From an uncultured Eubacteriales bacterium (GTDB lineage Bacteria; Bacillota; Clostridia; Oscillospirales; Oscillospiraceae), in the NCBI GenBank assembly GCA_900543625.1, contig UQSF01000001.1, positions 79,916 to 143,915 on the forward strand: DNA of 64,000 bases, in the 5' to 3' direction. The notes beneath the pieces were generated by a model. That model did not search any database, was not told the origin of the DNA, and saw only the letters and a list, made by a program, of their open reading frames with translations. Position 1 is the first letter of the stretch, and every line of letters begins with the position of its first letter. Shown piece by piece: positions 1-64,000 of the stretch. The position numbers were made by a program, and so were the translations under genes.

Positions 1-409
1 GTGAAAGATACACGCCCAAAAAAAATTCCCGCGGCCAAAGCCCCGGAAACAGAATAGAAACATCGTGATAGATGCATCCTCGGCAGGATTTCCGCGGTCA
101 AGCCACCTGCTGTCTTTGGAGCGCTCCAATATAATACCAGACGTCTGCGCGCGTGTCAAGCATTTTTGCGGGCAAAAATGCATTTTCTCCTGCCGTGTGT
201 GCGCTTTTTAAAAAGCGAGATGCCCCCCGGAGGAGCACCGGAGACCATCTCAAAAATCCCACAAAAAACTTTTACCCTAAACTGCTATGGTCAGTCTAAC
301 AAATATTCTCACAAAAGTCAAGCCTCACTTGTGACAAAGCGAGGCGTCTGCGCATTTTGCACACAGGCGTGTAAGTCTGCTGCATATGCCGCAAAACCGC
401 ACGTTTTTT

Positions 410-1066
410 TCACCAGCGGATATCAGCAAGCCCCTCACCGAGGGTCATACCGCAGCGGCCGTGGCCGGGATAGAGCGTCAGCTCGGGCGGCAGCGTGCGC
501 AGAAACGGCACGGTCTGCTCGCCGAGCACGGCGGCGTCGCCGCCGCGCAGCCGCGTGATGACCGCGCAGCCCGGCACGATCGTGTCGCCGCTGAAAAATG
601 CCTGCGCGCCGATGCGGTAGCATGCGCTGCCGCGCGAGTGCCCGGGCGTGGCGTAGCCCTCGATGTGCAGCGCGCCCCAGTCGAGCGAGACGCGCTCGGC
701 AAAGGTCATGTCGGGCTCATAGGTTTCGGTCTTGAGGTGCAGCTCGCGCAGAAAATCGCGCGCCGGCGCGCCGCGCGACACGCTCAGCGCCGCGAGCAGT
801 ACGGGCGTCGTGTTGCCGGGATTGCGCAGCCAGGCGGTGCAGTGATCCTGCCAGAGGGTGCGCGCCGAGAGCGCGCGCTGCATCCGGCCGAGGCCGGAGG
901 TGTGGTCGACGTGCTCGTGTGTGAGCACCAGCAGCACCCGATAGCCCTGCAGCCGCACCATCGTCTCGGCGTCCGGCCACGGGTCGAGCACGATCGCGTC
1001 GCGCCCCTGCGTGACGATGTACATGTTCGAGCCGATCGGCGGGAAGGGGATACGTTGGATCTGCAT
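410..1066 (-). CDS. MBL-fold metallo-hydrolase (hydroxyacylglutathione hydrolase-like)
   Basis: 218-aa ORF with HxHxDH motif (THEHVDH); RBS GGAGGA upstream of ATG; lies 6 bp downstream of the murI stop. Confidence 0.75.
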   Translation of the reverse strand: MQIQRIPFPPIGSNMYIVTQGRDAIVLDPWPDAETMVRLQGYRVLLVLTHEHVDHTSGLGRMQRALSARTLWQDHCTAWLRNPGNTTPVLLAALSVSRGAPARDFLRELHLKTETYEPDMTFAERVSLDWGALHIEGYATPGHSRGSACYRIGAQAFFSGDTIVPGCAVITRLRGGDAAVLGEQTVPFLRTLPPELTLYPGHGRCGMTLGEGLADIRW

Positions 1067-1071
1067 ACGGC

Positions 1072-1836
1072 TCAGTCCTCCGCAGGCAGGTCGAGCAGCC
1101 TGCGGCTGAGCGGCAGCTCCGACGGGAGACTGTTTTCGAGCGTGACGGTGCCGTGCGTGCCGCCGCGGATCCAGCCGCGGCGCACGAGCTGGCGCTGCGT
1201 CTCACGCGCCGTGCCGTCGCTGCCGTCGTAGAGCGCGACGCCGCCGAGGGCGGCGCGGATCGCGCGGCGGGCAAACGGGAAGTGTGTGCAGCCGAGCACG
1301 ACCGCGTCCACATGCCCGGCGTAGGGGCCGAGCTGCCGCGCCAGATATGCCGTGAGCGCGGGGGAGTCGAGCTCGCCGCGCTCGACAAACTCGACCAGTT
1401 CCGGACACGGCAGCGGCAGGATCTCGGCGCTGGCGGCGCAGCGCTGCATGAGCGCCGCGAATTTCTCCTCCCGCAGCGTCAGCGGTGTCGCCAGCACGAG
1501 CACGTGCCGGTGCTGCGCCGCGGCGGGCTTGAGCGCCGGCTCGATGCCGATGACCGGGATGTCCGAAAAAGCGGCGCGCAGCGTGCCGATGGCAGCGCTT
1601 GTGGCTGTGTTGCAGGCGATGACGGCGGCCTTGATGCCGCGCGCATACAGCCGGGCGATGACGCTCTGCGTCAGCTCGCGCACCTCCGCGGCCGGGCGCA
1701 CGCCGTAGGGCGCGTTTGCCGAGTCGCCGAAGTACAAAAAGTCCTCTCCCGGCATCCGCTGCACGAGTGCGCGCAGAACGCTGATGCCGCCGAGGCCGGA
1801 GTCAAATACCGCCACGGGGAGCTCCGTTCGCTCCAT
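1072..1836 (-). CDS. murI: glutamate racemase
   Basis: VAVFDSGLGG and GCTHFP motifs; start taken at ATG 1836, preceded by AAAGGAGGTG, rather than GTG 1845. Confidence 0.85.
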   Translation of the reverse strand: MERTELPVAVFDSGLGGISVLRALVQRMPGEDFLYFGDSANAPYGVRPAAEVRELTQSVIARLYARGIKAAVIACNTATSAAIGTLRAAFSDIPVIGIEPALKPAAAQHRHVLVLATPLTLREEKFAALMQRCAASAEILPLPCPELVEFVERGELDSPALTAYLARQLGPYAGHVDAVVLGCTHFPFARRAIRAALGGVALYDGSDGTARETQRQLVRRGWIRGGTHGTVTLENSLPSELPLSRRLLDLPAED

Positions 1837-1905
1837 CACGCGCACCTCCTTTCAAAAATCAGCACAGAATGCCACCATTGTACCACAAACGGGATGATTA
1901 TCAAG

Positions 1906-2625
1906 TCAGACCAGCGACAGTACCTGCCGCGCGGCATAGCCCTCGCTGCGCAGCGCACCGTCGAGCAGCTCGTAGCGCGTGATGTCCAGACGCACCGCGT
2001 GCAGCATTGCGGGCATCTGCTGCAGCTGCTGCAGCTGTACGCCGCGCGCCTCGATCACGCTGCGGTACTCGTCGCTCAGCGGATCGATGTAGACGGCCTT
2101 GCCCGTCATCTGCAGCCCGGCGAGCGAGTCCATGCCGTCGTAGCTGTCGTACACGGCGGCGGAGATCGCGCCGTTCCACCAGATGCCCTTGAATTTCAGA
2201 CCACCCTCGGTGAGGATGTAGAGCGCGCCGTTCACGCGCAGATATTCCAGCGGGGTGCACCGCACCCAGTTGCCGCAGCCGGTCGCGAGCGCGAGCGTGT
2301 TGTGTGCGGCCAGAAAGTCGTCGATGCGCGCCCTGAGCGCGTCCGTCGGCATGGGCGCTTCCGGCGGGCAGAAGGCCTTGGCGATCAGCTCGGCGGCGGC
2401 GACGGTCTCGTCCTCGCCCTTCGGACGGAAGGTCACGCGCTTTTGCACGCCGGCGGTCACGACCGGGCCGCCGGCACCGGCGGCGACGGTGATGACATTT
2501 GCGTATCCGCTCCAGTCGCGCGGCGCGCGCTCGGCCGGGAAGAGCTTGCAGTTGCCGATGACCGTGCCGAGGATGTAGGCCGTTTTGCGCACGGCGGCGT
2601 CATAGATGATGGCGGTGATGTTCAT
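1906..2625 (-). CDS. hypothetical protein with pyridoxamine 5'-phosphate oxidase-like (FMN-binding split-barrel) C-terminal domain
   Basis: in-frame ATG at 2625 with GGAGG RBS inside the longer 1906..3717 ORF; C-terminal half resembles PNPOx-family proteins. Confidence 0.5.
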   Translation of the reverse strand: MNITAIIYDAAVRKTAYILGTVIGNCKLFPAERAPRDWSGYANVITVAAGAGGPVVTAGVQKRVTFRPKGEDETVAAAELIAKAFCPPEAPMPTDALRARIDDFLAAHNTLALATGCGNWVRCTPLEYLRVNGALYILTEGGLKFKGIWWNGAISAAVYDSYDGMDSLAGLQMTGKAVYIDPLSDEYRSVIEARGVQLQQLQQMPAMLHAVRLDITRYELLDGALRSEGYAARQVLSLV

Positions 2626-2748
2626 ATGCTTTGCCTCCAGAAAAAGAATCCTGCCAAGAGTATACCACGCAAAGAATGGATTGTAAAATTGAAAGGCGGA
2701 TGTTACAATGAGTATATCCAAATACAGATAGAGAAAAGAGGTCTTGCC

Positions 2749-3702
2749 ATGATCTGTCCAAAATGCGGCGCGCAGCTCTCTGACAGTGCCGTCATCTGCC
2801 GCGCCTGCGGTGCGATGCTTCCCGAGCATGCGCTCCCCTCGCAGCAGCCCTGCCGGCCGACGCAGCAGCCTGCGGGCAATGCCGCGCAGAATGTCTCCGA
2901 TACTCCGCGCACGTGCGCGCAATGCGGCGCTCCGCTTGAAGACGGTATGCGTTTTTGCACCAACTGCGGCGCGCCCGTTCCCGAGCGGCCCGACCCGGCG
3001 CAGTCCGCGCCGCCCCGGCAGGACACGGCCGCTTCCTTTATTCCGGGCGTCTGCCCGCATTGCGGCAGCCGCCTGAACCCCGGTGCGCGTTTTTGCACCG
3101 TCTGCGGCACGCGCGTACCCGAAGCGCCACAGGGCCAGACCGGCTGGTATGCGTCCGCGCCCGGCGGTGCGGTCTCCTCGCCGGAGATCGGCGCCAAGCA
3201 CAAGCCGAAAAAGCTGCTCATCGGTCTGCTGTGCGGCTTTGCCGCACTGGTCGTGATCGCGGCGGTCCTCATCGGCCTCTTTGCCGCGCACGGCGGCAGC
3301 CACGGTACGACCGGAAACACGGAGGTGGACCAGCTCATCGAGCGCTACTTCACGTATTTTGAAAACGACGATATCAGCGGCATGAACAAGATCTTCCTGC
3401 CGGAGGCGGTCGCCTTCATGCGGGATGATGACGACGGTCTGCTCACCGTTGAGGAGGCGATCGAAGAGCTCGACGACTGGTACAGCGACTATGGGCGAAC
3501 GATCGATGACTATGATATCTATGATTCCGACCGGCTCGATGAAGAGGATCTGACCCAGCTGGAGTGGGCGCTGGATGTGCGCATCGACGACAACCTTGTC
3601 GTCGCCTGTGACGTGACGTATGCAGGCGGCGCCGACGAGGATTTCTACTTTGAGTTCGTGCAGGTCAGCGGTCAGTGGTATCTGCTGTTTGCCATGGACT
3701 GA
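2749..3702 (+). CDS. membrane protein with three N-terminal zinc-ribbon (CxxC..CxxC) motifs, one TM helix and an acidic C-terminal domain
   Basis: ATG 2749 with AAAGAGG RBS; three CPxCG / CxxCG pairs, then hydrophobic LLIGLLCGFAALVVIAAVLIGLF, then a D/E-rich tail. Confidence 0.6.
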   Translation: MICPKCGAQLSDSAVICRACGAMLPEHALPSQQPCRPTQQPAGNAAQNVSDTPRTCAQCGAPLEDGMRFCTNCGAPVPERPDPAQSAPPRQDTAASFIPGVCPHCGSRLNPGARFCTVCGTRVPEAPQGQTGWYASAPGGAVSSPEIGAKHKPKKLLIGLLCGFAALVVIAAVLIGLFAAHGGSHGTTGNTEVDQLIERYFTYFENDDISGMNKIFLPEAVAFMRDDDDGLLTVEEAIEELDDWYSDYGRTIDDYDIYDSDRLDEEDLTQLEWALDVRIDDNLVVACDVTYAGGADEDFYFEFVQVSGQWYLLFAMD

Positions 3703-3712
3703 CCCCCAAAAT

Positions 3713-3752
3713 AACACCGCCCCCGGCAGCTTCGGCTGCCGGGGGCGGTGTT
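3713..3752. terminator. perfect GC hairpin (upstream copy of duplicated terminator core CCCCGGCAGCTTCGGCTGCCGGGG)
   Basis: AACACCGCCCCCGGCAGC-TTCG-GCTGCCGGGGGCGGTGTT; same core repeated at 3957-3980. Confidence 0.6.
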
Positions 3753-3950
3753 AGACTGTCAAAAAGTATTACTTTTTGACACGGGGATTTGCGGCCTGAC
3801 TGCAGCGCACGCGCCGCTCGCCAAAAGCGAACGGCGCGCACGTTTGCAGGCCGAGCAGTATTTTCTCAGCCGCACATGTCGCCTGAGAAAATGATCGGAC
3901 TTTCTTTCGCCGCTGCGGCGGCGAAACTCTACGAGGTTTTTGACAAGCTG
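3753..3950 (+). repeat. copy 1 of ~200-bp hairpin-rich intergenic repeat family (TGTCAAAAAG-palindrome element)
   Basis: starts AGACTGTCAAAAAGTATTACTTTTTGACA, ends TTTTTGACAAGCTG; conserved internal hairpins shared with copies at 37703, 43256, 51801, 63475. Confidence 0.85.
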
Positions 3951-3952
3951 AT

Positions 3953-3990
3953 ACGTCCCCGGCAGCTTCGGCTGCCGGGGACGTTTTTTT
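3953..3990. terminator. rho-independent terminator (downstream copy of duplicated hairpin) followed by T7 run
   Basis: ACGTCCCCGGCAGC-TTCG-GCTGCCGGGGACGT then TTTTTTT; sits between convergent genes. Confidence 0.7.
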
Positions 3991-3996
3991 GCGTCG

Positions 3997-6738
3997 TTAT
4001 GCCTGCACCTGCACACGGCTGCCGCCGCTGCGGTCTTTGGTAACGATGATCTGCCGGTCGATGCGCTCCTTGAGCTCCGCAACGTGGGAGATGATGCCCA
4101 CGATCCGGCAGCCGCCCGACACGCCCACGAGCGCGGTCAGCGCCTGCTGCAGCGCCTCGCTGTCGAGCGAGCCGAAGCCCTCGTCGACGAACATCGCCTC
4201 AAGCTGTACGCCGCCGGCGCTCGACTGCACCTCGTCTGACAGACCGAGCGCCAGCGACAGGGAGGCGGCAAACGTCTCGCCGCCGGAGAGCGTCTTGACG
4301 CTGCGCGCCGTGCCGTTGTAGTGGTCGACGACCTCGAGCTCCAGCCCGGTCTGACTGCGATTGTCGCCCGCACGCTCGCAGCGGCGCAGCTCGTACTGCC
4401 CGCCGGACATGATGAGCAGGCGCGTGTTCGCGCGCCCGAGAATGCGGTCGAAATACGCGGCCTGCAAAAACGCCTCGAGCGTAATCTTCTCCTGTCCGGG
4501 GATGGCGCCGTTCGCGGTCGCCGCCAGCGCGTGCACCCATTGCCAGCGCTCGTGCGCAGCGTCGTATTCCTGCCGCTGCGTGTCGAGCTTGGCGCGCGCC
4601 GTGCGGTTTTGCTGCAGCCGCGTGTCGAGGGCGTTCATCTGCGCCTGCAGCGCGTCGATGCGCGCGCTGAGTGCATCACACTGCGCTTGCAGCGCGGCGA
4701 TGTCCGCCGCCGGCGCGGCGTCTGTCTGCGTGTGCAGCGTGGCGATCTTTCCGCGCAGCTGCGCGCACTTGGCCTGCGCCGCAGCGTGCTGCTTTTGCGC
4801 CGTGTCAAGTGCCTGCCGCAGCGCCTCATGCTGCGTCTGTGCCTGTGTGAGCGCGGCCTTTGCCGCATTGCTGTCCGCGTGCGGCAGCTCGGCTGCACGG
4901 TTGGCTGCGGCGGCATCCAGTTCGTCGCAGCGCGCGGCACGCGCGGCGCAGTCGGTCTCACCGGCCTGGATCGCATCGCGCTGCTGCTGCAGCTTCGTCT
5001 CCTGTTCAGACAGCCCGTCTGCAAGCGTCTGCAGCTTATCGAGCTGCGCTCTCTGCTCCGCCAGCCGTCCGGCACAGCCGCGCGCGTCCTGCGCGGCTTT
5101 TTCCTGCAGCGCGGGGAGCGTTTGCGCCAGCGTCTTCGGGTCGAGCGGCGGCGTCAGCGCCGCGCACGCCGTTTCCAGAGCTTCACGCACGGCCGTGAGC
5201 TGCCCGCGCAGAGCAGCGGCCTTCGCGCTGCGTTCCTCGGCGTCTCGCTGTGCCCGCTCGCTGTCGGCTTTTGCGCGCTTGCGCGCGGCAGCGTCCGGCG
5301 TTTGCTCCGGCGCGGCGGCAGGGCAGGGGTGTTCCGTCGCACCGCAGACCGGGCAGGGCTGCCCGGGCGTGAGCGTGCGTGCAAGGATGCCCGCCTGTGC
5401 GTCGAGATAGGCGCGGTCGAGCGCGCTGTAGTATGCCGATGCCGCCTGTGCCGCCCCGGCCGCCTGCGTGTACTTCTCCTGCGCGGCTTCGAGCTTTTTC
5501 TGCAGCTCGGCGCACCGTTTGCGCTGCCGGTCGAGTTCGGTCAGCGCCTTGCATCGCTGCTCGGCCGCCTTCTGCTCCTGCGCGGTCTGCTCGGCGGCCA
5601 CGGCCAGCTTCGGCTGCTCGGCGAGCTGCTCACGTGCGCTTTTGCACGTCTGCTCCGTCGCCTGTGCCTGTGCGCGCGCCTGCTCCAGCGCTGCGGTTTT
5701 CTCCTCCAGCGCTTCGCGCGCGGCCTTGGCCTGTGCGCGCTGCTTGTCCAGCTGCTCGTATTGGCCGAGCGCGTCCTGAAGCCGCGCGATGTCCTGCAGC
5801 AGCTGCTCCATGTCCGGCTGCTTCGCTTCGGCGGTGTCGAGCGCCGTCCGCGCAGACGCCTGCTCGTGCTGCGCCTGTTGGAGGTCCGCCTCCGCCGTTT
5901 TCAGCTCTGCGCGCGCCTGTTCGACCGCCTGCGCCTTGCCGAGATCGGTGAGCAGGCGTGCGTGCTGCGCCTTTGCCTGCTCGTGCTTTGTGCCCGTCTG
6001 CGTCCGGACGTCTGCGTCTGCATCGATCAGTGCGTCGAGCGCCGTCAGCAGCGCGTCCGTGTCCTCTGCGTCCGGCAGCGCATCCGGGTCGTCGCAGCCG
6101 ATGGCCTCCGCCGTCGAACGCAGTGCCGCGACCAGCTCGCCGCACCTCTTTTCGAGCGCGGCGGCATCGTCCTTGAGCCGGTTTTGCAGCGCCAGATACT
6201 TTCCCGTGCGGAAGATCTGGCGGAAGATCGCCTTGCGCTCGTCCGTCTGGGCGAGCAGCAGACGGCGAAACTCTCCCTGCGCGATCATGGCAATGCGCGA
6301 AAACTGCGCCCGGTCCACGCCGATGACCTCCGTCACGGCGGCGGTCACCTCGCGCGTTTTCGTGATCACGCGCCCGTCCGGCATCGTCAGCTCGGCGTCC
6401 GCCTTCTGCACGGTCGTGCCGGTGCCGCGGGTTTTCGGGCGCGTATATTCGGGGTTGCGGCGCACGGTGTAGCGCTCGCCGCCGTTTGCAAATGTCAGCT
6501 CCACGAACGTCGGCGTCTCGGGCTCGGCATACTTGCTGCGCAGCATGGAGCTCTCGCGGGTCTCGCCGCTCGCCTCGCCGTAGAGCGCGTAGGCGATCGC
6601 ATCAAAGATCGTCGTCTTTCCGGCGCCGGTGTCGCCGGTGATGAGGTAGAGCCCGGTCGTGCCGAGCGCGTCAAAGTCCACGGTCGTCTGTCCGGCATAC
6701 GGTCCGAAGGCGGACATGGTCAGCTTCAGCGGTCTCAT
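3997..6738 (-). CDS. sbcC: exonuclease SbcCD ATPase subunit (Rad50-like, long coiled coil)
   Basis: N-terminal Walker A GDTGAGKTT, ~600-aa Ala/Gln/Glu-rich coiled coil, C-terminal ABC signature and D-loop; 913 aa. Confidence 0.85.
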   Translation of the reverse strand: MRPLKLTMSAFGPYAGQTTVDFDALGTTGLYLITGDTGAGKTTIFDAIAYALYGEASGETRESSMLRSKYAEPETPTFVELTFANGGERYTVRRNPEYTRPKTRGTGTTVQKADAELTMPDGRVITKTREVTAAVTEVIGVDRAQFSRIAMIAQGEFRRLLLAQTDERKAIFRQIFRTGKYLALQNRLKDDAAALEKRCGELVAALRSTAEAIGCDDPDALPDAEDTDALLTALDALIDADADVRTQTGTKHEQAKAQHARLLTDLGKAQAVEQARAELKTAEADLQQAQHEQASARTALDTAEAKQPDMEQLLQDIARLQDALGQYEQLDKQRAQAKAAREALEEKTAALEQARAQAQATEQTCKSAREQLAEQPKLAVAAEQTAQEQKAAEQRCKALTELDRQRKRCAELQKKLEAAQEKYTQAAGAAQAASAYYSALDRAYLDAQAGILARTLTPGQPCPVCGATEHPCPAAAPEQTPDAAARKRAKADSERAQRDAEERSAKAAALRGQLTAVREALETACAALTPPLDPKTLAQTLPALQEKAAQDARGCAGRLAEQRAQLDKLQTLADGLSEQETKLQQQRDAIQAGETDCAARAARCDELDAAAANRAAELPHADSNAAKAALTQAQTQHEALRQALDTAQKQHAAAQAKCAQLRGKIATLHTQTDAAPAADIAALQAQCDALSARIDALQAQMNALDTRLQQNRTARAKLDTQRQEYDAAHERWQWVHALAATANGAIPGQEKITLEAFLQAAYFDRILGRANTRLLIMSGGQYELRRCERAGDNRSQTGLELEVVDHYNGTARSVKTLSGGETFAASLSLALGLSDEVQSSAGGVQLEAMFVDEGFGSLDSEALQQALTALVGVSGGCRIVGIISHVAELKERIDRQIIVTKDRSGGSRVQVQA

Positions 6739-7874
6739 CCCTGCACCTCCATGATCTGCTCCATGAGCTGCGCGATGTATTCACGCTGCACCTCGCTCAT
6801 GGGCTGGTGGTTCTGGCGCTGATACAGCGCCTCAAACAGCTCCAGCGGCGTGCGCCGCTCCGTCTCCGCCGGTACGGACATACCGCCGGCTGCGCGTGTG
6901 CGCGCGTTGTCGTAGTCAAGCGTCATCAGGTACGGGTAGATCGTGCGCAGGCGGCTCATGGCGTCAAACACGTCCTGCTCGTCCGTGAGGATCAGGTGCA
7001 GGTAGTCGCTGCGGTAGGTCGTGTGCTCGTAAAAGCTCCGCGCGGTCAGCTCGTCATAGCTCCCGCGGATCTCGCGCAGCTCCCGCAGCGGCGTGAGCGC
7101 GACGGTGCGCACCTGCACGTCGCCCTTTTCGCCCAGCGTCACGACGGTGACGGATTTGTGCTGCCTTGCCTCGGAAAACGAGTATTTGAGCGGCGAGCCG
7201 GCATAGCGGATCGTCTCGCGCCCGATGTGCTGCGCGCCGTGCAGGTGGCCGAGCGCCACGTAGTCAAACGGCGCAAAGACGCCGCTGTCGACATTGTCCG
7301 TCCCGCCGACGGACAGCTCTTCCGAGCCGCTGCGCGTGCCGCCGGTGACGAACTGGTGCGTCACGAGCACGTTGCGCGCGGCGGTGTCGATGGCCATGTG
7401 CGCGACGGCCTCGGCCATGGCATCGGTGTAGCTCTCAATGTCCGCGTCCGGAAACCAGCGGCGCACGTGCGCGGGCTTCACAAACGGCAGCAGCCAGACG
7501 TGCACCGGCCCGAACGCATCCTGCAGCGTGACCGGCGCGAGCGCGCCGTCATACACGGGCGAGATGTGGATGCCGCAGCTGTCCATGACGCGCCCGCCGA
7601 AGGCGAGCCGCTCCGGCGAGTCGTGGTTGCCGCTGATGAGCAGCACGGGCACGCCGCGTGCGCGCAGCTCGGTGAGAAAGCCGTCGAGCAGCTCGACCGC
7701 CTCGACCGACGGCACGGACTTGTCGTACACGTCGCCCGCGATGAGCACGCCGTCCGGCTGCTCGTCGTCCAGAATGGCGAGGATCTGCCGCAGGATGTGC
7801 GCCTGATCCTCAAGCATGGAAAATCCGTTGACACGCTTGCCGAGATGCAGGTCGGCGAGGTGGAGAAATTTCAT
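6735..7874 (-). CDS. sbcD: exonuclease SbcCD nuclease subunit (Mre11-family phosphoesterase)
   Basis: MKFLHLADLHLG and GNHD motifs; stop overlaps sbcC start. Confidence 0.85.
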   Translation of the reverse strand: MKFLHLADLHLGKRVNGFSMLEDQAHILRQILAILDDEQPDGVLIAGDVYDKSVPSVEAVELLDGFLTELRARGVPVLLISGNHDSPERLAFGGRVMDSCGIHISPVYDGALAPVTLQDAFGPVHVWLLPFVKPAHVRRWFPDADIESYTDAMAEAVAHMAIDTAARNVLVTHQFVTGGTRSGSEELSVGGTDNVDSGVFAPFDYVALGHLHGAQHIGRETIRYAGSPLKYSFSEARQHKSVTVVTLGEKGDVQVRTVALTPLRELREIRGSYDELTARSFYEHTTYRSDYLHLILTDEQDVFDAMSRLRTIYPYLMTLDYDNARTRAAGGMSVPAETERRTPLELFEALYQRQNHQPMSEVQREYIAQLMEQIMEVQG

Positions 7875-8015
7875 CGTATCGTTCCGCTCCTTGCGCGGCC
7901 GGGCCGCGGTGTGATGCTTCCATTATAATCCGAACCGCACCGCGGCACAACGGCGATTTTCGCGCCGGCGCGGCAAAAACCGGAAACCGTTCTGCGCCGG
8001 TCTCCGGTTTTTTGC

Positions 8016-9902
8016 TCACCAGCCGATCAGCCGCGCCAGCGCCGTGAACGCCGCGCACAGCGCCATGCCCAGCGCCGTCGGCAGCAGCGCCGCCAGCAGC
8101 GTCCATTTTGCGCTGCCGGTCTCGCGCCGGATCGTCCAGAGCGTCGTCGAGCACGGCCAGTGCAGCAGGAAAAACAGCACGGCGCTCACGGCGGTCGTCC
8201 ACGTCCAGCCGTTTGCGGTCAGCAGCGCGTGCATCTGCGCCAGCCCCGGCACGTCGCCCAGACTGCCCTGCGCCAGATAGCCCATCACGGCGATCGGCAG
8301 CACGATCTCGTTGGCCGGAAAGCCGAGCACGAACGCCAGCAGCAGCACGCCGTCCATACCCATTGCCTGCCCGAGCGGGTCGAGCGCAGCCGCGCAGCGC
8401 GTCAGCAGGCTCACACCGCCAGGGTGCACGTTTGCCAGCGCCCACAGAACCATGCCCGCCGGCGCTGCCACGGCGGCGGCGCGCCCGAGCACGAACAGCG
8501 TCCGGTCGAAAACGGAGCGCACGAGCACCTGACCGACCTGCGGCGCGCGGTACGGCGGCAGCTCCAGCACGAAGGCCGACGGCTTGCCGCGCAGCACGGT
8601 CGCGCTCAGCAGCCACGTTGCGCTGAACGTCATCCCCACGCACAGCGTGAGCGCCGCCGTGAGCAGCAGCGCGGCGGTGAGCGTGCTGCCGCTGAGGGAA
8701 AAGAACATGGTCATGAGCGCGATGAGCGCCGGAAAGCGGCCGTTGCACGGCATGAGGCTGTTGGTGAGCACGGCGAGCAGCCGTTCGCGCTCGGAGTCGA
8801 TGATCCGGCAGCCGACCACACCCGCCGCGTTGCAGCCGAGCCCCATGCACATCGTCAGCGCCTGCTTGCCGCAGGCGCGGCACACCTGAAACGGCCGGTC
8901 GAGGTTGTACGCCACGCGCGGCAGATATCCCGCGTCCTCGAGCAGCGTGAACAGCGGGAAAAAGATCGCCATCGGCGGCAGCATCACGGCCACGACCCAA
9001 GCCAGCGTCCGGAACATGCCGTCCACCAGCAGCCCCTGCAGCCATGGCGGTGCGTGCAGGAATATCAGCAGCGCGGAAAACCGTCCCTGCACCCAGCCAA
9101 AAAAATGCGCCAGCCACTCCGACGGCGCGTTTGCGCCCGCGATCGTCAGCCACAGCACGGCCGCCAGCCCCAGCAGCATGATGGGGTAGCCGGTCGCGCG
9201 GCTCGTGAGCAGCCGGTCGAGCCGCCGGTCACGCGCGGCATATTCCGGCGTCTCCCGCCGGACGGCTGCACGGCAGATGGCCTCTGCGCGGCGAACATCG
9301 TCCGCTGGGTCTCCGGCCTCCGGCGCACCGTCCGGGCGCGGCTGCGGCGCGGCCATAACGGCGTCGAGCGCATCGAGCAGGGCGCGGAGCGTTTTCTTTT
9401 TCCGCGCCGTTACGCCCACGACCGGCATACCGAGCTGCGCCTGCAGCGCGGGCAGGTCGATGTGGATGCGTTTGTGCCGCGCCTCGTCGAGCAGATTCAC
9501 GCACACGATCGTGTTCGGCGTTACGCTGTGCATCTGCAGCGCGAGCACGAGCGTGCGCTCGAGACACGTCGCGTCGCACACGACGACCACGGCGTCCGCT
9601 TTACCGCCGCGCACAAAGTCGCACGCGACAGCCTCCTCCGCCGAGTGCGGCTGCAGCGAGTAGGTGCCCGGGAGGTCGACGAGCAGATACTGCTCCCGCG
9701 CCGAGCGGCAGCGTCCGCACGCGCAGCCGACGGTTTTCCCGGCCCAGTTTCCGGTGTGCTGGCGCATCCCGGTCAGGGCGTTGAAGACGGTGCTCTTGCC
9801 GACGTTCGGGTTGCCTGCCAGCGCCACGATGCGCTCGCCCGCGCGCCGTGTGCCGCCGAATGCGGCCGCGTGCGTGCCGACAGAGCGGTGTGTCAGTCCC
9901 AT
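8016..9902 (-). CDS. feoB: ferrous iron transporter FeoB (G-domain plus membrane domain)
   Basis: GNPNVGKST G1 motif, long polytopic C-terminus; ATG at 9902 with AGGAGG RBS (track ORF begins at GTG 9908). Confidence 0.9.
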   Translation of the reverse strand: MGLTHRSVGTHAAAFGGTRRAGERIVALAGNPNVGKSTVFNALTGMRQHTGNWAGKTVGCACGRCRSAREQYLLVDLPGTYSLQPHSAEEAVACDFVRGGKADAVVVVCDATCLERTLVLALQMHSVTPNTIVCVNLLDEARHKRIHIDLPALQAQLGMPVVGVTARKKKTLRALLDALDAVMAAPQPRPDGAPEAGDPADDVRRAEAICRAAVRRETPEYAARDRRLDRLLTSRATGYPIMLLGLAAVLWLTIAGANAPSEWLAHFFGWVQGRFSALLIFLHAPPWLQGLLVDGMFRTLAWVVAVMLPPMAIFFPLFTLLEDAGYLPRVAYNLDRPFQVCRACGKQALTMCMGLGCNAAGVVGCRIIDSERERLLAVLTNSLMPCNGRFPALIALMTMFFSLSGSTLTAALLLTAALTLCVGMTFSATWLLSATVLRGKPSAFVLELPPYRAPQVGQVLVRSVFDRTLFVLGRAAAVAAPAGMVLWALANVHPGGVSLLTRCAAALDPLGQAMGMDGVLLLAFVLGFPANEIVLPIAVMGYLAQGSLGDVPGLAQMHALLTANGWTWTTAVSAVLFFLLHWPCSTTLWTIRRETGSAKWTLLAALLPTALGMALCAAFTALARLIGW

Positions 9903-9915
9903 GTGCACACCTCCT

Positions 9916-10152
9916 CTACAGCACGGCCACGCGGATGGCGCGGCAGTCGCACCGGCGCAGCGCGATCACACTGCCGCGGATGAGATAGGCGCTCGGGTCG
10001 CCCATGGGGCTGCGGCCGAGACAGACCACGCGCGTCTGCTCGATCAGCCCGAGGTCGCGCAGCCGCCGCTGCATCCCGTCGGGCGCGCACACACTGCGCA
10101 CGGTCGCGCTTTGACCGGGCTGCAGGTCGCTGAGCGTTTGGATTCGTGTCAT
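9916..10152 (-). CDS. feoA: ferrous iron transport protein FeoA
   Basis: 78-aa SH3-like FeoA fold pattern; immediately upstream of feoB. Confidence 0.8.
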   Translation of the reverse strand: MTRIQTLSDLQPGQSATVRSVCAPDGMQRRLRDLGLIEQTRVVCLGRSPMGDPSAYLIRGSVIALRRCDCRAIRVAVL

Positions 10153-10291
10153 TGCAGCTTCCCCCTCCTGCGGAGGCGAGCGCCTCCCATACCCATGGTA
10201 TTCGACCGGGCGCTTTTGCGTGCCGGAGGATTGCGCGCGGGCGCCGGGTGTAGTATACTACAGGAAAATACCTGTATCAGGAGTGACCGAT

Positions 10292-10633
10292 ATGGCAGAG
10301 AAGCCGAAAACGAATGTGGACAAATTCTTTGAGATCTATGATGCCGACCCCGCGCTGCAGGCGCGCGTGCAGCAGGCGATGGACAGCTATCCCGGCAGTC
10401 TGGAGATCCGCGATGTCATGACCGAGCACGTGCTGCTGCCGGTGGCGGAGGAGCTCGGCCTGCCGTTCACGCTCAAGGAGCTGCGCAATTATGAGCTGCT
10501 CAAGTGGGGACGCCAGCATCAGGACCGGGAGCTGACGGACGAGGACATGGCGGTCGACTATGAGACGACCTATTGGCTGCTCGATCGCGGCTGGTCGAAC
10601 GATGAGGCTGCCTTCTGTGGCGGCGAGCATTGA
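10292..10633 (+). CDS. Nif11-like domain protein (113 aa)
   Basis: ATG 10292 with AGGAG RBS; N-terminus VDKFFEIYDADPALQARVQQA matches Nif11/N11P leader-type domain pattern. Confidence 0.5.
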   Translation: MAEKPKTNVDKFFEIYDADPALQARVQQAMDSYPGSLEIRDVMTEHVLLPVAEELGLPFTLKELRNYELLKWGRQHQDRELTDEDMAVDYETTYWLLDRGWSNDEAAFCGGEH

Positions 10634-10640
10634 GGTATGC

Positions 10641-10675
10641 AAAAAAGGCGCGCACCGGCTGGCGCGCGCCTTTGC
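10641..10675. terminator. bidirectional terminator between convergent genes
   Basis: AAAAAAGGCGCGCACCGGCTGGCGCGCGCCTTTGCC hairpin flanked by A-run and T-run. Confidence 0.6.
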
Positions 10676-10691
10676 CATATCCAAATCTTCT

Positions 10692-11465
10692 TTACAGCCG
10701 GCTGCGGATGTCCTCCACATCGCGCTTCACGCTCTGAATGAACAGCGCGGCGTCGAGGCTGTAGGCCATGGCGTCAAAGCCCTTGCGGAAGCCGTCGACC
10801 ACGCCATCAGCCGTGCCGGTGAAGAACATGCAGTACTTTCCGGCTGCGCGGCAGGCGGCGACGATGCGCGTGACGGCCGCCTGAAACTCGGGCGCGTCGA
10901 ACTGTCCCGGCATGCCCATCGAGATCGACAGGTCGAACGGTCCGACGAAGATGCCGTCCACGCCGTCCACGGCGCAGATGTCCTCGATGATGGCGAGCGC
11001 TTCGGCGGTCTCGCACTGCGGGAAGAGCAGGGTCTCGCCGTTGAAGTGGCGCATGGTCTCCGGCACGGAGCCGAGCCCGTCAAAGCCCCAGCCGTCCTTG
11101 CGCGACGGGCAGAAGCCCCGCTGACCGATGGGGTAATATTTCGCGTAGTTCACGAGCTCCTGCACCTGCGCAAGCGTCTTGACGTTCGGCACGATCAGGC
11201 CCTGAACACCGACGTCGAGCAGCTTGAGCACGGCGGGGCGGCTGATCTCGCGCACGCGCGCGAGCGGGCAGATGCCGCTCAGCTCGGAGGCACGCACGAG
11301 CGCGGCGGTGGTCTCTGCCTCGATGGGGGAGTGCTCGTTGTCGATGATGGCAAAGTCGAGCCCCGTGCGGCCGAGACACTCCATAAGGCTCACGCTGGCT
11401 GTGTCAAAAAAGGTGCCGATAGGCCGCGCGCCGGCGGCGAGCTTCTGTTTGAGTGTGTTTTCCAT
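10692..11465 (-). CDS. HpcH/HpaI-family aldolase (2-keto-3-deoxy acid aldolase)
   Basis: 257 aa starting MENTLKQ, with AAGGAGGA RBS; family-typical GxxDxxxS and PxVE segments. Confidence 0.75.
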   Translation of the reverse strand: MENTLKQKLAAGARPIGTFFDTASVSLMECLGRTGLDFAIIDNEHSPIEAETTAALVRASELSGICPLARVREISRPAVLKLLDVGVQGLIVPNVKTLAQVQELVNYAKYYPIGQRGFCPSRKDGWGFDGLGSVPETMRHFNGETLLFPQCETAEALAIIEDICAVDGVDGIFVGPFDLSISMGMPGQFDAPEFQAAVTRIVAACRAAGKYCMFFTGTADGVVDGFRKGFDAMAYSLDAALFIQSVKRDVEDIRSRL

Positions 11466-11588
11466 GCGGATTCCTCCTTGTCTTGTCTCAATGGCCCGAT
11501 TATACGTGCATTTTGGCGGGATGGCAAGTGCCGCGCCGCGCACATTTGCGCCCGCCGCATAGGGAATAGCGGGACAGGAGGTGAGGGC

Positions 11589-11828
11589 ATGGAACTCGGC
11601 ATTGCATCCGTGGCGGCGATCACGGCCATTGCGTACCTGGTTGGCATGGCGGTCAAGACGACCGGTGCACGATTGGCTCAACACTGCCGCTGTCGGCATC
11701 GCGTCCGGCTGGGCCGCGACTGGCGTGCACCAGAGCGTGAAGCAGCTGACAAAACAGGAGCAGCTGCGCCAACACGCCGGGGGGTGCGCGCGTCGGCGTG
11801 TTGCTGCATGTGCGGATGTGTGTTATGA
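11589..11828 (+). pseudogene. possible frameshifted small two-TM membrane protein
   Basis: GGAGGTGAGGGC RBS + ATG; MELGIASVAAITAIAYLVGMAVKTTG is protein-like, then the frame turns Arg-rich while the +1 frame continues protein-like (LNTAAVGIASGWAATGVHQSVKQLTKQEQL). Confidence 0.25.
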
Positions 11829-11861
11829 TAGGGCCATCGAATGGATTTGGAGAGGTGACAA

Positions 11862-12353
11862 ATGCGCGTGGAAGAATACGATCTCTGCTTTTCGCCGCCG
11901 CTGCCGCCTACGGTCTGGGGCGAGCTCAGTCTTTGCTTTGATGTGGATTTCCCGATCGACACGGTTTCTTCCATCCTTGGTGTGCAGCCGACAGAGGCCA
12001 AACGGCAGCGGGCGTGCCGGTGGAATGCATATGCGGGCACGCAGAACCCGGGATACTGGACGATCACGTTTGACAAGACCGACACGTTTGATGGTGACGT
12101 TGTCCAGCGGACGATACATACTTTTATCGCAGAACACGAACGGGCGCTGCATCAGGTCCTGGAGCGGTTTCAGCCGTGCACGATGTTCTTGACGATTTAT
12201 GCCGCAGTGCATCAGGACGGAGAATATCCGTCCATTCGGCTAAACCCGTATTTTCTGCAGGATGCCTGCCGGTTTAGCGCGAGCGTGGATATCATTGTAG
12301 ATAATGATTATGTGCGCGCAGAGCCGGATGGCGGCAATCATGCGGAGCGGTGA
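11862..12353 (+). CDS. hypothetical protein, DUF4279-like
   Basis: 163-aa ORF with GGAGAGGTG RBS; overall pattern resembles DUF4279 family proteins. Confidence 0.45.
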   Translation: MRVEEYDLCFSPPLPPTVWGELSLCFDVDFPIDTVSSILGVQPTEAKRQRACRWNAYAGTQNPGYWTITFDKTDTFDGDVVQRTIHTFIAEHERALHQVLERFQPCTMFLTIYAAVHQDGEYPSIRLNPYFLQDACRFSASVDIIVDNDYVRAEPDGGNHAER

Positions 12354-12460
12354 AATAAACGATGGCCATGCGCCAGCACATTTTACAGTGAAGTGAATAG
12401 TGAAGAGTGAAGAACGAAAAAGTAAAAATCTGCAAGCGCGCTGCGATGCTTGCAGATTTT

Positions 12461-12479
12461 TGGTGCTCCAGCGGGGATT
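12461..12479 (-). repeat. partial duplicate of tRNA-Lys 3' end (acceptor and T-stem), possible att-site scar
   Basis: TTTTTGGTGCTCCAGCGGGGATT occurs at 12456-12479 and again as the true 3' end of tRNA-Lys at 12555-12578; each preceded by a terminator hairpin. Confidence 0.55.
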
Positions 12480-12559
12480 TCCCCTGACGGGGATAAACTT
12501 CGACTCCCCGGGAGCGACCAGAAAAAATATCCCCCGCCGAAAGGCGAGGGATATTTTTT

Positions 12560-12635
12560 TGGTGCTCCAGCGGGGATTCGAACCCCGGACACCCTGCTTA
12601 AAAGGCAGGTGCTCTGCCTACTGAGCTACTGGGGC
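12560..12635 (-). tRNA. tRNA-Lys (anticodon TTT)
   Basis: 76-nt cloverleaf by eye; anticodon loop CTTTTAA; GGTTCGAATCC T-loop; CCA encoded. Confidence 0.9.
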
Positions 12636-12669
12636 ATATCGGTGTGAAAAGTTATCCGCTATCCAAAAT

Positions 12670-12760
12670 ATCAGACGCACCCAACAAATACTCAGACGCG
12701 AATCCAGCGAGAAATCCGCACCCAACAGATACTCAGACGCGAATCCAGCGAAGCGATTCG
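12670..12760. repeat. tandem direct repeat (2 copies of ~34 bp, period 41 bp) in the tRNA operon spacer
   Basis: GCACCCAACAAATACTCAGACGCGAATCCAGCGA at 12677 and GCACCCAACAGATACTCAGACGCGAATCCAGCGA at 12718. Confidence 0.6.
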
Positions 12761-12839
12761 CGGCTGAAGAAGGAGCTGGTGTTCGGAAACGGATGCTTTC
12801 TGCTTGCAGGAAGCAGGAGTTGGAAGAACATCAGCGACG

Positions 12840-12911
12840 TGGCTGGGATGGCGGGATTCGAACCCACGATATCAGAGTCAAAGTCTGGTGTGTTACCATT
12901 ACACTACATCC
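12840..12911 (-). tRNA. tRNA-Gln (anticodon TTG)
   Basis: 72 nt; acceptor TGGGATG/CATCCCA; anticodon loop CTTTGAC; CCA encoded. Confidence 0.85.
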
Positions 12912-12964
12912 CAATATCGGGGCAAAAATCATCGGGGATCGGGATCACTCCCAATCCCCGATTT

Positions 12965-13041
12965 CGTGGGGTGGGTAAAGGGGTTCGAACCCTCGACACC
13001 CGGAACCACAATCCGGTGCTCTCCCGACTGAGCTATACCCA
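12965..13041 (-). tRNA. tRNA-His (anticodon GTG) with encoded G-1
   Basis: extra 5' G pairing with discriminator C73; anticodon loop TTGTGGT; CCA encoded. Confidence 0.9.
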
Positions 13042-13053
13042 CCATAGGTCTGA

Positions 13054-13130
<77 letters not shown>

Positions 13131-13163
13131 GCGCATGCAATATTTGGCTGCCCGCCCAGAAGG

Positions 13164-13237
13164 TATGGAGCGGGTGATGGGAATCGAACCCACGTATCCA
13201 GCTTGGAAGGCTGGTGTTCTACCATTGAACTACACCC
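13164..13237 (-). tRNA. tRNA-Gly (anticodon TCC)
   Basis: 74 nt; acceptor GCGGGTG/CACCCGC; anticodon loop CTTCCAA; CCA encoded. Confidence 0.9.
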
Positions 13238-13264
13238 GCAGAGGTCGTCCCACAATCAGCTTTA

Positions 13265-13294
13265 CGAATATATCATCTCCGGATGGGGTTTGTC
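13265..13294 (-). promoter_or_regulatory. candidate sigma-A promoter of the tRNA operon
   Basis: minus strand TTGACA-18 bp-TATATT about 30 bp upstream of tRNA-Gly. Confidence 0.5.
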
Positions 13295-13329
13295 AAGCAT
13301 AACCTTTCCAAAATTCGAAAATTTCGAAA

Positions 13330-13364
13330 AAAAGCGGGGACAGCGCCGGCTGTCCCCGTTTTTT
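13330..13364 (-). terminator. rho-independent terminator of the DUF1846 gene
   Basis: CGGGGACA-GCGCCGGC-TGTCCCCG hairpin followed by T-run on minus strand, just after the stop. Confidence 0.6.
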
Positions 13365-14849
13365 TCAGTGATGAAAGAGCTTTTTGGTCTGGAAATGCGG
13401 CTCAAACGTGATGTTGACCTCGAGCTTCTTGAACACATTCTCGTCCACGTGCGAGAGAATGACGGACGAGTGCGCCTCACAGTGCGCGAGCTTTGCCAGC
13501 TGCTGCATGGCGATCTCGGCGGTCGGGTCGCTTGCGGCGCAGATGCTCAGCGCGACGAGCACCTCGTCGGTGTGCAGGCGCGGGTTGTGATTGCCGAGGT
13601 GTTCGACCTTCAGATGCTGGATCGGCTCGATGATGTCGGGCGAGATGAGCGTGACGTCCTTCGGGATGCCGCCAAGGTACTTGAGCGCATTGAGCAGGCA
13701 GGCGGAGCTCGCGCCGAGCAGGGAGGAGGTCTTGCCGGTGATGATCGTGCCGTCGGGCATCTCGATAGCGACGGCGGGGGCACCGGTCTCCTCGGCGCGT
13801 TTGAGCGCCGCGCCCACGACCGGGCGGTCATCCGCCGTCAGACCGAGCTGGTTGAGCAGCAGCTCCTGCCGCTGCGTCTCGACCGGGGCGCACAGACCGC
13901 GCAGCTGCGCGCAGGCGGTGGCGTAGTAGCGGCGCAGAATTTCCTGTTTGGCGGCGGCGCAGCAGACATCGTCGTCGCTGATGCAGTAGCCCGCCATGTT
14001 CACGCCCATGTCCGTGGGGCTCTTATAGGGCGAGCTGCCGTAGATGCGCTGGAACATGGCGTTGAGCACGGGGAAGATCTCCACGTCACGGTTGTAGTTG
14101 ACGGTCGTCACGCCGTAGGCCTCGAGATGGAAGGGGTCGATCATGTTCACGTCGTCCAGATCGACGGTCGCGGCCTCGTAGGCGAGGTTCACGGGGTGGC
14201 GCAGCGGCAGATTCCAGATCGGGAACGTCTCGAACTTGGCGTAGCCCGCGCGCACGCCGCGCTTGTGCTCGTGGTAGAGCTGGCTCAGGCAGGTGGCCAT
14301 CTTGCCGCTGCCGGGGCCGGGCGCAGTCACGACAATGAGGCTGCGTGTCGTCTCGATGTAGTCGTTGCGGCCGAAGCCGTCGTCGCTGACGATGCGCGCG
14401 ATGTCGGACGGGTAGTCCGGGATGATGTAGTGGCGGTATACGCGGATGCCGAGCATCTCGAGCCGGTGCTGGAATTTCTCCGCCGCCGTCTGCCCGCGGT
14501 AGTGCGTGATGACGATGCTGCCGACATAGAGCCCGCAGCCCTGAAAGGCGTCGATCAGGCGCAGCGTGTCGTCGTCATAGGTGATGCCGAGGTCGCCGCG
14601 GCGCTTGCTGCGCTCGATGTCGTCGGCCGAGATGGCGATGATGATCTCCGCCTCGTCGCGCATCTCCATGAGCATGCGCACCTTGCTGTCCGGTGCAAAG
14701 CCCGGCAGCACGCGCGACGCGTGGTAGTCGTCGAAGAGCTTGCCGCCGAACTCCAGATACAGCTTGCCGCCGAACTGACTGATGCGCTCGCGGATCTTTT
14801 CCGACTGCATCCGGAGGTATTTATTGTTGTCAAAGCCGATTGCCTGCAT
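13365..14849 (-). CDS. DUF1846 (UPF0371) family protein
   Basis: 494 aa starting MQAIGFDNNKYL, with GAGGAGAGG RBS; large conserved Firmicutes protein of unknown function. Confidence 0.7.
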   Translation of the reverse strand: MQAIGFDNNKYLRMQSEKIRERISQFGGKLYLEFGGKLFDDYHASRVLPGFAPDSKVRMLMEMRDEAEIIIAISADDIERSKRRGDLGITYDDDTLRLIDAFQGCGLYVGSIVITHYRGQTAAEKFQHRLEMLGIRVYRHYIIPDYPSDIARIVSDDGFGRNDYIETTRSLIVVTAPGPGSGKMATCLSQLYHEHKRGVRAGYAKFETFPIWNLPLRHPVNLAYEAATVDLDDVNMIDPFHLEAYGVTTVNYNRDVEIFPVLNAMFQRIYGSSPYKSPTDMGVNMAGYCISDDDVCCAAAKQEILRRYYATACAQLRGLCAPVETQRQELLLNQLGLTADDRPVVGAALKRAEETGAPAVAIEMPDGTIITGKTSSLLGASSACLLNALKYLGGIPKDVTLISPDIIEPIQHLKVEHLGNHNPRLHTDEVLVALSICAASDPTAEIAMQQLAKLAHCEAHSSVILSHVDENVFKKLEVNITFEPHFQTKKLFHH

Positions 14850-15031
14850 AGATGTTCCTCTCCTCTGCTTCATGCTATCAAACAAACAACTTATTCTACA
14901 ACATTCGGCGCATTCCGGCAACGGGAAAATACCGAATCCGGTAAAATTTTATTGCCGCGCCGATTCGCCCTTTCTTTATTCATAAATATATGATATAATC
15001 CGGAATTACACTGGACAAGGAGTGTCAACAA

Positions 15032-17800
15032 ATGGGTTTTCTCAAAAAAATATTTGGTTCTCACAGCGACCATGAGCTCAAGCGGCTCTATCCGCTTGCT
15101 GATAAGATCGATGCCCTGTCGGACGAATACGCCGCGCTCACGGATGAGCAGCTGCGCGCCAAGACCGACGAATTCAAGCAGCGCTACGCCGAAGGCGCGT
15201 CGCTCGACGACCTGCTGCCGGAGGCGTTTGCCACGGCACGCGAGGCCTCGTGGCGCGTGCTCGGCATGAAGCCGTTTCGCGTGCAGCTCATCGGCGGCAT
15301 CGTGCTGCATCAGGGCCGCATCGCGGAGATGAAGACCGGCGAGGGCAAGACCCTCGTCGCCGTTCTGCCGGCCTACCTCAACGCGCTCACCGGTGAGGGC
15401 GTGCACATCGTCACCGTCAACGACTACCTCGCCCGCCGCGACAGTGAGTGGATGGGCAAGGTCTACCGCTTCCTCGGGCTGAGCGTCGGCCTGATCGTGC
15501 ACGATATGTCGAGCGCCGAGCGCCAGCAGGCGTATGCCGCCGACATCACCTACGGCACGAACAACGAGATGGGCTTTGACTACCTGCGTGACAACATGGC
15601 CATCTACAAATCCCAGATGGTGCAGCGCGGCCACGCGTTCGCCATCGTTGACGAGGTGGACTCCATCCTCATCGACGAGGCGCGCACGCCGCTCATCATC
15701 TCCGGTCAGGGTGATGAGAGCACCGACCTCTACCGTCAGGCGGAGAACTTTGCCGCCCGCCTCAAATGCAAGGCCTACGCCTCCATCGACGACAAGGAAG
15801 AGGAGGACGAGGATCTTGACGCCGACTATGTCGTCGACGAGAAGGCGCGCACCGCGACGCTCACCGCCCGCGGCATCGCCAAGGCGGAGGCGGCCTTCGG
15901 ACTGGAAAACCTCGCCGACATCGAAAATGCCACCCTCGTGCACCACATCGATCAGGCCATCCGCGCCCACGGCATCATGAAGCGCGACATTGACTACGTC
16001 GTCAAGGACGGCGAGGTCATCATCGTCGATGAATTCACTGGCCGCCTCATGCTCGGCCGCCGCTACAGCGACGGTCTGCATCAGGCCATCGAGGCCAAGG
16101 AGCACGTGCGTGTGCAGAGCGAGAACAAGACGCTCGCGACCATCACGTTCCAGAACTACTTCCGCCTCTATGGCAAGCTCTCCGGCATGACCGGCACGGC
16201 CATGACCGAGGAGGAGGAGTTTGCCGCCATCTACAATCTCGACATCATCGAGATCCCGACGAACAAGCCCGTCATCCGCATCGACAACCCCGACGTCGTG
16301 TATAAAAACGAGGCCGGCAAGCTGCGCGCCATCATCGAGCAGATCCGCGTCTGCCACGAGAAGGGGCAGCCGGTGCTGGTCGGTACGGTGTCGATCGAAA
16401 AGAGCGAGCAGCTGTCAAAGCTGCTGCGTAAGGCGGGCATCCCGCACAACGTCCTCAACGCCAAGCACCACGAGAAGGAGGCCGAGATCGTCGCGCAGGC
16501 CGGTAAGTTCGGCGCCGTCACGATCGCGACGAACATGGCCGGCCGCGGCACGGATATCATGCTCGGCGGCAACGCGGAGTATCTGGCCAAGGCGGACCTG
16601 CGCAAGGCGGGCTTCACCGAGGAGGTCATTGCCGAGGCCACCGGCTATGCCGAGACTGAGGATGAGGAGATCCTCAAGGCCCGCGCCCTGTTCGCCGAGC
16701 GCATGGCCGAGCACAAAAAGAGCATCGACGCCGAGGCCGACCGCGTGCGCGAGGCCGGCGGCCTGTATATCATCGGCACCGAGCGGCACGAGTCCCGCCG
16801 CATCGACAACCAGCTGCGCGGCCGTTCCGGCCGCCAGGGCGACCCCGGCGAGAGCCGCTTTTACATCGCGCTCACGGACGACGTCATGCGTCTGTTCGGC
16901 TCCGAGCGGATGCAGAGCATGATGGAGACGCTGCGCGTCGACGAGGACACGCCGCTCGACCACAAGATGCTCTCCAACGCCATCGAGCAGGCACAGCGCA
17001 CGGTCGAGAGCCGCAACTTCCAGGCACGTAAGAACGTGCTCGAATACGACGATGTCATGAACGTGCAGCGCAACGTCATCTATGAAGAGCGCCGCAAGGT
17101 GCTCGACGGCGAGGATCTGCAGGAGCATGTCCAGCACATGATCCGCACCGTTGTCACCGGCGAGATCGCCGCCGGCATGGCTGAGCATCACCCCGAAAAC
17201 GACAAGGATCTGCAGGAGATCCTTGCGCCCATGGCAAAGCTCTTCCCGTGCGAGCTGCACTACACGGCGGATGAGCTGCGCAAGCTCACGCCCGACGCGC
17301 TCGCGGATGCGGTCTATGACTGCGCCATGAAAGCCTATGCCGCGCGCGAGGAGACCTTCGGCCTGCAGCCGGACGGAACGCCGCTCATGCGCGAGCTTGA
17401 GCGCGTGGTCATGCTGCGCGTGGTCGACGAATACTGGATGGATCACCTCGAGGCCATGGATGACCTGCGTCAGGGCATCGGCCTGCGCGCCTACGGCAAC
17501 GTCAAACCGGTCGATGAGTATAAGCGCGCCGGCTTTGATATGTTCGATGAGATGGTCAACGGCATCCAGACCGAGACGGTGCGCCGCCTGTTCACGGTGC
17601 GCGTGCGCCGCGAGCAGAAGCTCGAGCGCAAGACCGTTGCCCGCGGCGCCGTGGCCAATGCCGGCGGGGACGACAGCGAGAAGAAGCGCCCCGTCCGCCG
17701 TACCAAGAAGCCCGGCCGCAACGACCCGTGCCCGTGCGGCAAGCTGCGTCCGAACGGTCTGCCCATGAAGTATAAAGACTGCTGCGGCAAGGATCAGTGA
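15032..17800 (+). CDS. secA: preprotein translocase ATPase SecA
   Basis: 922 aa; DEAD-like motor, C-terminal Zn-binding CPCG...C tail. Confidence 0.95.
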
Positions 17801-18603
17801 TGCACGCAGAGATCACATTCCCGCTGCACGCACAGCGCGGCGCAGCGTATCTGACCGCGCCGAACATCCCGGCGCGCCATGCCTTTTCCACCCGCCTCGG
17901 CGGCGTGAGCACCGGCGTGCTCGAGAGCCTGAATCTCAGCGTCCGGCGCGGCGACACGCCGGAAAACGTGCGCGAAAACTGGCGGCGGCTCGGCGCTGCC
18001 GCCGGGCTTGAGCTCACGCGCGTAGTGTATGCGCAGCAGGTCCACAGCGCGGACGTGCGCATCGCGCACGCTGCCGACGCGCAGCCGCCGGAGCATGAGC
18101 CGCGCTTTACCTGCGACGGTTTTGTCACGAACGAGCCGGACGTCACGCTTGCGGTTTTTATGGCCGACTGCCTGCCCGCGCTGCTGCACGATCCCGCTGC
18201 CGGGGTCATCGGCGCGGTGCACTGCGGCTGGCGCGGCTCGGTGGCGGATATCCTCGGCGCTGCCGTCGCGCAGATGTGCGCCCTCGGCGCGCACCCGGAG
18301 GACATCCGCGCCGCCATCGGTCCGGGCATCGGCGCCTGCTGCTTCGAGGTCGGACCTGAGGTCGTCGCCGCGGCGGAAGCCCTGCTGCATGAGCCGCTCG
18401 GCGCGCTCGTGCGCCCGCGCGCGGACGGCAAGGCCCTGCTCGATCTCAAGGGCGTCAACGCCCGGAGACTTGCGCAGCTCGGCGTCCCGGCGGAGCAGAT
18501 CGCCGTGTCGGACGCCTGCACCATGTGCCGGCCGGATGTGTTCTGGTCGCACCGCGCGACCGACGGCCGCCGCGGCGTGCAGGCCGCCGTCATCACCCTG
18601 TGA
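17797..18603 (+). CDS. pgeF: YfiH/PgeF family (DUF152) purine nucleoside phosphorylase / peptidoglycan editing factor
   Basis: 268 aa; characteristic HxxxxC...CGWRG-like pattern (AVHCGWRG); ATGA overlap with secA. Confidence 0.8.
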
Positions 18604-18619
18604 CCCAAGGGGGTAACCC

Positions 18620-20194
18620 ATGAAACATCTTCATCTGACCCGACTGCTGGCGTTCGCACTGGCGCTCACGCTGCTGCTCGGCTGCGCCGCCTGCGGCAAG
18701 GACGACGCGGACGATACCGGCGAGACCGTCGGCAAAAAGGACACGCAGACCGCCGTCGAGCTTGACGGAAAGTTCACGCTCAACTACAGTGCGTCCGCCG
18801 GCATGAACCCGTACAAAACACAAAATACCGATAACCTCGCCATCTGCGGTCTCGTGTATGAGACGCTCACGCAGCTGTCCGACGCTTTTGAGGCCGAGCC
18901 CGGCCTGTTTACGGAGTGGAGCAGTGACGACGGCGAGACATGGACGTTCACCGTCGATACCGAGCGCGCCTTTCACGACGGGCACAAGCTCACCGCACAG
19001 GACGCGGCCTATTCCATTCGCACCGCCATGTCCTCGAGCCTCTATGCCGGCCGCCTGAGTGCGGTCAAGGAGGTCAAGGACAATGACGACGGTACGGTCA
19101 CTGTTACGCTCTCGCGCGCGAATACGCAGTTTCCGGCGCTGCTGAACATCCCTGTCATTGAAAACGACGCCGGCGACAGCGCCTATCCGTGCGGCACGGG
19201 GCTGTACACGTATGCCGCCGACCATCAGAGCCTCACCGTGGCGGCCGACCATCCGGATGCCGACAAGGCGCCGGTCGAGGCGTTTTACCTCGCCGAGTAC
19301 AAGTCGGTCGAGGAGATCACCTCTGCGTTTGACAACGGAGAGCTCGACCTTGCGCTCAGCGACCCGAGCTCCGGCACGGACCTGACCTTTTCGACCCAGA
19401 GCGACCAGCGCCAGTATGCCACGACGAACCTGCAGTACATTGGCTTCAACACCAACAGCAGCTTTTTCATGACCGCGCGCTACCGCCAGCCGTTCAACTA
19501 TGTGGTCGACCGTGCGTTTGCCGTCGCGCTGCTGCATGACTGCGCCGTTGCGAGCGCGCTGCCCATCCACCCGGCGAGCACGCTCTTTGACAGCTCCCTC
19601 AACGAATCGCTGGCCTACGATCTGGACAAGGCAAAAAAGATGCTCGACGACCTGAAGATCGTCGACTATGACGGCGACGGCGAGCGTGAGTATATGCCAG
19701 ACGGCTCGTCGCCGCTCGACATCAGCCTCTCGCTCATCGTCTATGCCGACAGCACGTTCAAGGTCAGCATGGCCAACAAGATCGCGGCTGACCTCACGAG
19801 CATCGGCATCCCCGTAAAGGTGCGCGAAATGAGCTGGGACAACTATCAGGCTGCGCTCAAGGGCGGCAAATATGATCTGTACTACGGTGAGGTCGCGCTC
19901 CCGGCGGACTTCGATCTCTCGGCGCTGCTCAAATCCGGCGGCGCGCTCAACTACGGCGGCATCTCGACCGGCACGTATGCCGATGTCATCAGCGCCTATC
20001 TCGCCGCCCCGGACACCGGCCGTGCCGCGGCCTGCCGCACCATGCTGCAGACGATCTCGGACACGGCACCCATCGTGCCCATCTGCTTTGAAAAGCACTG
20101 CCTGTATGTGCATCGCGGTGCCGTCGGCGGCTTTTCTCCCACAAAGTACAACATTTTCCGCAACATCACGGATTGGAAGATCAGTCAGGCATGA
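18620..20194 (+). CDS. ABC transporter substrate-binding lipoprotein, family 5 (peptide/nickel type), orphan
   Basis: lipobox LLLGCAAC; family-5 SBP pattern; no permease or ATPase genes adjacent. Confidence 0.7.
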   Translation: MKHLHLTRLLAFALALTLLLGCAACGKDDADDTGETVGKKDTQTAVELDGKFTLNYSASAGMNPYKTQNTDNLAICGLVYETLTQLSDAFEAEPGLFTEWSSDDGETWTFTVDTERAFHDGHKLTAQDAAYSIRTAMSSSLYAGRLSAVKEVKDNDDGTVTVTLSRANTQFPALLNIPVIENDAGDSAYPCGTGLYTYAADHQSLTVAADHPDADKAPVEAFYLAEYKSVEEITSAFDNGELDLALSDPSSGTDLTFSTQSDQRQYATTNLQYIGFNTNSSFFMTARYRQPFNYVVDRAFAVALLHDCAVASALPIHPASTLFDSSLNESLAYDLDKAKKMLDDLKIVDYDGDGEREYMPDGSSPLDISLSLIVYADSTFKVSMANKIAADLTSIGIPVKVREMSWDNYQAALKGGKYDLYYGEVALPADFDLSALLKSGGALNYGGISTGTYADVISAYLAAPDTGRAAACRTMLQTISDTAPIVPICFEKHCLYVHRGAVGGFSPTKYNIFRNITDWKISQA

Positions 20195-20631
20195 AACACG
20201 AGTGGATCGCACGCGCCAAGCGCTTTGCTACCTATGCGCTTGTCGGCTGCTTCGACACGGGCATGGACTGGGTGGCGTTTACGACCGCACATGAGCTGCT
20301 GCATTTCACGCCCATGCTCTGTCAGGCGATCGGCTATGCCGTCGGCACGGTCTGCAGCTATTTTCTCAACGGGCGCATCACCTTCCGCGACGGGCACATC
20401 GCCCGCTGGCGGCAGTGTGCGCGCTTTGTGGCGTGGAACGTGGTGTCCCTCGTGCTCAGCGAGGTGATGATCGGCCTGCTGACGCATTTCGGCATCAATC
20501 CGTACCTTGCCAAGGTCGGCGTCACGCTCGAGGTCGCGCTGCTGAATTACTTCGGCTATAAGTATATTGTGTTCGCAGTCCCAAAAGAAACGGAAGGAGA
20601 GCAGGATCATGACAGATCGTCAGTTGATTAA
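20191..20631 (+). CDS. GtrA-family membrane protein
   Basis: 4 TM small protein; ATGA coupling with upstream gene. Confidence 0.65.
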   Translation: MKHEWIARAKRFATYALVGCFDTGMDWVAFTTAHELLHFTPMLCQAIGYAVGTVCSYFLNGRITFRDGHIARWRQCARFVAWNVVSLVLSEVMIGLLTHFGINPYLAKVGVTLEVALLNYFGYKYIVFAVPKETEGEQDHDRSSVD

Positions 20632-20989
20632 TCTGGCCGTGCAGGCCTCCCGCAATGCCTATGTCCCGTATTCCCATTTTGCCGTCGGCGCCGCGCTCGA
20701 GTGCCGCGACGGTACGGTCTTTACCGGATGCAACGTGGAAAATGCCGCCCTCGGCAGCACCATCTGCGCCGAGCGCACTGCCGCGTGCAAGGCCGTCAGC
20801 GAGGGACACCGCGACTTCGTGCGCATCGCTGTCTACGGTGACGGGGAGCACTACTGCTACCCCTGCGGCGCGTGCCGGCAGTTTCTGGCGGAGTTCGCGC
20901 CCGATATGGAGGTGCTGTCCGTCATGGGCGGCGGACGCTATGTCAGCAACCGCCTGAGCGAGCTCATGCCCTATACCTTTAATTATTAA
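20609..20989 (+). CDS. cdd: cytidine deaminase
   Basis: CAERTA and PCGACRQ zinc-binding motifs; GGAAGGAGAG RBS. Confidence 0.85.
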   Translation: MTDRQLINLAVQASRNAYVPYSHFAVGAALECRDGTVFTGCNVENAALGSTICAERTAACKAVSEGHRDFVRIAVYGDGEHYCYPCGACRQFLAEFAPDMEVLSVMGGGRYVSNRLSELMPYTFNY

Positions 20990-20999
20990 AGGGTGCGCC

Positions 21000-21284
21000 A
21001 TGGAACTGGAACAACTGCGCATCTTTTGCGCCGTCGCTGCCTGCCGCAGCTTCACACGCGCGGCCAAGGAGCTCTTTGTCAGCCACTCGACGACCAGCCG
21101 CGCCGTGACTGCCCTCGAGCGGGAGCTCGGCGTGCCGCTGCTCACGCGCGACCGGCACACCGTTGCGCTCACGGGCGCAGGCGCGGTGCTTCTGACCGGT
21201 GCGGAGGCGCTTTTGCGCGACGCGGACGCGCTCGCGGACGCCGTGCGCGCAGCGGCGGAGCCGTCGGAAACGGCGGAAAAATGA
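21000..21284 (+). CDS. LysR-family N-terminal HTH domain only (truncated regulator remnant)
   Basis: 94 aa matching LysR HTH (LEQLRIFCAVA...FTRAAKELFVSHSTTSRAV) with no co-inducer domain. Confidence 0.5.
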   Translation: MELEQLRIFCAVAACRSFTRAAKELFVSHSTTSRAVTALERELGVPLLTRDRHTVALTGAGAVLLTGAEALLRDADALADAVRAAAEPSETAEK

Positions 21285-21343
21285 ATTGGTCGGACTGCAC
21301 AAACTTTTTTGTGAATTTTCTACATTTCGGTGAAAAACCCTCT

Positions 21344-21371
21344 TGACATACGAGAGGGTTTTTGCTATTCT
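21344..21371 (+). promoter_or_regulatory. candidate promoter embedded in hairpin upstream of the S10 operon leader
   Basis: TTGACA-16 bp-TATTCT; TTGACA lies inside the AAAAACCCTCT..AGAGGGTTTTT hairpin; about 290-nt leader to rpsJ. Confidence 0.3.
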
Positions 21372-21662
21372 TAGGGAGCGCCTGTGCGGAAACAGGTGCA
21401 TTCTGCGATGAAGCGGGAGATTGCGGAGCTGATCTCCGGTAACTTCCGTGGAGTATGTCCGCTGCCGCGCCTTTGCACGGCAGACAATCGGGCGGTTGAG
21501 TCAGCCAGCACCAGCGTATATCACCTGCACGGCTGCATACCGGCGAGAGCCGGTTTGTTTTTCGGGCAGGGTTTGATACGCACGGAACGGTGTATGGCGA
21601 TCTCATCCGTGCGAACCGGCGGAGCCAATGCCGCCCAAAAAATTCGTAACGGAGGAAACAAC

Positions 21663-21983
21663 ATGGCAACCACGAGCAACAAGAAAATGATCCGTATCCG
21701 CCTCAAGGCCTACGATCACCAGCTGATCGACAAGGCGGCGGAGAAGATCGTCGAAACCGCGAAGCGCACTGACGCGAAGGTCTCCGGCCCCATTCCGCTG
21801 CCGACCAAGACTGAGATCGTCACCATCCTGCGTGCTGTTCATAAGTATAAGGACAGCCGTGAGCAGTTTGAGCGCCGCACCCACAAGCGCCTGATCGACA
21901 TCATGAACCCGACCCAGAAGACGGTCGAGGCTCTGATGAATCTGGAGCTGCCGGCCGGTGTCGAGATCGACATCAAGCTGTAA
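21663..21983 (+). CDS. rpsJ: 30S ribosomal protein S10
   Basis: conserved sequence; GGAGG RBS. Confidence 0.95.
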
Positions 21984-22120
21984 GCACACCCCGTTAACCC
22001 TGCGCGAGAGCGCATATTTACAAACCCGAAGTCCGCAGCTTGCGTGTGCGGACGGGTCAAGTCAGCAGCCTCTGGCCATGAGCTAAGCGAGCTGACCAAT
22101 AACCTGAAGGAGGAACATGT

Positions 22121-22840
22121 ATGAAAACAGCCATCATCGGTAAAAAGGTCGGCATGACGCAGATCTTCGATGAAGCAGGCAAGGTCGTCCCCGTCACCGT
22201 GATCGAGGCAGGCCCCTGCACGGTCACCGGCAAGATGACCAAGGAAAAGGAAGGCTATGAAGCCGTCCAGCTCGGCTACGAGGACGTCGCCGAGAAGAAG
22301 CTGACCAAGCCCGAGAAGGGCCACCTGGACAAGGCGGGCGTCGGCTATAAGAAGCACCTCAAAGAGTTCCGTCTCGAGGACTGCGCCTCTGTCAATGTGG
22401 GCGATGTCATCAAGGCCGACACCTTCAAGGAAGGCGACAAGGTCGACATCACCGGCATCAGCAAGGGCCACGGCTACGCCGGCGTCATCAAGCGCTTCGG
22501 CCAGGGCCGTACCCCGACCTCCCACGGCGGCGGCCCTGTGCACCGTCACGCCGGCTCCATGGGCTCGAGCACCGATCCTTCCCGTATCTTCCCGGGCAAG
22601 AAGCAGGCCGGCCACATGGGCGTGGATCAGGTCACCGTCCAGAACCTCGACGTGGTCAAGGTCGATCCCGAGCTCAACATGATCGTTGTGCGCGGCGCGA
22701 TCCCCGGCCCGAAGGGCGGCATTGTCTATATCAAGAGCACCGTTAAGAAGCTGGTCGTCAAGAAGGGCGAAGCCGGCGTCAGCACCAACCCGCAGAAGGC
22801 CTCCGGTCGTAACCCGCAGAAGGCTTCTGCAAGAAAGTAA
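22121..22840 (+). CDS. rplC: 50S ribosomal protein L3
   Basis: conserved sequence. Confidence 0.95.
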
Positions 22841-22858
22841 GGAAGGGAGAGAGCGAAT

Positions 22859-23482
22859 ATGCCTACTGCTAAGTTGTTTAATATGGCCGGCGATCAGGTC
22901 GGCGAAGTGGCGCTCTCCGAAGCCGTTTTCGGTGTTGAGCCCAACGAGTCCGTTCTGCACGACTCCGTGAAGAACCACCTGGCCAACTGCCGTCAGGGCA
23001 CGCAGAGTGCGCTGACCAAGGGCGAGGTTTCCTACACCACCGCAAAGCCCTGGCGCCAGAAGGGCACCGGCCGTGCACGCGCCGGCTACAAGGGCAGCCC
23101 GGTGTGGACCCACGGCGGCGTCGCGTTTGCGCCGAAGCCGCGTGATTACAGCTACGTGCTCAACAAGAAGGTCAAGAGACTGGCCCTCAAGAGCGCGCTG
23201 AGCGCCAAGGCCGCCGCCGGCGAGATCCTCGTCGTGGACGGTCTGGCTGTTGAGGAGATCAAGACCGCCCCTGTCAAGGCGTTCCTGACCAAGATCGGCG
23301 CCGAAGGCAAGGCTCTGCTCGTGACCGAGCAGGTTGACGAGAAGGTCGTCAAGAGCTCTCGCAACATCCCCGGCGTGAGCAGCACCATCGCCACCATCCT
23401 CAGCCCCTACATGATCCTGACGCACCGCGTCCTGGTCGTTGACAAGGCTGCGCTCCAGAAAATCGAGGAGGTGTACGCATAA
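22859..23482 (+). CDS. rplD: 50S ribosomal protein L4
   Basis: conserved sequence. Confidence 0.95.
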
Positions 23483-23778
23483 TGAGAACCGCTTACGATG
23501 TCATTATCCGTCCCATCATCACCGAGCAGTCCATGGAAGACCTCGACATCAAAAAGTACGTGTTTGAAGTCGCCAAGGACGCCGGCAAGGTCGAGATCAA
23601 AAAGGCCATCGAGGAGATCTTCGACGTGAAGGTCATCAAGGTCACCACCACGACGATCCACGCCAAGGAGAAGCGCGTCGGCGCCAATCCGTCCGGCATG
23701 ACTGCCACCCGCAAGAAGGCCGTTGTGAAACTGTCCGCTGATTCGAAGAACATCGAGATCTTCGAGGGCATGGTGTAA
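23482..23778 (+). CDS. rplW: 50S ribosomal protein L23
   Basis: conserved sequence. Confidence 0.95.
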
Positions 23779-23793
23779 GGGAGGAATTGAACA

Positions 23794-24630
23794 ATGTCGA
23801 TTAAAACCTATAAACCCACCACGCCTTCCCGCAGACATATGTCCGTTTCCGGCTTCGACGGTGTCGACAAGCACGCCAAGCCGCAGAAGGAGCTCGTGGA
23901 GGTCCTCAAAAAGCACGCCGGCCGCAACAGCTACGGCCGCATCACCGTCCGCCATCAGGGCGGCGGCAACCGCAAAAAGTACCGCGTCATCGACTTCAAG
24001 CGCGACAAGATGGACGTCACCGCGACCGTCCTGCGCCTGGAGTACGATCCGAACCGCAGCGCGAACATCGCTCTGGTCGAGTACGCTGACGGCGAGCGCC
24101 GCTACATTCTGGCTCCTGTCGGCCTGAACGTGGGCGACGTGATCGTGTCCTCCGCCTCGGCGGATATCAAGCCGGGCAACGCCCTGCCGCTGGCCAACAT
24201 CCCGGTCGGCACCGTGATCCACAACATCGAGCTCTACCCGGGCAAGGGTGCGCAGCTGGTCCGCTCCGCGGGCGTCGCCGCGCAGCTCATGGCGAAGGAG
24301 AACGGTATGGCTACCGTCCGTCTTCCCTCCGGCGAGTACCGCAAGGTCCGCCTGACCTGCATCGCCTGCATCGGCCAGGTCGGCAACGTCGACCACGCCA
24401 ACATCTCCATCGGCAAGGCCGGCCGCAAACGCCACATGGGCGTTCGCCCGACCGTCCGCGGTTCCGTCATGAACCCGTGTGACCACCCGCACGGCGGCGG
24501 CGAAGGCAAATCGCCTGTCGGCCGTCCCGGCCCGGTCACCCCGTGGGGCAAGCCGGCGCTGGGTTACAAGACCCGTAAGAAGAAGAACGCGACCGACAAG
24601 TTCATTGTCAAGCGCCGCAACGCCAAGTAA
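23794..24630 (+). CDS. rplB: 50S ribosomal protein L2
   Basis: conserved sequence. Confidence 0.95.
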
Positions 24631-24644
24631 GGAGGGAATAGGTA

Positions 24645-24920
24645 ATGAGCAGAAGTGTTAAGAAAGGCCCGTTTGCCGCTCCCGAGCTGCTGAAGCGGGT
24701 CGATGAAATGAACAAGGCCGGCGAGAAGAAGGTTGTCAAGACCTGGAGCCGTTCCTCCACGATCTTCCCGTCCTTTGTCGGCCACACCATCGCTGTCCAT
24801 GACGGCCGCCGTCACGTCCCGGTCTATGTGACCGAGGATATGGTCGGACACAAGCTGGGCGAGTTTGCGCCCACGCGTACGTTCCGCGGCCACGCCGGCA
24901 GCAAGACTGTTGGAAAGTAA
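24645..24920 (+). CDS. rpsS: 30S ribosomal protein S19
   Basis: conserved sequence. Confidence 0.95.
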
Positions 24921-24932
24921 GGGGGAGAGAAC

Positions 24933-25280
24933 ATGGAAGAACTGAAAACTGCACGTGCCCAGCTGGTGCACGCCCGTATCGCTCCCCGTAAGGTCCAGAT
25001 CGTCTGCGACATGATCCGCGGCAAGGACACCAAGATCGCTGAGGCTTACATGGCCAACACGCCGAAGGCCGGCTGCGAGCTCATGCTCAAGCTGCTCAAG
25101 AGCGCTTGCGCCAACGCGGAGAACAACTTCGAGATGGATCCGGATAACCTCTATGTTGCCGAGGCCTATGCCACGGCCGGCCCGATCCTCAAGCGCGGCC
25201 GCCCGAGAGCTCAGGGCCGTATGTACCGCATCAACAAGCGCACCAGCCACATCACCATCGTCGTGGCTGAGAAGGCATAA
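24933..25280 (+). CDS. rplV: 50S ribosomal protein L22
   Basis: conserved sequence. Confidence 0.95.
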
Positions 25281-25297
25281 GGGAGGAGGCAGAAGAT

Positions 25298-26176
25298 ATG
25301 GGACAGAAAGTTAATCCGCACGGCCTGCGTGTCGGCGTCATCAAAGATTGGGATTCCCGCTGGTATGCCCGTGACGAGAAGGTCGGTGACCTGATCGTTG
25401 AGGACTACAAGATCCGTGAGTACCTGAAGAAGACTCTGTATTCTGCAGGCATCCCGAACATCGAGATCGAGCGCGACAGCGCGAAGGTTCGCATCTATAT
25501 CCACTGCTCTCGTCCGGGCGTTGTCATCGGCAAGGGCGGCGCGGAGATCGAGCGCATCCGCCTGAACGTTGAGAAGATGATCGGCAAGCCGGTCGCCCTC
25601 TCCATCGTTGAGGTCCGCACGCCGGATACGAACGCACAGCTCGTCGCCGAGAACATCGCCGCGCAGCTCGAGAAGCGCATCGGCTTCCGCCGCGCGATGA
25701 AAAACGCCATGGGCCGCGCCATGAGAATGGGCGCCCGCGGCATCAAGATCATGTGCTCCGGCCGTCTGGGCGGCGCCGAGATCGCCCGCACCGAGTGCTA
25801 TCACGAGGGTACCATTCCGCTGCAGACCATCCGCGCGGACATCGAGTACGGCTTTGCTGAGGCTGCCACGACCTACGGCCGTGTCGGCGTCAAGGTCTGG
25901 ATCTACAAAGGCGAGATCCTCTCCCAGAGCCTGCGCACCACCCCGCGCACCATGGATCTGAACAAGCGCGACGACCGTCGTCGTGACCGCCGTGACGGCG
26001 ATCGCAGAGGCCGCGGCGGCTACAACCGCGACCGTCGCGACGGCAACCGTCAGGGTGGCCGTCCGGGCTACCAGGGCGGCGGACGTCCGCAGGGCGGCAA
26101 CCGTCCGCAGGGCGGCTTCAACCGCGGCCCGCGTCCGGCAGCTCCCGCTGCTCCGAAGGAAGGAGGCAACAACTAA
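25298..26176 (+). CDS. rpsC: 30S ribosomal protein S3 with ~65-aa Arg/Gly/Asp-rich C-terminal extension
   Basis: KH and S3-C domains, then [44 protein letters not shown] tail. Confidence 0.95.
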
Positions 26177-26604
26177 TGCTGATGCCGAAAAGAGTGAAGT
26201 ACCGCAGAGTGCAGCGCGGTCGTATGACCGGCAAGGCCCTGCGCGGCAATAAGGTGACCTATGGCGATTTCGGCCTGCAGGCGCAGGAGCCGGCCTGGAT
26301 CACCTCCAACCAGATCGAGGCGGCCCGTGTCGCCATGACCCGTTACACCAAGCGCGGCGGTCAGGTCTGGATCAAGATCTTCCCCGACAAGCCGGTCACG
26401 CAGAAGCCGGCCGAGACCCGCATGGGTTCCGGTAAAGGTTCTCCTGAGTACTGGGTTGCCGTCGTGAAGCCCGGCAGAGTTCTGTTTGAGATTGCTGGCG
26501 TGTCGGAAGAGGCTGCCCGTGAGGCGCTGCGTCTGGCCAGCCACAAGCTTCCCTGCAAGACGAAGATCGTCAAGAAGGAAGAGACTGAGATTGGTGGTGA
26601 ATAA
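26176..26604 (+). CDS. rplP: 50S ribosomal protein L16
   Basis: conserved sequence. Confidence 0.95.
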
Positions 26605-26605
26605 G

Positions 26606-26800
26606 ATGAAAGCTAGTGAAATTCGCTCCATGTCCGCCGCTGAGCTGGAAAGCAAGCTGGTCGAACTGAAGAAGGACCTGTTCATGCTCCGTATGCAGCA
26701 CGCTACCAATCATCTTGACAACCCCGTTAAGATTTCTGCTGTGCGTCGCGACATTGCCCGAGTCAAAACCGTGCTCCGCGAAAAGCAGCTCGAGCAGTGA
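26606..26800 (+). CDS. rpmC: 50S ribosomal protein L29
   Basis: 64 aa starting [10 protein letters not shown], inside a longer track ORF. Confidence 0.9.
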
Positions 26801-26814
26801 GGAGGTAAGTGAGA

Positions 26815-27078
26815 ATGAACGAAATGAGAACGACTTCCCGCAAGACCCGCGTCGGCAAAGTGGTGTCCGACAAAATGGACAAGACCATCGTCGTCATCGT
26901 GGAGGACCACGTTGCGCACAAGGTTTATAAAAAGATCATCGGCCAGACCTATCGCCTGAAGGCACACGACGAGAACAACGAGTGCCATGTCGGTGATATC
27001 GTCCGCGTGATGGAGACCCGCCCCCTGTCCAAGGACAAGAGATGGCGCGTGGTCGAGATCGTTGAAAAGGCGAAGTAA
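26815..27078 (+). CDS. rpsQ: 30S ribosomal protein S17
   Basis: conserved sequence; ATG 26815 after GGAGG. Confidence 0.9.
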
Positions 27079-27090
27079 GGAGGCAACAAC

Positions 27091-27462
27091 ATGATTCAGC
27101 AGGAAAGTTATCTGAAGGTTGCCGACAATACCGGCGCCAAGGAAATCAAGTGCATCCGCGTTCTCGGCGGATCCAAGCGTAAATACGCCAGCATCGGCGA
27201 CGTGATCGTCGCTTCCGTGCGCAAGGCAGCTCCGGGCGGCTCCGTCAAGAAGGGCGACGTCGTCAAGGCTGTTGTTGTCCGCACCGCGAAGCCGGTCCGC
27301 CGCGCGGACGGCACCTATGTGCGTTTCGATGAGAACGCCGCCGTCCTGATCAACGGCGAGGATAAGAACCCCCGCGGCACCCGTATCTTTGGGCCCGTCG
27401 CCCGTGAGCTCCGCGACAGTGACTTCACGAAGATCCTGTCTCTGGCTCCCGAAGTTATTTGA
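27091..27462 (+). CDS. rplN: 50S ribosomal protein L14
   Basis: conserved sequence. Confidence 0.95.
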
Positions 27463-27476
27463 GGAGGGCGCAGAAC

Positions 27477-27782
27477 ATGAACATCAAAAAAGACGATAAA
27501 GTCGTTGTCCTGTCCGGTAAGAACAAGGGCAAGGAAGGCAAAGTCCTGTCTGCTGACCCGAAGGGCGGCAAGGTCATCGTGGAGGGCGTGAACGTCGCCA
27601 CGAAGCACCAGAAGCCGAAAAACCAGCAGGATCAGGGCGGCATCATCAAGACCGAAACCCCGATCTATGCCTGCAAGGTCATGGTCGTCTGCCCGAAGTG
27701 CGGCAAGCCGACCCGCGTTGCGCACAAGATCACGGACGGCAAGAAGGCCCGCATCTGCAAGAAGTGCGGCGCCGAACTGTAA
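27477..27782 (+). CDS. rplX: 50S ribosomal protein L24 (KOW) with C-terminal Cys4 zinc-ribbon
   Basis: [22 protein letters not shown] start; C-terminus CPKCG...CKKCG. Confidence 0.9.
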
Positions 27783-27800
27783 AGGAGGGAGCAACGAACT

Positions 27801-28355
27801 ATGGCAACAATGCCTTCTATGAAGAAGAAGTATGTGGAGGAAGTCGCTCCCGCTCTGATGACGAAGTTCCAGTACGAGAGCGTTATGCAGATCCCGAAGA
27901 TCGAGAAGATCGTCGTCAGCGTCGGCTGCGGCGACTGCAAGGATAACGCCAAGGCGCTCGACGCCGTCATCAAGGACATCACCGCGATCACCGGTCAGAA
28001 GGCCGTCGCGACCGTCGCCAAGAAGAGCGTCGCGAACTTCAAGCTGCGTGAGGGTATGCACGTCGGCGTGAAGGTCACGCTGCGTCAGGACCGTATGTGG
28101 GAGTTCCTGGACCGCCTGTTTAACATCGCGCTGCCCCGTGTCCGCGACTTCCGCGGCATTTCGGCCGACGCGTTTGACGGCCGCGGCAACTACAGCCTCG
28201 GCCTCAAGGAGCAGATCATCTTCCCCGAGATCGAGTACGATAAGATCGAGAAGCTCCGCGGCATGAATATCGCCATCATCACCACCGCCAAGACCGACGA
28301 GGAAGCACGCGAGCTGCTCAAGCTCATGGGCGCCCCGTTCGTCACCAAAGCATAA
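27801..28355 (+). CDS. rplE: 50S ribosomal protein L5
   Basis: conserved sequence. Confidence 0.95.
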
Positions 28356-28370
28356 GGGAGGAGCGACACA

Positions 28371-28556
28371 ATGGCTAAGAAATCTATGATCCTCAAGCAG
28401 CAGGCGCCTGCGAAGTTCTCCACCCGCCAGTACAACCGCTGCAAGATCTGCGGCCGTCCCCACGCTTACCTGCGCAACTACGGCATCTGCCGTATCTGCT
28501 TCCGTGAGCTGGCGTACAAGGGCCAGATCCCCGGCGTCCGCAAAGCCAGCTGGTAA
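28371..28556 (+). CDS. rpsN: 30S ribosomal protein S14, zinc-binding type Z (61 aa)
   Basis: CKICGR...CRICFR Cys4. Confidence 0.95.
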
Positions 28557-29075
28557 AATTCTGCCGTTTGGCATTGTGAGCTGTGCTTGCTGTATACCAG
28601 ATACAGCTGCGCACAGCGCCCTTCGCCAACCAAAAGAATTTCGCCCGGGGCGGGATAACGGCTGCGCGGTGCACACCGCCTGACGAAAAATGCTCGCCCA
28701 GCGCTGAACATTCCGTTCAGCCCTAACTTCCGTAAGTTCGCCCCTGCAGCCGCAGCTGGATCTGCGGCTGTCGGTGCGCACTGAAATACGGTGCCGGTGC
28801 TTATGATCTGAGTTCCGGTGCCGCACCCCACACTGCCTGTGCGTTTGACCCGGCGCGCAGGTATGCAGTCACCGCTTTTGTGCCGTCCGGCACCGCGGCC
28901 GTGCCGCTGCCATCCGGCGGCGACATGAAAATGGACCGCGCGTCACAAAAGCAAGCTTTTGCCCTTCGCTGAAAGGGCAGGGATGACGAAAGGCCGCAGG
29001 GAATCATGTATTCATGCGGAACCTCGCCGCCCAAACCGTATCATCGGTAACTTCTAACTAAGGAGGAAACAAACA
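28557..29075 (+). other. 519-bp non-coding, hairpin-rich insert inside the spc operon between rpsN and rpsH
   Basis: no credible ORF on either strand; multiple perfect hairpins (GCTGTGC..GCACAGC, GCTGAAC..GTTCAGC, CAGCCGCAG..CTGCGGCTG, AAAAGCAAGCTTTT, GCCCTTCGCTGAAAGGGC). Confidence 0.5.
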
Positions 29076-29474
29076 ATGCAGATCACCGATCCCATCGCCG
29101 ATATGCTGACCCGCATCCGCAACGCTGGCAGCGCTCGGCACGAAACCGTGGACATCCCGAATTCCAAGATGAAGAAGGCCATCGCCGAAATTCTTCTCGA
29201 GGAAGGCTACATCAAGAGCTTCCAGCTCATTGATGACGGCACGCAGGGCGTCATCCGCGTCACCCTGAAGTATCTCCCCGGCAAAGAGAAGGCCATCCAG
29301 GGCCTCCGCAGAGTCTCCAAGCCCGGCCTGCGTGTGTACGCCGGCGCTGACGAGCTGCCGCAGGTCCTGCGCGGCCTCGGCATCGCGATCATCTCCACCT
29401 CGAAGGGCATCATGACCGACAAGAAGGCGCGTGCGCAGCACGTCGGCGGCGAAGTCCTCGCGTTTGTGTGGTAA
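29076..29474 (+). CDS. rpsH: 30S ribosomal protein S8
   Basis: conserved sequence; AAGGAGG RBS. Confidence 0.95.
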
Positions 29475-29489
29475 GGGAGGTACAGAACG

Positions 29490-30029
29490 ATGTCTAGAAT
29501 TGGTAGAGCTCCCATCGAGATCCCCGCAGGTGTTGAAGTCGCCTGCAACGGCACGCTCGTCACCGTCAAGGGCCCGAAGGGCACCCTGACGCACAACGTG
29601 CACCCGGACATGACCGTCACGGTCGAAGGCAACACCATCCATGTCACCCGTCCGAGCGATGACAAACTGCACCGCTCTCTGCACGGCCTGACCCGCACGC
29701 TGATCCACAACATGGTCATCGGCGTGACCGAGGGCTTCAGCAAGACGCTGGAGATCAACGGTGTCGGCTACAGAGCCACAAAGGAAGGACAGAACCTTGT
29801 CATGCACCTGGGCTTCTCGCACACGATCACCATGTCCGAGAATGCGGACATCCAGATCGATGTTCCGAACCCGAACCAGGTCATCATCAAGGGTATCGAC
29901 AAGGAAAAGGTCGGCCAGTTTGCAGCAGAAGTGCGCGCCAAGCGTCCGCCCGAGCCGTACAAGGGCAAGGGCATCAAGTACGACTATGAGCACGTCCGCC
30001 GCAAAGAAGGCAAGACCGGCGCGAAGTAA
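29490..30029 (+). CDS. rplF: 50S ribosomal protein L6
   Basis: conserved sequence. Confidence 0.95.
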
Positions 30030-30045
30030 TTGGAGGTGTGCCTGA

Positions 30046-30405
30046 ATGATTAAGAGACCGAATACGAAAGCGCAGCGCGTTCGCCGTCACCAGAGAGTGC
30101 GCGGCAAGGTTTCCGGCACGGCCGAGAGACCGCGTTTGAGCGTGTTCCGCAGCGAAAACAACATTTATGCCCAGATCATCGACGATGTCGCCGGTAAGAC
30201 GCTCTGCAGCGCCTCCACCGTGGAAAAGGGCTTTGAAGGCAATGGCGGCAACTGCGAAGCGGCAGCCAAGATCGGCAAGCTCGTCGGCGAGCGCGCCGTG
30301 GCTGCCGGCATCACCGAGGTCGTGTTCGACCGCGGCGGCAACGTGTACCATGGCCGTGTCAAGGCTCTGGCAGAAGGCGCCCGTGAGGGCGGCCTGAAGT
30401 TCTAA
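30046..30405 (+). CDS. rplR: 50S ribosomal protein L18
   Basis: conserved sequence. Confidence 0.95.
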
Positions 30406-30422
30406 CGGGAGGAGGAAACGAA

Positions 30423-30953
30423 ATGGCATATAACAATGACAGACGGGACAATCGCCGCAACCGCAGCGATGAGCCCCAGGAATTCACCGAAAAAGTCGTT
30501 GCCCTCAACCGCGTTTCCAAGACCGTTAAGGGCGGCCGCGTCGCAAAGTTCTCCGCACTCGTCGTCGTGGGTGACGGCAAGGGCCGCGTGGGCTTCGGCC
30601 TCGGCAAAGCAGCCGAAGTCTCCGAAGCGATCCGCAAGGGCCTGGAGGACGCTAAGAAGAACCTGACCACCGTGACCCTGCAGGGCACGACGATCCCGCA
30701 CGAGGTCATCGGCGCGTTCGGTGCCGGCCGCGTGCTGCTCAAGCCCGCTGCTCCCGGTACCGGCGTGATCGCCGGCGGCGCTGTGCGTGCTGTGGTCGAG
30801 GCTGCCGGCATCAAGGACATCCGTACCAAGTGCCTGCGTTCGAACAACCCGGCAAACGTCGTCGCTGCGACGATGGAAGGTCTGAAATCTCTGCGCAACG
30901 CCCAGCAGGTCGCTGCTTACAGAGGCAAGACCGCCGAAGAGATTCTGGGTTAA
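30423..30953 (+). CDS. rpsE: 30S ribosomal protein S5
   Basis: conserved sequence. Confidence 0.95.
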
Positions 30954-30967
30954 GGAGGGGCTGAGAC

Positions 30968-31150
30968 ATGGCAAATCTGAAGATCAAGCTCGTCAAGAGC
31001 CTCAGCGGCCGCAATGTCAAGCACATTGCCACCGCCAACTCCCTCGGCCTGCACAAGATCGGCAACGAGACCGTGCAGCCCGATAACCCGCAGACCCGCG
31101 GCAAGATCGCCAAGATCGGCTATCTCGTCGCCGTCACCGAAGAAGAATAA
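30968..31150 (+). CDS. rpmD: 50S ribosomal protein L30
   Basis: conserved sequence. Confidence 0.9.
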
Positions 31151-31164
31151 GGAGGGCCCCAGAA

Positions 31165-31605
31165 ATGAATATCCACGAACTTTCTCCCGTTGTGGGCTCC
31201 ACCCATGTCGGCAAGCGCAAGGGCCGCGGCCACGCGACCGGCAACGGCAAGACCGCAGGCCGCGGTCATAAGGGTCAGAAGGCCCGCAGCGGCGGCGGCG
31301 TCCGCATCGGCTTCGAAGGCGGCCAGATGCCTCTGGCGCGCCGCATCCCGAAGCGCGGTTTCCACAACATCTTCGCCAAACCGCTCGAGAGCGTGAACGT
31401 CTCCGCTCTGGAGAAGTTTGAAGACGGCGCAGTCGTCGACGCGAAGGTTCTGCTTGACGCCGGTGTGCTGAGCAAGTGCACCTACGGCGTGAAGATTCTC
31501 GGCAACGGCGAAATCACCAAGAAGCTGACTGTGAAGGCTTCTGCGTTCTCCGAATCCGCGAAAGCGAAGATCGAGGCAGCAGGAGGAAAGGCAGAGGTGG
31601 TGTAA
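31165..31605 (+). CDS. rplO: 50S ribosomal protein L15
   Basis: conserved sequence. Confidence 0.95.
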
Positions 31606-31606
31606 G

Positions 31607-32905
31607 GTGCTCCAGACATTTCGTAACGCATGGCGGATCGAAGAGCTGCGCAAGAAAATTCTTTTCACGCTGCTGATTGTCCTGCTTTACCGTCTCGGCA
31701 ATGCCGTACCCGTACCTTTCGTCGATACCAAAGCGCTTGCGGAGTATTTCCAGTCAAGCGGCCTGCAGAACACGATCCTCGGACTGTTCAACGTTATGTC
31801 CGGCGGCGCGTTCTCTCAGGCAACGATCTTCGCGCTGTCCATCCAGCCGTACATCAACGCTTCCATCATCATTCAGCTCCTGTGCATCGCGATCCCCGCG
31901 CTGGAGCGTCTGCAGAAGGAAGGCGGCGAGGAAGGCAAGAAGAAGATCGCCAGCATCACCCGCTACAGCACGGTCGCCATCGGTCTGCTGCAGGGCTTTG
32001 CTTACTATATGATGATGCGCAACTACGGCCTCATGAACGCCGACTTTGCCGGCAACATCTGGGCTGCCATCGTCATCATCCTGACCTTTACGTCCGGTTC
32101 CGCCCTCATCATGTGGCTTGGTGAGCAGATCACCGAGTTCGGCATCGGCAACGGTATCTCGATCATCCTGTTCGTGAGCATCGTCGCCCGTTTCCCGAAC
32201 TCCATCATCCGCCAGATCAACAACGTCGCCAACGGCGACCTCGCCTGGTGGGTGCTGGTGCTGATGTACGTCGGCGCTCTGCTGCTGATCGTCATGATCG
32301 TGCTCGTCAACGATGCCGAGCGCCGTCTGCCGGTGCAGTACTCCAAGCGCGTCGTCGGCCGCAAGATGTACGGCGGCCAGAGCACGCACCTGCCGATGAA
32401 GGTGAACATGAGCGGCGTCCTGCCGATCATCTTTGCCCAGTCGATCGCGTCTCTGCCGGCCACCATCTGCGCCTTCGTTCCGAAGTGGCAGAGCAGCTGG
32501 ATCATGAAGCATGTCTTTGATACGACCACCTGGCCGTATATCGTCCTCTACTTCCTGCTCATCATCTTCTTCAGCTATTTCTACTCCACGATCCAGTTCA
32601 ACCCGATCGAGGTCGCGAACAACCTGAAGAAGAACGGCGGATTCATCCCGGGCTTCCGTGCAGGCAAGCCGACGAGCGAATTCATCCAGAAGGTGCTCAA
32701 CAAGATCACGCTCTTCGGCGCGATCTATCTGAGCGTCATCGCGATCACGCCGCTGATCATCAGTGCGTGCTCGCAGGCGGAGCAGCTCACCGGCATCTCC
32801 CTGGGCGGCACGTCCATCATCATCGTTGTCGGTGTTGCACTTGAGACCGTCCGCGCACTCGAGGCGCAGATGCTCATGCGCAACTATAAGGGTTTCCTGA
32901 GCTGA
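31607..32905 (+). CDS. secY: preprotein translocase subunit SecY
   Basis: 432 aa, 10 TM, conserved. Confidence 0.95.
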   Translation: MLQTFRNAWRIEELRKKILFTLLIVLLYRLGNAVPVPFVDTKALAEYFQSSGLQNTILGLFNVMSGGAFSQATIFALSIQPYINASIIIQLLCIAIPALERLQKEGGEEGKKKIASITRYSTVAIGLLQGFAYYMMMRNYGLMNADFAGNIWAAIVIILTFTSGSALIMWLGEQITEFGIGNGISIILFVSIVARFPNSIIRQINNVANGDLAWWVLVLMYVGALLLIVMIVLVNDAERRLPVQYSKRVVGRKMYGGQSTHLPMKVNMSGVLPIIFAQSIASLPATICAFVPKWQSSWIMKHVFDTTTWPYIVLYFLLIIFFSYFYSTIQFNPIEVANNLKKNGGFIPGFRAGKPTSEFIQKVLNKITLFGAIYLSVIAITPLIISACSQAEQLTGISLGGTSIIIVVGVALETVRALEAQMLMRNYKGFLS

Positions 32906-32921
32906 TAGGAGGATTCATAGT

Positions 32922-33557
32922 ATGAAACTCGTTTTGTTAGGTGCCCCCGGTGCAGGCAAGGGAACGCAGGCTGAGATCCTCAGCCGCAAGCTGAACATTC
33001 CCACCATTTCCACCGGCAACATCCTGCGTGCAGCCATGAAAAACGGCACGCCCGTGGGTCTGAAAGCAAAATCCTATGTGGAAAGCGGCAAGCTCGTTCC
33101 GGACGACGTCATCATCGGCATCGTCTGCGAGCGTCTGGCCGAGCCCGACTGTGCCAATGGTTATATCCTCGACGGCATGCCGCGCACCATCCCCCAGGCG
33201 GAAGCGCTGGAGCAGCACGGCATCGACGTCGACACCGCCCTCTCGATCGAGATCGCGGATGAGACCATCATCGAGCGCATGTCCGGCCGCCGGACCTGCA
33301 AGGACTGCAGCGCCACGTTCCACATCGTCTCCAACCCTCCCAAGGTGGAAGGCAAGTGCGACTTGTGCGGCGGCGAGCTGACCATCCGCAAGGATGACGC
33401 TCCCGAAACCGTCAAGGCGCGTCTGGATGTCTACCATGCCGAGACCGAGCCGCTCAAGGACTTCTACGCCCAGCGCGACAAGCTCGTCTCTGTGGACAAC
33501 CAGCCGACCATCGAGGCCACGACCGCTGCGATCGAGAAAGCTCTGGGTCTGGAATGA
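32922..33557 (+). CDS. adk: adenylate kinase (zinc-lid type)
   Basis: GAPGAGKGTQ P-loop; lid CxxC...CxxC. Confidence 0.95.
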   Translation: MKLVLLGAPGAGKGTQAEILSRKLNIPTISTGNILRAAMKNGTPVGLKAKSYVESGKLVPDDVIIGIVCERLAEPDCANGYILDGMPRTIPQAEALEQHGIDVDTALSIEIADETIIERMSGRRTCKDCSATFHIVSNPPKVEGKCDLCGGELTIRKDDAPETVKARLDVYHAETEPLKDFYAQRDKLVSVDNQPTIEATTAAIEKALGLE

Positions 33558-34309
33558 TCATCATCAAATCCGATCCTGAGATCGATATCATGCGGCAGGC
33601 CGGCCGGATCACCGCTGGCGCGCGTACCATCGCGCGTCAGATGGTGGCCCCGGGCGTGACTACCCGCCAGATCAACCGCGAAGTGCACAAGTTCATCACG
33701 AAGTCCGGCGCGACGCCGTGCTTCATGACCGACGGCGGCTTTCCGACGGCGGCGTGCATCTCCGTCAATGACGAGATCATCCATGGCATTCCAGGCGACC
33801 GCGTCCTGCATGAGGGCGATATCGTCAGTGTCGACGTCGGCGCCCGCTACCGCGGCTTCAACGGCGACTGTGCGGGCACGTTCCCGTGCGGCCAGTGCTC
33901 GGATGAGGCGCTGCGCCTGATCCGCATCACACGGCAGAGCTTTTTTGAGGGCATCCGGTTTGCCCGTGTCGGCTACCGCATCTCCGATATCGGCCACGCC
34001 ATTCAGGATTATGCCGAGAGCTATGGCTATTCACTCGTGCGCGAGTATGTCGGCCACGGCGTCGGCGCCGGCCTGCATGAAGCGCCGGAGATCCCGAACT
34101 ACGGCAAGCCCGGCCACGGCCCGCGTCTGCAGAAGAACATGACGATCGCCGTGGAGCCGATGGTCAACGCCGGAGACTACGAAGTCCGCGTTCTTGACAA
34201 CGGCTGGACCGTGGTCACGGCGGACGGCAGTCTGTCGGCGCACTACGAAAACTCTCTGCTCGTCACGGATGGCGAGCCGGAGATCCTGACGTTTGCAGAC
34301 GACATGTGA
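33554..34309 (+). CDS. map: type I methionine aminopeptidase
   Basis: conserved metal ligand pattern; ATGA overlap with adk. Confidence 0.9.
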
Positions 34310-34347
34310 CGGGCGCGTCCCGAAAAACCTTAGGAGGTTCAAACACC

Positions 34348-34693
<346 letters not shown>

Positions 34694-34809
34694 TCTGACC
34701 CTGTAAGTCCTAACACATCCGCGCCAGAAGGTCGGCTCCCTCCGGCGGGAGTAAGTCGCCTCCCTTTTTGCGCGCGGAACCAAAATTTCGAAAGGAATGA
34801 TCGAATAAG

Positions 34810-35178
34810 ATGGCACGTATCGCCGGCGTTGACCTGCCCAAGGACAAGCGAATTGAAATTGGCCTGACCTATGTTTATGGTATCGGCAGAACCAGCGCAA
34901 AAAAGATTCTTGAGATGACCGGCATCAATCCGGACACCCGTGTGAAAGACCTCACCGACGAGGACGAAGCGAAGATCCGTGAGTGCATCGACCACCACTT
35001 CATCGTGGAGGGCGACCTGCGCCGCAGCGTGGCGCTCGATATCAAGCGCCTGACCGAGATCGGCTGCTACCGCGGCCAGCGTCACAGACGCGGCCTGCCC
35101 GTGCGCGGCCAGCGCAGCAAGACCAATGCGCGTACCCGCAAGGGCCCGAAACGCACGATCGCCAATAAGAAGAAGTAA
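34810..35178 (+). CDS. rpsM: 30S ribosomal protein S13
   Basis: conserved sequence. Confidence 0.95.
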
Positions 35179-35192
35179 GGGAGGGATATGTA

Positions 35193-35594
35193 ATGGCAAA
35201 CGCAGCAAAAGGCAAGAAGGTTCGCACGCGCCGCAAGGAGCGTAAGAACATTGAAAAGGGAGCCGTGCATATCAGCTCTTCCTTCAACAACACCATGGTC
35301 ACCATCACGGACACCCAGGGCAATGCGCTCTCTTGGGCTTCTGCCGGTGGCATGGGCTTCCGCGGAAGCAAGAAATCCACCCCCTTCGCCGCGCAGACCG
35401 CCGCTGAGACGGCTGCCAAGGCGGCTATGGAGCACGGCCTGAAGACGGTCGAAGTCTTCGTCAAGGGCCCCGGCTCCGGACGTGAGGCTGCGATCCGCGC
35501 CCTGCAGACTGCAGGACTCGAGGTCACCATGATCAAGGACGTCACCCCCATTCCGCACAATGGCTGCCGTCCTCCGAAACGCCGCCGCGTCTGA
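35193..35594 (+). CDS. rpsK: 30S ribosomal protein S11
   Basis: conserved sequence. Confidence 0.95.
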
Positions 35595-35614
35595 TTGAAG
35601 GAGGGAAATGAATT

Positions 35615-36241
35615 ATGGCTAGATATACCGAAGCTGTCTGCCGTCAGTGCCGCAGAGAGGGCCAGAAGCTCTTCCTCAAGGGCGACAGATGCTACACCCA
35701 GAAGTGCGCGCTCGAGTGCAGAGGCTACGCCCCCGGTCAGCACGGCCAGGGCCGCAGCAAGACCTCTGAGTACGGCTCCCAGCTGCGCGAGAAGCAGAAG
35801 GTTCGCCGCTACTACGGCGTGCTCGAGAAGCAGTTCCGCAGCTACTTCGCCATGGCGGAGAAGCGTCAGGGCATCACGGGCGAGAACCTGCTCGCGATCC
35901 TCGAGACCCGCCTGGACAACGTCGTCTACCGTCTCGGCTTTGCGATGAGCCGCGCCGAGGCGCGCCAGCTCGTGACGCACGGCCACTTCACCGTGGATGG
36001 CCGCAAAGTCAACATCCCCAGCTTCCTGGTCAAGCCGGGCATGGTTATTACACTCAAGGACTCCAGCAAGAGTCTCGACAAGATCAAGGCCAACGTCGAA
36101 GCCAACGCTTCCCGTCCGGCGCCGAAGTGGCTGGATTACGACGCCAACAGCATGGTTGGCAAGGTCGTGGCCATCCCCGCGCGCGATGACATTGATCTGC
36201 CTGTCGAGGAACACCTCATCGTCGAGCTGTATTCCAAGTAA
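35615..36241 (+). CDS. rpsD: 30S ribosomal protein S4
   Basis: N-terminal CRxCRREG zinc motif; conserved. Confidence 0.95.
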
Positions 36242-36321
36242 TAAAGAGACCCTCAAATTGGTAAGCTGACATCCGCAGCGCCGCAGTGGCGCAACAATAC
36301 AGTAAGGAGGGTTAAGTCTAA

Positions 36322-37272
36322 ATGATTGAAATTGAAAAGCCGCGCATCGAATGCCTGGAATCCCCGGACGACATTTCCTACGGAAAGTTCGTCGTCGAGC
36401 CTTTGGAGCGTGGCTACGGCACGACCCTGGGTAACTCTCTGCGCAGAGTGCTGCTCTCTTCACTGCCCGGTTATGCCCCGACGTCCATCCGGATCGCCGG
36501 TGTGCAGCACGAGTTTTCGACGATCCCCGGTGTCAAGGAAGACGTCACCGAGATCGTGCTGAATGTGAAGGGTATCATTGCACGCCTGCATTGCGACGGC
36601 CCGAAGACCGTCTATATCGAAGCGGCAGGCGAGTGTGAAGTCACCGCCGGTGACATCAAGGCAGATGCCGAGGTTGAGATCCTCAACCCCGAACTGCACA
36701 TCGCCAGCCTCGGTCCGGACGGCGCGCTCTCCATGGAGATCACGCTTGACCACGGCAGAGGCTATATCCCGGCGGACAAGAACAAGAGCGCGCAGCAGGT
36801 CATCGGGACCATCCCGGTGGACAGCATCTATGCGCCGGTCCTGAAGGTCAACTACGCTGTTGAGAACACCCGTGTGGGCAACCAGACGGACTTCGACAAG
36901 CTGACCGTTGAGGTCTGGACCGATAAGACCATCTCGGCGCGCGACGCGCTGAGCCTCGGCGCCAAGATCCTGTGCGATCACTTTACGCTCTTCACCGATC
37001 TGTCTGACACGATCGGCAACAGCTGCACGGTGGTGGAAAAAGAGCCGGAGCGCCCCGATACCGTCATGAAGATGACCATCGAGGAGCTGGATCTCTCCGT
37101 GCGCAGCTTCAACTGCCTCAAGCGCGCGAACATCAACACCGTCGAAGACCTCACCAACAAGACCGAGGAAGAGATGATCAAGGTGCGCAACCTTGGCCGC
37201 AAGTCCCTCGAAGAGGTCGAGCACAAGCTCGCTATGATGGGCCTGAGCCTGGCGAGCGACGACAATCAGTAA
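36322..37272 (+). CDS. rpoA: DNA-directed RNA polymerase alpha subunit
   Basis: conserved NTD and alpha-CTD. Confidence 0.95.
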
Positions 37273-37305
37273 TAACCAGCTACTCTTATCAAGGAGGAAA
37301 CCGAT

Positions 37306-37647
37306 ATGCCCGGAACAAGGAAACTCGGTAAGACCACCGATCAGCGCAAGGCGATGCTCCGTCAGCAGGTCACGGATCTGCTCGACATGGGCCGCATGGA
37401 GACGACCGTCTTCCGCGCAAAAGAGATCGCGCCTCTGGCCGAGAAAATGATTACCCTTGGCAAGAAGAAGGACATGGCTGCCTATCGTCAGGCGCTGGCC
37501 TTCATCACCCGCGAGGATGTTGCCAAGAAGGTGTTCGAGGAAGTCGCCCCGAAGTATGCCGACCGCAACGGCGGCTACACCCGCATCACCCGCATCGGCA
37601 CCCGCCGCGGCGATGCGGCCGAGATGGCTGTCATCGAGCTCGTGTAA
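37306..37647 (+). CDS. rplQ: 50S ribosomal protein L17
   Basis: conserved sequence. Confidence 0.95.
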
Positions 37648-37669
37648 GGTTTGCCCGAACACAAATCCA

Positions 37670-37702
37670 AATGCACCGACCGCTCTGCGGCCGGTGCATT
37701 TT
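37670..37702. terminator. terminator hairpin after rplQ (upstream copy; near-identical copy at 37905-37937)
   Basis: AATGCACCGACCGC-TCT-GCGGCCGGTGCATTTT; second copy differs only in loop (TTT). Confidence 0.65.
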
Positions 37703-37904
37703 CAGCTTGTCCAAAAACCTCGTAGAGTTTCGCTGCCGCCGCGGCGAAAGAAAGCCCAACCATTTTCTCCGGCGACATGTGCGGCGGAGAAAATACTTCT
37801 CGGCCTGCAAACGTGCGCGTTGTCCGCCTCCGGCGGACAGCGCGTGCGCTGCAGTCAGGCCGCAAATCCATTTGTCAAAAAAGTAGTACTTTTTTGACAG
37901 CCCC
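37703..37904 (-). repeat. copy 2 of the ~200-bp repeat family (reverse orientation)
   Basis: CAGCTTGTCCAAAAACC... ...TTTGTCAAAAAAGTAGTACTTTTTTGACAG; flanked by the duplicated rplQ terminator hairpin. Confidence 0.85.
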
Positions 37905-38009
37905 GAATGCACCGACCGCTTTGCGGCCGGTGCATTTTCTTGTTTTACACACAGGCATGCCCTGTGGTATAATAATCAATCGACAGACAGACAACAAGGA
38001 GGGACGTGT

Positions 38010-38684
38010 ATGCGTATTCTGGTCGTGGAGGACGAACAGGACCTCAACCGCATCCTCGCCAAAACACTCAAAGCCGAGGGCTACAGCGTCGACAGCTGCT
38101 TTGACGGTGTGGAGGCGCTCGACTACCTCAAGGGCGCGGAGTATGACGCCGTTGTGCTCGACGTGATGATGCCGCGCATGGACGGGTTTTCGGTGCTGGC
38201 GCAGATGCGCGCCGACGGCAACGAGACGCCGGTGCTGTTTCTCACGGCGAAGGACAGCGTGCCCGACCGCGTGCACGGGCTGGATACCGGCGCGGACGAC
38301 TATCTCGTCAAGCCGTTTTCGTTTGATGAGCTTCTTGCGCGGCTGCGTGTCATCACTCGCAAGCACGGCGGCAGCGCGACCAATGTCTTCACCGTGGCAG
38401 ATCTCACGGTCGACACCGCTTCGCACCATGTCGCGCGCGGCGGGCGCACGATCTCGCTCTCGGCCAAGGAATTTGCGCTGCTGGAATATATGATCCGCAA
38501 CCGCGGCGTCGTGCTCTCGCGCGAGCGCATTGAAAACCATCTCTGGAACTATGACTACAGCGGCGGCTCGAACGTCGTGGATGTGTACGTGAGCTACTTG
38601 CGCCGCAAGATCGACGCGGACTATCCCACCAAGCTCATCCATACCGTCTGGGGCGTCGGCTGGGTGCTGCGGGAGGAAGTATGA
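38010..38684 (+). CDS. OmpR-family response regulator
   Basis: receiver domain (D..D..K) plus winged-helix output domain. Confidence 0.9.
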   Translation: MRILVVEDEQDLNRILAKTLKAEGYSVDSCFDGVEALDYLKGAEYDAVVLDVMMPRMDGFSVLAQMRADGNETPVLFLTAKDSVPDRVHGLDTGADDYLVKPFSFDELLARLRVITRKHGGSATNVFTVADLTVDTASHHVARGGRTISLSAKEFALLEYMIRNRGVVLSRERIENHLWNYDYSGGSNVVDVYVSYLRRKIDADYPTKLIHTVWGVGWVLREEV

Positions 38685-40054
38685 GAAGACCGTCACTCAA
38701 GATCCGCATCACGGCGTGGTTTGCGCTCATGATGTTCGTCATCGAGGCGCTGGTGCTCTCGTTCCTGCTTGCCGTCAACGGCACGATCGTCACAAACGAC
38801 CCCGAGTCGCGTCTCGTGCGCGTGCTCGAGCATAACGCCGACCGCGTCAAGTATAAAAACCGGCAGTTTCGCTATGACCACATCCACTATTACCGCAGCG
38901 GCGTGTACACGGTGCTCTACGACGCGGACGGCAATCCCCTGCAGGGCACGTTCCCGGCGGAGTTTTCGCCCGCGCAGCCGCTGCCGCTCAGCGGGGACGC
39001 GGTGCGTACCGTCACCTGCGGCGAGCAGACGTTTTATGTCTATGATGTGCACGTCGACATGATGGTCGGCAGCGTCTGGCTGCGCGGCGTCATCGACGCG
39101 AACGCAAAAGGCGGCGTCATGCGCGTGATCCTGCCGCTGGCGTGGTCACTGCTGCCGGTGCTGCTGGTGCTGTCGGTCATCGGCGGGTATTTCATCGCCA
39201 GCCGCGCCCTGCGCCCCGTGCGCCAGCTCACGGCCGCGGCCAATGCCATCTCCGACGGGCAGGATCTCAAGGCGCGCATCGGTCTGCCGCACACAAAGGG
39301 CAGCGACGAGATCTATCAGCTCTCGGCGTCGTTTGACAATATGTTCGACCGGCTCGAGCGCTCGTTCGAGGCTGAGCAGCGCTTCACGTCCGACGCTTCG
39401 CACGAGCTGCGCACGCCGACGACCGTCATCCTCGCTGCCTGCGAGGACGCGCGCAAAAACGCCCGCACCCCGGCGGACTATCAGGCCGCGCTCGACGTCG
39501 TCGACCGGCAGGCGCACAAGATGTCGCAGCTCATCGCCAGCATGCTCGAGATCACGCGCCTCGATCAGGGCACGCAGAAGGTCAACTGGGAGTATGCAGA
39601 CCTGTCCGATCTTGTCACCGTCATCTGCGACGAGCAGACCATGGTCGCGCGCCGCGGTATCCGCATCGGCTGCGCGGCAGAACCGGACATTTTCATCGAC
39701 ATGGATGTGTTTCTCATGTCGCGCGTCGTGCAGAACCTGCTCGACAATGCCTTCAAGTTCGGCATCGACGGCGGCTGGATCCATGTAGCGCTCCGGCGCA
39801 CGGATACCGGCGCGCAGCTGACCGTGCAGGACAACGGCGTCGGTATCTCGCAGGAAGATCTGGACAGAATATGGCAGAGGTTTTATCAGGCCGACCCCAG
39901 CCGGCAGGAAAGCGCGGGACTGGGTCTGGGCCTGTCGATGGTGCAGCAGATCGTGGCGCTGCACGGCGGCACGGTTGCCGTCGCAAGCGTGAAGGGCCGC
40001 GGCACGACGTTCACGGTCACGCTGCCGGAACACCACGGAAAAGAGGAGAAGTAA
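38681..40054 (+). CDS. sensor histidine kinase (2 TM, HAMP, HisKA, HATPase_c)
   Basis: H-box SHELRTP; G-boxes; overlaps response-regulator stop. Confidence 0.9.
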   Translation: MRRPSLKIRITAWFALMMFVIEALVLSFLLAVNGTIVTNDPESRLVRVLEHNADRVKYKNRQFRYDHIHYYRSGVYTVLYDADGNPLQGTFPAEFSPAQPLPLSGDAVRTVTCGEQTFYVYDVHVDMMVGSVWLRGVIDANAKGGVMRVILPLAWSLLPVLLVLSVIGGYFIASRALRPVRQLTAAANAISDGQDLKARIGLPHTKGSDEIYQLSASFDNMFDRLERSFEAEQRFTSDASHELRTPTTVILAACEDARKNARTPADYQAALDVVDRQAHKMSQLIASMLEITRLDQGTQKVNWEYADLSDLVTVICDEQTMVARRGIRIGCAAEPDIFIDMDVFLMSRVVQNLLDNAFKFGIDGGWIHVALRRTDTGAQLTVQDNGVGISQEDLDRIWQRFYQADPSRQESAGLGLGLSMVQQIVALHGGTVAVASVKGRGTTFTVTLPEHHGKEEK

Positions 40055-40055
40055 T

Positions 40056-41279
40056 ATGAAGAAAACCGTTTTGCGTGCCTATGCCCGCCTCATTGCCGAG
40101 GTCGGCGCGCGTGTTCAAAAGGGGCAGGATGTCGTCATCGAGGCCGAGCTCGACCAGCCGGAGTTCGTGACCATGGTCGCCGATGCGTGCTACCATGCCG
40201 GTGCGCGCAAGGTCACCGTCACGTGGAAGCATCAGGCGCTCGAGAAGCTCGCCATCCGGCGTGAGAGCGTCAAGACGCTCCAGACTGTCGCCGACTGGGA
40301 GCGCGCGAAGCTTCAGCACTATGTCGACACGCTCCCGTGCCGCATCTACCTGCTCAGCGAAGATCCGGACGGGCTGCGCGGCGTCAGCCCCGCAAAGATG
40401 GCCAGCGCCCGCCAGGGGCGCTACAGCGTCATCAAGCCCTACCGTGACCGGATGGAGGGGCGCTACCAGTGGTGCATTGCGGCCGTGCCCGGTGTGGCAT
40501 GGGCGAAGAAGGTGTTCCCGCACGAGACGAAATCGCGCGCCGTCGAAAAGCTCTGGGAGGCGATTTTGCACACCTGCCGTGTGCACGATGATCCCGTCGC
40601 CGCGTGGGACGCGCACAACGCAGACCTGCAGGCGCGCTGCGATTATCTCAACAGCCTCGGCATCGAGACGCTCGAGTACCGCGCGTCCAACGGCACGCAC
40701 CTGACCGTCGGCATGATCCCCGAGGCACAGTTTTGCGGCGGTGGGGAGTACACGATCGGCGGCAGCTACTTCAACCCCAACCTCCCGACGGAGGAGTGCT
40801 TCATCTCGCCGAAGCGCGGCGAGGCCGAGGGCATCGTCTACTCGTCGAAGCCGCTGTCGTATCAGGGGCAGCTCATTGAGGACTTTTCCATCCGCTTTGA
40901 GCACGGCCGCGCCGTGGAGGTGCATGCCCGCACGAACGAGGCGCTGCTGCAAAAGCTCATCGCCATGGATGACGGCGCCGCCTACCTCGGCGAGTGCGCG
41001 CTCGTGCCGTATGACAGCCCCATCAACCAGACGGGTATCCTGTTTTATAACACCCTCTTTGATGAAAATGCCTGCTGCCATCTCGCGCTCGGCATGGGCT
41101 TTATCGACACCATCCGTGACTACCCGAACCGCTCGCTCGAGGAGATGCGCGCGCTCGGTGTGAACGACTCCATGATCCACGAGGATTTCATGATCGGCAC
41201 GCCGGACCTTGCGATCACGGCGCACTGCCGCGACGGCCGCTCGGTTCCGGTGTTCCGGGACGGGACATGGGCATTTTGA
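40056..41279 (+). CDS. M29-family aminopeptidase (AmpS/PepS-like)
   Basis: 407 aa with M29 family pattern; directly follows the two-component pair. Confidence 0.75.
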   Translation: MKKTVLRAYARLIAEVGARVQKGQDVVIEAELDQPEFVTMVADACYHAGARKVTVTWKHQALEKLAIRRESVKTLQTVADWERAKLQHYVDTLPCRIYLLSEDPDGLRGVSPAKMASARQGRYSVIKPYRDRMEGRYQWCIAAVPGVAWAKKVFPHETKSRAVEKLWEAILHTCRVHDDPVAAWDAHNADLQARCDYLNSLGIETLEYRASNGTHLTVGMIPEAQFCGGGEYTIGGSYFNPNLPTEECFISPKRGEAEGIVYSSKPLSYQGQLIEDFSIRFEHGRAVEVHARTNEALLQKLIAMDDGAAYLGECALVPYDSPINQTGILFYNTLFDENACCHLALGMGFIDTIRDYPNRSLEEMRALGVNDSMIHEDFMIGTPDLAITAHCRDGRSVPVFRDGTWAF

Positions 41280-41463
41280 CCGAAATCCCACTATTACGTC
41301 GAAAAACCGCGAATTGTGGTGCGTTCTGATTTCAGAACGCACCATTTTTCATGAAAAGTGGGGAATTAGTGAAGCAACCCGTTGCATTTTTCCGGCGCGT
41401 ATGGTAAGATACGCCTACGCGGAACGAACACCGCAGATCGAAACAAAACGGGAGGTGACCGGC

Positions 41464-43212
41464 ATGAAGCGTGCGCTTTTGTGTGTCCTGCTCGCGGCGC
41501 TGCTGCTCTGCGGCTGCACGCGCGCTCCGGCGAGTACCGTGCGCGCCCCGGATGCCGGGGAGCCGCTGACGCTCTGCCTCGGCGCAGAGCCTGCGACGCT
41601 CGACCCCGCGCGCACGGAAAACGGTGTCGGCGCAACATATGTGGTCAACCTCTTTTCCGGCCTGACCGGCTATCGCGCCGGCGGTGACGGCAGCCGGGAG
41701 CTGACGCCCGAGCTGTGCGCGGAGCTGCCCGTGCCGGAGTCTTTGCCCGACGGGCGCGTACAGTATGTGTTTACGCTGCGCGGCGGGCTCAAGTGGTCAG
41801 ACGGCACGCCGCTCACGGCGGCGGACTTTGTCTATGCGTGGAACCGGGCGTGCACACTTGAGGATGCGGCGGCGCCGTATCTCTTTGCCTGTATCGACGG
41901 GTATGGTACCGGCCGCCTGAACGTCACGGCGTCGCCCGACGGACGCACGCTCACCGTTGTGCTCGCGGAGGCCATGCCGACCTTCCTGCAGCTTTGCGCC
42001 CAGCCGGCGTATGCGCCCGTGCCCTCCGGCGCAGCAGATACGATGCGCCGGACGGCGGACGGCGCTGGCTTTGCCGTCAGCGGACCGTATACGGTCTCGG
42101 CGTGGACGGACGAGGGCCTGACCTATGTGAAAAACCCCGCCTACTGGGACGCGGACAACGTCACGGCCGAGACGGTGCGCTTTGCGTTCGACCCTGACCC
42201 CGACGCTGCAAGCGCCGCCTTTCTTGCGCGCGACTATGCGCTCGTCTGGCCGGTCTCGGATGCCGCTCTGGACGATCTGCGCACGAACCACGCGCCTGAG
42301 CTGCGCACCGTGAGCCGGCTTGCGACCTACAGCCTCTGCTTTCCCATGAACGATCCGGCGCTGAGCGCCTTTACGCAGCCGGAGCGCGCGCAGATCCGCA
42401 CGGCGCTCGCCCTGCTCATCGACCGCAGCGACCTCTGCGCGCAGATCACACCCGGCGCGCAGCAGAGCGCGAACGCCCCCATCCCGCCCGGCATCTCGGA
42501 TGCCGACGGCAGCGACTTTGCCGCGCACAACGGCGCCGACGGCAAGGGGGAGGGGTACTACAGCGCCGACTATGCCGCCAACTGCCAGCAGGCCGTCGCG
42601 CTGCTGCGGCAGGCGGCGGAGTCGTCCGGCCGCTTCACGGTCAACGCGCAGGGCGTCTGCGCCGGCTTCCCGGAGCTTACATACCTGACGTCCGACGCAG
42701 CCGGTCATGTCGCCATCGCGGAGTATCTCCGGGCGCTCTACGCGCGCTACGGCATCACGCTCACCGTCACGGCGCAGGATATGCAGACCTTTCTCACCAG
42801 CCGCGCCGCCGGGGGCTACTCCGTCACGCGCTGCAGCTTCAGCGCCGATCTGGACGACCCCATGCCGTTTCTCTCCCTCTGGGCGAGCGGCGCGGGCAGC
42901 AACTTTGTCGCGCTCGGCCGCGGCGCGCACATGGACTACGCGGGCTATACCGTCACGATCGACGGACGCACGAAAGCTGACTGCACATGGGCGGAGTCGT
43001 ATGATGCGCTGCTGTACCGCATTGCGAGCAGCAGCGATACCGCCGAGCGCTACGCGCTCATGCATCAGGCCGAGACCCTGCTCATGCAGACGGGCGCCGT
43101 GTGCCCGCTCTACTGGTATACGGACCAGTACCTGTGCAATGCGCACGTGCAGGGGCTGCTGTCCGGTCCGCTCGGCGCGCAGTATCTGATGGGCGCGCAG
43201 GTGCAAAAGTGA
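41464..43212 (+). CDS. ABC transporter substrate-binding lipoprotein, family 5 (peptide/nickel type), orphan
   Basis: ATG 41464 after GGGAGGTG; lipobox LLLCGCT; no transporter partners adjacent. Confidence 0.7.
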   Translation: MKRALLCVLLAALLLCGCTRAPASTVRAPDAGEPLTLCLGAEPATLDPARTENGVGATYVVNLFSGLTGYRAGGDGSRELTPELCAELPVPESLPDGRVQYVFTLRGGLKWSDGTPLTAADFVYAWNRACTLEDAAAPYLFACIDGYGTGRLNVTASPDGRTLTVVLAEAMPTFLQLCAQPAYAPVPSGAADTMRRTADGAGFAVSGPYTVSAWTDEGLTYVKNPAYWDADNVTAETVRFAFDPDPDAASAAFLARDYALVWPVSDAALDDLRTNHAPELRTVSRLATYSLCFPMNDPALSAFTQPERAQIRTALALLIDRSDLCAQITPGAQQSANAPIPPGISDADGSDFAAHNGADGKGEGYYSADYAANCQQAVALLRQAAESSGRFTVNAQGVCAGFPELTYLTSDAAGHVAIAEYLRALYARYGITLTVTAQDMQTFLTSRAAGGYSVTRCSFSADLDDPMPFLSLWASGAGSNFVALGRGAHMDYAGYTVTIDGRTKADCTWAESYDALLYRIASSSDTAERYALMHQAETLLMQTGAVCPLYWYTDQYLCNAHVQGLLSGPLGAQYLMGAQVQK

Positions 43213-43220
43213 ATATAAAG

Positions 43221-43254
43221 CAGCCCCGCTGCCGGGAAACCGGCAGCGGGGCTG
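43221..43254 (+). terminator. terminator hairpin after the binding-protein gene
   Basis: CAGCCCCGCTGCCGG-GAAA-CCGGCAGCGGGGCTG. Confidence 0.6.
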
Positions 43255-43255
43255 A

Positions 43256-43452
43256 CAGCTTGTCAAAAGCCTCGCAGAGTTTCGCCGCCGGAGCGGCGAA
43301 AGAAAGACCAATCATTTTCTTCGGCGACATGCGCGTCGAAGAAAATACTTCTCGGCCTGCAAACGTGCGCGCCGTCCGCCTTGAGCGGACGGCGCGTGCG
43401 ATGCAGTCAGGCCGCAAACCCCTTTGTCAAAAAGTAATACTTTTTGACAGTC
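43256..43452 (-). repeat. copy 3 of the ~200-bp repeat family (reverse orientation)
   Basis: shared internal hairpins; its TGTCAAAAAG end overlaps the TGA stop of the small membrane protein gene; no second flanking hairpin copy at this locus. Confidence 0.85.
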
Positions 43453-43705
43453 ACAGAAAAACGAAAAACAGCATCACGATCAGGTACGCGAACGCGAGCG
43501 TCATCGGCGCGAGTGCGAGTGCGGCGGTCAGCCGCCAGTCGTCCTCGCGCTCGACCGTGCCTTCATAGACCGGCTCCGCCATGGCGGCGAGTGAGCCGTG
43601 CAGATAGCTGCGGTAGAGCTTCAAAAACCGCTTTCCGTCGCGGCGGCCGGTGCTGTAGGCCGACTGCTCCGGTGTGCGGGGCTGCAGGGCGTGGTGTGTG
43701 CGCAT
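43451..43705 (-). CDS. small C-terminally membrane-anchored protein (84 aa)
   Basis: strong GAGGAGGAA RBS + ATG 43705; C-terminal TM LALAPMTLAFAYLIVMLFFVFL; immediately downstream of the PP2C gene. Confidence 0.55.
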   Translation of the reverse strand: MRTHHALQPRTPEQSAYSTGRRDGKRFLKLYRSYLHGSLAAMAEPVYEGTVEREDDWRLTAALALAPMTLAFAYLIVMLFFVFL

Positions 43706-43777
43706 CCGGTGTTCCTCCTCATGCTCGAAAGGTGTCGAATCGTTCAAAAGCTATTATACGCATTATGCCGCCGCGCG

Positions 43778-44971
43778 TCAACCGGGGAAGCGCTCGGGTG
43801 CAGACGTTGCCTCCGGCGACGGTGTTGGCGTCGGCTCCGCGCTCGGCTCGGGCGTGGGCTCCGGCTCCGGTTCGGGCGTCGGCATCGGGGGCAGGATCAC
43901 CTGCGGCGGGGCGTTCGGCGTGGGTCTCGGCGTGGGCGTGACCGTCTGCACCGGTGTGGGCGCAGGAGCGGGGGGCTTGCGCGGGATGCTGCCGACTGCG
44001 ATCCACAGCGCGGCGACTACGGCACAGAGCACCGCCAGGATCACGGAGACGGTGAGTACCCACTCGCGGCGGCGCGCACGCGCCTGCTTTTTGCGCTGCG
44101 TCTCCTGCTCGGCGATGCGCTCGGCCGAGACTTCGAACCGCCGCGTCTGCGACAGTTCCTCGACCGGCGGCTGCGGCAGGGGAACGGCGGTCTCGGGGTC
44201 GAGCGCCGTGACCTCGATGAGCACGAGTGTGATGTTGTCGCCCGGCCCGGCGTCGAGCGCCTGCGCCATGAGTGCCTGCCCCAGCTCCGGCAGCGGCATA
44301 TCCGCGCCGAGCACCGCCTGCAGGCGGCTGTCGCTGAGCTTTCCGGTCAGCCCGTCGGTGCACAGCAGCAGCCGGTCGCCGACGGCGAGCGGCACACCGG
44401 CCGCAAAGTATGGCATGAGCCGCTGGCGCGCGCCGAGCATGCCCAGATACTGCGTGAGCACGTGCCGGTCCGGACTGTCGTCCGCGTCATCCGCGTCGCC
44501 GGCGGCACCGGCATCGAGCCGCTCCTGATACTTGGTGTGGTCGCGCGAGATGCGCTGCAGCGCGCCGCCGCGCTGCAGATAGATGCGGCTGTCGCCGACG
44601 TTGCAGCAATAGGCGTGGTTTCCGGTCAGGTGCACGGTCGCAGCGGTCGAGCCGCTGACCTGACCGCTGGCCGCGATCATGTCGCACACGGCGACGTTTG
44701 CGCGCCGGAAGAAATCGAGCGCGTCAAACGGCTCATCGCTGCTGCATCGGTGCAGTGTCTGCGCGCACAAAAGCGCTGCCTGCTCACCGTTTGCCTCGCC
44801 GCCCATGCCGTCGAACACGCCGTAGATCAGCCGCTTGCCCTCCTGCTCGGCGGCCGCCTCGGCCACGGGGACGGCGGCATCGCGCTTGAACGTGCCGTTG
44901 CAGTAGTAGTTGTCCTCATTATTATCCCGGCCGGAGCCGATGTTTGTCTGCGCGTAACACAGCACACGCAT
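43778..44971 (-). CDS. PP2C-family Ser/Thr phosphatase with C-terminal TM helix and Pro-rich extracellular tail
   Basis: GVFDGMGG and DGLT PP2C motifs; TM VLTVSVILAVLCAVVAALWIAV; PTPxP repeats; GGGAGGAA RBS. Confidence 0.8.
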   Translation of the reverse strand: MRVLCYAQTNIGSGRDNNEDNYYCNGTFKRDAAVPVAEAAAEQEGKRLIYGVFDGMGGEANGEQAALLCAQTLHRCSSDEPFDALDFFRRANVAVCDMIAASGQVSGSTAATVHLTGNHAYCCNVGDSRIYLQRGGALQRISRDHTKYQERLDAGAAGDADDADDSPDRHVLTQYLGMLGARQRLMPYFAAGVPLAVGDRLLLCTDGLTGKLSDSRLQAVLGADMPLPELGQALMAQALDAGPGDNITLVLIEVTALDPETAVPLPQPPVEELSQTRRFEVSAERIAEQETQRKKQARARRREWVLTVSVILAVLCAVVAALWIAVGSIPRKPPAPAPTPVQTVTPTPRPTPNAPPQVILPPMPTPEPEPEPTPEPSAEPTPTPSPEATSAPERFPG

Positions 44972-45174
44972 CGCGCATTCCTCCCATGATGGTCTTCTTC
45001 CGCTATCGTATCGTTCGGCGGCCGGTTTGTCAACGTGTTGTCGGGGCGAAGAACGGAAAAAATGCAGCGGTGCGCCCATTTTTGCCCGACTGGGGATTCC
45101 ATCGGCGGCGGATTTGTGCTATGCTGAAAGCAAAAGGGCGCTGCCACGCGTGCGGCGGCGATGGGGGAACGGAT

Positions 45175-45846
45175 ATGAACGAACGATTGGATGCGGCGCT
45201 CGAGCAGCTGCCATTCTGGCCGAACCTGACCGAGCCGCAGCGCGAGCTTGCGCGCCGCGGCGCACGGCTGACACAGTATGAGCGCGGTGCACTCGTGCAC
45301 GGGTGCGACGGGCAGTGCCTCGGCATGATCCGGGTGCAGAGCGGACGTCTGCGTGCGTGCATGCTCTCGGATGACGGGCGCGAGATCACGCTCTACCGCC
45401 TCACGGACGGGGATGCCTGCGTGCTCGCGGCGGCGTGCGTCATCCGGCAGATCACGTTCGAGGTGCAGCTCGTGGCCGATGCGCCGACGGAGCTGCTGAT
45501 CCTCGGCGCGCACGTGTTCCAGCAGCTCACGGCGGAGAATATCTATGTCGAGTGCTGCATGTACCGGCTTGCCACCGAGCGCTTTTCCGACGTCATGTGG
45601 GCGATGCAGCAGCTGCTGTTCACAAGCTTTGATAAGCGCCTTGCGCAGTACCTCTGGGACGAATCCGGCCATGCCCGTGCCCCCGTGCGCGCCACGCATG
45701 AACAGATCGCGCGCGACACCGGCGCCGTGCGTGAGACGGTCACGCGCATGCTGCGCCACTTTGCCGACGACGGCGTCGTGTCGCTCGGCCGCGGCACGGT
45801 CACGGTCACGGACGCGCAGAAGCTGCGCAGCCTCGCCGGAATGTGA
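45175..45846 (+). CDS. Crp/Fnr-family transcriptional regulator
   Basis: cNMP-binding-like domain plus C-terminal HTH (HEQIARDTGAVRETVTRML). Confidence 0.8.
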   Translation: MNERLDAALEQLPFWPNLTEPQRELARRGARLTQYERGALVHGCDGQCLGMIRVQSGRLRACMLSDDGREITLYRLTDGDACVLAAACVIRQITFEVQLVADAPTELLILGAHVFQQLTAENIYVECCMYRLATERFSDVMWAMQQLLFTSFDKRLAQYLWDESGHARAPVRATHEQIARDTGAVRETVTRMLRHFADDGVVSLGRGTVTVTDAQKLRSLAGM

Positions 45847-45927
45847 CTTTGCCACAGAACGCAGGTGTAAAATCTGTTAAAATCCAATCAATAGATCCAA
45901 GATACCGATTCGGAAAGGAAGATCCCT

Positions 45928-46230
45928 ATGTTGACACTCACGAAAGAAAACTTTGCGCAGGAGGTCCTGCAGTCTGACAGACCCGTGCTCGTGGATTTCT
46001 GGGCAACGTGGTGCGGCCCCTGCCGCATGATGGCGCCCGTGGTCGAGGAGCTCGCCGCCGAGCATCCGGAATACAAATTCGGCAAGATCAATGTCGATGA
46101 GCAGCCGGAGCTCGCAGGTGAGTACCGCATCATGAGCATCCCGACGCTCATGGTTTTCCGCGGCGGTCAGGCCACGGCCGTAAAGGTCGGCGTGACGCCG
46201 AAGGAAGAACTGCTCAACCTCCTCGGCTGA
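45928..46230 (+). CDS. trxA: thioredoxin
   Basis: WCGPC active site, 100 aa. Confidence 0.9.
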   Translation: MLTLTKENFAQEVLQSDRPVLVDFWATWCGPCRMMAPVVEELAAEHPEYKFGKINVDEQPELAGEYRIMSIPTLMVFRGGQATAVKVGVTPKEELLNLLG

Positions 46231-46271
46231 GACCGGGGAAAACCAGAGACATTTGAAGGAGGAGACAACGT

Positions 46272-48251
46272 ATGCACTGCACTGTGAAAATGACCGAGGA
46301 CCTGTACTGGGTCGGTGCGTCCGACCGCCGTCTGGCGCTGTTTGAGAGCGTGTATCCCATCCCGCGCGGCGTGTCGTACAACGCCTATGTCCTGCTCGAC
46401 GAGAAGACCGTCCTGCTCGACACGGTGGATCAGTCCGTCGCCGGTCAGTTCTTTGAAAATCTCACCCATGTGCTCGGCGGCCGTCCGCTGGACTACATCG
46501 TCGTGCACCACATGGAGCCGGACCACGCCAAGACGCTCGAGGAGACCGTGCGCCGTTATCCCGAGGCGAAGATCATCTGCAACGCGAAGATCCGCGACAT
46601 GATCCGCAACTACTTCACCTTTGACATCGACAGCCGCGCCATCCTCATGGCCGAGGGCGGCACCTACTGCTTCGGCAAGCACACGTTTGCCTACGTCATG
46701 GCGCCGATGGTGCACTGGCCGGAGGTCATGGTCAGCTTTGACACCACGACCGGCACGCTCTTTTCCGCCGACGCCTTCGGCACGTTCGGCGCGCTCAATG
46801 GCAACCTCTATGCCGATGAGTATGACTTTGAGCACGACTGGCTGCCCGATGCCCGCCGCTACTACACGAACATCGTCGGCAAGTACGGCACGCAGGTGCA
46901 GGCGCTGCTCAAGAAGGCAGCCACGCTGGATATCCGCATGATCTGCCCGCTGCACGGTCCGGTCTGGCGCAAGAACATCGGCTGGTTCGTCGATAAGTAC
47001 AGCAAGTGGAGCTCCTACACGCCCGAGCAGGACGGCAGCGTGCTCATCGCTTACTCCTCCGTCTACGGTCACACCGAAAACGCGGCGCAGGTGCTCGCGA
47101 CCATGCTGGCCGAGCGCGGCGTGCGCAACATCGCCATGTACGACGTCTCCGTCACGCACCCGAGCTATGTCGTGGCCGAGGCCTTCCGCTGCAGCCACCT
47201 CGTGTTCGCGTCCACGACGTATAACGCCGGCATCTTCTGCAACATGGAGACGGCGCTGCTCGACATCGCGGCGCACAACCTCCAGAACCGCACCATCGCC
47301 CTGATCGAAAACGGCTCCTGGGCGCCGACCGCCGGCAAGCTCATGCGCGGCATCCTCTCCAAGCTCAAGGACGTGACCATCCTCAATGAGACGCTCACCA
47401 TCAAGTCCTCGCTCAAGGACGATCAGCTCGCAGCGCTCGCCGAGATCGCGGACGCGCTCGTGGCCTCCATGCCGAAGCCGCGCCCGATCGTCAACGAAGG
47501 CAAGCAGAATCCCGCCGCGCTCTTCAAGTTCCAGTACGGCCTGTTTGCACTCTCCGCCCGCGAGGGTGACAAGGACAACGCCTGCATCATCAACACCGCC
47601 ATCCAGATGGCCAACAAGCCCGAGCGCATCTCCATCTCGGTCATCAAGGCCAACCACACCTGCGGCATGATCGAGCGCACCGGCGTCTTTAACCTCTCGC
47701 TGCTGACGAAGGAAGTGCCGTTTGCCTTCTTCCAGCACTTCGGCTTCCAGTCCGGCGCGGAGGTGGACAAGTTCGCAGACTGGAGCGACTGCGCCCGCAG
47801 CGACAACGGTCTGTATTACATCAACCGCTACACGAACGCCATGTTCTCCTGCCGCGTCGTCGAGAGCTATGATCAGGGCAGCCACCGGCTGTTCATCGCC
47901 GAGATCACGGAGTCCAAGCTCTTCAGCAACGACGAGACCGTGACCTACGACTACTACCGCAGCCACATCAAGCCCGCTCCGCCGAAGCTCGCCCCCGCCG
48001 AGAAGGCGACCTGGGTCTGCTCCGTGTGCGGCTATGTGTACGAGGGCGAGACGCTCCCGGCCGATTTCATCTGCCCGCTGTGCAAGCACCCGGCGTCCGA
48101 CTTCGTCAAGCACGAGGCCAAGCCCGCGGAAAAGCGCGTCGGCTTTGTGTGCACCGTCTGCGGCTACGTGTACGAGGGCGCGGACATGCCGGATGACTTC
48201 ATCTGCCCGCTGTGCCACCACCCGAAGTCCGATTTCAAACCGCTTACGTAA
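46272..48251 (+). CDS. multidomain flavodiiron protein: FprA core (MBL diiron + flavodoxin) + flavin-reductase-like domain + two rubredoxin domains
   Basis: diiron HHMEPDH motif; two C-terminal CxxCG...CPxC rubredoxin repeats (WVCSVCGYVYEG / FVCTVCGYVYEG). Confidence 0.85.
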   Translation: MHCTVKMTEDLYWVGASDRRLALFESVYPIPRGVSYNAYVLLDEKTVLLDTVDQSVAGQFFENLTHVLGGRPLDYIVVHHMEPDHAKTLEETVRRYPEAKIICNAKIRDMIRNYFTFDIDSRAILMAEGGTYCFGKHTFAYVMAPMVHWPEVMVSFDTTTGTLFSADAFGTFGALNGNLYADEYDFEHDWLPDARRYYTNIVGKYGTQVQALLKKAATLDIRMICPLHGPVWRKNIGWFVDKYSKWSSYTPEQDGSVLIAYSSVYGHTENAAQVLATMLAERGVRNIAMYDVSVTHPSYVVAEAFRCSHLVFASTTYNAGIFCNMETALLDIAAHNLQNRTIALIENGSWAPTAGKLMRGILSKLKDVTILNETLTIKSSLKDDQLAALAEIADALVASMPKPRPIVNEGKQNPAALFKFQYGLFALSAREGDKDNACIINTAIQMANKPERISISVIKANHTCGMIERTGVFNLSLLTKEVPFAFFQHFGFQSGAEVDKFADWSDCARSDNGLYYINRYTNAMFSCRVVESYDQGSHRLFIAEITESKLFSNDETVTYDYYRSHIKPAPPKLAPAEKATWVCSVCGYVYEGETLPADFICPLCKHPASDFVKHEAKPAEKRVGFVCTVCGYVYEGADMPDDFICPLCHHPKSDFKPLT

Positions 48252-48559
48252 GTTCCCCGATATTGCAAAAACGACGTGACCGTCTTGGCCACGTCGTTTT
48301 TTGCTGTCCTTCGGCGCTCAGCGCTTGTCGATCACGTCGATGATCTCGCCCACGAACGCGAGATGTGGCTGCCAGCCGCCGTGAAAGTCGGGGTAGACCT
48401 GCGGCATCGAGGCGTAGTATGCCTGCACCTCCGGCGCGAGATCCTCTGTGGTGAACTGGTGCTGGTAGAGCTTTTTGCACAGGAAGGTCAGGTTCGCCTC
48501 CGCGTAGGTCACGCCCTGCCCGAAGGCCACCGGCGTCAGTCCGGCTGCGGCGGTGTGTG

Positions 48560-49483
48560 TTATTCCTTCGGCAGCACGCGCAGCCAGTTGTCGGCAAAGA
48601 GCGCGCTGAGCAGCGGCTCGTCATAGCCGCGCGCCGCGAGCGCCGCGTAGAGCTTCGGGTAATCCTGAATACCGGTGACGCCGCCGCCGAGCGTGTCGCA
48701 CCCATCGAGATCACCGCCGAGCGCGAGCGTTTTGTCTCCGCCGAGGTCGAGCAGGTGCTCGATGTGGCGCACGACGGCGTCCATATCCGCGCCGCCGAGA
48801 AACGCCGTGTAGAGGTTGAGCCCGACCACGCCGCCGCTGTCGCGGATGGCGCAGAAGAGGTCGTCCGAGAGGTTGCGCGTGTGCGCACAGACGGCGCGGC
48901 TGTTCGCGTGTGAGGCGATCACCGGGCCGAGCCCGAGACGCACCGTGTCCCATGCCGCAGCCTCCGATAGGTGCGACACGTCCGGCAGCATCCGGTGGGC
49001 ATACAGCGCGCGCACAAAGTCGCGTCCCTGTGCCGTGAGTCCCTGCATTGGTGCGTCGCAGTGCGAGCCTGCGAGGGCGTTTGCATGGTTCCATGTCAGC
49101 GTCACATACACGCACTCCCACGCCGCCGCCTCATCCAGCCCTTTGGGGTCGCAGTCGAGCAGCTCCGCCCCCTCGATGCCGAGCAGCGCAGCCGTTTTCC
49201 CGGCTGCCCATGCTGCGCGCACGTCCCGCGCCGTGCGGCAGCGGCGCACGAGGTCGGCGTTGCGCGCACATTCGCGCTCGAGCAGGGCGTGCTGCCGCCG
49301 CGCGACGGTATGGAGCGGCTCGCTTGCCGCGGCACTGTCGGCAAAGATCGCGAAGATCTGCGCGTGCTGCCCAAGCGCCGCGCAGCGCGTGAGGTCGACG
49401 TGGCCGGTGTTTTGCCGCAGCGCACTGCCGCGCTCGAGGCAGCGCGCGAGCGTGTCGCAGTGCCCGTCAAAGCTGCGCATCAT
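48560..49483 (-). CDS. membrane dipeptidase (peptidase M19 family)
   Basis: MRSFDGHCDTL family N-terminus; GGAGGGAGGA RBS; ATGA overlap with upstream gene. Confidence 0.75.
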   Translation of the reverse strand: MMRSFDGHCDTLARCLERGSALRQNTGHVDLTRCAALGQHAQIFAIFADSAAASEPLHTVARRQHALLERECARNADLVRRCRTARDVRAAWAAGKTAALLGIEGAELLDCDPKGLDEAAAWECVYVTLTWNHANALAGSHCDAPMQGLTAQGRDFVRALYAHRMLPDVSHLSEAAAWDTVRLGLGPVIASHANSRAVCAHTRNLSDDLFCAIRDSGGVVGLNLYTAFLGGADMDAVVRHIEHLLDLGGDKTLALGGDLDGCDTLGGGVTGIQDYPKLYAALAARGYDEPLLSALFADNWLRVLPKE

Positions 49484-50148
49484 GCGTCCTCCCTCCGGGT
49501 CACGGCCTCGAGATAGTCGTAGTACGGCAGCAGGAAGCCGAACCCGCGCACGAGCTCGTCTGTCAGCGCGGGGGAGAAGAGCAGGTCGTCGTGCGCGCGC
49601 ACGCACGAGAGATCGAGCACGCGCTTGTTGTACCACGGAGAGAGCAGCGCGCCGGGGTTGCCCTTCGGCCGGACATAGTCCTGCCCCGCGAGCACGAAGG
49701 TGCTCTGCGCGTTCAGGCGCTCCGCCAGCGCCGTCAGCGGCAGGGGGTCTGCGTCGATCGCACGGCGGAAGCACGCCATCGTGTTTGCCTTTGCCCAGTA
49801 GCAGCCCATGCCGTAGCTGTAGTTGTGCGGGGTGATCTCAAAGTAAAACGCAGGGATCTCCGGCCCGCGGCTGCTGTCGCAGCGCAGCGTGAACCAGAGG
49901 CTTTCCTTATACGGTCCATTGCCGTGCAGCCGCCGCGCATCGCGGTAGATGCGCGCCACGTGCAGATACCACTTCCGCTGTGGGTATGCCTGCTCGAGCG
50001 CGGTGGTCACGTCGGCGGCCAGCGCCTTCATCGGGCGGTCGAGCGTGTCGACAAAGACCTGCTTATGCTCCAGAAACCATGGGCGCTCGTTGTGAAAGCG
50101 CAGCTCCCAGAGAAAGTCGATCGTTGCGTCGGAAAAGCCAGTGAACAT
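49480..50148 (-). CDS. DUF2461 (TIGR02453) family protein
   Basis: MFTGFSDATIDFLWELRFHNERPWF matches the family N-terminal pattern. Confidence 0.7.
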   Translation of the reverse strand: MFTGFSDATIDFLWELRFHNERPWFLEHKQVFVDTLDRPMKALAADVTTALEQAYPQRKWYLHVARIYRDARRLHGNGPYKESLWFTLRCDSSRGPEIPAFYFEITPHNYSYGMGCYWAKANTMACFRRAIDADPLPLTALAERLNAQSTFVLAGQDYVRPKGNPGALLSPWYNKRVLDLSCVRAHDDLLFSPALTDELVRGFGFLLPYYDYLEAVTRREDA

Positions 50149-50331
50149 ATGCGTTGCTCCTTGTCATGCCTTGAAAGTACCCTCATCTTACTCCGAAAGG
50201 TGCGCGCTTGCAAGAGCACGCACACAGTGCAAATTGCCGAATCATGGTTGCTTTTTTATCAAATCTTTTGTATACTGTTTTTTGCGTGCCTTAGCACGCA
50301 GAGAAAAAGAAAACTGTAGAGGAGACAAAAC

Positions 50332-51744
50332 ATGATTGAATCAATTGACAGAGTTGTCAATGCGATCGGCGGTTTTTTGTACCGGCCGTACATCGTGCCT
50401 CTGTTTCTGCTCGCCGCGGGTCTGTATTTCACGATCCGTACCGGGCTGATCCAGTTCCGGCTGTTCGGTGAGTCGATCCGCGTTGTCAAGGAAAAGCCGA
50501 AAGAGAAGGGCAGCATTTCGTCCTTCGGTGCGCTCATGGTGTCCACGGCGTCGCGCGTCGGCACGGGCAACATCGTCGGCGTGTCTACGGCCATCTGCCT
50601 CGGCGGCTTCGGCGCCGTGTTCTGGATGTGGGTCGTGGCGCTGGTCGGCGGTGCGAGCGCATTTATCGAGTCTGCGCTCGCGCAGGTCTATAAAAAGCGC
50701 GATGCGGACGGCAGCAGCTACGGCGGCCCGTCGTACTACATGGAGCAGGCGCTGCACCAGCGCTGGCTCGGCATCGTGTTCGCGGTCGTGCTGATCCTGA
50801 CCTATGTCGTGGGCTTTAATATGCTCGCGGCCTACAACCTGCAGGATGCGTTCGGCGGCTTCAGCTTCTATGTCAAGGGCCGCACGCCGTACATCATCGG
50901 CGCGATCCTTGCGGTGCTGTTCGCCCTGTGCGTGCTCGGCGGCGGCAAGCGCCTGACCAACGTCACGGGCGTGCTCGTGCCGGTCATGGGCCTGCTGTAC
51001 ATCGTGATGTCGCTCGTCGTCGTGTTTATGAACATCAGGATCTTCCCGAGCGTCATCGCCAACATCTTCCGCGATGCGTTCAACTTCAAGGCGGCGTTCA
51101 GCGGCTTCACCGGCTCTTGCATCATGTGGGGCATCAAGCGCGGCCTGTACTCCAACGAGGCCGGTATGGGCTCGGCACCGAACGCGGCCGCCACGGCCGA
51201 TGTCTCGCACCCGGCCAAGCAGGGCCTTGTGCAGATGCTGTCCGTGTTCATCGACACGCTGCTCATCTGCTCCGCCACGGCGTTCATGTGCCTGTGCTCG
51301 GGCGTTGTCCCGACGCCCGAGGCCGCCGGCGCTGCTTACGTGCAGGCGTCCGTGCAGCAGTCGCTCGGCAGCTTCGGCCCGATCTTCATCGCTATCTCCA
51401 TGTGCCTGTTCGCGTTCACGACGCTCATCGGCAACTACTATTACTGCGAGGGCTGCCTGAAGTACATCCTCAAGCGCGACCCGAGCAAGGCGGGCATGAC
51501 GGTGTTCCGCGTGCTTGCGTCCCTGATCGTGTTCGTCGGCGCGACGGTCAGCGCCGGCCTCGCGTGGGATACGGCCGACATGCTCCAGGCCACGATGGTC
51601 ATCATCAATGTCCCCGTCATCCTGATCCTCGGCAACAAGGGCGTTGCCGTGCTCAAGGACTATATGCGTCAGCGCAGCGAGGGCAAGGATCCGCAGTTCC
51701 ACGCCGCCGACATCGGCATCACCGGAACGGATTTCTGGAACTAA
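50332..51744 (+). CDS. alanine/glycine:cation (sodium) symporter, AGCS family
   Basis: 470 aa polytopic; AGCS family pattern. Confidence 0.85.
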   Translation: MIESIDRVVNAIGGFLYRPYIVPLFLLAAGLYFTIRTGLIQFRLFGESIRVVKEKPKEKGSISSFGALMVSTASRVGTGNIVGVSTAICLGGFGAVFWMWVVALVGGASAFIESALAQVYKKRDADGSSYGGPSYYMEQALHQRWLGIVFAVVLILTYVVGFNMLAAYNLQDAFGGFSFYVKGRTPYIIGAILAVLFALCVLGGGKRLTNVTGVLVPVMGLLYIVMSLVVVFMNIRIFPSVIANIFRDAFNFKAAFSGFTGSCIMWGIKRGLYSNEAGMGSAPNAAATADVSHPAKQGLVQMLSVFIDTLLICSATAFMCLCSGVVPTPEAAGAAYVQASVQQSLGSFGPIFIAISMCLFAFTTLIGNYYYCEGCLKYILKRDPSKAGMTVFRVLASLIVFVGATVSAGLAWDTADMLQATMVIINVPVILILGNKGVAVLKDYMRQRSEGKDPQFHAADIGITGTDFWN

Positions 51745-51800
51745 ACCGCATTTTATAACGAAAAAGAGAGCTTGTCACGAATCGTGACAAGCTCTCTTTT

Positions 51801-51974
51801 CAGTTTACCAAAGAACCTCGTAGCCTTTCGCCGCCGCAGCGGCGAAAGAAAGTCCGATCATTTTCTTCGGCGACATGTGCGGCGAAGAAAATACCGCTCA
51901 GGCTGCAAGTGTGGAATTTGTGCGCGCAGCAGACTGCAATCCCTTTGTCAAAAAGTATTACTTTTTGACAGTCT
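51801..51974 (-). repeat. copy 4 of the repeat family (reverse orientation, shorter: lacks the central variable hairpin)
   Basis: flanked by hairpins AGAGAGCTTGTCACGAATCGTGACAAGCTCTCT (51765-51797) and AGAGAGCTTGTGACAAGCTCTCT (51977-51999). Confidence 0.8.
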
Positions 51975-52015
51975 CAAGAGAGCTTGTGACAAGCTCTCTT
52001 TTTTGCGCCCTGCGC

Positions 52016-53008
52016 TCAGGCCGGGCACGATTTCCGGTAGATGATCGTCGGGTGCAGCGAGATCTCCTGCGGATAGCTCGCCCGCCCGGTCGCAATGTCC
52101 ATGCCGAGGCGCATGGCCATGTAGCACAGGTCGCGGAACTTCAGGTCCACCACGGTGATCGGCGGGTTGCTGTAGGCGAGCAGATCATCGTCGCTCGAGC
52201 TGGTGGTGAGGATCTCCACGTCCTTGCCGACGACGATGTTCTCCTCCGACAGGGCGGTGGTGAGGCCGAGCGCCGTCATGTCATACGTGCAGCAGATGAC
52301 CTTCTTGAGCCGGTTGCTGTGCACGAGCGCCTTGCCAAGCTCATAGCCGGCGCGGATGCTCGTGTCGGCGCTGATGGTGCTGTGCTCAAGATTTACGCCG
52401 TGCTGCAGGCAGTAGTCGGAAAAGGCGCTGCTGCGCCACGACGTGCCGAACAGGGTCGGCGATGAGACGAGCAGGATGCTGTCTCCGCCGCGCTTGAGGG
52501 CGTGCTCGGCGGCGAGACGGCCGGACTCAAGCTGGTCGAAGCCGACGTAGGAGTAGTTCGGCAGCGTGCGGTTGAGCAGGATGACCGGCACGAGCGTCTG
52601 CTTCTCGGCGAGGTTTGCCAGATCCGTTCCGCCGGGGGAGATGACGATGGCGGAAGAGCCCTTGCGCTCGGCCCAAAGCTCCCGCTGGAGGTGGAGCTGG
52701 TTTTGCGTGTACGGCCGCAGGAGAATGTCGATGTTCGAGGTCTCGGCGTCGACGATGCGGTTGAAGGCGTCAAGAAACGTCGGCAGCAGCATCTTGAGCC
52801 CCGAGAGCGGGAAGTAGACCGTGACGCGGTACTTGAGCACTGCCTTGTTGCGGCCTTTATATTCATAGTCGAGGCTCTCTGCCGCTTTTCGGATCTCCTG
52901 CTGCGTCTGCTCGGTGATGCGCTTTTCCGTGCCGCGGCCGGACAGGACATAGGAGACGGTCGCTGTGGAGACGCCGCAGATGTCCGCGATGTCTTTGAGT
53001 GTAGCCAT
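52016..53008 (-). CDS. LacI-family transcriptional regulator
   Basis: HTH LKDIADICGVSTATVSYVLSG; start at ATG 53008 with AAGGAAG RBS. Confidence 0.85.
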   Translation of the reverse strand: MATLKDIADICGVSTATVSYVLSGRGTEKRITEQTQQEIRKAAESLDYEYKGRNKAVLKYRVTVYFPLSGLKMLLPTFLDAFNRIVDAETSNIDILLRPYTQNQLHLQRELWAERKGSSAIVISPGGTDLANLAEKQTLVPVILLNRTLPNYSYVGFDQLESGRLAAEHALKRGGDSILLVSSPTLFGTSWRSSAFSDYCLQHGVNLEHSTISADTSIRAGYELGKALVHSNRLKKVICCTYDMTALGLTTALSEENIVVGKDVEILTTSSSDDDLLAYSNPPITVVDLKFRDLCYMAMRLGMDIATGRASYPQEISLHPTIIYRKSCPA

Positions 53009-53375
53009 AACGGAAAACTTCCTTTGTGTCATAATGGTTGCGCGGGTGAACCGCTGCTGCTTAACATTATACTAAACAGTCGTTAAAAAAGCAATACATG
53101 CTTAACTTATTTTAAATTAATTTTGCTTATCTTTAAATAATTTAAGCAGAGATGCGCCGAAATGCTATAGAATTCCGGCCGTTAAATGGGCGAAATGATG
53201 ATAATTTCGCGTTTTCGCAATTTCAGATTGACAAATTTCAAGGAAAGTGCAAAATATAAGTAACGATTGACAAGGTTTTTGTCTCAGGTTATTAAGCTTA
53301 CTTGTTAAGCAAAATGATGTCACGGTAACACAAGGTAGTCACGAAATAAAAACGGAATGTCAGGAGGAATCTATC

Positions 53376-54278
53376 ATGGCAAACAAGATCAATGTTCTGG
53401 AATGCGGCCCGCGCGACGGTTGGCAGAATCTTAAGCAGATGCTGACCTTTGAGCAGAAGCTCGACCTAATCGACAGACTGTTCGACGCCGGTGTGACGCA
53501 GATGGAGGTCACGTCCTTCGTCAGCCCCAAGGCGATCCCGCAGATGGCGGACGCGGCGGATCTGGCCAAGGCCTGCATCGAGAAGTATCCGAACGCGGTG
53601 CTGTATGCGCTCGCGCCGAACTTCCGCGGCGTGGAAAACGCCTTCAACGCCGGCATCCGCAACATCTCTTACGTGATCTCGGTCAGCGAGAGCCACAACA
53701 AGGCCAACATCCGCAGAACGCATGAGGAGTCTCTGGAAGAGCTGCAGAAGATCATGGACACCTACCCGCAGATGAACATCTGCGTGGCGCTGGCAACGTC
53801 GTTCGGCTGCCCGTTTGAGGGCATCCCGCCGATCCAGAAGGTGGTCGACTTCACCAAGCGCGTCTACGACATGGGCATCCGTTCCATCTGCCTGGCCGAC
53901 ACGATCGGCATCGCCGACCCGCGTCAGGTGCGTGATACGATCCACGCCGTGACCGAGGTCATGCCCGACTGCGAGTTCCAGATCCACATCCACGACACCC
54001 GCGGCATGGGTCAGGCCAATACGCTCGCCGCCATCGAGTGCGGCATCAAGACGGTGCAGTCCACGCTCGGCGGCCTCGGCGGCTGCCCGTTCGCACCGGG
54101 CGCCTCCGGCAACACCGCCACGGAGGATCTCGTGTACATGCTCCAGCGCATGGGCTACGACACCGGCATCGACTTCGAAAAGCTGCTGGCTGCCGCGAAG
54201 TATCAGAAGAGCTTCATCGACGGCATCTACAGCGGCCATCAGCAGAACATCAACACTAAGACCCCGCCCTGCTGCTGA
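53376..54278 (+). CDS. HMGL-like (DRE-TIM) metallolyase, hydroxymethylglutaryl-CoA lyase family
   Basis: ECGPRDGWQN signature; HIHDTRG metal ligands. Confidence 0.8.
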   Translation: MANKINVLECGPRDGWQNLKQMLTFEQKLDLIDRLFDAGVTQMEVTSFVSPKAIPQMADAADLAKACIEKYPNAVLYALAPNFRGVENAFNAGIRNISYVISVSESHNKANIRRTHEESLEELQKIMDTYPQMNICVALATSFGCPFEGIPPIQKVVDFTKRVYDMGIRSICLADTIGIADPRQVRDTIHAVTEVMPDCEFQIHIHDTRGMGQANTLAAIECGIKTVQSTLGGLGGCPFAPGASGNTATEDLVYMLQRMGYDTGIDFEKLLAAAKYQKSFIDGIYSGHQQNINTKTPPCC

Positions 54279-54327
54279 GAGCGGCACGCATCCACAAATC
54301 TGAACCATATTAGAGAGGGAATCATTT

Positions 54328-55608
54328 ATGGAAACTGCATTTGACATTATCTCGTTGGTGCTGTTCATCGTCGTGATCCTGCTGGCTTTCTTCCGCAAGG
54401 TCAACGTCGGTGTTGTGGCAGTCACATTCGGCGTTATCATGGTGCGTATCTTCGGCCTGACCGATAAAGATCTGATCGGCGGCTTCAGCACCTCAATGTT
54501 TACCACGCTCGTCGGCATCACGCTGCTGTTCGCGGCCATCACGCAGACCGGCGCGCTGGATCTGCTGGCCAGAAAGATCATCGCGCTGGCCGGAAACAAG
54601 ATGTGGGTCCTGCCCATCATGGTCTACATTGCCGGCTTCGTCATTGCCGGCGTCGGTCCCGGCGCTGTGCCTGCGCTGGCGATCATCCCCGCACTCGCGG
54701 CGATCATCGCCGTGGAGGTCGGCTTCAACCCGCTGATGCTCGTCCTGATCGGCGAGCAGGGCCTGATGGCCGGACGTATGACGCCCATCACGCCTGAGGC
54801 TGCCATCATCACCGGCGCCGCAGCCGAGGCCAACATTGCAAACGTTATGCCCACCATTCTGGTCTGCCAGACGCTCGTGACGATCGTGTCCTCGCTCGTG
54901 TTCTGGTTCATCTTCAAGGGCCACAAGGTCAAGCAGCCGCTCAACCCGATCGAGCGCGGCACGCTTGAGAAGTTCAACGCAAAGCAGATCATCTCTCTGC
55001 TGAGCATCGTGCTCATGCTCGTGCTGCTGATCTTCGTCAAGGTCAACATCGGCGTCGCCGCCTTCGCGGTTGCCGGCCTGCTGTTCCTGTTCGGCGTTGC
55101 CGACGACGGCAAGGCGCTCAAGTCCCTGCCCTGGGGCACCATCGTGATGGTTCTCGCGGTCGGCTCCCTGCTCAACATCGTCAACAAGATGGGCGGCATC
55201 GATCTGATGAGCAACGCGCTCGCCAAGATCATGACCAAGGGCACTGCAACCCCGTTCATGGGCATCTCCGCTGCACTGCTGAGCCTTGTCAGCTCCGCGC
55301 TCGGCGTGGTGTACCCGACGATGATGCCGATGTGCGCAGACATCGCTGCCCAGGTCGGCGGCGTGAACCCGGTCGCACTGATGGCGGCTGTCGGCGCCGG
55401 CGGCTCTCTGTCCGGCATCTCCCCGCTGTCCACCGGCGGCGCGCTGGCTATGGCGGCGCTCGCAACTGCGCTCCCCAACCGCACCAAGGAGGACGAGAAC
55501 AAGACGTTCGTGCAGCTGTTCATCTACGCCGGCCTTGCGATCCTGATCCTGATCGTGCTTTGCTCGACCATCTACGTCCCGCTGGCAAACCTGCTGCATG
55601 GCGCCTGA
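54328..55608 (+). CDS. polytopic anion permease (GntP/CitMHS-like ion transporter superfamily), family uncertain
   Basis: 426 aa, ~12 TM, Gly/Ala-rich helices; between the lyase and CoA-transferase genes. Confidence 0.5.
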   Translation: METAFDIISLVLFIVVILLAFFRKVNVGVVAVTFGVIMVRIFGLTDKDLIGGFSTSMFTTLVGITLLFAAITQTGALDLLARKIIALAGNKMWVLPIMVYIAGFVIAGVGPGAVPALAIIPALAAIIAVEVGFNPLMLVLIGEQGLMAGRMTPITPEAAIITGAAAEANIANVMPTILVCQTLVTIVSSLVFWFIFKGHKVKQPLNPIERGTLEKFNAKQIISLLSIVLMLVLLIFVKVNIGVAAFAVAGLLFLFGVADDGKALKSLPWGTIVMVLAVGSLLNIVNKMGGIDLMSNALAKIMTKGTATPFMGISAALLSLVSSALGVVYPTMMPMCADIAAQVGGVNPVALMAAVGAGGSLSGISPLSTGGALAMAALATALPNRTKEDENKTFVQLFIYAGLAILILIVLCSTIYVPLANLLHGA

Positions 55609-55660
55609 TCCCCGGAAACGTTTGACTGCAATCTGATTATCTGATAAAGGAGATATTTCC

Positions 55661-56854
55661 ATGGAAAAAGCATTGAGCAATATTACCGTTCTGGACCTGA
55701 CCCGCGTTCTGGCCGGTCCGTACTGCACGATGATGCTGGCCGACTACGGCGCCAACGTCATCAAGATCGAGATGCCGGGCAAGGGCGACGATACCCGCGC
55801 CATGGGCCCGAAGAAGAACGACTACAGCATGTACTATGCCTACGTCAACCGCGGCAAGAAGGGCATCACCCTGAACCTGAAGTCTGAGGAGGGCAAAAAG
55901 CTCTTCCTCGAGATGGTCAAGAAGGCCGACGTCGTCGTCGAGAACTACCGCCCCGGCGTTATGGACAAGCTGGGTGTCGGCTATGACGTGCTCAAGGAGG
56001 TCAACGACCAGATCATCTACGCCGCCGTCTCCGGCTTCGGCTGCTACGGCCCGAAGCACCAGCGCCCCGGCTATGACATCATCGCACAGGCCACCTCCGG
56101 CCTCATGAGCATCACCGGCGAGGCCGGCGGTCAGCCGCTGCGTGTCGGCAATGCCATGGGCGACGTGCTCGGCGGCATGAACCTCACCATCGGCATCCTC
56201 ATGGCGCTCAACGCCCGCACCGTCACCGGCCGCGGCCAGCGCGTGGACGTCGCGCTCGTTGACTCCGTCGTCTCCAGCCTTGAGGTCGGCTGGCAGCGCT
56301 TCTTCGCCTCCGGCAAGCAGCCCGAGCTGATCGGCAACCGCTACGCCTCCGCCTTCCCGTATGACTCCTTCCAGGCCAGCGACGGACGCTTCGTCATCGG
56401 CTGCGGCAACGACAAGCTCTTCACGCTCCTGTGCACCAAGGCGCTCGACCGCGCCGACCTGCTCGAGGATCCGCGCTTTGACACCAACATCCACCGCTGC
56501 GAGAACTACGCCGCGCTCAAGCCCGAGATCGAGAAGTGGAGCTCCCAGCACACCATCGCCGATTGCGTGGCCATCATCGATGCGGCCGGTGTCCCGGTTG
56601 CGCCGATCAATATGCTCGCCGACGTCGTCAACGACGACCACATCGCCAACGCCCGCGAGATGTTTGTGCACCTGCAGCACCCGGTCATCGGCGATATGAT
56701 CGTCCCCGGCAACCCGGTCAAGCTCATGGATACCAAGCCGGAGATCACCAAGTGCGCGCCCGACCTCGGTCAGGACAACAAGGAGATCTACGAGGGTGTG
56801 CTCGGCCTGTCCGACGCAGACCTTGCCAGACTGAAAGAAGAAAAAGTGATCTGA
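55661..56854 (+). CDS. family III CoA-transferase (CaiB/BaiF family)
   Basis: N-terminal VLDLTRVLAGPYCTMMLADYGA... family pattern. Confidence 0.85.
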   Translation: MEKALSNITVLDLTRVLAGPYCTMMLADYGANVIKIEMPGKGDDTRAMGPKKNDYSMYYAYVNRGKKGITLNLKSEEGKKLFLEMVKKADVVVENYRPGVMDKLGVGYDVLKEVNDQIIYAAVSGFGCYGPKHQRPGYDIIAQATSGLMSITGEAGGQPLRVGNAMGDVLGGMNLTIGILMALNARTVTGRGQRVDVALVDSVVSSLEVGWQRFFASGKQPELIGNRYASAFPYDSFQASDGRFVIGCGNDKLFTLLCTKALDRADLLEDPRFDTNIHRCENYAALKPEIEKWSSQHTIADCVAIIDAAGVPVAPINMLADVVNDDHIANAREMFVHLQHPVIGDMIVPGNPVKLMDTKPEITKCAPDLGQDNKEIYEGVLGLSDADLARLKEEKVI

Positions 56855-56928
56855 GTTTTTCGCTTTCGTTTCTCTCCCCCCATAACTCCCTTCAAACATC
56901 CTCTCAAATCCTTTTTCTTTTCTCTCAT

Positions 56929-56964
56929 AAAAAACGCTCATGGCTTTTGCCATGAGCGTTTTTT
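56929..56964. terminator. bidirectional rho-independent terminator
   Basis: AAAAAACGCTCATGGC-TTTT-GCCATGAGCGTTTTTT between convergent CoA-transferase and bioY. Confidence 0.75.
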
Positions 56965-57014
56965 CAGCCTGCCGGAAAATCTTTTGGGTGTTCCGGCAAA
57001 AGGCTTTCCGCCGC

Positions 57015-57548
57015 TTATGCGGGGATGCGTCGGTACAACCGCGCGCGCAGCAGCGTCGCCAGGGCGAGCTTGATCGCGTCCGGCAGCAGAAACGGCAGCA
57101 CGCACTTTGCCAGCACCACGCCGAGCGTGATCGCGCCCGTGCGGGTGTAGACGATGAGAAACCACGCCGTGCCGAATGCGTAGCACACGAGCAGTCCCAC
57201 GGCAGCCGACAGCACGAACACCCACTGCCCGAGCCCCCAGCGCGCCTGCGCGAGGGTGATGATGAGCGCCAGCAGGATGAAGCCGACGAGGTATCCGCCG
57301 GTCGTGCCGATCAGGGACGCGAACCCGCCGCGAAAGCCCGCGAACACCGGCGCACCCACCGCGCCCAGCAGCAGATACACCAGCACGCTCACCGTGCCGC
57401 GTTTGCCGCCGAGCAGCCCGCACACGGCGAAGATCGCAAAGGTCTGCAGCGTGAACGGCACGTCCGCCGGGATGCTGATCCATGCGCACACGGCGATGAG
57501 CGCCGCGCCGATCGCGCAAAAGCAAAGGTCTCTTGTGGAAAATTTCAT
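57015..57548 (-). CDS. bioY: biotin transporter BioY (ECF S component)
   Basis: 177 aa from MKFSTRDL with GGAGG RBS; BioY-like TM pattern. Confidence 0.8.
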   Translation of the reverse strand: MKFSTRDLCFCAIGAALIAVCAWISIPADVPFTLQTFAIFAVCGLLGGKRGTVSVLVYLLLGAVGAPVFAGFRGGFASLIGTTGGYLVGFILLALIITLAQARWGLGQWVFVLSAAVGLLVCYAFGTAWFLIVYTRTGAITLGVVLAKCVLPFLLPDAIKLALATLLRARLYRRIPA

Positions 57549-57559
57549 AGCATTGCCTC

Positions 57560-57654
57560 CGATTGTAAAGTAAAGCGTGAACGAACTTAACAATCGGACG
57601 ATAGCACACACGCGCTCGATTGTCAACCAAAAGTGAAAATATCTTTACAATCTG
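57560..57654. promoter_or_regulatory. two candidate BirA operator sites in the bioY-birA divergent region
   Basis: ATTGTAAAG-N15-CTTAACAAT (57562-57594) and ATTGTCAACC-N14-CTTTACAAT (57619-57651). Confidence 0.5.
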
Positions 57655-57709
57655 CGCGCCGTGGTTTACACTATAGGAAAAGAAACCGCACGACAAGGGG
57701 TGTGATCGG

Positions 57710-58696
57710 ATGCTGCGGGATGATGTTTTGCTCCTGCTCACGGAGGCAGAGGGCTATGTATCCGGCGAGGAGATGCGCGAGAAGCTGGGCGTGACGCGCG
57801 CGGCGGTCAGTCAGGCGGTGCGTGCACTGCGCGCCGCGGGCTATGACATTGACGCCGTCACGAACCGGGGCTATTGTCTGCGCGCGCGGCCGGATACGCT
57901 CACGGCCGGGGACGTGCTGCCCTATCTGCCGCAGGCGCGGCGGGCTCTGGTGCAGTGCTTTGCGCAGATCGACTCCACCAACAGCTACCTGAAGGCGGAG
58001 GCCATGGACGGCGCGCCGGACGGCCTGTGCGCCATTGCCGACCGGCAGACGGCGGGGCGCGGCCGCGCTGGGCGGTCGTTTCGCTCGGACGCGGGGCAGG
58101 GGGTCTACCTGTCGATGCTCCTGCGCCCGGCGTGCGCGCCGACGGCGGCCATGACTGTGACGGCGCACGTCGCGGTGGCTGTTTGCCGCGCGCTTGAGCG
58201 CTGCGGCGTGCAGCCGGGCATCAAGTGGACCAACGACCTTGTCCTCGGCACGAAAAAGATCTGCGGCATCCTCACGGAGCTCACCGTCGAGGCCGAGTCC
58301 GGCACGGTCGACTCCATTGTGGCCGGCATCGGCGTGAACGTGCGCCAGCGGCCGGAGGATTTCCCGGAAGAGCTGCGCGCCATCGCGGGCTCGGTGTATT
58401 CCGAGACCGGGCTCGAGCTCTCCCGCGCGCGCCTGGCCGCGGAGATGGTGCGTGCGCTCGATGAGATGTATCTCGACTGGCAGCGCGATCCGCGCGCATA
58501 TCTCAGCGACTACCGTGCGCGCTGCGTCACGGTCGGTCGGCCTGTGCGCGTCGTTCGCGGTGAAAATGTCCGCACCGGCTTTGCCGAGGCGGTGGACGAT
58601 GATTTCGCGCTCGTCGTCCGCTGGGAGGACGGCACGCGCGAGACCGTCACCGGCGGGGATGTGTCCGTGCGCGGGCTGTTCGGCTATCTGAACTGA
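57710..58696 (+). CDS. birA: bifunctional biotin-protein ligase / biotin operon repressor
   Basis: N-terminal HTH, central BPL domain GRGRxGRxF (AGRGRAGRSF), C-terminal domain. Confidence 0.9.
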   Translation: MLRDDVLLLLTEAEGYVSGEEMREKLGVTRAAVSQAVRALRAAGYDIDAVTNRGYCLRARPDTLTAGDVLPYLPQARRALVQCFAQIDSTNSYLKAEAMDGAPDGLCAIADRQTAGRGRAGRSFRSDAGQGVYLSMLLRPACAPTAAMTVTAHVAVAVCRALERCGVQPGIKWTNDLVLGTKKICGILTELTVEAESGTVDSIVAGIGVNVRQRPEDFPEELRAIAGSVYSETGLELSRARLAAEMVRALDEMYLDWQRDPRAYLSDYRARCVTVGRPVRVVRGENVRTGFAEAVDDDFALVVRWEDGTRETVTGGDVSVRGLFGYLN

Positions 58697-59084
58697 TCGC
58701 CCGACCGGAGAGAACTTCCGCACGGAGCCGGACGGCAGAGATGGGCATGTACATCCTAATGCGACAGGCGATTTTCGCTATTTCGATACGCTTTTTAAGG
58801 TTGGAAACGAATACTATACCGGCGTTATTAACATAATGCCGGTGAACAAGGGGCTGCTCCTGAAAGACATCACCAAAATATGAAACGTCACAAAGGACAT
58901 AACCGGCTCATACGGGGAAAACCCGCAGTCCAGATTCCTTCGTGACGCTTCTATGAACAGTATACGCTCCTCTGGCGGAAATAGTCAAGAGAAAAGTGGC
59001 GAGAGCGCGCTGTACCAGCGGCGTGACGACACGCGGACAGACCGCGACGTGCTTTCCGATGCTGCGGACGGCGACGCGGCCAAT

Positions 59085-59131
59085 GTGCGCGAGACCGTCA
59101 CCGGCGCGGGCTGTTCGGCTATCTGGACTGA
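59085..59131 (+). repeat. degenerate duplicate of the last ~60 bp of birA, ~390 bp downstream of the gene
   Basis: GTGCGCGAGACCGTCACCGGCG-CGGGCTGTTCGGCTATCTGGACTGA vs birA 58635-58696 with a 15-bp internal deletion. Confidence 0.6.
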
Positions 59132-59135
59132 ATAC

Positions 59136-59176
59136 AAAAGCAGCGGCTGCATCGCTTGGATGCAGCCGCTGCTTTT
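59136..59176 (-). terminator. terminator of greA
   Basis: AAAAGCAGCGGCTGCATC-GCTT-GGATGCAGCCGCTGCTTTT. Confidence 0.7.
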
Positions 59177-59187
59177 CTGCGCGGGTT

Positions 59188-59691
59188 TCAGTAGGCGCTG
59201 ATGGGCAGAGAATCGTCGTCCTGCCCCTTTTCGACCGAGCGGATGACGATGTCATAGCCGACATTCTCATTGACCTGCACGTGCACGGTCTCGCCCGCGC
59301 GATGCCCCATCACGGCCTTGCCCACGGGGGATTCCTTGCTGATGAGCCCCTCGAGCGCATTTTGCCGCAGCGTCGTCACGAGGCGGATGGTCTGCTCCTC
59401 GTCGTCGTCCGGAATATAAATGACCACCGAGTCGAACAGACCCACCGTGTCGCCGGTCGAGTGGTCGGTGATGACCTTTGCCGTGTCGACCATGCGCTGC
59501 AGGTAGCGGATGCGGCTGTCGTTGCGGTTTTTCTCGCGCTTGGCGGCCTTGTATTCAAAGTTTTCGCTCAGGTCGCCGAAGGCGCGCGCCGTCTTGACCT
59601 CCTCGATCAGCTTCGGCCGCAGCTCGCGCGTGCGGTAGTCGATTTCGTCGCGCATCTTCTGGATGTCGACCTGCGTCAGTTCGTCGTACAT
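59188..59691 (-). CDS. greA: transcription elongation factor GreA
   Basis: 167 aa, conserved coiled-coil N-domain and FKBP-like C-domain. Confidence 0.9.
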   Translation of the reverse strand: MYDELTQVDIQKMRDEIDYRTRELRPKLIEEVKTARAFGDLSENFEYKAAKREKNRNDSRIRYLQRMVDTAKVITDHSTGDTVGLFDSVVIYIPDDDEEQTIRLVTTLRQNALEGLISKESPVGKAVMGHRAGETVHVQVNENVGYDIVIRSVEKGQDDDSLPISAY

Positions 59692-59775
59692 GATAACACC
59701 TCGATTTCTCAGACGCCCATCTTATCACATCCCGCGCCGGAAGAAAAGGGGATGCTGCCGTTTTGCGCGCCGGGC

Positions 59776-59804
59776 TTGACAGAAAACGGCCGCCACGCTA
59801 TAAT
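59776..59804 (+). promoter_or_regulatory. consensus sigma-A promoter for the GtrA/ATP-grasp/PHP-deacetylase operon
   Basis: TTGACA-17 bp-TATAAT, about 40 bp upstream of ATG 59847. Confidence 0.6.
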
Positions 59805-59846
59805 TGCTTCAAATAATTTAACTAATTACAATGGGAGGCGATCCGC

Positions 59847-60266
59847 ATGGACCATATGGAGCTGCGGCGCACGGGGAAGTTTCTGCTCTTCTCGTGCTCG
59901 GCCGGGCTGATCGAGCTCGGCAGCTTTGCGCTCTTCAACGAGGTGTTTCACTGGCCGCACTGGGCGGCGTATCTGACGGCGCTGGTGCTGTCGGTGCTGT
60001 GGAACTTCACCTGCAACCGGCGCTATACCTTCCGCTCGTCGGAAAAGGTGGCGCGGGCCATGGCGCTCGTGTTTTTGTACTACTGCGCGTTCACGCCGCT
60101 GTCCACGCTGCTCGAGCACCGGCTCGCGGACGTGCAGGGCTGGAACGGCTATCTGGTTACGTTTTTGAACATGGTGCTGAATTTTGTGACGGAGTTTCTC
60201 TTCCAGCGCTTCGTGGTCTACCGCAACTCGCTGGACACGAACAAACTTGCGCACACCTCTCCCTGA
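59847..60266 (+). CDS. GtrA-family membrane protein
   Basis: 139 aa, 4 TM, GtrA-like pattern. Confidence 0.7.
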   Translation: MDHMELRRTGKFLLFSCSAGLIELGSFALFNEVFHWPHWAAYLTALVLSVLWNFTCNRRYTFRSSEKVARAMALVFLYYCAFTPLSTLLEHRLADVQGWNGYLVTFLNMVLNFVTEFLFQRFVVYRNSLDTNKLAHTSP

Positions 60267-60407
60267 TCATATCCGTTTCCCGGGCGCAGCGGGCGCTCTG
60301 CTTTTCGGCAGAGCGCCCGCTGCGCCGTCTTGTATTTTCTGCACAGGTTTGGTATTATAAGAGGCACAAGATCGACAGCTCCGCGCCGGGAGCGGGAGGG
60401 AACGGAC

Positions 60408-61520
60408 ATGAAAACAGCCATCGTGACAGACGGGAAATACCGGTCGTCCATCGCGGCGGTGCGTGCACTGCACCGTGCGGGCTATCAGGTGATCGTGACG
60501 CAGACGCGTGCCGACGTGCACGCTGTGCCGGCGGTCGCGGCCTCACGCTGCTGTGCTGCCTTTCGGTGGATCGACGGGGCTGCGGCCGACGACAGCTATG
60601 CAGATCGGCTTGCGGCGCTGCTGGAGACGTATGACCGTCCGGTGCTGTTTTGCGTCGGTGCGGTCACGCTCAACACGGTCGCCGCGCAGCGGGAGCGGTT
60701 TGCCCGGGTCGCAGACTTTCTCATCGCGCCCCGGCCCGTGCTCGATGCACTCAACGACAAGGAGACGGTGCATGCGCGCGCGCAGAGCCTCGGCATCCCG
60801 GTGCCGCGGCAATATGACGGCGTCCCGCCGGAGCGCTATCCCGTTGTCATCAAGCCGCACTGCGGTGAGAAATTCGGCCTCAAGGCCGCCGACCGGTACG
60901 CCGTTGCCGACACGCCGGAGGCATATGCACAGATCCTTGCGCGCATGCAGCGCTACGACCCGGCGCCAATCGTGCAGGACAGGATCACCGGCCCCGGTAT
61001 TGGCGTGAGCTTGCTGCTTGGCCGGGATGGCTGCCTGATCTGCGCGCTGTGCCACCGCCGCATCCGCGAATATCCGGTCACCGGCGGCCCTTCGACCTGC
61101 TGCGAAAGCTTTTACGACGCCGCGTTCATTGACCGCGCGTACCGGCTGCTGCACTCGTTCGGCTTCACGGGCATGGCCATGGTGGAGTTCAAGGGTGACT
61201 GTCTGCTGGAGGTCAATCCCCGCGTCTGGGGCAGCTTCCCGATGACGGAGGCGGCCCAAAGTCCGTTCACGGCGTACTATGCCCGCGCTGCGGCGGGGGA
61301 ACGGGTGCGCTATACTGCGCAGGATTATCGCTCCGGCGTGCGTATGCGCTTTCTGCTCAATGATACGCTCGCTGCGCTGCATTATCTGCGCGCCGGGCGC
61401 GTCGGCATATTTCTGCGCAGCATTGCCGACCTGTTCACGGCGAAGGAGGCCCTGCGCTGCCGCGGTGATAACCGCGTGTTCTGGGTCTATCTGAAAAACA
61501 GCCTGTTTGCGCGCGGGTGA
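60408..61520 (+). CDS. ATP-grasp domain protein
   Basis: 370 aa; ATP-grasp fold pattern (YPVVIKP...G.GI...E..P); GGGAGGGAACGG RBS. Confidence 0.65.
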   Translation: MKTAIVTDGKYRSSIAAVRALHRAGYQVIVTQTRADVHAVPAVAASRCCAAFRWIDGAAADDSYADRLAALLETYDRPVLFCVGAVTLNTVAAQRERFARVADFLIAPRPVLDALNDKETVHARAQSLGIPVPRQYDGVPPERYPVVIKPHCGEKFGLKAADRYAVADTPEAYAQILARMQRYDPAPIVQDRITGPGIGVSLLLGRDGCLICALCHRRIREYPVTGGPSTCCESFYDAAFIDRAYRLLHSFGFTGMAMVEFKGDCLLEVNPRVWGSFPMTEAAQSPFTAYYARAAAGERVRYTAQDYRSGVRMRFLLNDTLAALHYLRAGRVGIFLRSIADLFTAKEALRCRGDNRVFWVYLKNSLFARG

Positions 61521-61546
61521 TTTCCGCGCAGAGAGGAGCTTTGCCC

Positions 61547-63424
61547 ATGGAGGTCAGATTTGACCTGCACATTCATTCCGAGCACTCGCCGGACGGGCGT
61601 ATGTCCCTTGACGAGATCGTCTCGTGCGCGCGTGCACGGGGCTTGCAGGGCGTCGCCGTGTGCGATCATGACCGCGCCCTGACCGAGACGTGGGACACGC
61701 CGGATTTTCTGCTCATCCCCGGCGTTGAGCTCTCGACGGATCAGGGGCATCTGCTGGGCCTGTTCGTCACCGAGCAGATCGAGGCGCGGGAGCTGGGCGC
61801 CGCGATCGACGCTGTGCACGCCTGCGGCGGTCTTGCCGTGATGGCGCACCCGTTCGAGCGCAGCAGCGATGCACAGCGGCTCGACGCCTACCTCGACCGG
61901 CTCGATGGCATCGAGGTCTGGAACGGCCGGGCCGATCGCAAGAACCCGCAGGCCAACGCCATGGCGTGCGCGCTTGCGCAGCGTGCGCAAAAGCCGGTCA
62001 CGGCCGGCAGCGATGCGCACCTGCCTGAGGAGATCGGCAACGGCGTCGTGACGCTGGAGGTCGATGCACTGACGCTGCCGTCCGTCCGTGCGGCGCTGCT
62101 GCGCGGGGCGACGGCTGTGGACGGGCGGCGCGGAAAGGCGCGCTATGTTGCCGAGAGCCAGCTGACCAAGCGCAGACGCACCCATGCCGGTGCGGCCGCA
62201 GAAAAGCACTATGTCGGCTATACCCGGCGCATCGAGCGCGTGCAGACGACCCGGCGCATCTGCGCCATGACGTTTGACGACGGGCCGATGGGGCTGCCCG
62301 CGTCGCCGGATCGGTTTGACGGCCGGACGCTCACGGACGTGCTGCTCGACACGCTGGCGCAGTACGGCGCGCGCGGCAGCTTTGACGTCATCGGCGATAC
62401 GAGCGCCAACTACCCCGACGAGGCCGGCAAGCTCGGCAGCGCCGCGTGGGGCGGCGTGCGCTTTGACCATTACCCGGACATTCACTGCGACGAGCAGGGC
62501 GGCGCGGAGCACAATGACCGCCTCATCCGCCGTATGCTCGCCGAGGGCCACCAGATCACGAATCACGGCTACCGGCACATCCTTTTCGGCAAGAAACCGT
62601 TTGTATACGGCGCGCGCGAATACCTTCCCGGCTTTGATGCCGCGGTGGAGGATCTCGGCCGCCTGCACGCGCTCATGCAGACGCGCTATGGCTATACGAT
62701 GACGCTTGCACGCCCGCCGCACTATGTGGACAAGATGACCGGCGGCTTTACCAGCTACGATGTCTATGACCGTATGGGCTATCAGTACATGGCGGCGTCG
62801 TTTGACGGCGCGGGCTGGCTCCCGTCTACGGATCCGGATCCGGAGGCGGCGCTGCAGGCGGAGATCCGTGCCATGGTCGAGCCGATGCGCAAGGCGCTGG
62901 AAAAAGACCCGGACTTTTTCTGCGGGCAGATCATTTTCCAGAAGGACGGCTACAACATGGCCAAGCGCACACCGGTGGCCTTTGCACTCGGCCAGCAGCT
63001 GGCGCTGCTGCAGGAATACGGCTATCAGGTCGTGCCCGTGGGCGAGCTGTTGGCGGAGAGCCCCTTTGCGGATGTCGGCCGCGAGGAACCGCTGTTTGAC
63101 CGCCTGACGGCGCTTGCGGAGCAGCGGGCGATCGTCTTTTCCGATAACCGCCTGCGGCTCGACGATCCCATGACGGTGGGCGAGCTGGCGATGCTGCTGA
63201 CGCCGAAGGCGGACGCAATCGCGCGCCGCGTCGCGCAGCTGCACCGGACCGGCCGCGCCGGCGCCTATGACGGCGCCATGGCCTGGTGCCGGGAAAACGG
63301 CCTTGTCTCTGCGGCGGCGCACCCGGCGGATCACGTGACCGCGCTGCCGGAGGCATGGTTTGTCCCCACGGACGGCTTCACCCGCCGGGACGTCTATGCA
63401 GCCTTCCGCATGGAACGGCTCTGA
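61547..63424 (+). CDS. fusion protein: N-terminal PHP-domain phosphoesterase + C-terminal polysaccharide deacetylase (NodB/CE4)
   Basis: HIHSEHSPDG...CDHD PHP motifs; CAMTFDDGP NodB motif; ATG 61547 with GAGAGGAG RBS (alternative GTG 61517 overlapping upstream stop). Confidence 0.7.
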   Translation: MEVRFDLHIHSEHSPDGRMSLDEIVSCARARGLQGVAVCDHDRALTETWDTPDFLLIPGVELSTDQGHLLGLFVTEQIEARELGAAIDAVHACGGLAVMAHPFERSSDAQRLDAYLDRLDGIEVWNGRADRKNPQANAMACALAQRAQKPVTAGSDAHLPEEIGNGVVTLEVDALTLPSVRAALLRGATAVDGRRGKARYVAESQLTKRRRTHAGAAAEKHYVGYTRRIERVQTTRRICAMTFDDGPMGLPASPDRFDGRTLTDVLLDTLAQYGARGSFDVIGDTSANYPDEAGKLGSAAWGGVRFDHYPDIHCDEQGGAEHNDRLIRRMLAEGHQITNHGYRHILFGKKPFVYGAREYLPGFDAAVEDLGRLHALMQTRYGYTMTLARPPHYVDKMTGGFTSYDVYDRMGYQYMAASFDGAGWLPSTDPDPEAALQAEIRAMVEPMRKALEKDPDFFCGQIIFQKDGYNMAKRTPVAFALGQQLALLQEYGYQVVPVGELLAESPFADVGREEPLFDRLTALAEQRAIVFSDNRLRLDDPMTVGELAMLLTPKADAIARRVAQLHRTGRAGAYDGAMAWCRENGLVSAAAHPADHVTALPEAWFVPTDGFTRRDVYAAFRMERL

Positions 63425-63438
63425 GTGATGCGAAAACA

Positions 63439-63472
63439 TACGGCGCCGGACGGAGATCCCGTCCGGCGCCGT
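63439..63472. terminator. terminator hairpin (upstream copy; identical 35-bp copy at 63673-63707)
   Basis: TACGGCGCCGGACGG-AGATC-CCGTCCGGCGCCGTG present identically on both sides of repeat copy 5. Confidence 0.7.
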
Positions 63473-63474
63473 GG

Positions 63475-63672
63475 AGACTGTCAAAAAGTAATACTTTTTG
63501 ACAAAGGAGTTTGCGGCCTGACTGCAGCGCACGCGCCGTCCGCCCAAGGCAGACGGCGCGCACGTTTGCAGGCCGAGAAGTATTTTCTTCGCCGCACATG
63601 TCGCCGAAGAAAATGATCGGACTTTCTTTCGCCGCTCCGGCGGCGAAACTCTACGAGGTTTTTGGACAAGCT
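63475..63672 (+). repeat. copy 5 of the ~200-bp repeat family, flanked by a perfect 35-bp duplication
   Basis: GAGACTGTCAAAAAGTAATACTTTTTGACA... ...GGTTTTTGGACAAGCTG. Confidence 0.85.
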
Positions 63673-63711
63673 GTACGGCGCCGGACGGAGATCCCGTCCG
63701 GCGCCGTGCGT

Positions 63712-64000
63712 TTATGGAATTTGAAAGCCCGGGAAATACTTCTCCGCGAAGGCCACCTGCTGCACCTGAAACGTTTTTCCGCGCAGGTATTCCAGGATGC
63801 CCGCGTCCGTTGGCAGGGTGAAGGTGAGCTTGTAGGAGTAGAGCATCTGCCCCGTCTCGCCGTAGGTGCGGTTGATGCGCTCGCGGCCGTACTTCCCGTC
63901 GCCGAGCAGGGGACAGCCGGCGGCGGCCATCTGTGCGCGGATCTGGTGCGTGCGCCCGGTCAGCAGCCGGCACTCGACGAGCGAGAGCCCCTTGCGGCTT
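63712..64000 (-). CDS. RluA-family pseudouridine synthase (C-terminal part; 5' end beyond window)
   Basis: HQIRAQMAAAGCPLLGDGKYG motif; reading frame stays open to the window edge. Confidence 0.7.
   Translation of the reverse strand, partial: SRKGLSLVECRLLTGRTHQIRAQMAAAGCPLLGDGKYGRERINRTYGETGQMLYSYKLTFTLPTDAGILEYLRGKTFQVQQVAFAEKYFPGFQIP

Follow-up and report, generated by a model that had tools for sequence, protein, structure and literature searches.

In the 64,000 nucleotides of DNA analysed here (hereafter, the window), a non-coding element lies between two identical copies of a 35-nt hairpin, and the same element recurs elsewhere in the window beside hairpins of other sequences. How did one hairpin come to stand on both sides of the element, and why does it differ from locus to locus while the element stays constant? 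An earlier reading made from the letters of the window (the sequence-only reading) had taken the hairpins to be target-site duplications of an unusual kind. We found that the element is mobile and multicopy, that insertion duplicates a single pre-existing hairpin symmetrically about its dyad, that the targets lack a common consensus and that one site has been used recurrently.

Five copies of a non-coding element in the window

The window has a G+C content of 62.5%, and an Rfam scan at the gathering score placed an L10 leader, a Clostridia-type S10 leader and a tRNA cluster in it. The window is ~94% identical to a contig from an uncultured Oscillospiraceae MAG. A non-coding element of ~200 bp occurs five times in the window, and its left-end palindrome has four occurrences there, compared with none in 100 shuffles. 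A locus-specific duplicated palindrome of 30-39 bp brackets four of the five copies (copies 1, 2, 4 and 5). The features are as follows, with the strand given for the elements.

3718-3747, left palindrome of copy 1 (30 nt; core 3721-3744), with one compensatory pair unlike the right copy
3752-3950, plus strand, element copy 1, subfamily A (alignment; nhmmer 3751-3950, E 6e-71)
3954-3983, right palindrome of copy 1, followed by a T-run
37670-37702, palindrome at the GACAAGCTG end of copy 2, downstream of an rplQ-like ORF (37306-37647)
37703-37904, minus strand, element copy 2, subfamily A (alignment, nhmmer)
37906-37938, second palindrome of copy 2, 32/33 identical, with one loop mismatch
43221-43254, single hairpin of copy 3, on the GACAAGCTG side only
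43256-43454, minus strand, element copy 3, with its GTGAC end abutting or overlapping a minus-strand ORF (43451-43747) at the stop codon
51762-51800, long-loop palindrome of copy 4, from direct reading of the sequence (core of the sequence-only reading, 51765-51797)
51801-51975, minus strand, element copy 4, subfamily B, its hairpin H2 shortened by a deletion of ~20 nt
51976-52004, other palindrome of copy 4, with a 10-nt loop deletion (core of the sequence-only reading, 51977-51999)
63439-63473, left duplication of copy 5 (35 nt), whose minus strand scores as a terminator
63474-63673, plus strand, element copy 5, subfamily A, absent at the orthologous sites L046-L049
63674-63708, right duplication of copy 5 (35 nt)

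The flanking repeats that had been quoted for these copies are all present, but their right-hand coordinates had been set one base early at copy 5 (63673-63707) and at copy 2 (37905-37937). The duplication at copy 5, TACGGCGCCGGACGGAGATCCCGTCCGGCGCCGTG, is 35/35 identical on the left and the right. At copy 1, a 24-nt core is exact at 3721-3744 and 3957-3980, and the 30-nt hairpins differ by one compensatory C-G to T-A change and a symmetric one-pair indel. Copy 3, which the sequence-only reading left unmentioned at this point, lacks a hairpin on its GTGAC side. Two loci are orthologous to copy 4: L013, cut short where the fetched sequence begins, and L063, which holds a 47-bp mini. A promoter scan found no promoter in copy 5.

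Apart from the element, two in-frame tandem repeats of ~90 nt (48015-48236 and 2896-3122) were observed in the window; they are rich in Cys-x-x-Cys codons, rubredoxin- or zinc-ribbon-like, and 71-80% identical.

Anatomy and fold of the element

The full element measures 195-203 bp, starts with GAGACTGTCAAAAAGTAnTACTTTTTGACA, finishes with GGTTTTTGACAAGCTG and has no space for a gene. Both ends carry the terminal inverted repeat consensus nAGnYTGTCRAAAA. The inverted repeat is short and imperfect, with GAGACTGTCAAAAA facing CAGCTTGTC(C)AAAAA at a match of ~11/14. The interior contains TGT...ACA motifs and three TGTCAAAAA motifs; the true ends, as fixed by the empty site, are GAGAC...AGCTG, so that TGT and ACA sit 5 nt inward.

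On either strand, the element folds far beyond shuffled sequence (z = -5.4 and -7.1), and each element contains four internal hairpins (H1-H4). In an alignment of 54 site representatives, 17 of the 41 predicted pairs in three hairpins showed double compensatory changes, a count that exceeds the number of independent events because the aligned copies share descent. H1 varies by A-U to G-C swaps. Subfamilies A and B are distinguished by the two alternative versions of H2, which has further swaps inside a subfamily, and one pair of H3 is U-A in 33 sequences and C-G in 19. H4 lies outside the consensus fold and has three different palindromic versions, as judged from the alignment by eye. Even so, the hairpins have clearly been maintained among the lineages that propagated. 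No Rfam family, group II introns included, was found over the element at the gathering score, and a scan by E-value returned sub-threshold matches at chance level only. A literature search with the terminal sequence of the element retrieved unrelated primers only.

Distribution in genomes, metagenomes and viral contigs

An internal-motif scan of one genome per species detected 37 copies in three MAGs, most of them with a locus-specific hairpin on both sides. Gut metagenomes contributed at least 120 loci, and the cultured species Vescimonas fastidiosa carries copies on its 860-kb replicon pMM35_01. Six IMG/VR viral contigs contain the element. In the IMG/VR loci L176, L178 and L180, the element and its duplicated hairpins lie between genes of predicted viral contigs. 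Viral carriage is a possible route between hosts. For the statistics given below, we pooled 123 full copies in fetched DNA from the related MAGs, gut metagenomes, V. fastidiosa and viral contigs, and grouped them into 56 insertion-site clusters.

Two observations concern V. fastidiosa NZ_AP023416.1 in particular. In L053 (100-150 kb) and L052 (50-100 kb), five of the eight copies finish at ...GCGAGGCTTTT and lack both the GACAnGCTG terminus and the right hairpin, a recurrent truncated form. The species also has long intergenic arrays in which short GC-rich palindromes of several families recur, GGGCCGATGTAGGCATCGGCCC and GGGCGGGGTTCTACCCCGCCC among them; these are REP/BIME-like and unrelated to the element (L050:3140-3960; L053:700-1060 and 26490-29070; L054:1880-2090 and 44260-44500).

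The duplication follows the target palindrome

A flush duplication was present at 40 of the 56 sites, with a length of 23-37 bp and a median of 31; measuring these wider copies bore out the long duplications proposed from the window. Chance is excluded by the recurrence of a flush 23-37-nt direct repeat at 40/56 independent sites, together with the excess of the left-end palindrome over shuffled sequence. The general statement that copies are bracketed by duplications is accordingly correct for four of the five window copies and for these 40 sites, but not for 16 of the 56 sites, including copy 3, where no flush duplication was found.

At each duplicated site, we rebuilt the presumed target and measured how far the duplication was centred from the palindrome dyad. 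The mean offset was 0.25 nt (standard deviation 0.81), and the offset was 1 nt or less at 33 of the 40 sites. The cuts lie anywhere between a few bases beyond the stem base and a few bases within the stem, and the length of the duplication varies with the hairpin at each site. The hairpin sequence differs by locus, the element is constant across loci, and no motif beyond palindromy was common to the duplicated sequences as judged by eye. The targets are GC-rich palindromes that closely follow stop codons; most have an A-run ahead of them, a T-run behind them, or both. The orientation of the element relative to the T-run showed no significant bias (11 versus 6, p = 0.33). The best explanation is that the element targets DNA structure and not sequence. 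One of the two routes proposed by the sequence-only reading, in which a hairpin or cruciform is cut at its base, fits these data: the duplication follows the palindrome, shares its centre of symmetry and varies between 23 and 37 bp.

The same measurements bear on another way of making long duplications, in which the target stays in B-form and a transposase dimer of the sort that makes long duplications (IS1202 group, TnsB-like) grips both arms of the palindrome and cuts with an unusually long stagger. The IS1202 group makes duplications of 16-28 bp (PMC10132070), and the TGT...ACA motifs and the three TGTCAAAAA motifs of the element are as expected for multiple transposase binding sites. However, the stagger here spans 23-37 bp and follows each hairpin, the sequences of the arms are unrelated between loci, and TGT and ACA lie 5 nt inside the ends defined by the empty site; moreover, the long-duplication group of IS1202 has no detected conserved target and offers few independent examples. 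We consider this explanation unlikely, although it keeps an appreciable share of the probability.

Empty sites and independent insertions

Orthologues of the copy-5 locus were located in public assemblies through homologues of the upstream deacetylase gene. The element is present at this locus in strains whose deacetylase proteins are 88-99% identical. In L046-L049, which represent two lineages (proteins 85% and 80% identical, DNA flanks 93-94% identical), the intergenic region is only 52-53 bp long and contains one hairpin and no element. A single 34-nt stretch of L046 aligns to both the left and the right window copies of the copy-5 duplication. In two other comparisons, L001 was filled and L014 empty, with a single hairpin when empty, a 24-bp duplication and a cut on each side 3 bp into the extended stem, and L004 was filled and L032 empty, the left hairpin copy of the filled site being reduced to a 6-nt remnant. 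In all three filled/empty comparisons (L046-L049, L014 and L032), the empty site had a single hairpin and lacked the element, as the sequence-only reading had predicted for relatives, and its interpretation of the locus-specific flanks as target-site duplications is upheld. That the flanking repeats are true target-site duplications is supported by this comparison of sequences.

These empty sites could in principle also have arisen by precise deletion between the direct repeats of 24-35 bp. Recombination between the repeats restores the empty site exactly, and emptiness alone is therefore no proof that a site was never occupied. Under either history, the two hairpins derive from one. We found no adjacent twin hairpins without an element between them, that is, no excision footprint and no tandem pair of the kind that would speak against duplication by insertion, among 4362 hairpins in 1.48 Mb, a sample biased to occupied loci.

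The empty sites also bear on the idea that the repeats came first, either as tandem hairpins already in place or as the two terminators of a resident small-RNA gene that was spread by segmental duplication. The strong fold of the element (z = -5.4, -7.1) and its covariation are in keeping with an RNA gene, and some copies, such as that in L007, have two different hairpins. Empty sites with exactly one hairpin contradict this idea, however; the hairpin is locus-specific while the element is constant, tandem hairpins without the element were not found among the 4362 hairpins (1.48 Mb), and the element matches no Rfam family. Pre-existing repeats are thus extremely improbable.

The copy-5 site also yielded a second filled state. 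In L037/L038, an element of subfamily B occupies exactly the site of copy 5, with its own hairpin variant (ACAGCGCC...GGCGCTGT) doubled around it. The flanks of L037/L038 are 95-96% identical to those of the empty genomes and 91-92% identical to those of the window. On these identities, the simplest reading is that the copy-5 hairpin was hit by two independent insertions. The sequence-only reading had further taken the clean duplication at copy 5 as a sign of a younger insertion; this argument is weak, since the insertion is common to strains whose flanks are only 97-98% identical.

Fate of the hairpins after insertion

Copies with one hairpin, such as copy 3, are best explained by secondary loss of the other, because hairpin loss is seen in both comparable cases. 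One is the reduced left hairpin of L004, compared with L032; in the other, L001:4257-4455 compared with L014 at a second pair of loci, the right hairpin copy has gone in L014 through a deletion between two AGCA tetranucleotides. Where the left hairpin is missing, the co-oriented gene upstream has a stop codon that overlaps or directly abuts the first bases of the element, (G)TGA/GAAA/TAAAA (window 43451-43453; L004:1575; L032:1851; L012:6122). The element in such copies separates the gene from its only terminator.

Hairpins can also be multiplied further. L020:6999-7750 contains three head-to-tail units, each of a 37-bp hairpin and a 201-bp element, which are 97-99% identical and in the same orientation; this array could reflect repeated insertion into a duplicated hairpin or unequal crossing-over. 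In L030:5501-5960, one hairpin occurs three times, and its copies separate a full element, a truncated one and a segment of ~105 bp that is unrelated to the element. The ~105-bp segment lies between hairpin copies 1 and 2, and a truncated left MITE end follows copy 3; a similar arrangement was seen at L120:2722-2894. The ~105-bp segment is possibly another element with the same insertion mode. From the tandem array of L020 and the three hairpin copies of L030, it appears that new hairpins serve again as targets. The element itself also shrinks in place: minis of 45-50 bp, natural minimal derivatives reduced to the left palindrome plus the right terminus, lie between duplicated hairpins at L055:1272-1440, L144, L159 and L063 (the copy-4 locus).

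The two hairpin copies of a site diverge, yet each remains a good hairpin, with compensatory pairs at copy 1 and at L150. At ~4-5 sites, including L005, L019, L053:45336-45585 and L154, the loops of the two hairpin copies are reverse complements of each other. In L025, an orthologue of L019, the loops are direct, whereas in L019 they are flipped, which indicates that a loop flip can postdate insertion. In the metagenomic loci L124 and L102, each hairpin copy has one stem mismatch, and the arms are mutually reverse-complementary with the loop orientation unchanged; either two transitions struck a single base pair, or the pattern records how the copies were templated.

Such changes also bear on a copy-in process, the alternative offered by the sequence-only reading; here the element would be copied into a replication fork stalled at the hairpin by template switching, and the hairpin copied twice. 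Template switching at quasi-palindromes yields symmetric, arm-mirrored changes. Loop inversions in ~4-5 of 40 pairs, symmetric arm-mirrored differences between paired hairpin copies and the lack of excision footprints among the 4362 hairpins (1.48 Mb) are all compatible with it. Against it stand the precise, identical junctions and defined termini at more than 40 sites, which are typical of enzymatic end recognition, the retention of both termini in the minis, and the L019/L025 orthologues, according to which the loop flip can follow insertion. Template switching therefore seems to us quite improbable.

Search for an autonomous partner

The 1.48 Mb of fetched sequence contained no longer element with the same ends, and a census of the TGTCAAAAA motif did not reveal an autonomous partner. 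We also searched for pairs of similar hairpins 40-4000 bp apart, and obtained only the ~200-bp element and one tandem nhaC duplication in Vescimonas. In the latter (L053:24005-27025), a gene for an nhaC-family antiporter is tandemly duplicated together with its terminator, and there is no IS; it was the only recognisable unit bracketed by similar hairpins more than 1 kb apart, the others appearing to be chance or element-internal. Inverted TGTCRRAAA pairs 0.6-4 kb apart with flanking repeats were not found in the 1.48 Mb. With an approximate IS30 InsI query, tblastn against the 1.48 Mb revealed no IS30-type reading frame (best E-value 1.4).

Searches with the ends of the element gave similar results. 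The left-end 26-mer had zero matches in viral sequences, and the right end had only chance matches there, within coding sequence. Among the matches listed for the left-end 19-mer in metagenomes, there were only MITE copies, internal-deletion minis and two chance matches; one of these two, L072, was inside a prophage ORF. The first 200 kb of the 860-kb V. fastidiosa replicon contained no annotated transposase, and a lone end-like motif beside a lexA-like gene. Because MAGs tend to lose multicopy IS at contig breaks, the missing transposase is weak evidence. Membership in the IS30 or IS1202 family cannot be claimed without a transposase.

A model of insertion at hairpins

We consider it fairly probable that the element is a non-autonomous, MITE-like transposon of gut Oscillospiraceae, mobilised by a DDE transposase in trans through symmetric strand transfer at the base of an extruded cruciform, with duplication of the whole hairpin. 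A cruciform-type DDE explanation is the one usually given to IS1630. We infer the cruciform target, the DDE chemistry and the supply of the enzyme in trans. The element would enter GC-rich palindromes, which for the most part are intrinsic terminators at gene 3' ends. A DDE-type transposase acting in trans would most likely dock on the extruded cruciform, in which the attacked phosphates, 23-37 bp apart in linear DNA, would be neighbours across the four-way junction. The two strand transfers would hit both target strands symmetrically about the dyad, at the stem base or a few bases from it, and repair of the two single-stranded gaps would copy the whole hairpin on each side, giving a duplication of 23-37 bp that tracks the hairpin. 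Each fresh hairpin copy could then be a target again, and later deletions or loop flips would lose or alter hairpins.

Several points weigh against this model, namely that no transposase or longer element was found in the 1.48 Mb or among the left-end matches listed for metagenomes, that the terminal repeats are short and imperfect (~11/14), that 16 of 56 sites lack a flush duplication and that ~4-5 loops are flipped. In addition, the covariation in all four hairpins hints at recognition of a folded single-stranded DNA or RNA, which plain DDE cut-and-paste does not need. An undescribed system might instead read structure at both partners, with a four-way junction or hairpin as the target and four folded, covarying hairpins (single-stranded DNA or RNA) in the element; its enzyme would be new to transposition or of a new family, and not of the IS30 or IS1202 type. 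To such a system we assign a low probability.

Relation to known systems

IS1630, an IS30-family element of Mycoplasma fermentans, duplicates inverted repeats of 19-26 bp (PMC2853133), and its duplications in strain M64 are 16, 23, 25 and 26 bp (PMC3317919). As in IS1630, a target palindrome is duplicated here, over 23-37 bp and centred on the dyad. IS1630 is, however, an autonomous IS of 1.2-1.4 kb; its terminal repeats are 27 bp long, its transposase is of the IS30 type and its host is an AT-rich mollicute, whereas the present element is 200 bp long and non-coding, has imperfect ends of ~14 bp and four conserved hairpins, makes duplications of up to 37 bp, and occurs in GC-rich gut Clostridia and viral contigs. 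The IS1202 group (IS1202 family, TnsB-like transposase) makes 16-28-bp duplications without a conserved target, and ends of the family are 5'-TGT...ACA-3' with terminal repeats of 24-26 bp (PMC10132070). The likeness is in the long duplications, whose ranges overlap, those here extending to 37 bp; the differences are that TGT...ACA does not form the outer ends here and that palindromic targets are unreported for the IS1202 group. The assertion that the duplications are far longer than any of known IS does not survive a comparison with IS1630 (19-26 bp; PMC3317919, PMC2853133) and the IS1202 group (16-28 bp; PMC10132070).

Bacterial MITEs such as Correia, RUP and Nezha are small, non-coding, multicopy and intergenic, with terminal inverted repeats, stable predicted folds and filled/empty polymorphism (PMC3184786). 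The element resembles them in size, absence of coding capacity, copy number, target duplication and filled/empty sites. These MITEs make short, fixed duplications (TA for Correia) and usually form a single long stem from their terminal repeats, whereas the element here has four local hairpins and duplicates a whole terminator. No cognate autonomous IS with its ends was found in the 1.48 Mb or among the left-end matches listed for metagenomes and viral sequences. In the literature searched, we found no description of a MITE with whole-hairpin duplications.

Other elements are known to insert at or near hairpins. Group IIC introns insert after terminators. IS1397, IS621 and IS1594 target REP sequences, and extragenic palindromes have been viewed as safe sites (PMC3184786). 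All of these recognise a repeated consensus or insert beside a hairpin, and none duplicates the whole hairpin.

A site-specific integrase and IS110-type RNA-guided insertion were rejected because the target sequences differ. IS200/IS605 or REP/RAYT-type movement was rejected on the long duplications and the lack of a shared target motif here, IS200/IS605 making no duplications.

The products of CRISPR adaptation have a formal similarity to our loci. Cas1-Cas2 and casposon integrases place DNA between two palindromic copies of ~30 bp via staggered attack at the borders. By analogy, a Cas1-type integrase might attack both borders of the palindrome as in the acquisition of CRISPR spacers or the insertion of casposons, which would likewise leave a palindromic repeat of ~30 bp doubled around the inserted DNA; the similarity is one of analogy only. 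Cas1-Cas2 requires Cas1, a fixed repeat and a leader, but no cas1 or casposon genes and no such context were seen in the loci inspected here, and the targets lack a leader-like context. Casposon duplications, moreover, have a fixed length of ~14-15 bp. The site preference of a casposase is described in PMC5137440. An integrase of this type is, in our judgement, very unlikely, and symmetric strand transfer at the base of a cruciform by a DDE transposase is the explanation we favour.

Significance

Insertion that measures a structure is poorly understood; within the literature examined, it is represented only by a handful of IS1630 copies in mycoplasma. The present family adds more than 40 independent, datable insertions with matching empty sites in abundant human-gut bacteria, and makes the rule testable: the cuts are symmetric about the dyad, and the duplication is the hairpin. 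The element also illustrates a near-harmless lifestyle, in which it lands in terminators and one is regenerated on each side. In doing so, it multiplies terminator hairpins, which then evolve by compensatory changes. For annotation, the element accounts for doubled terminators and many contig breaks in Oscillospiraceae assemblies. This is a rare kind of transposition with precedents, and the family is of use chiefly for the large natural sample of structure-directed insertions that it provides.
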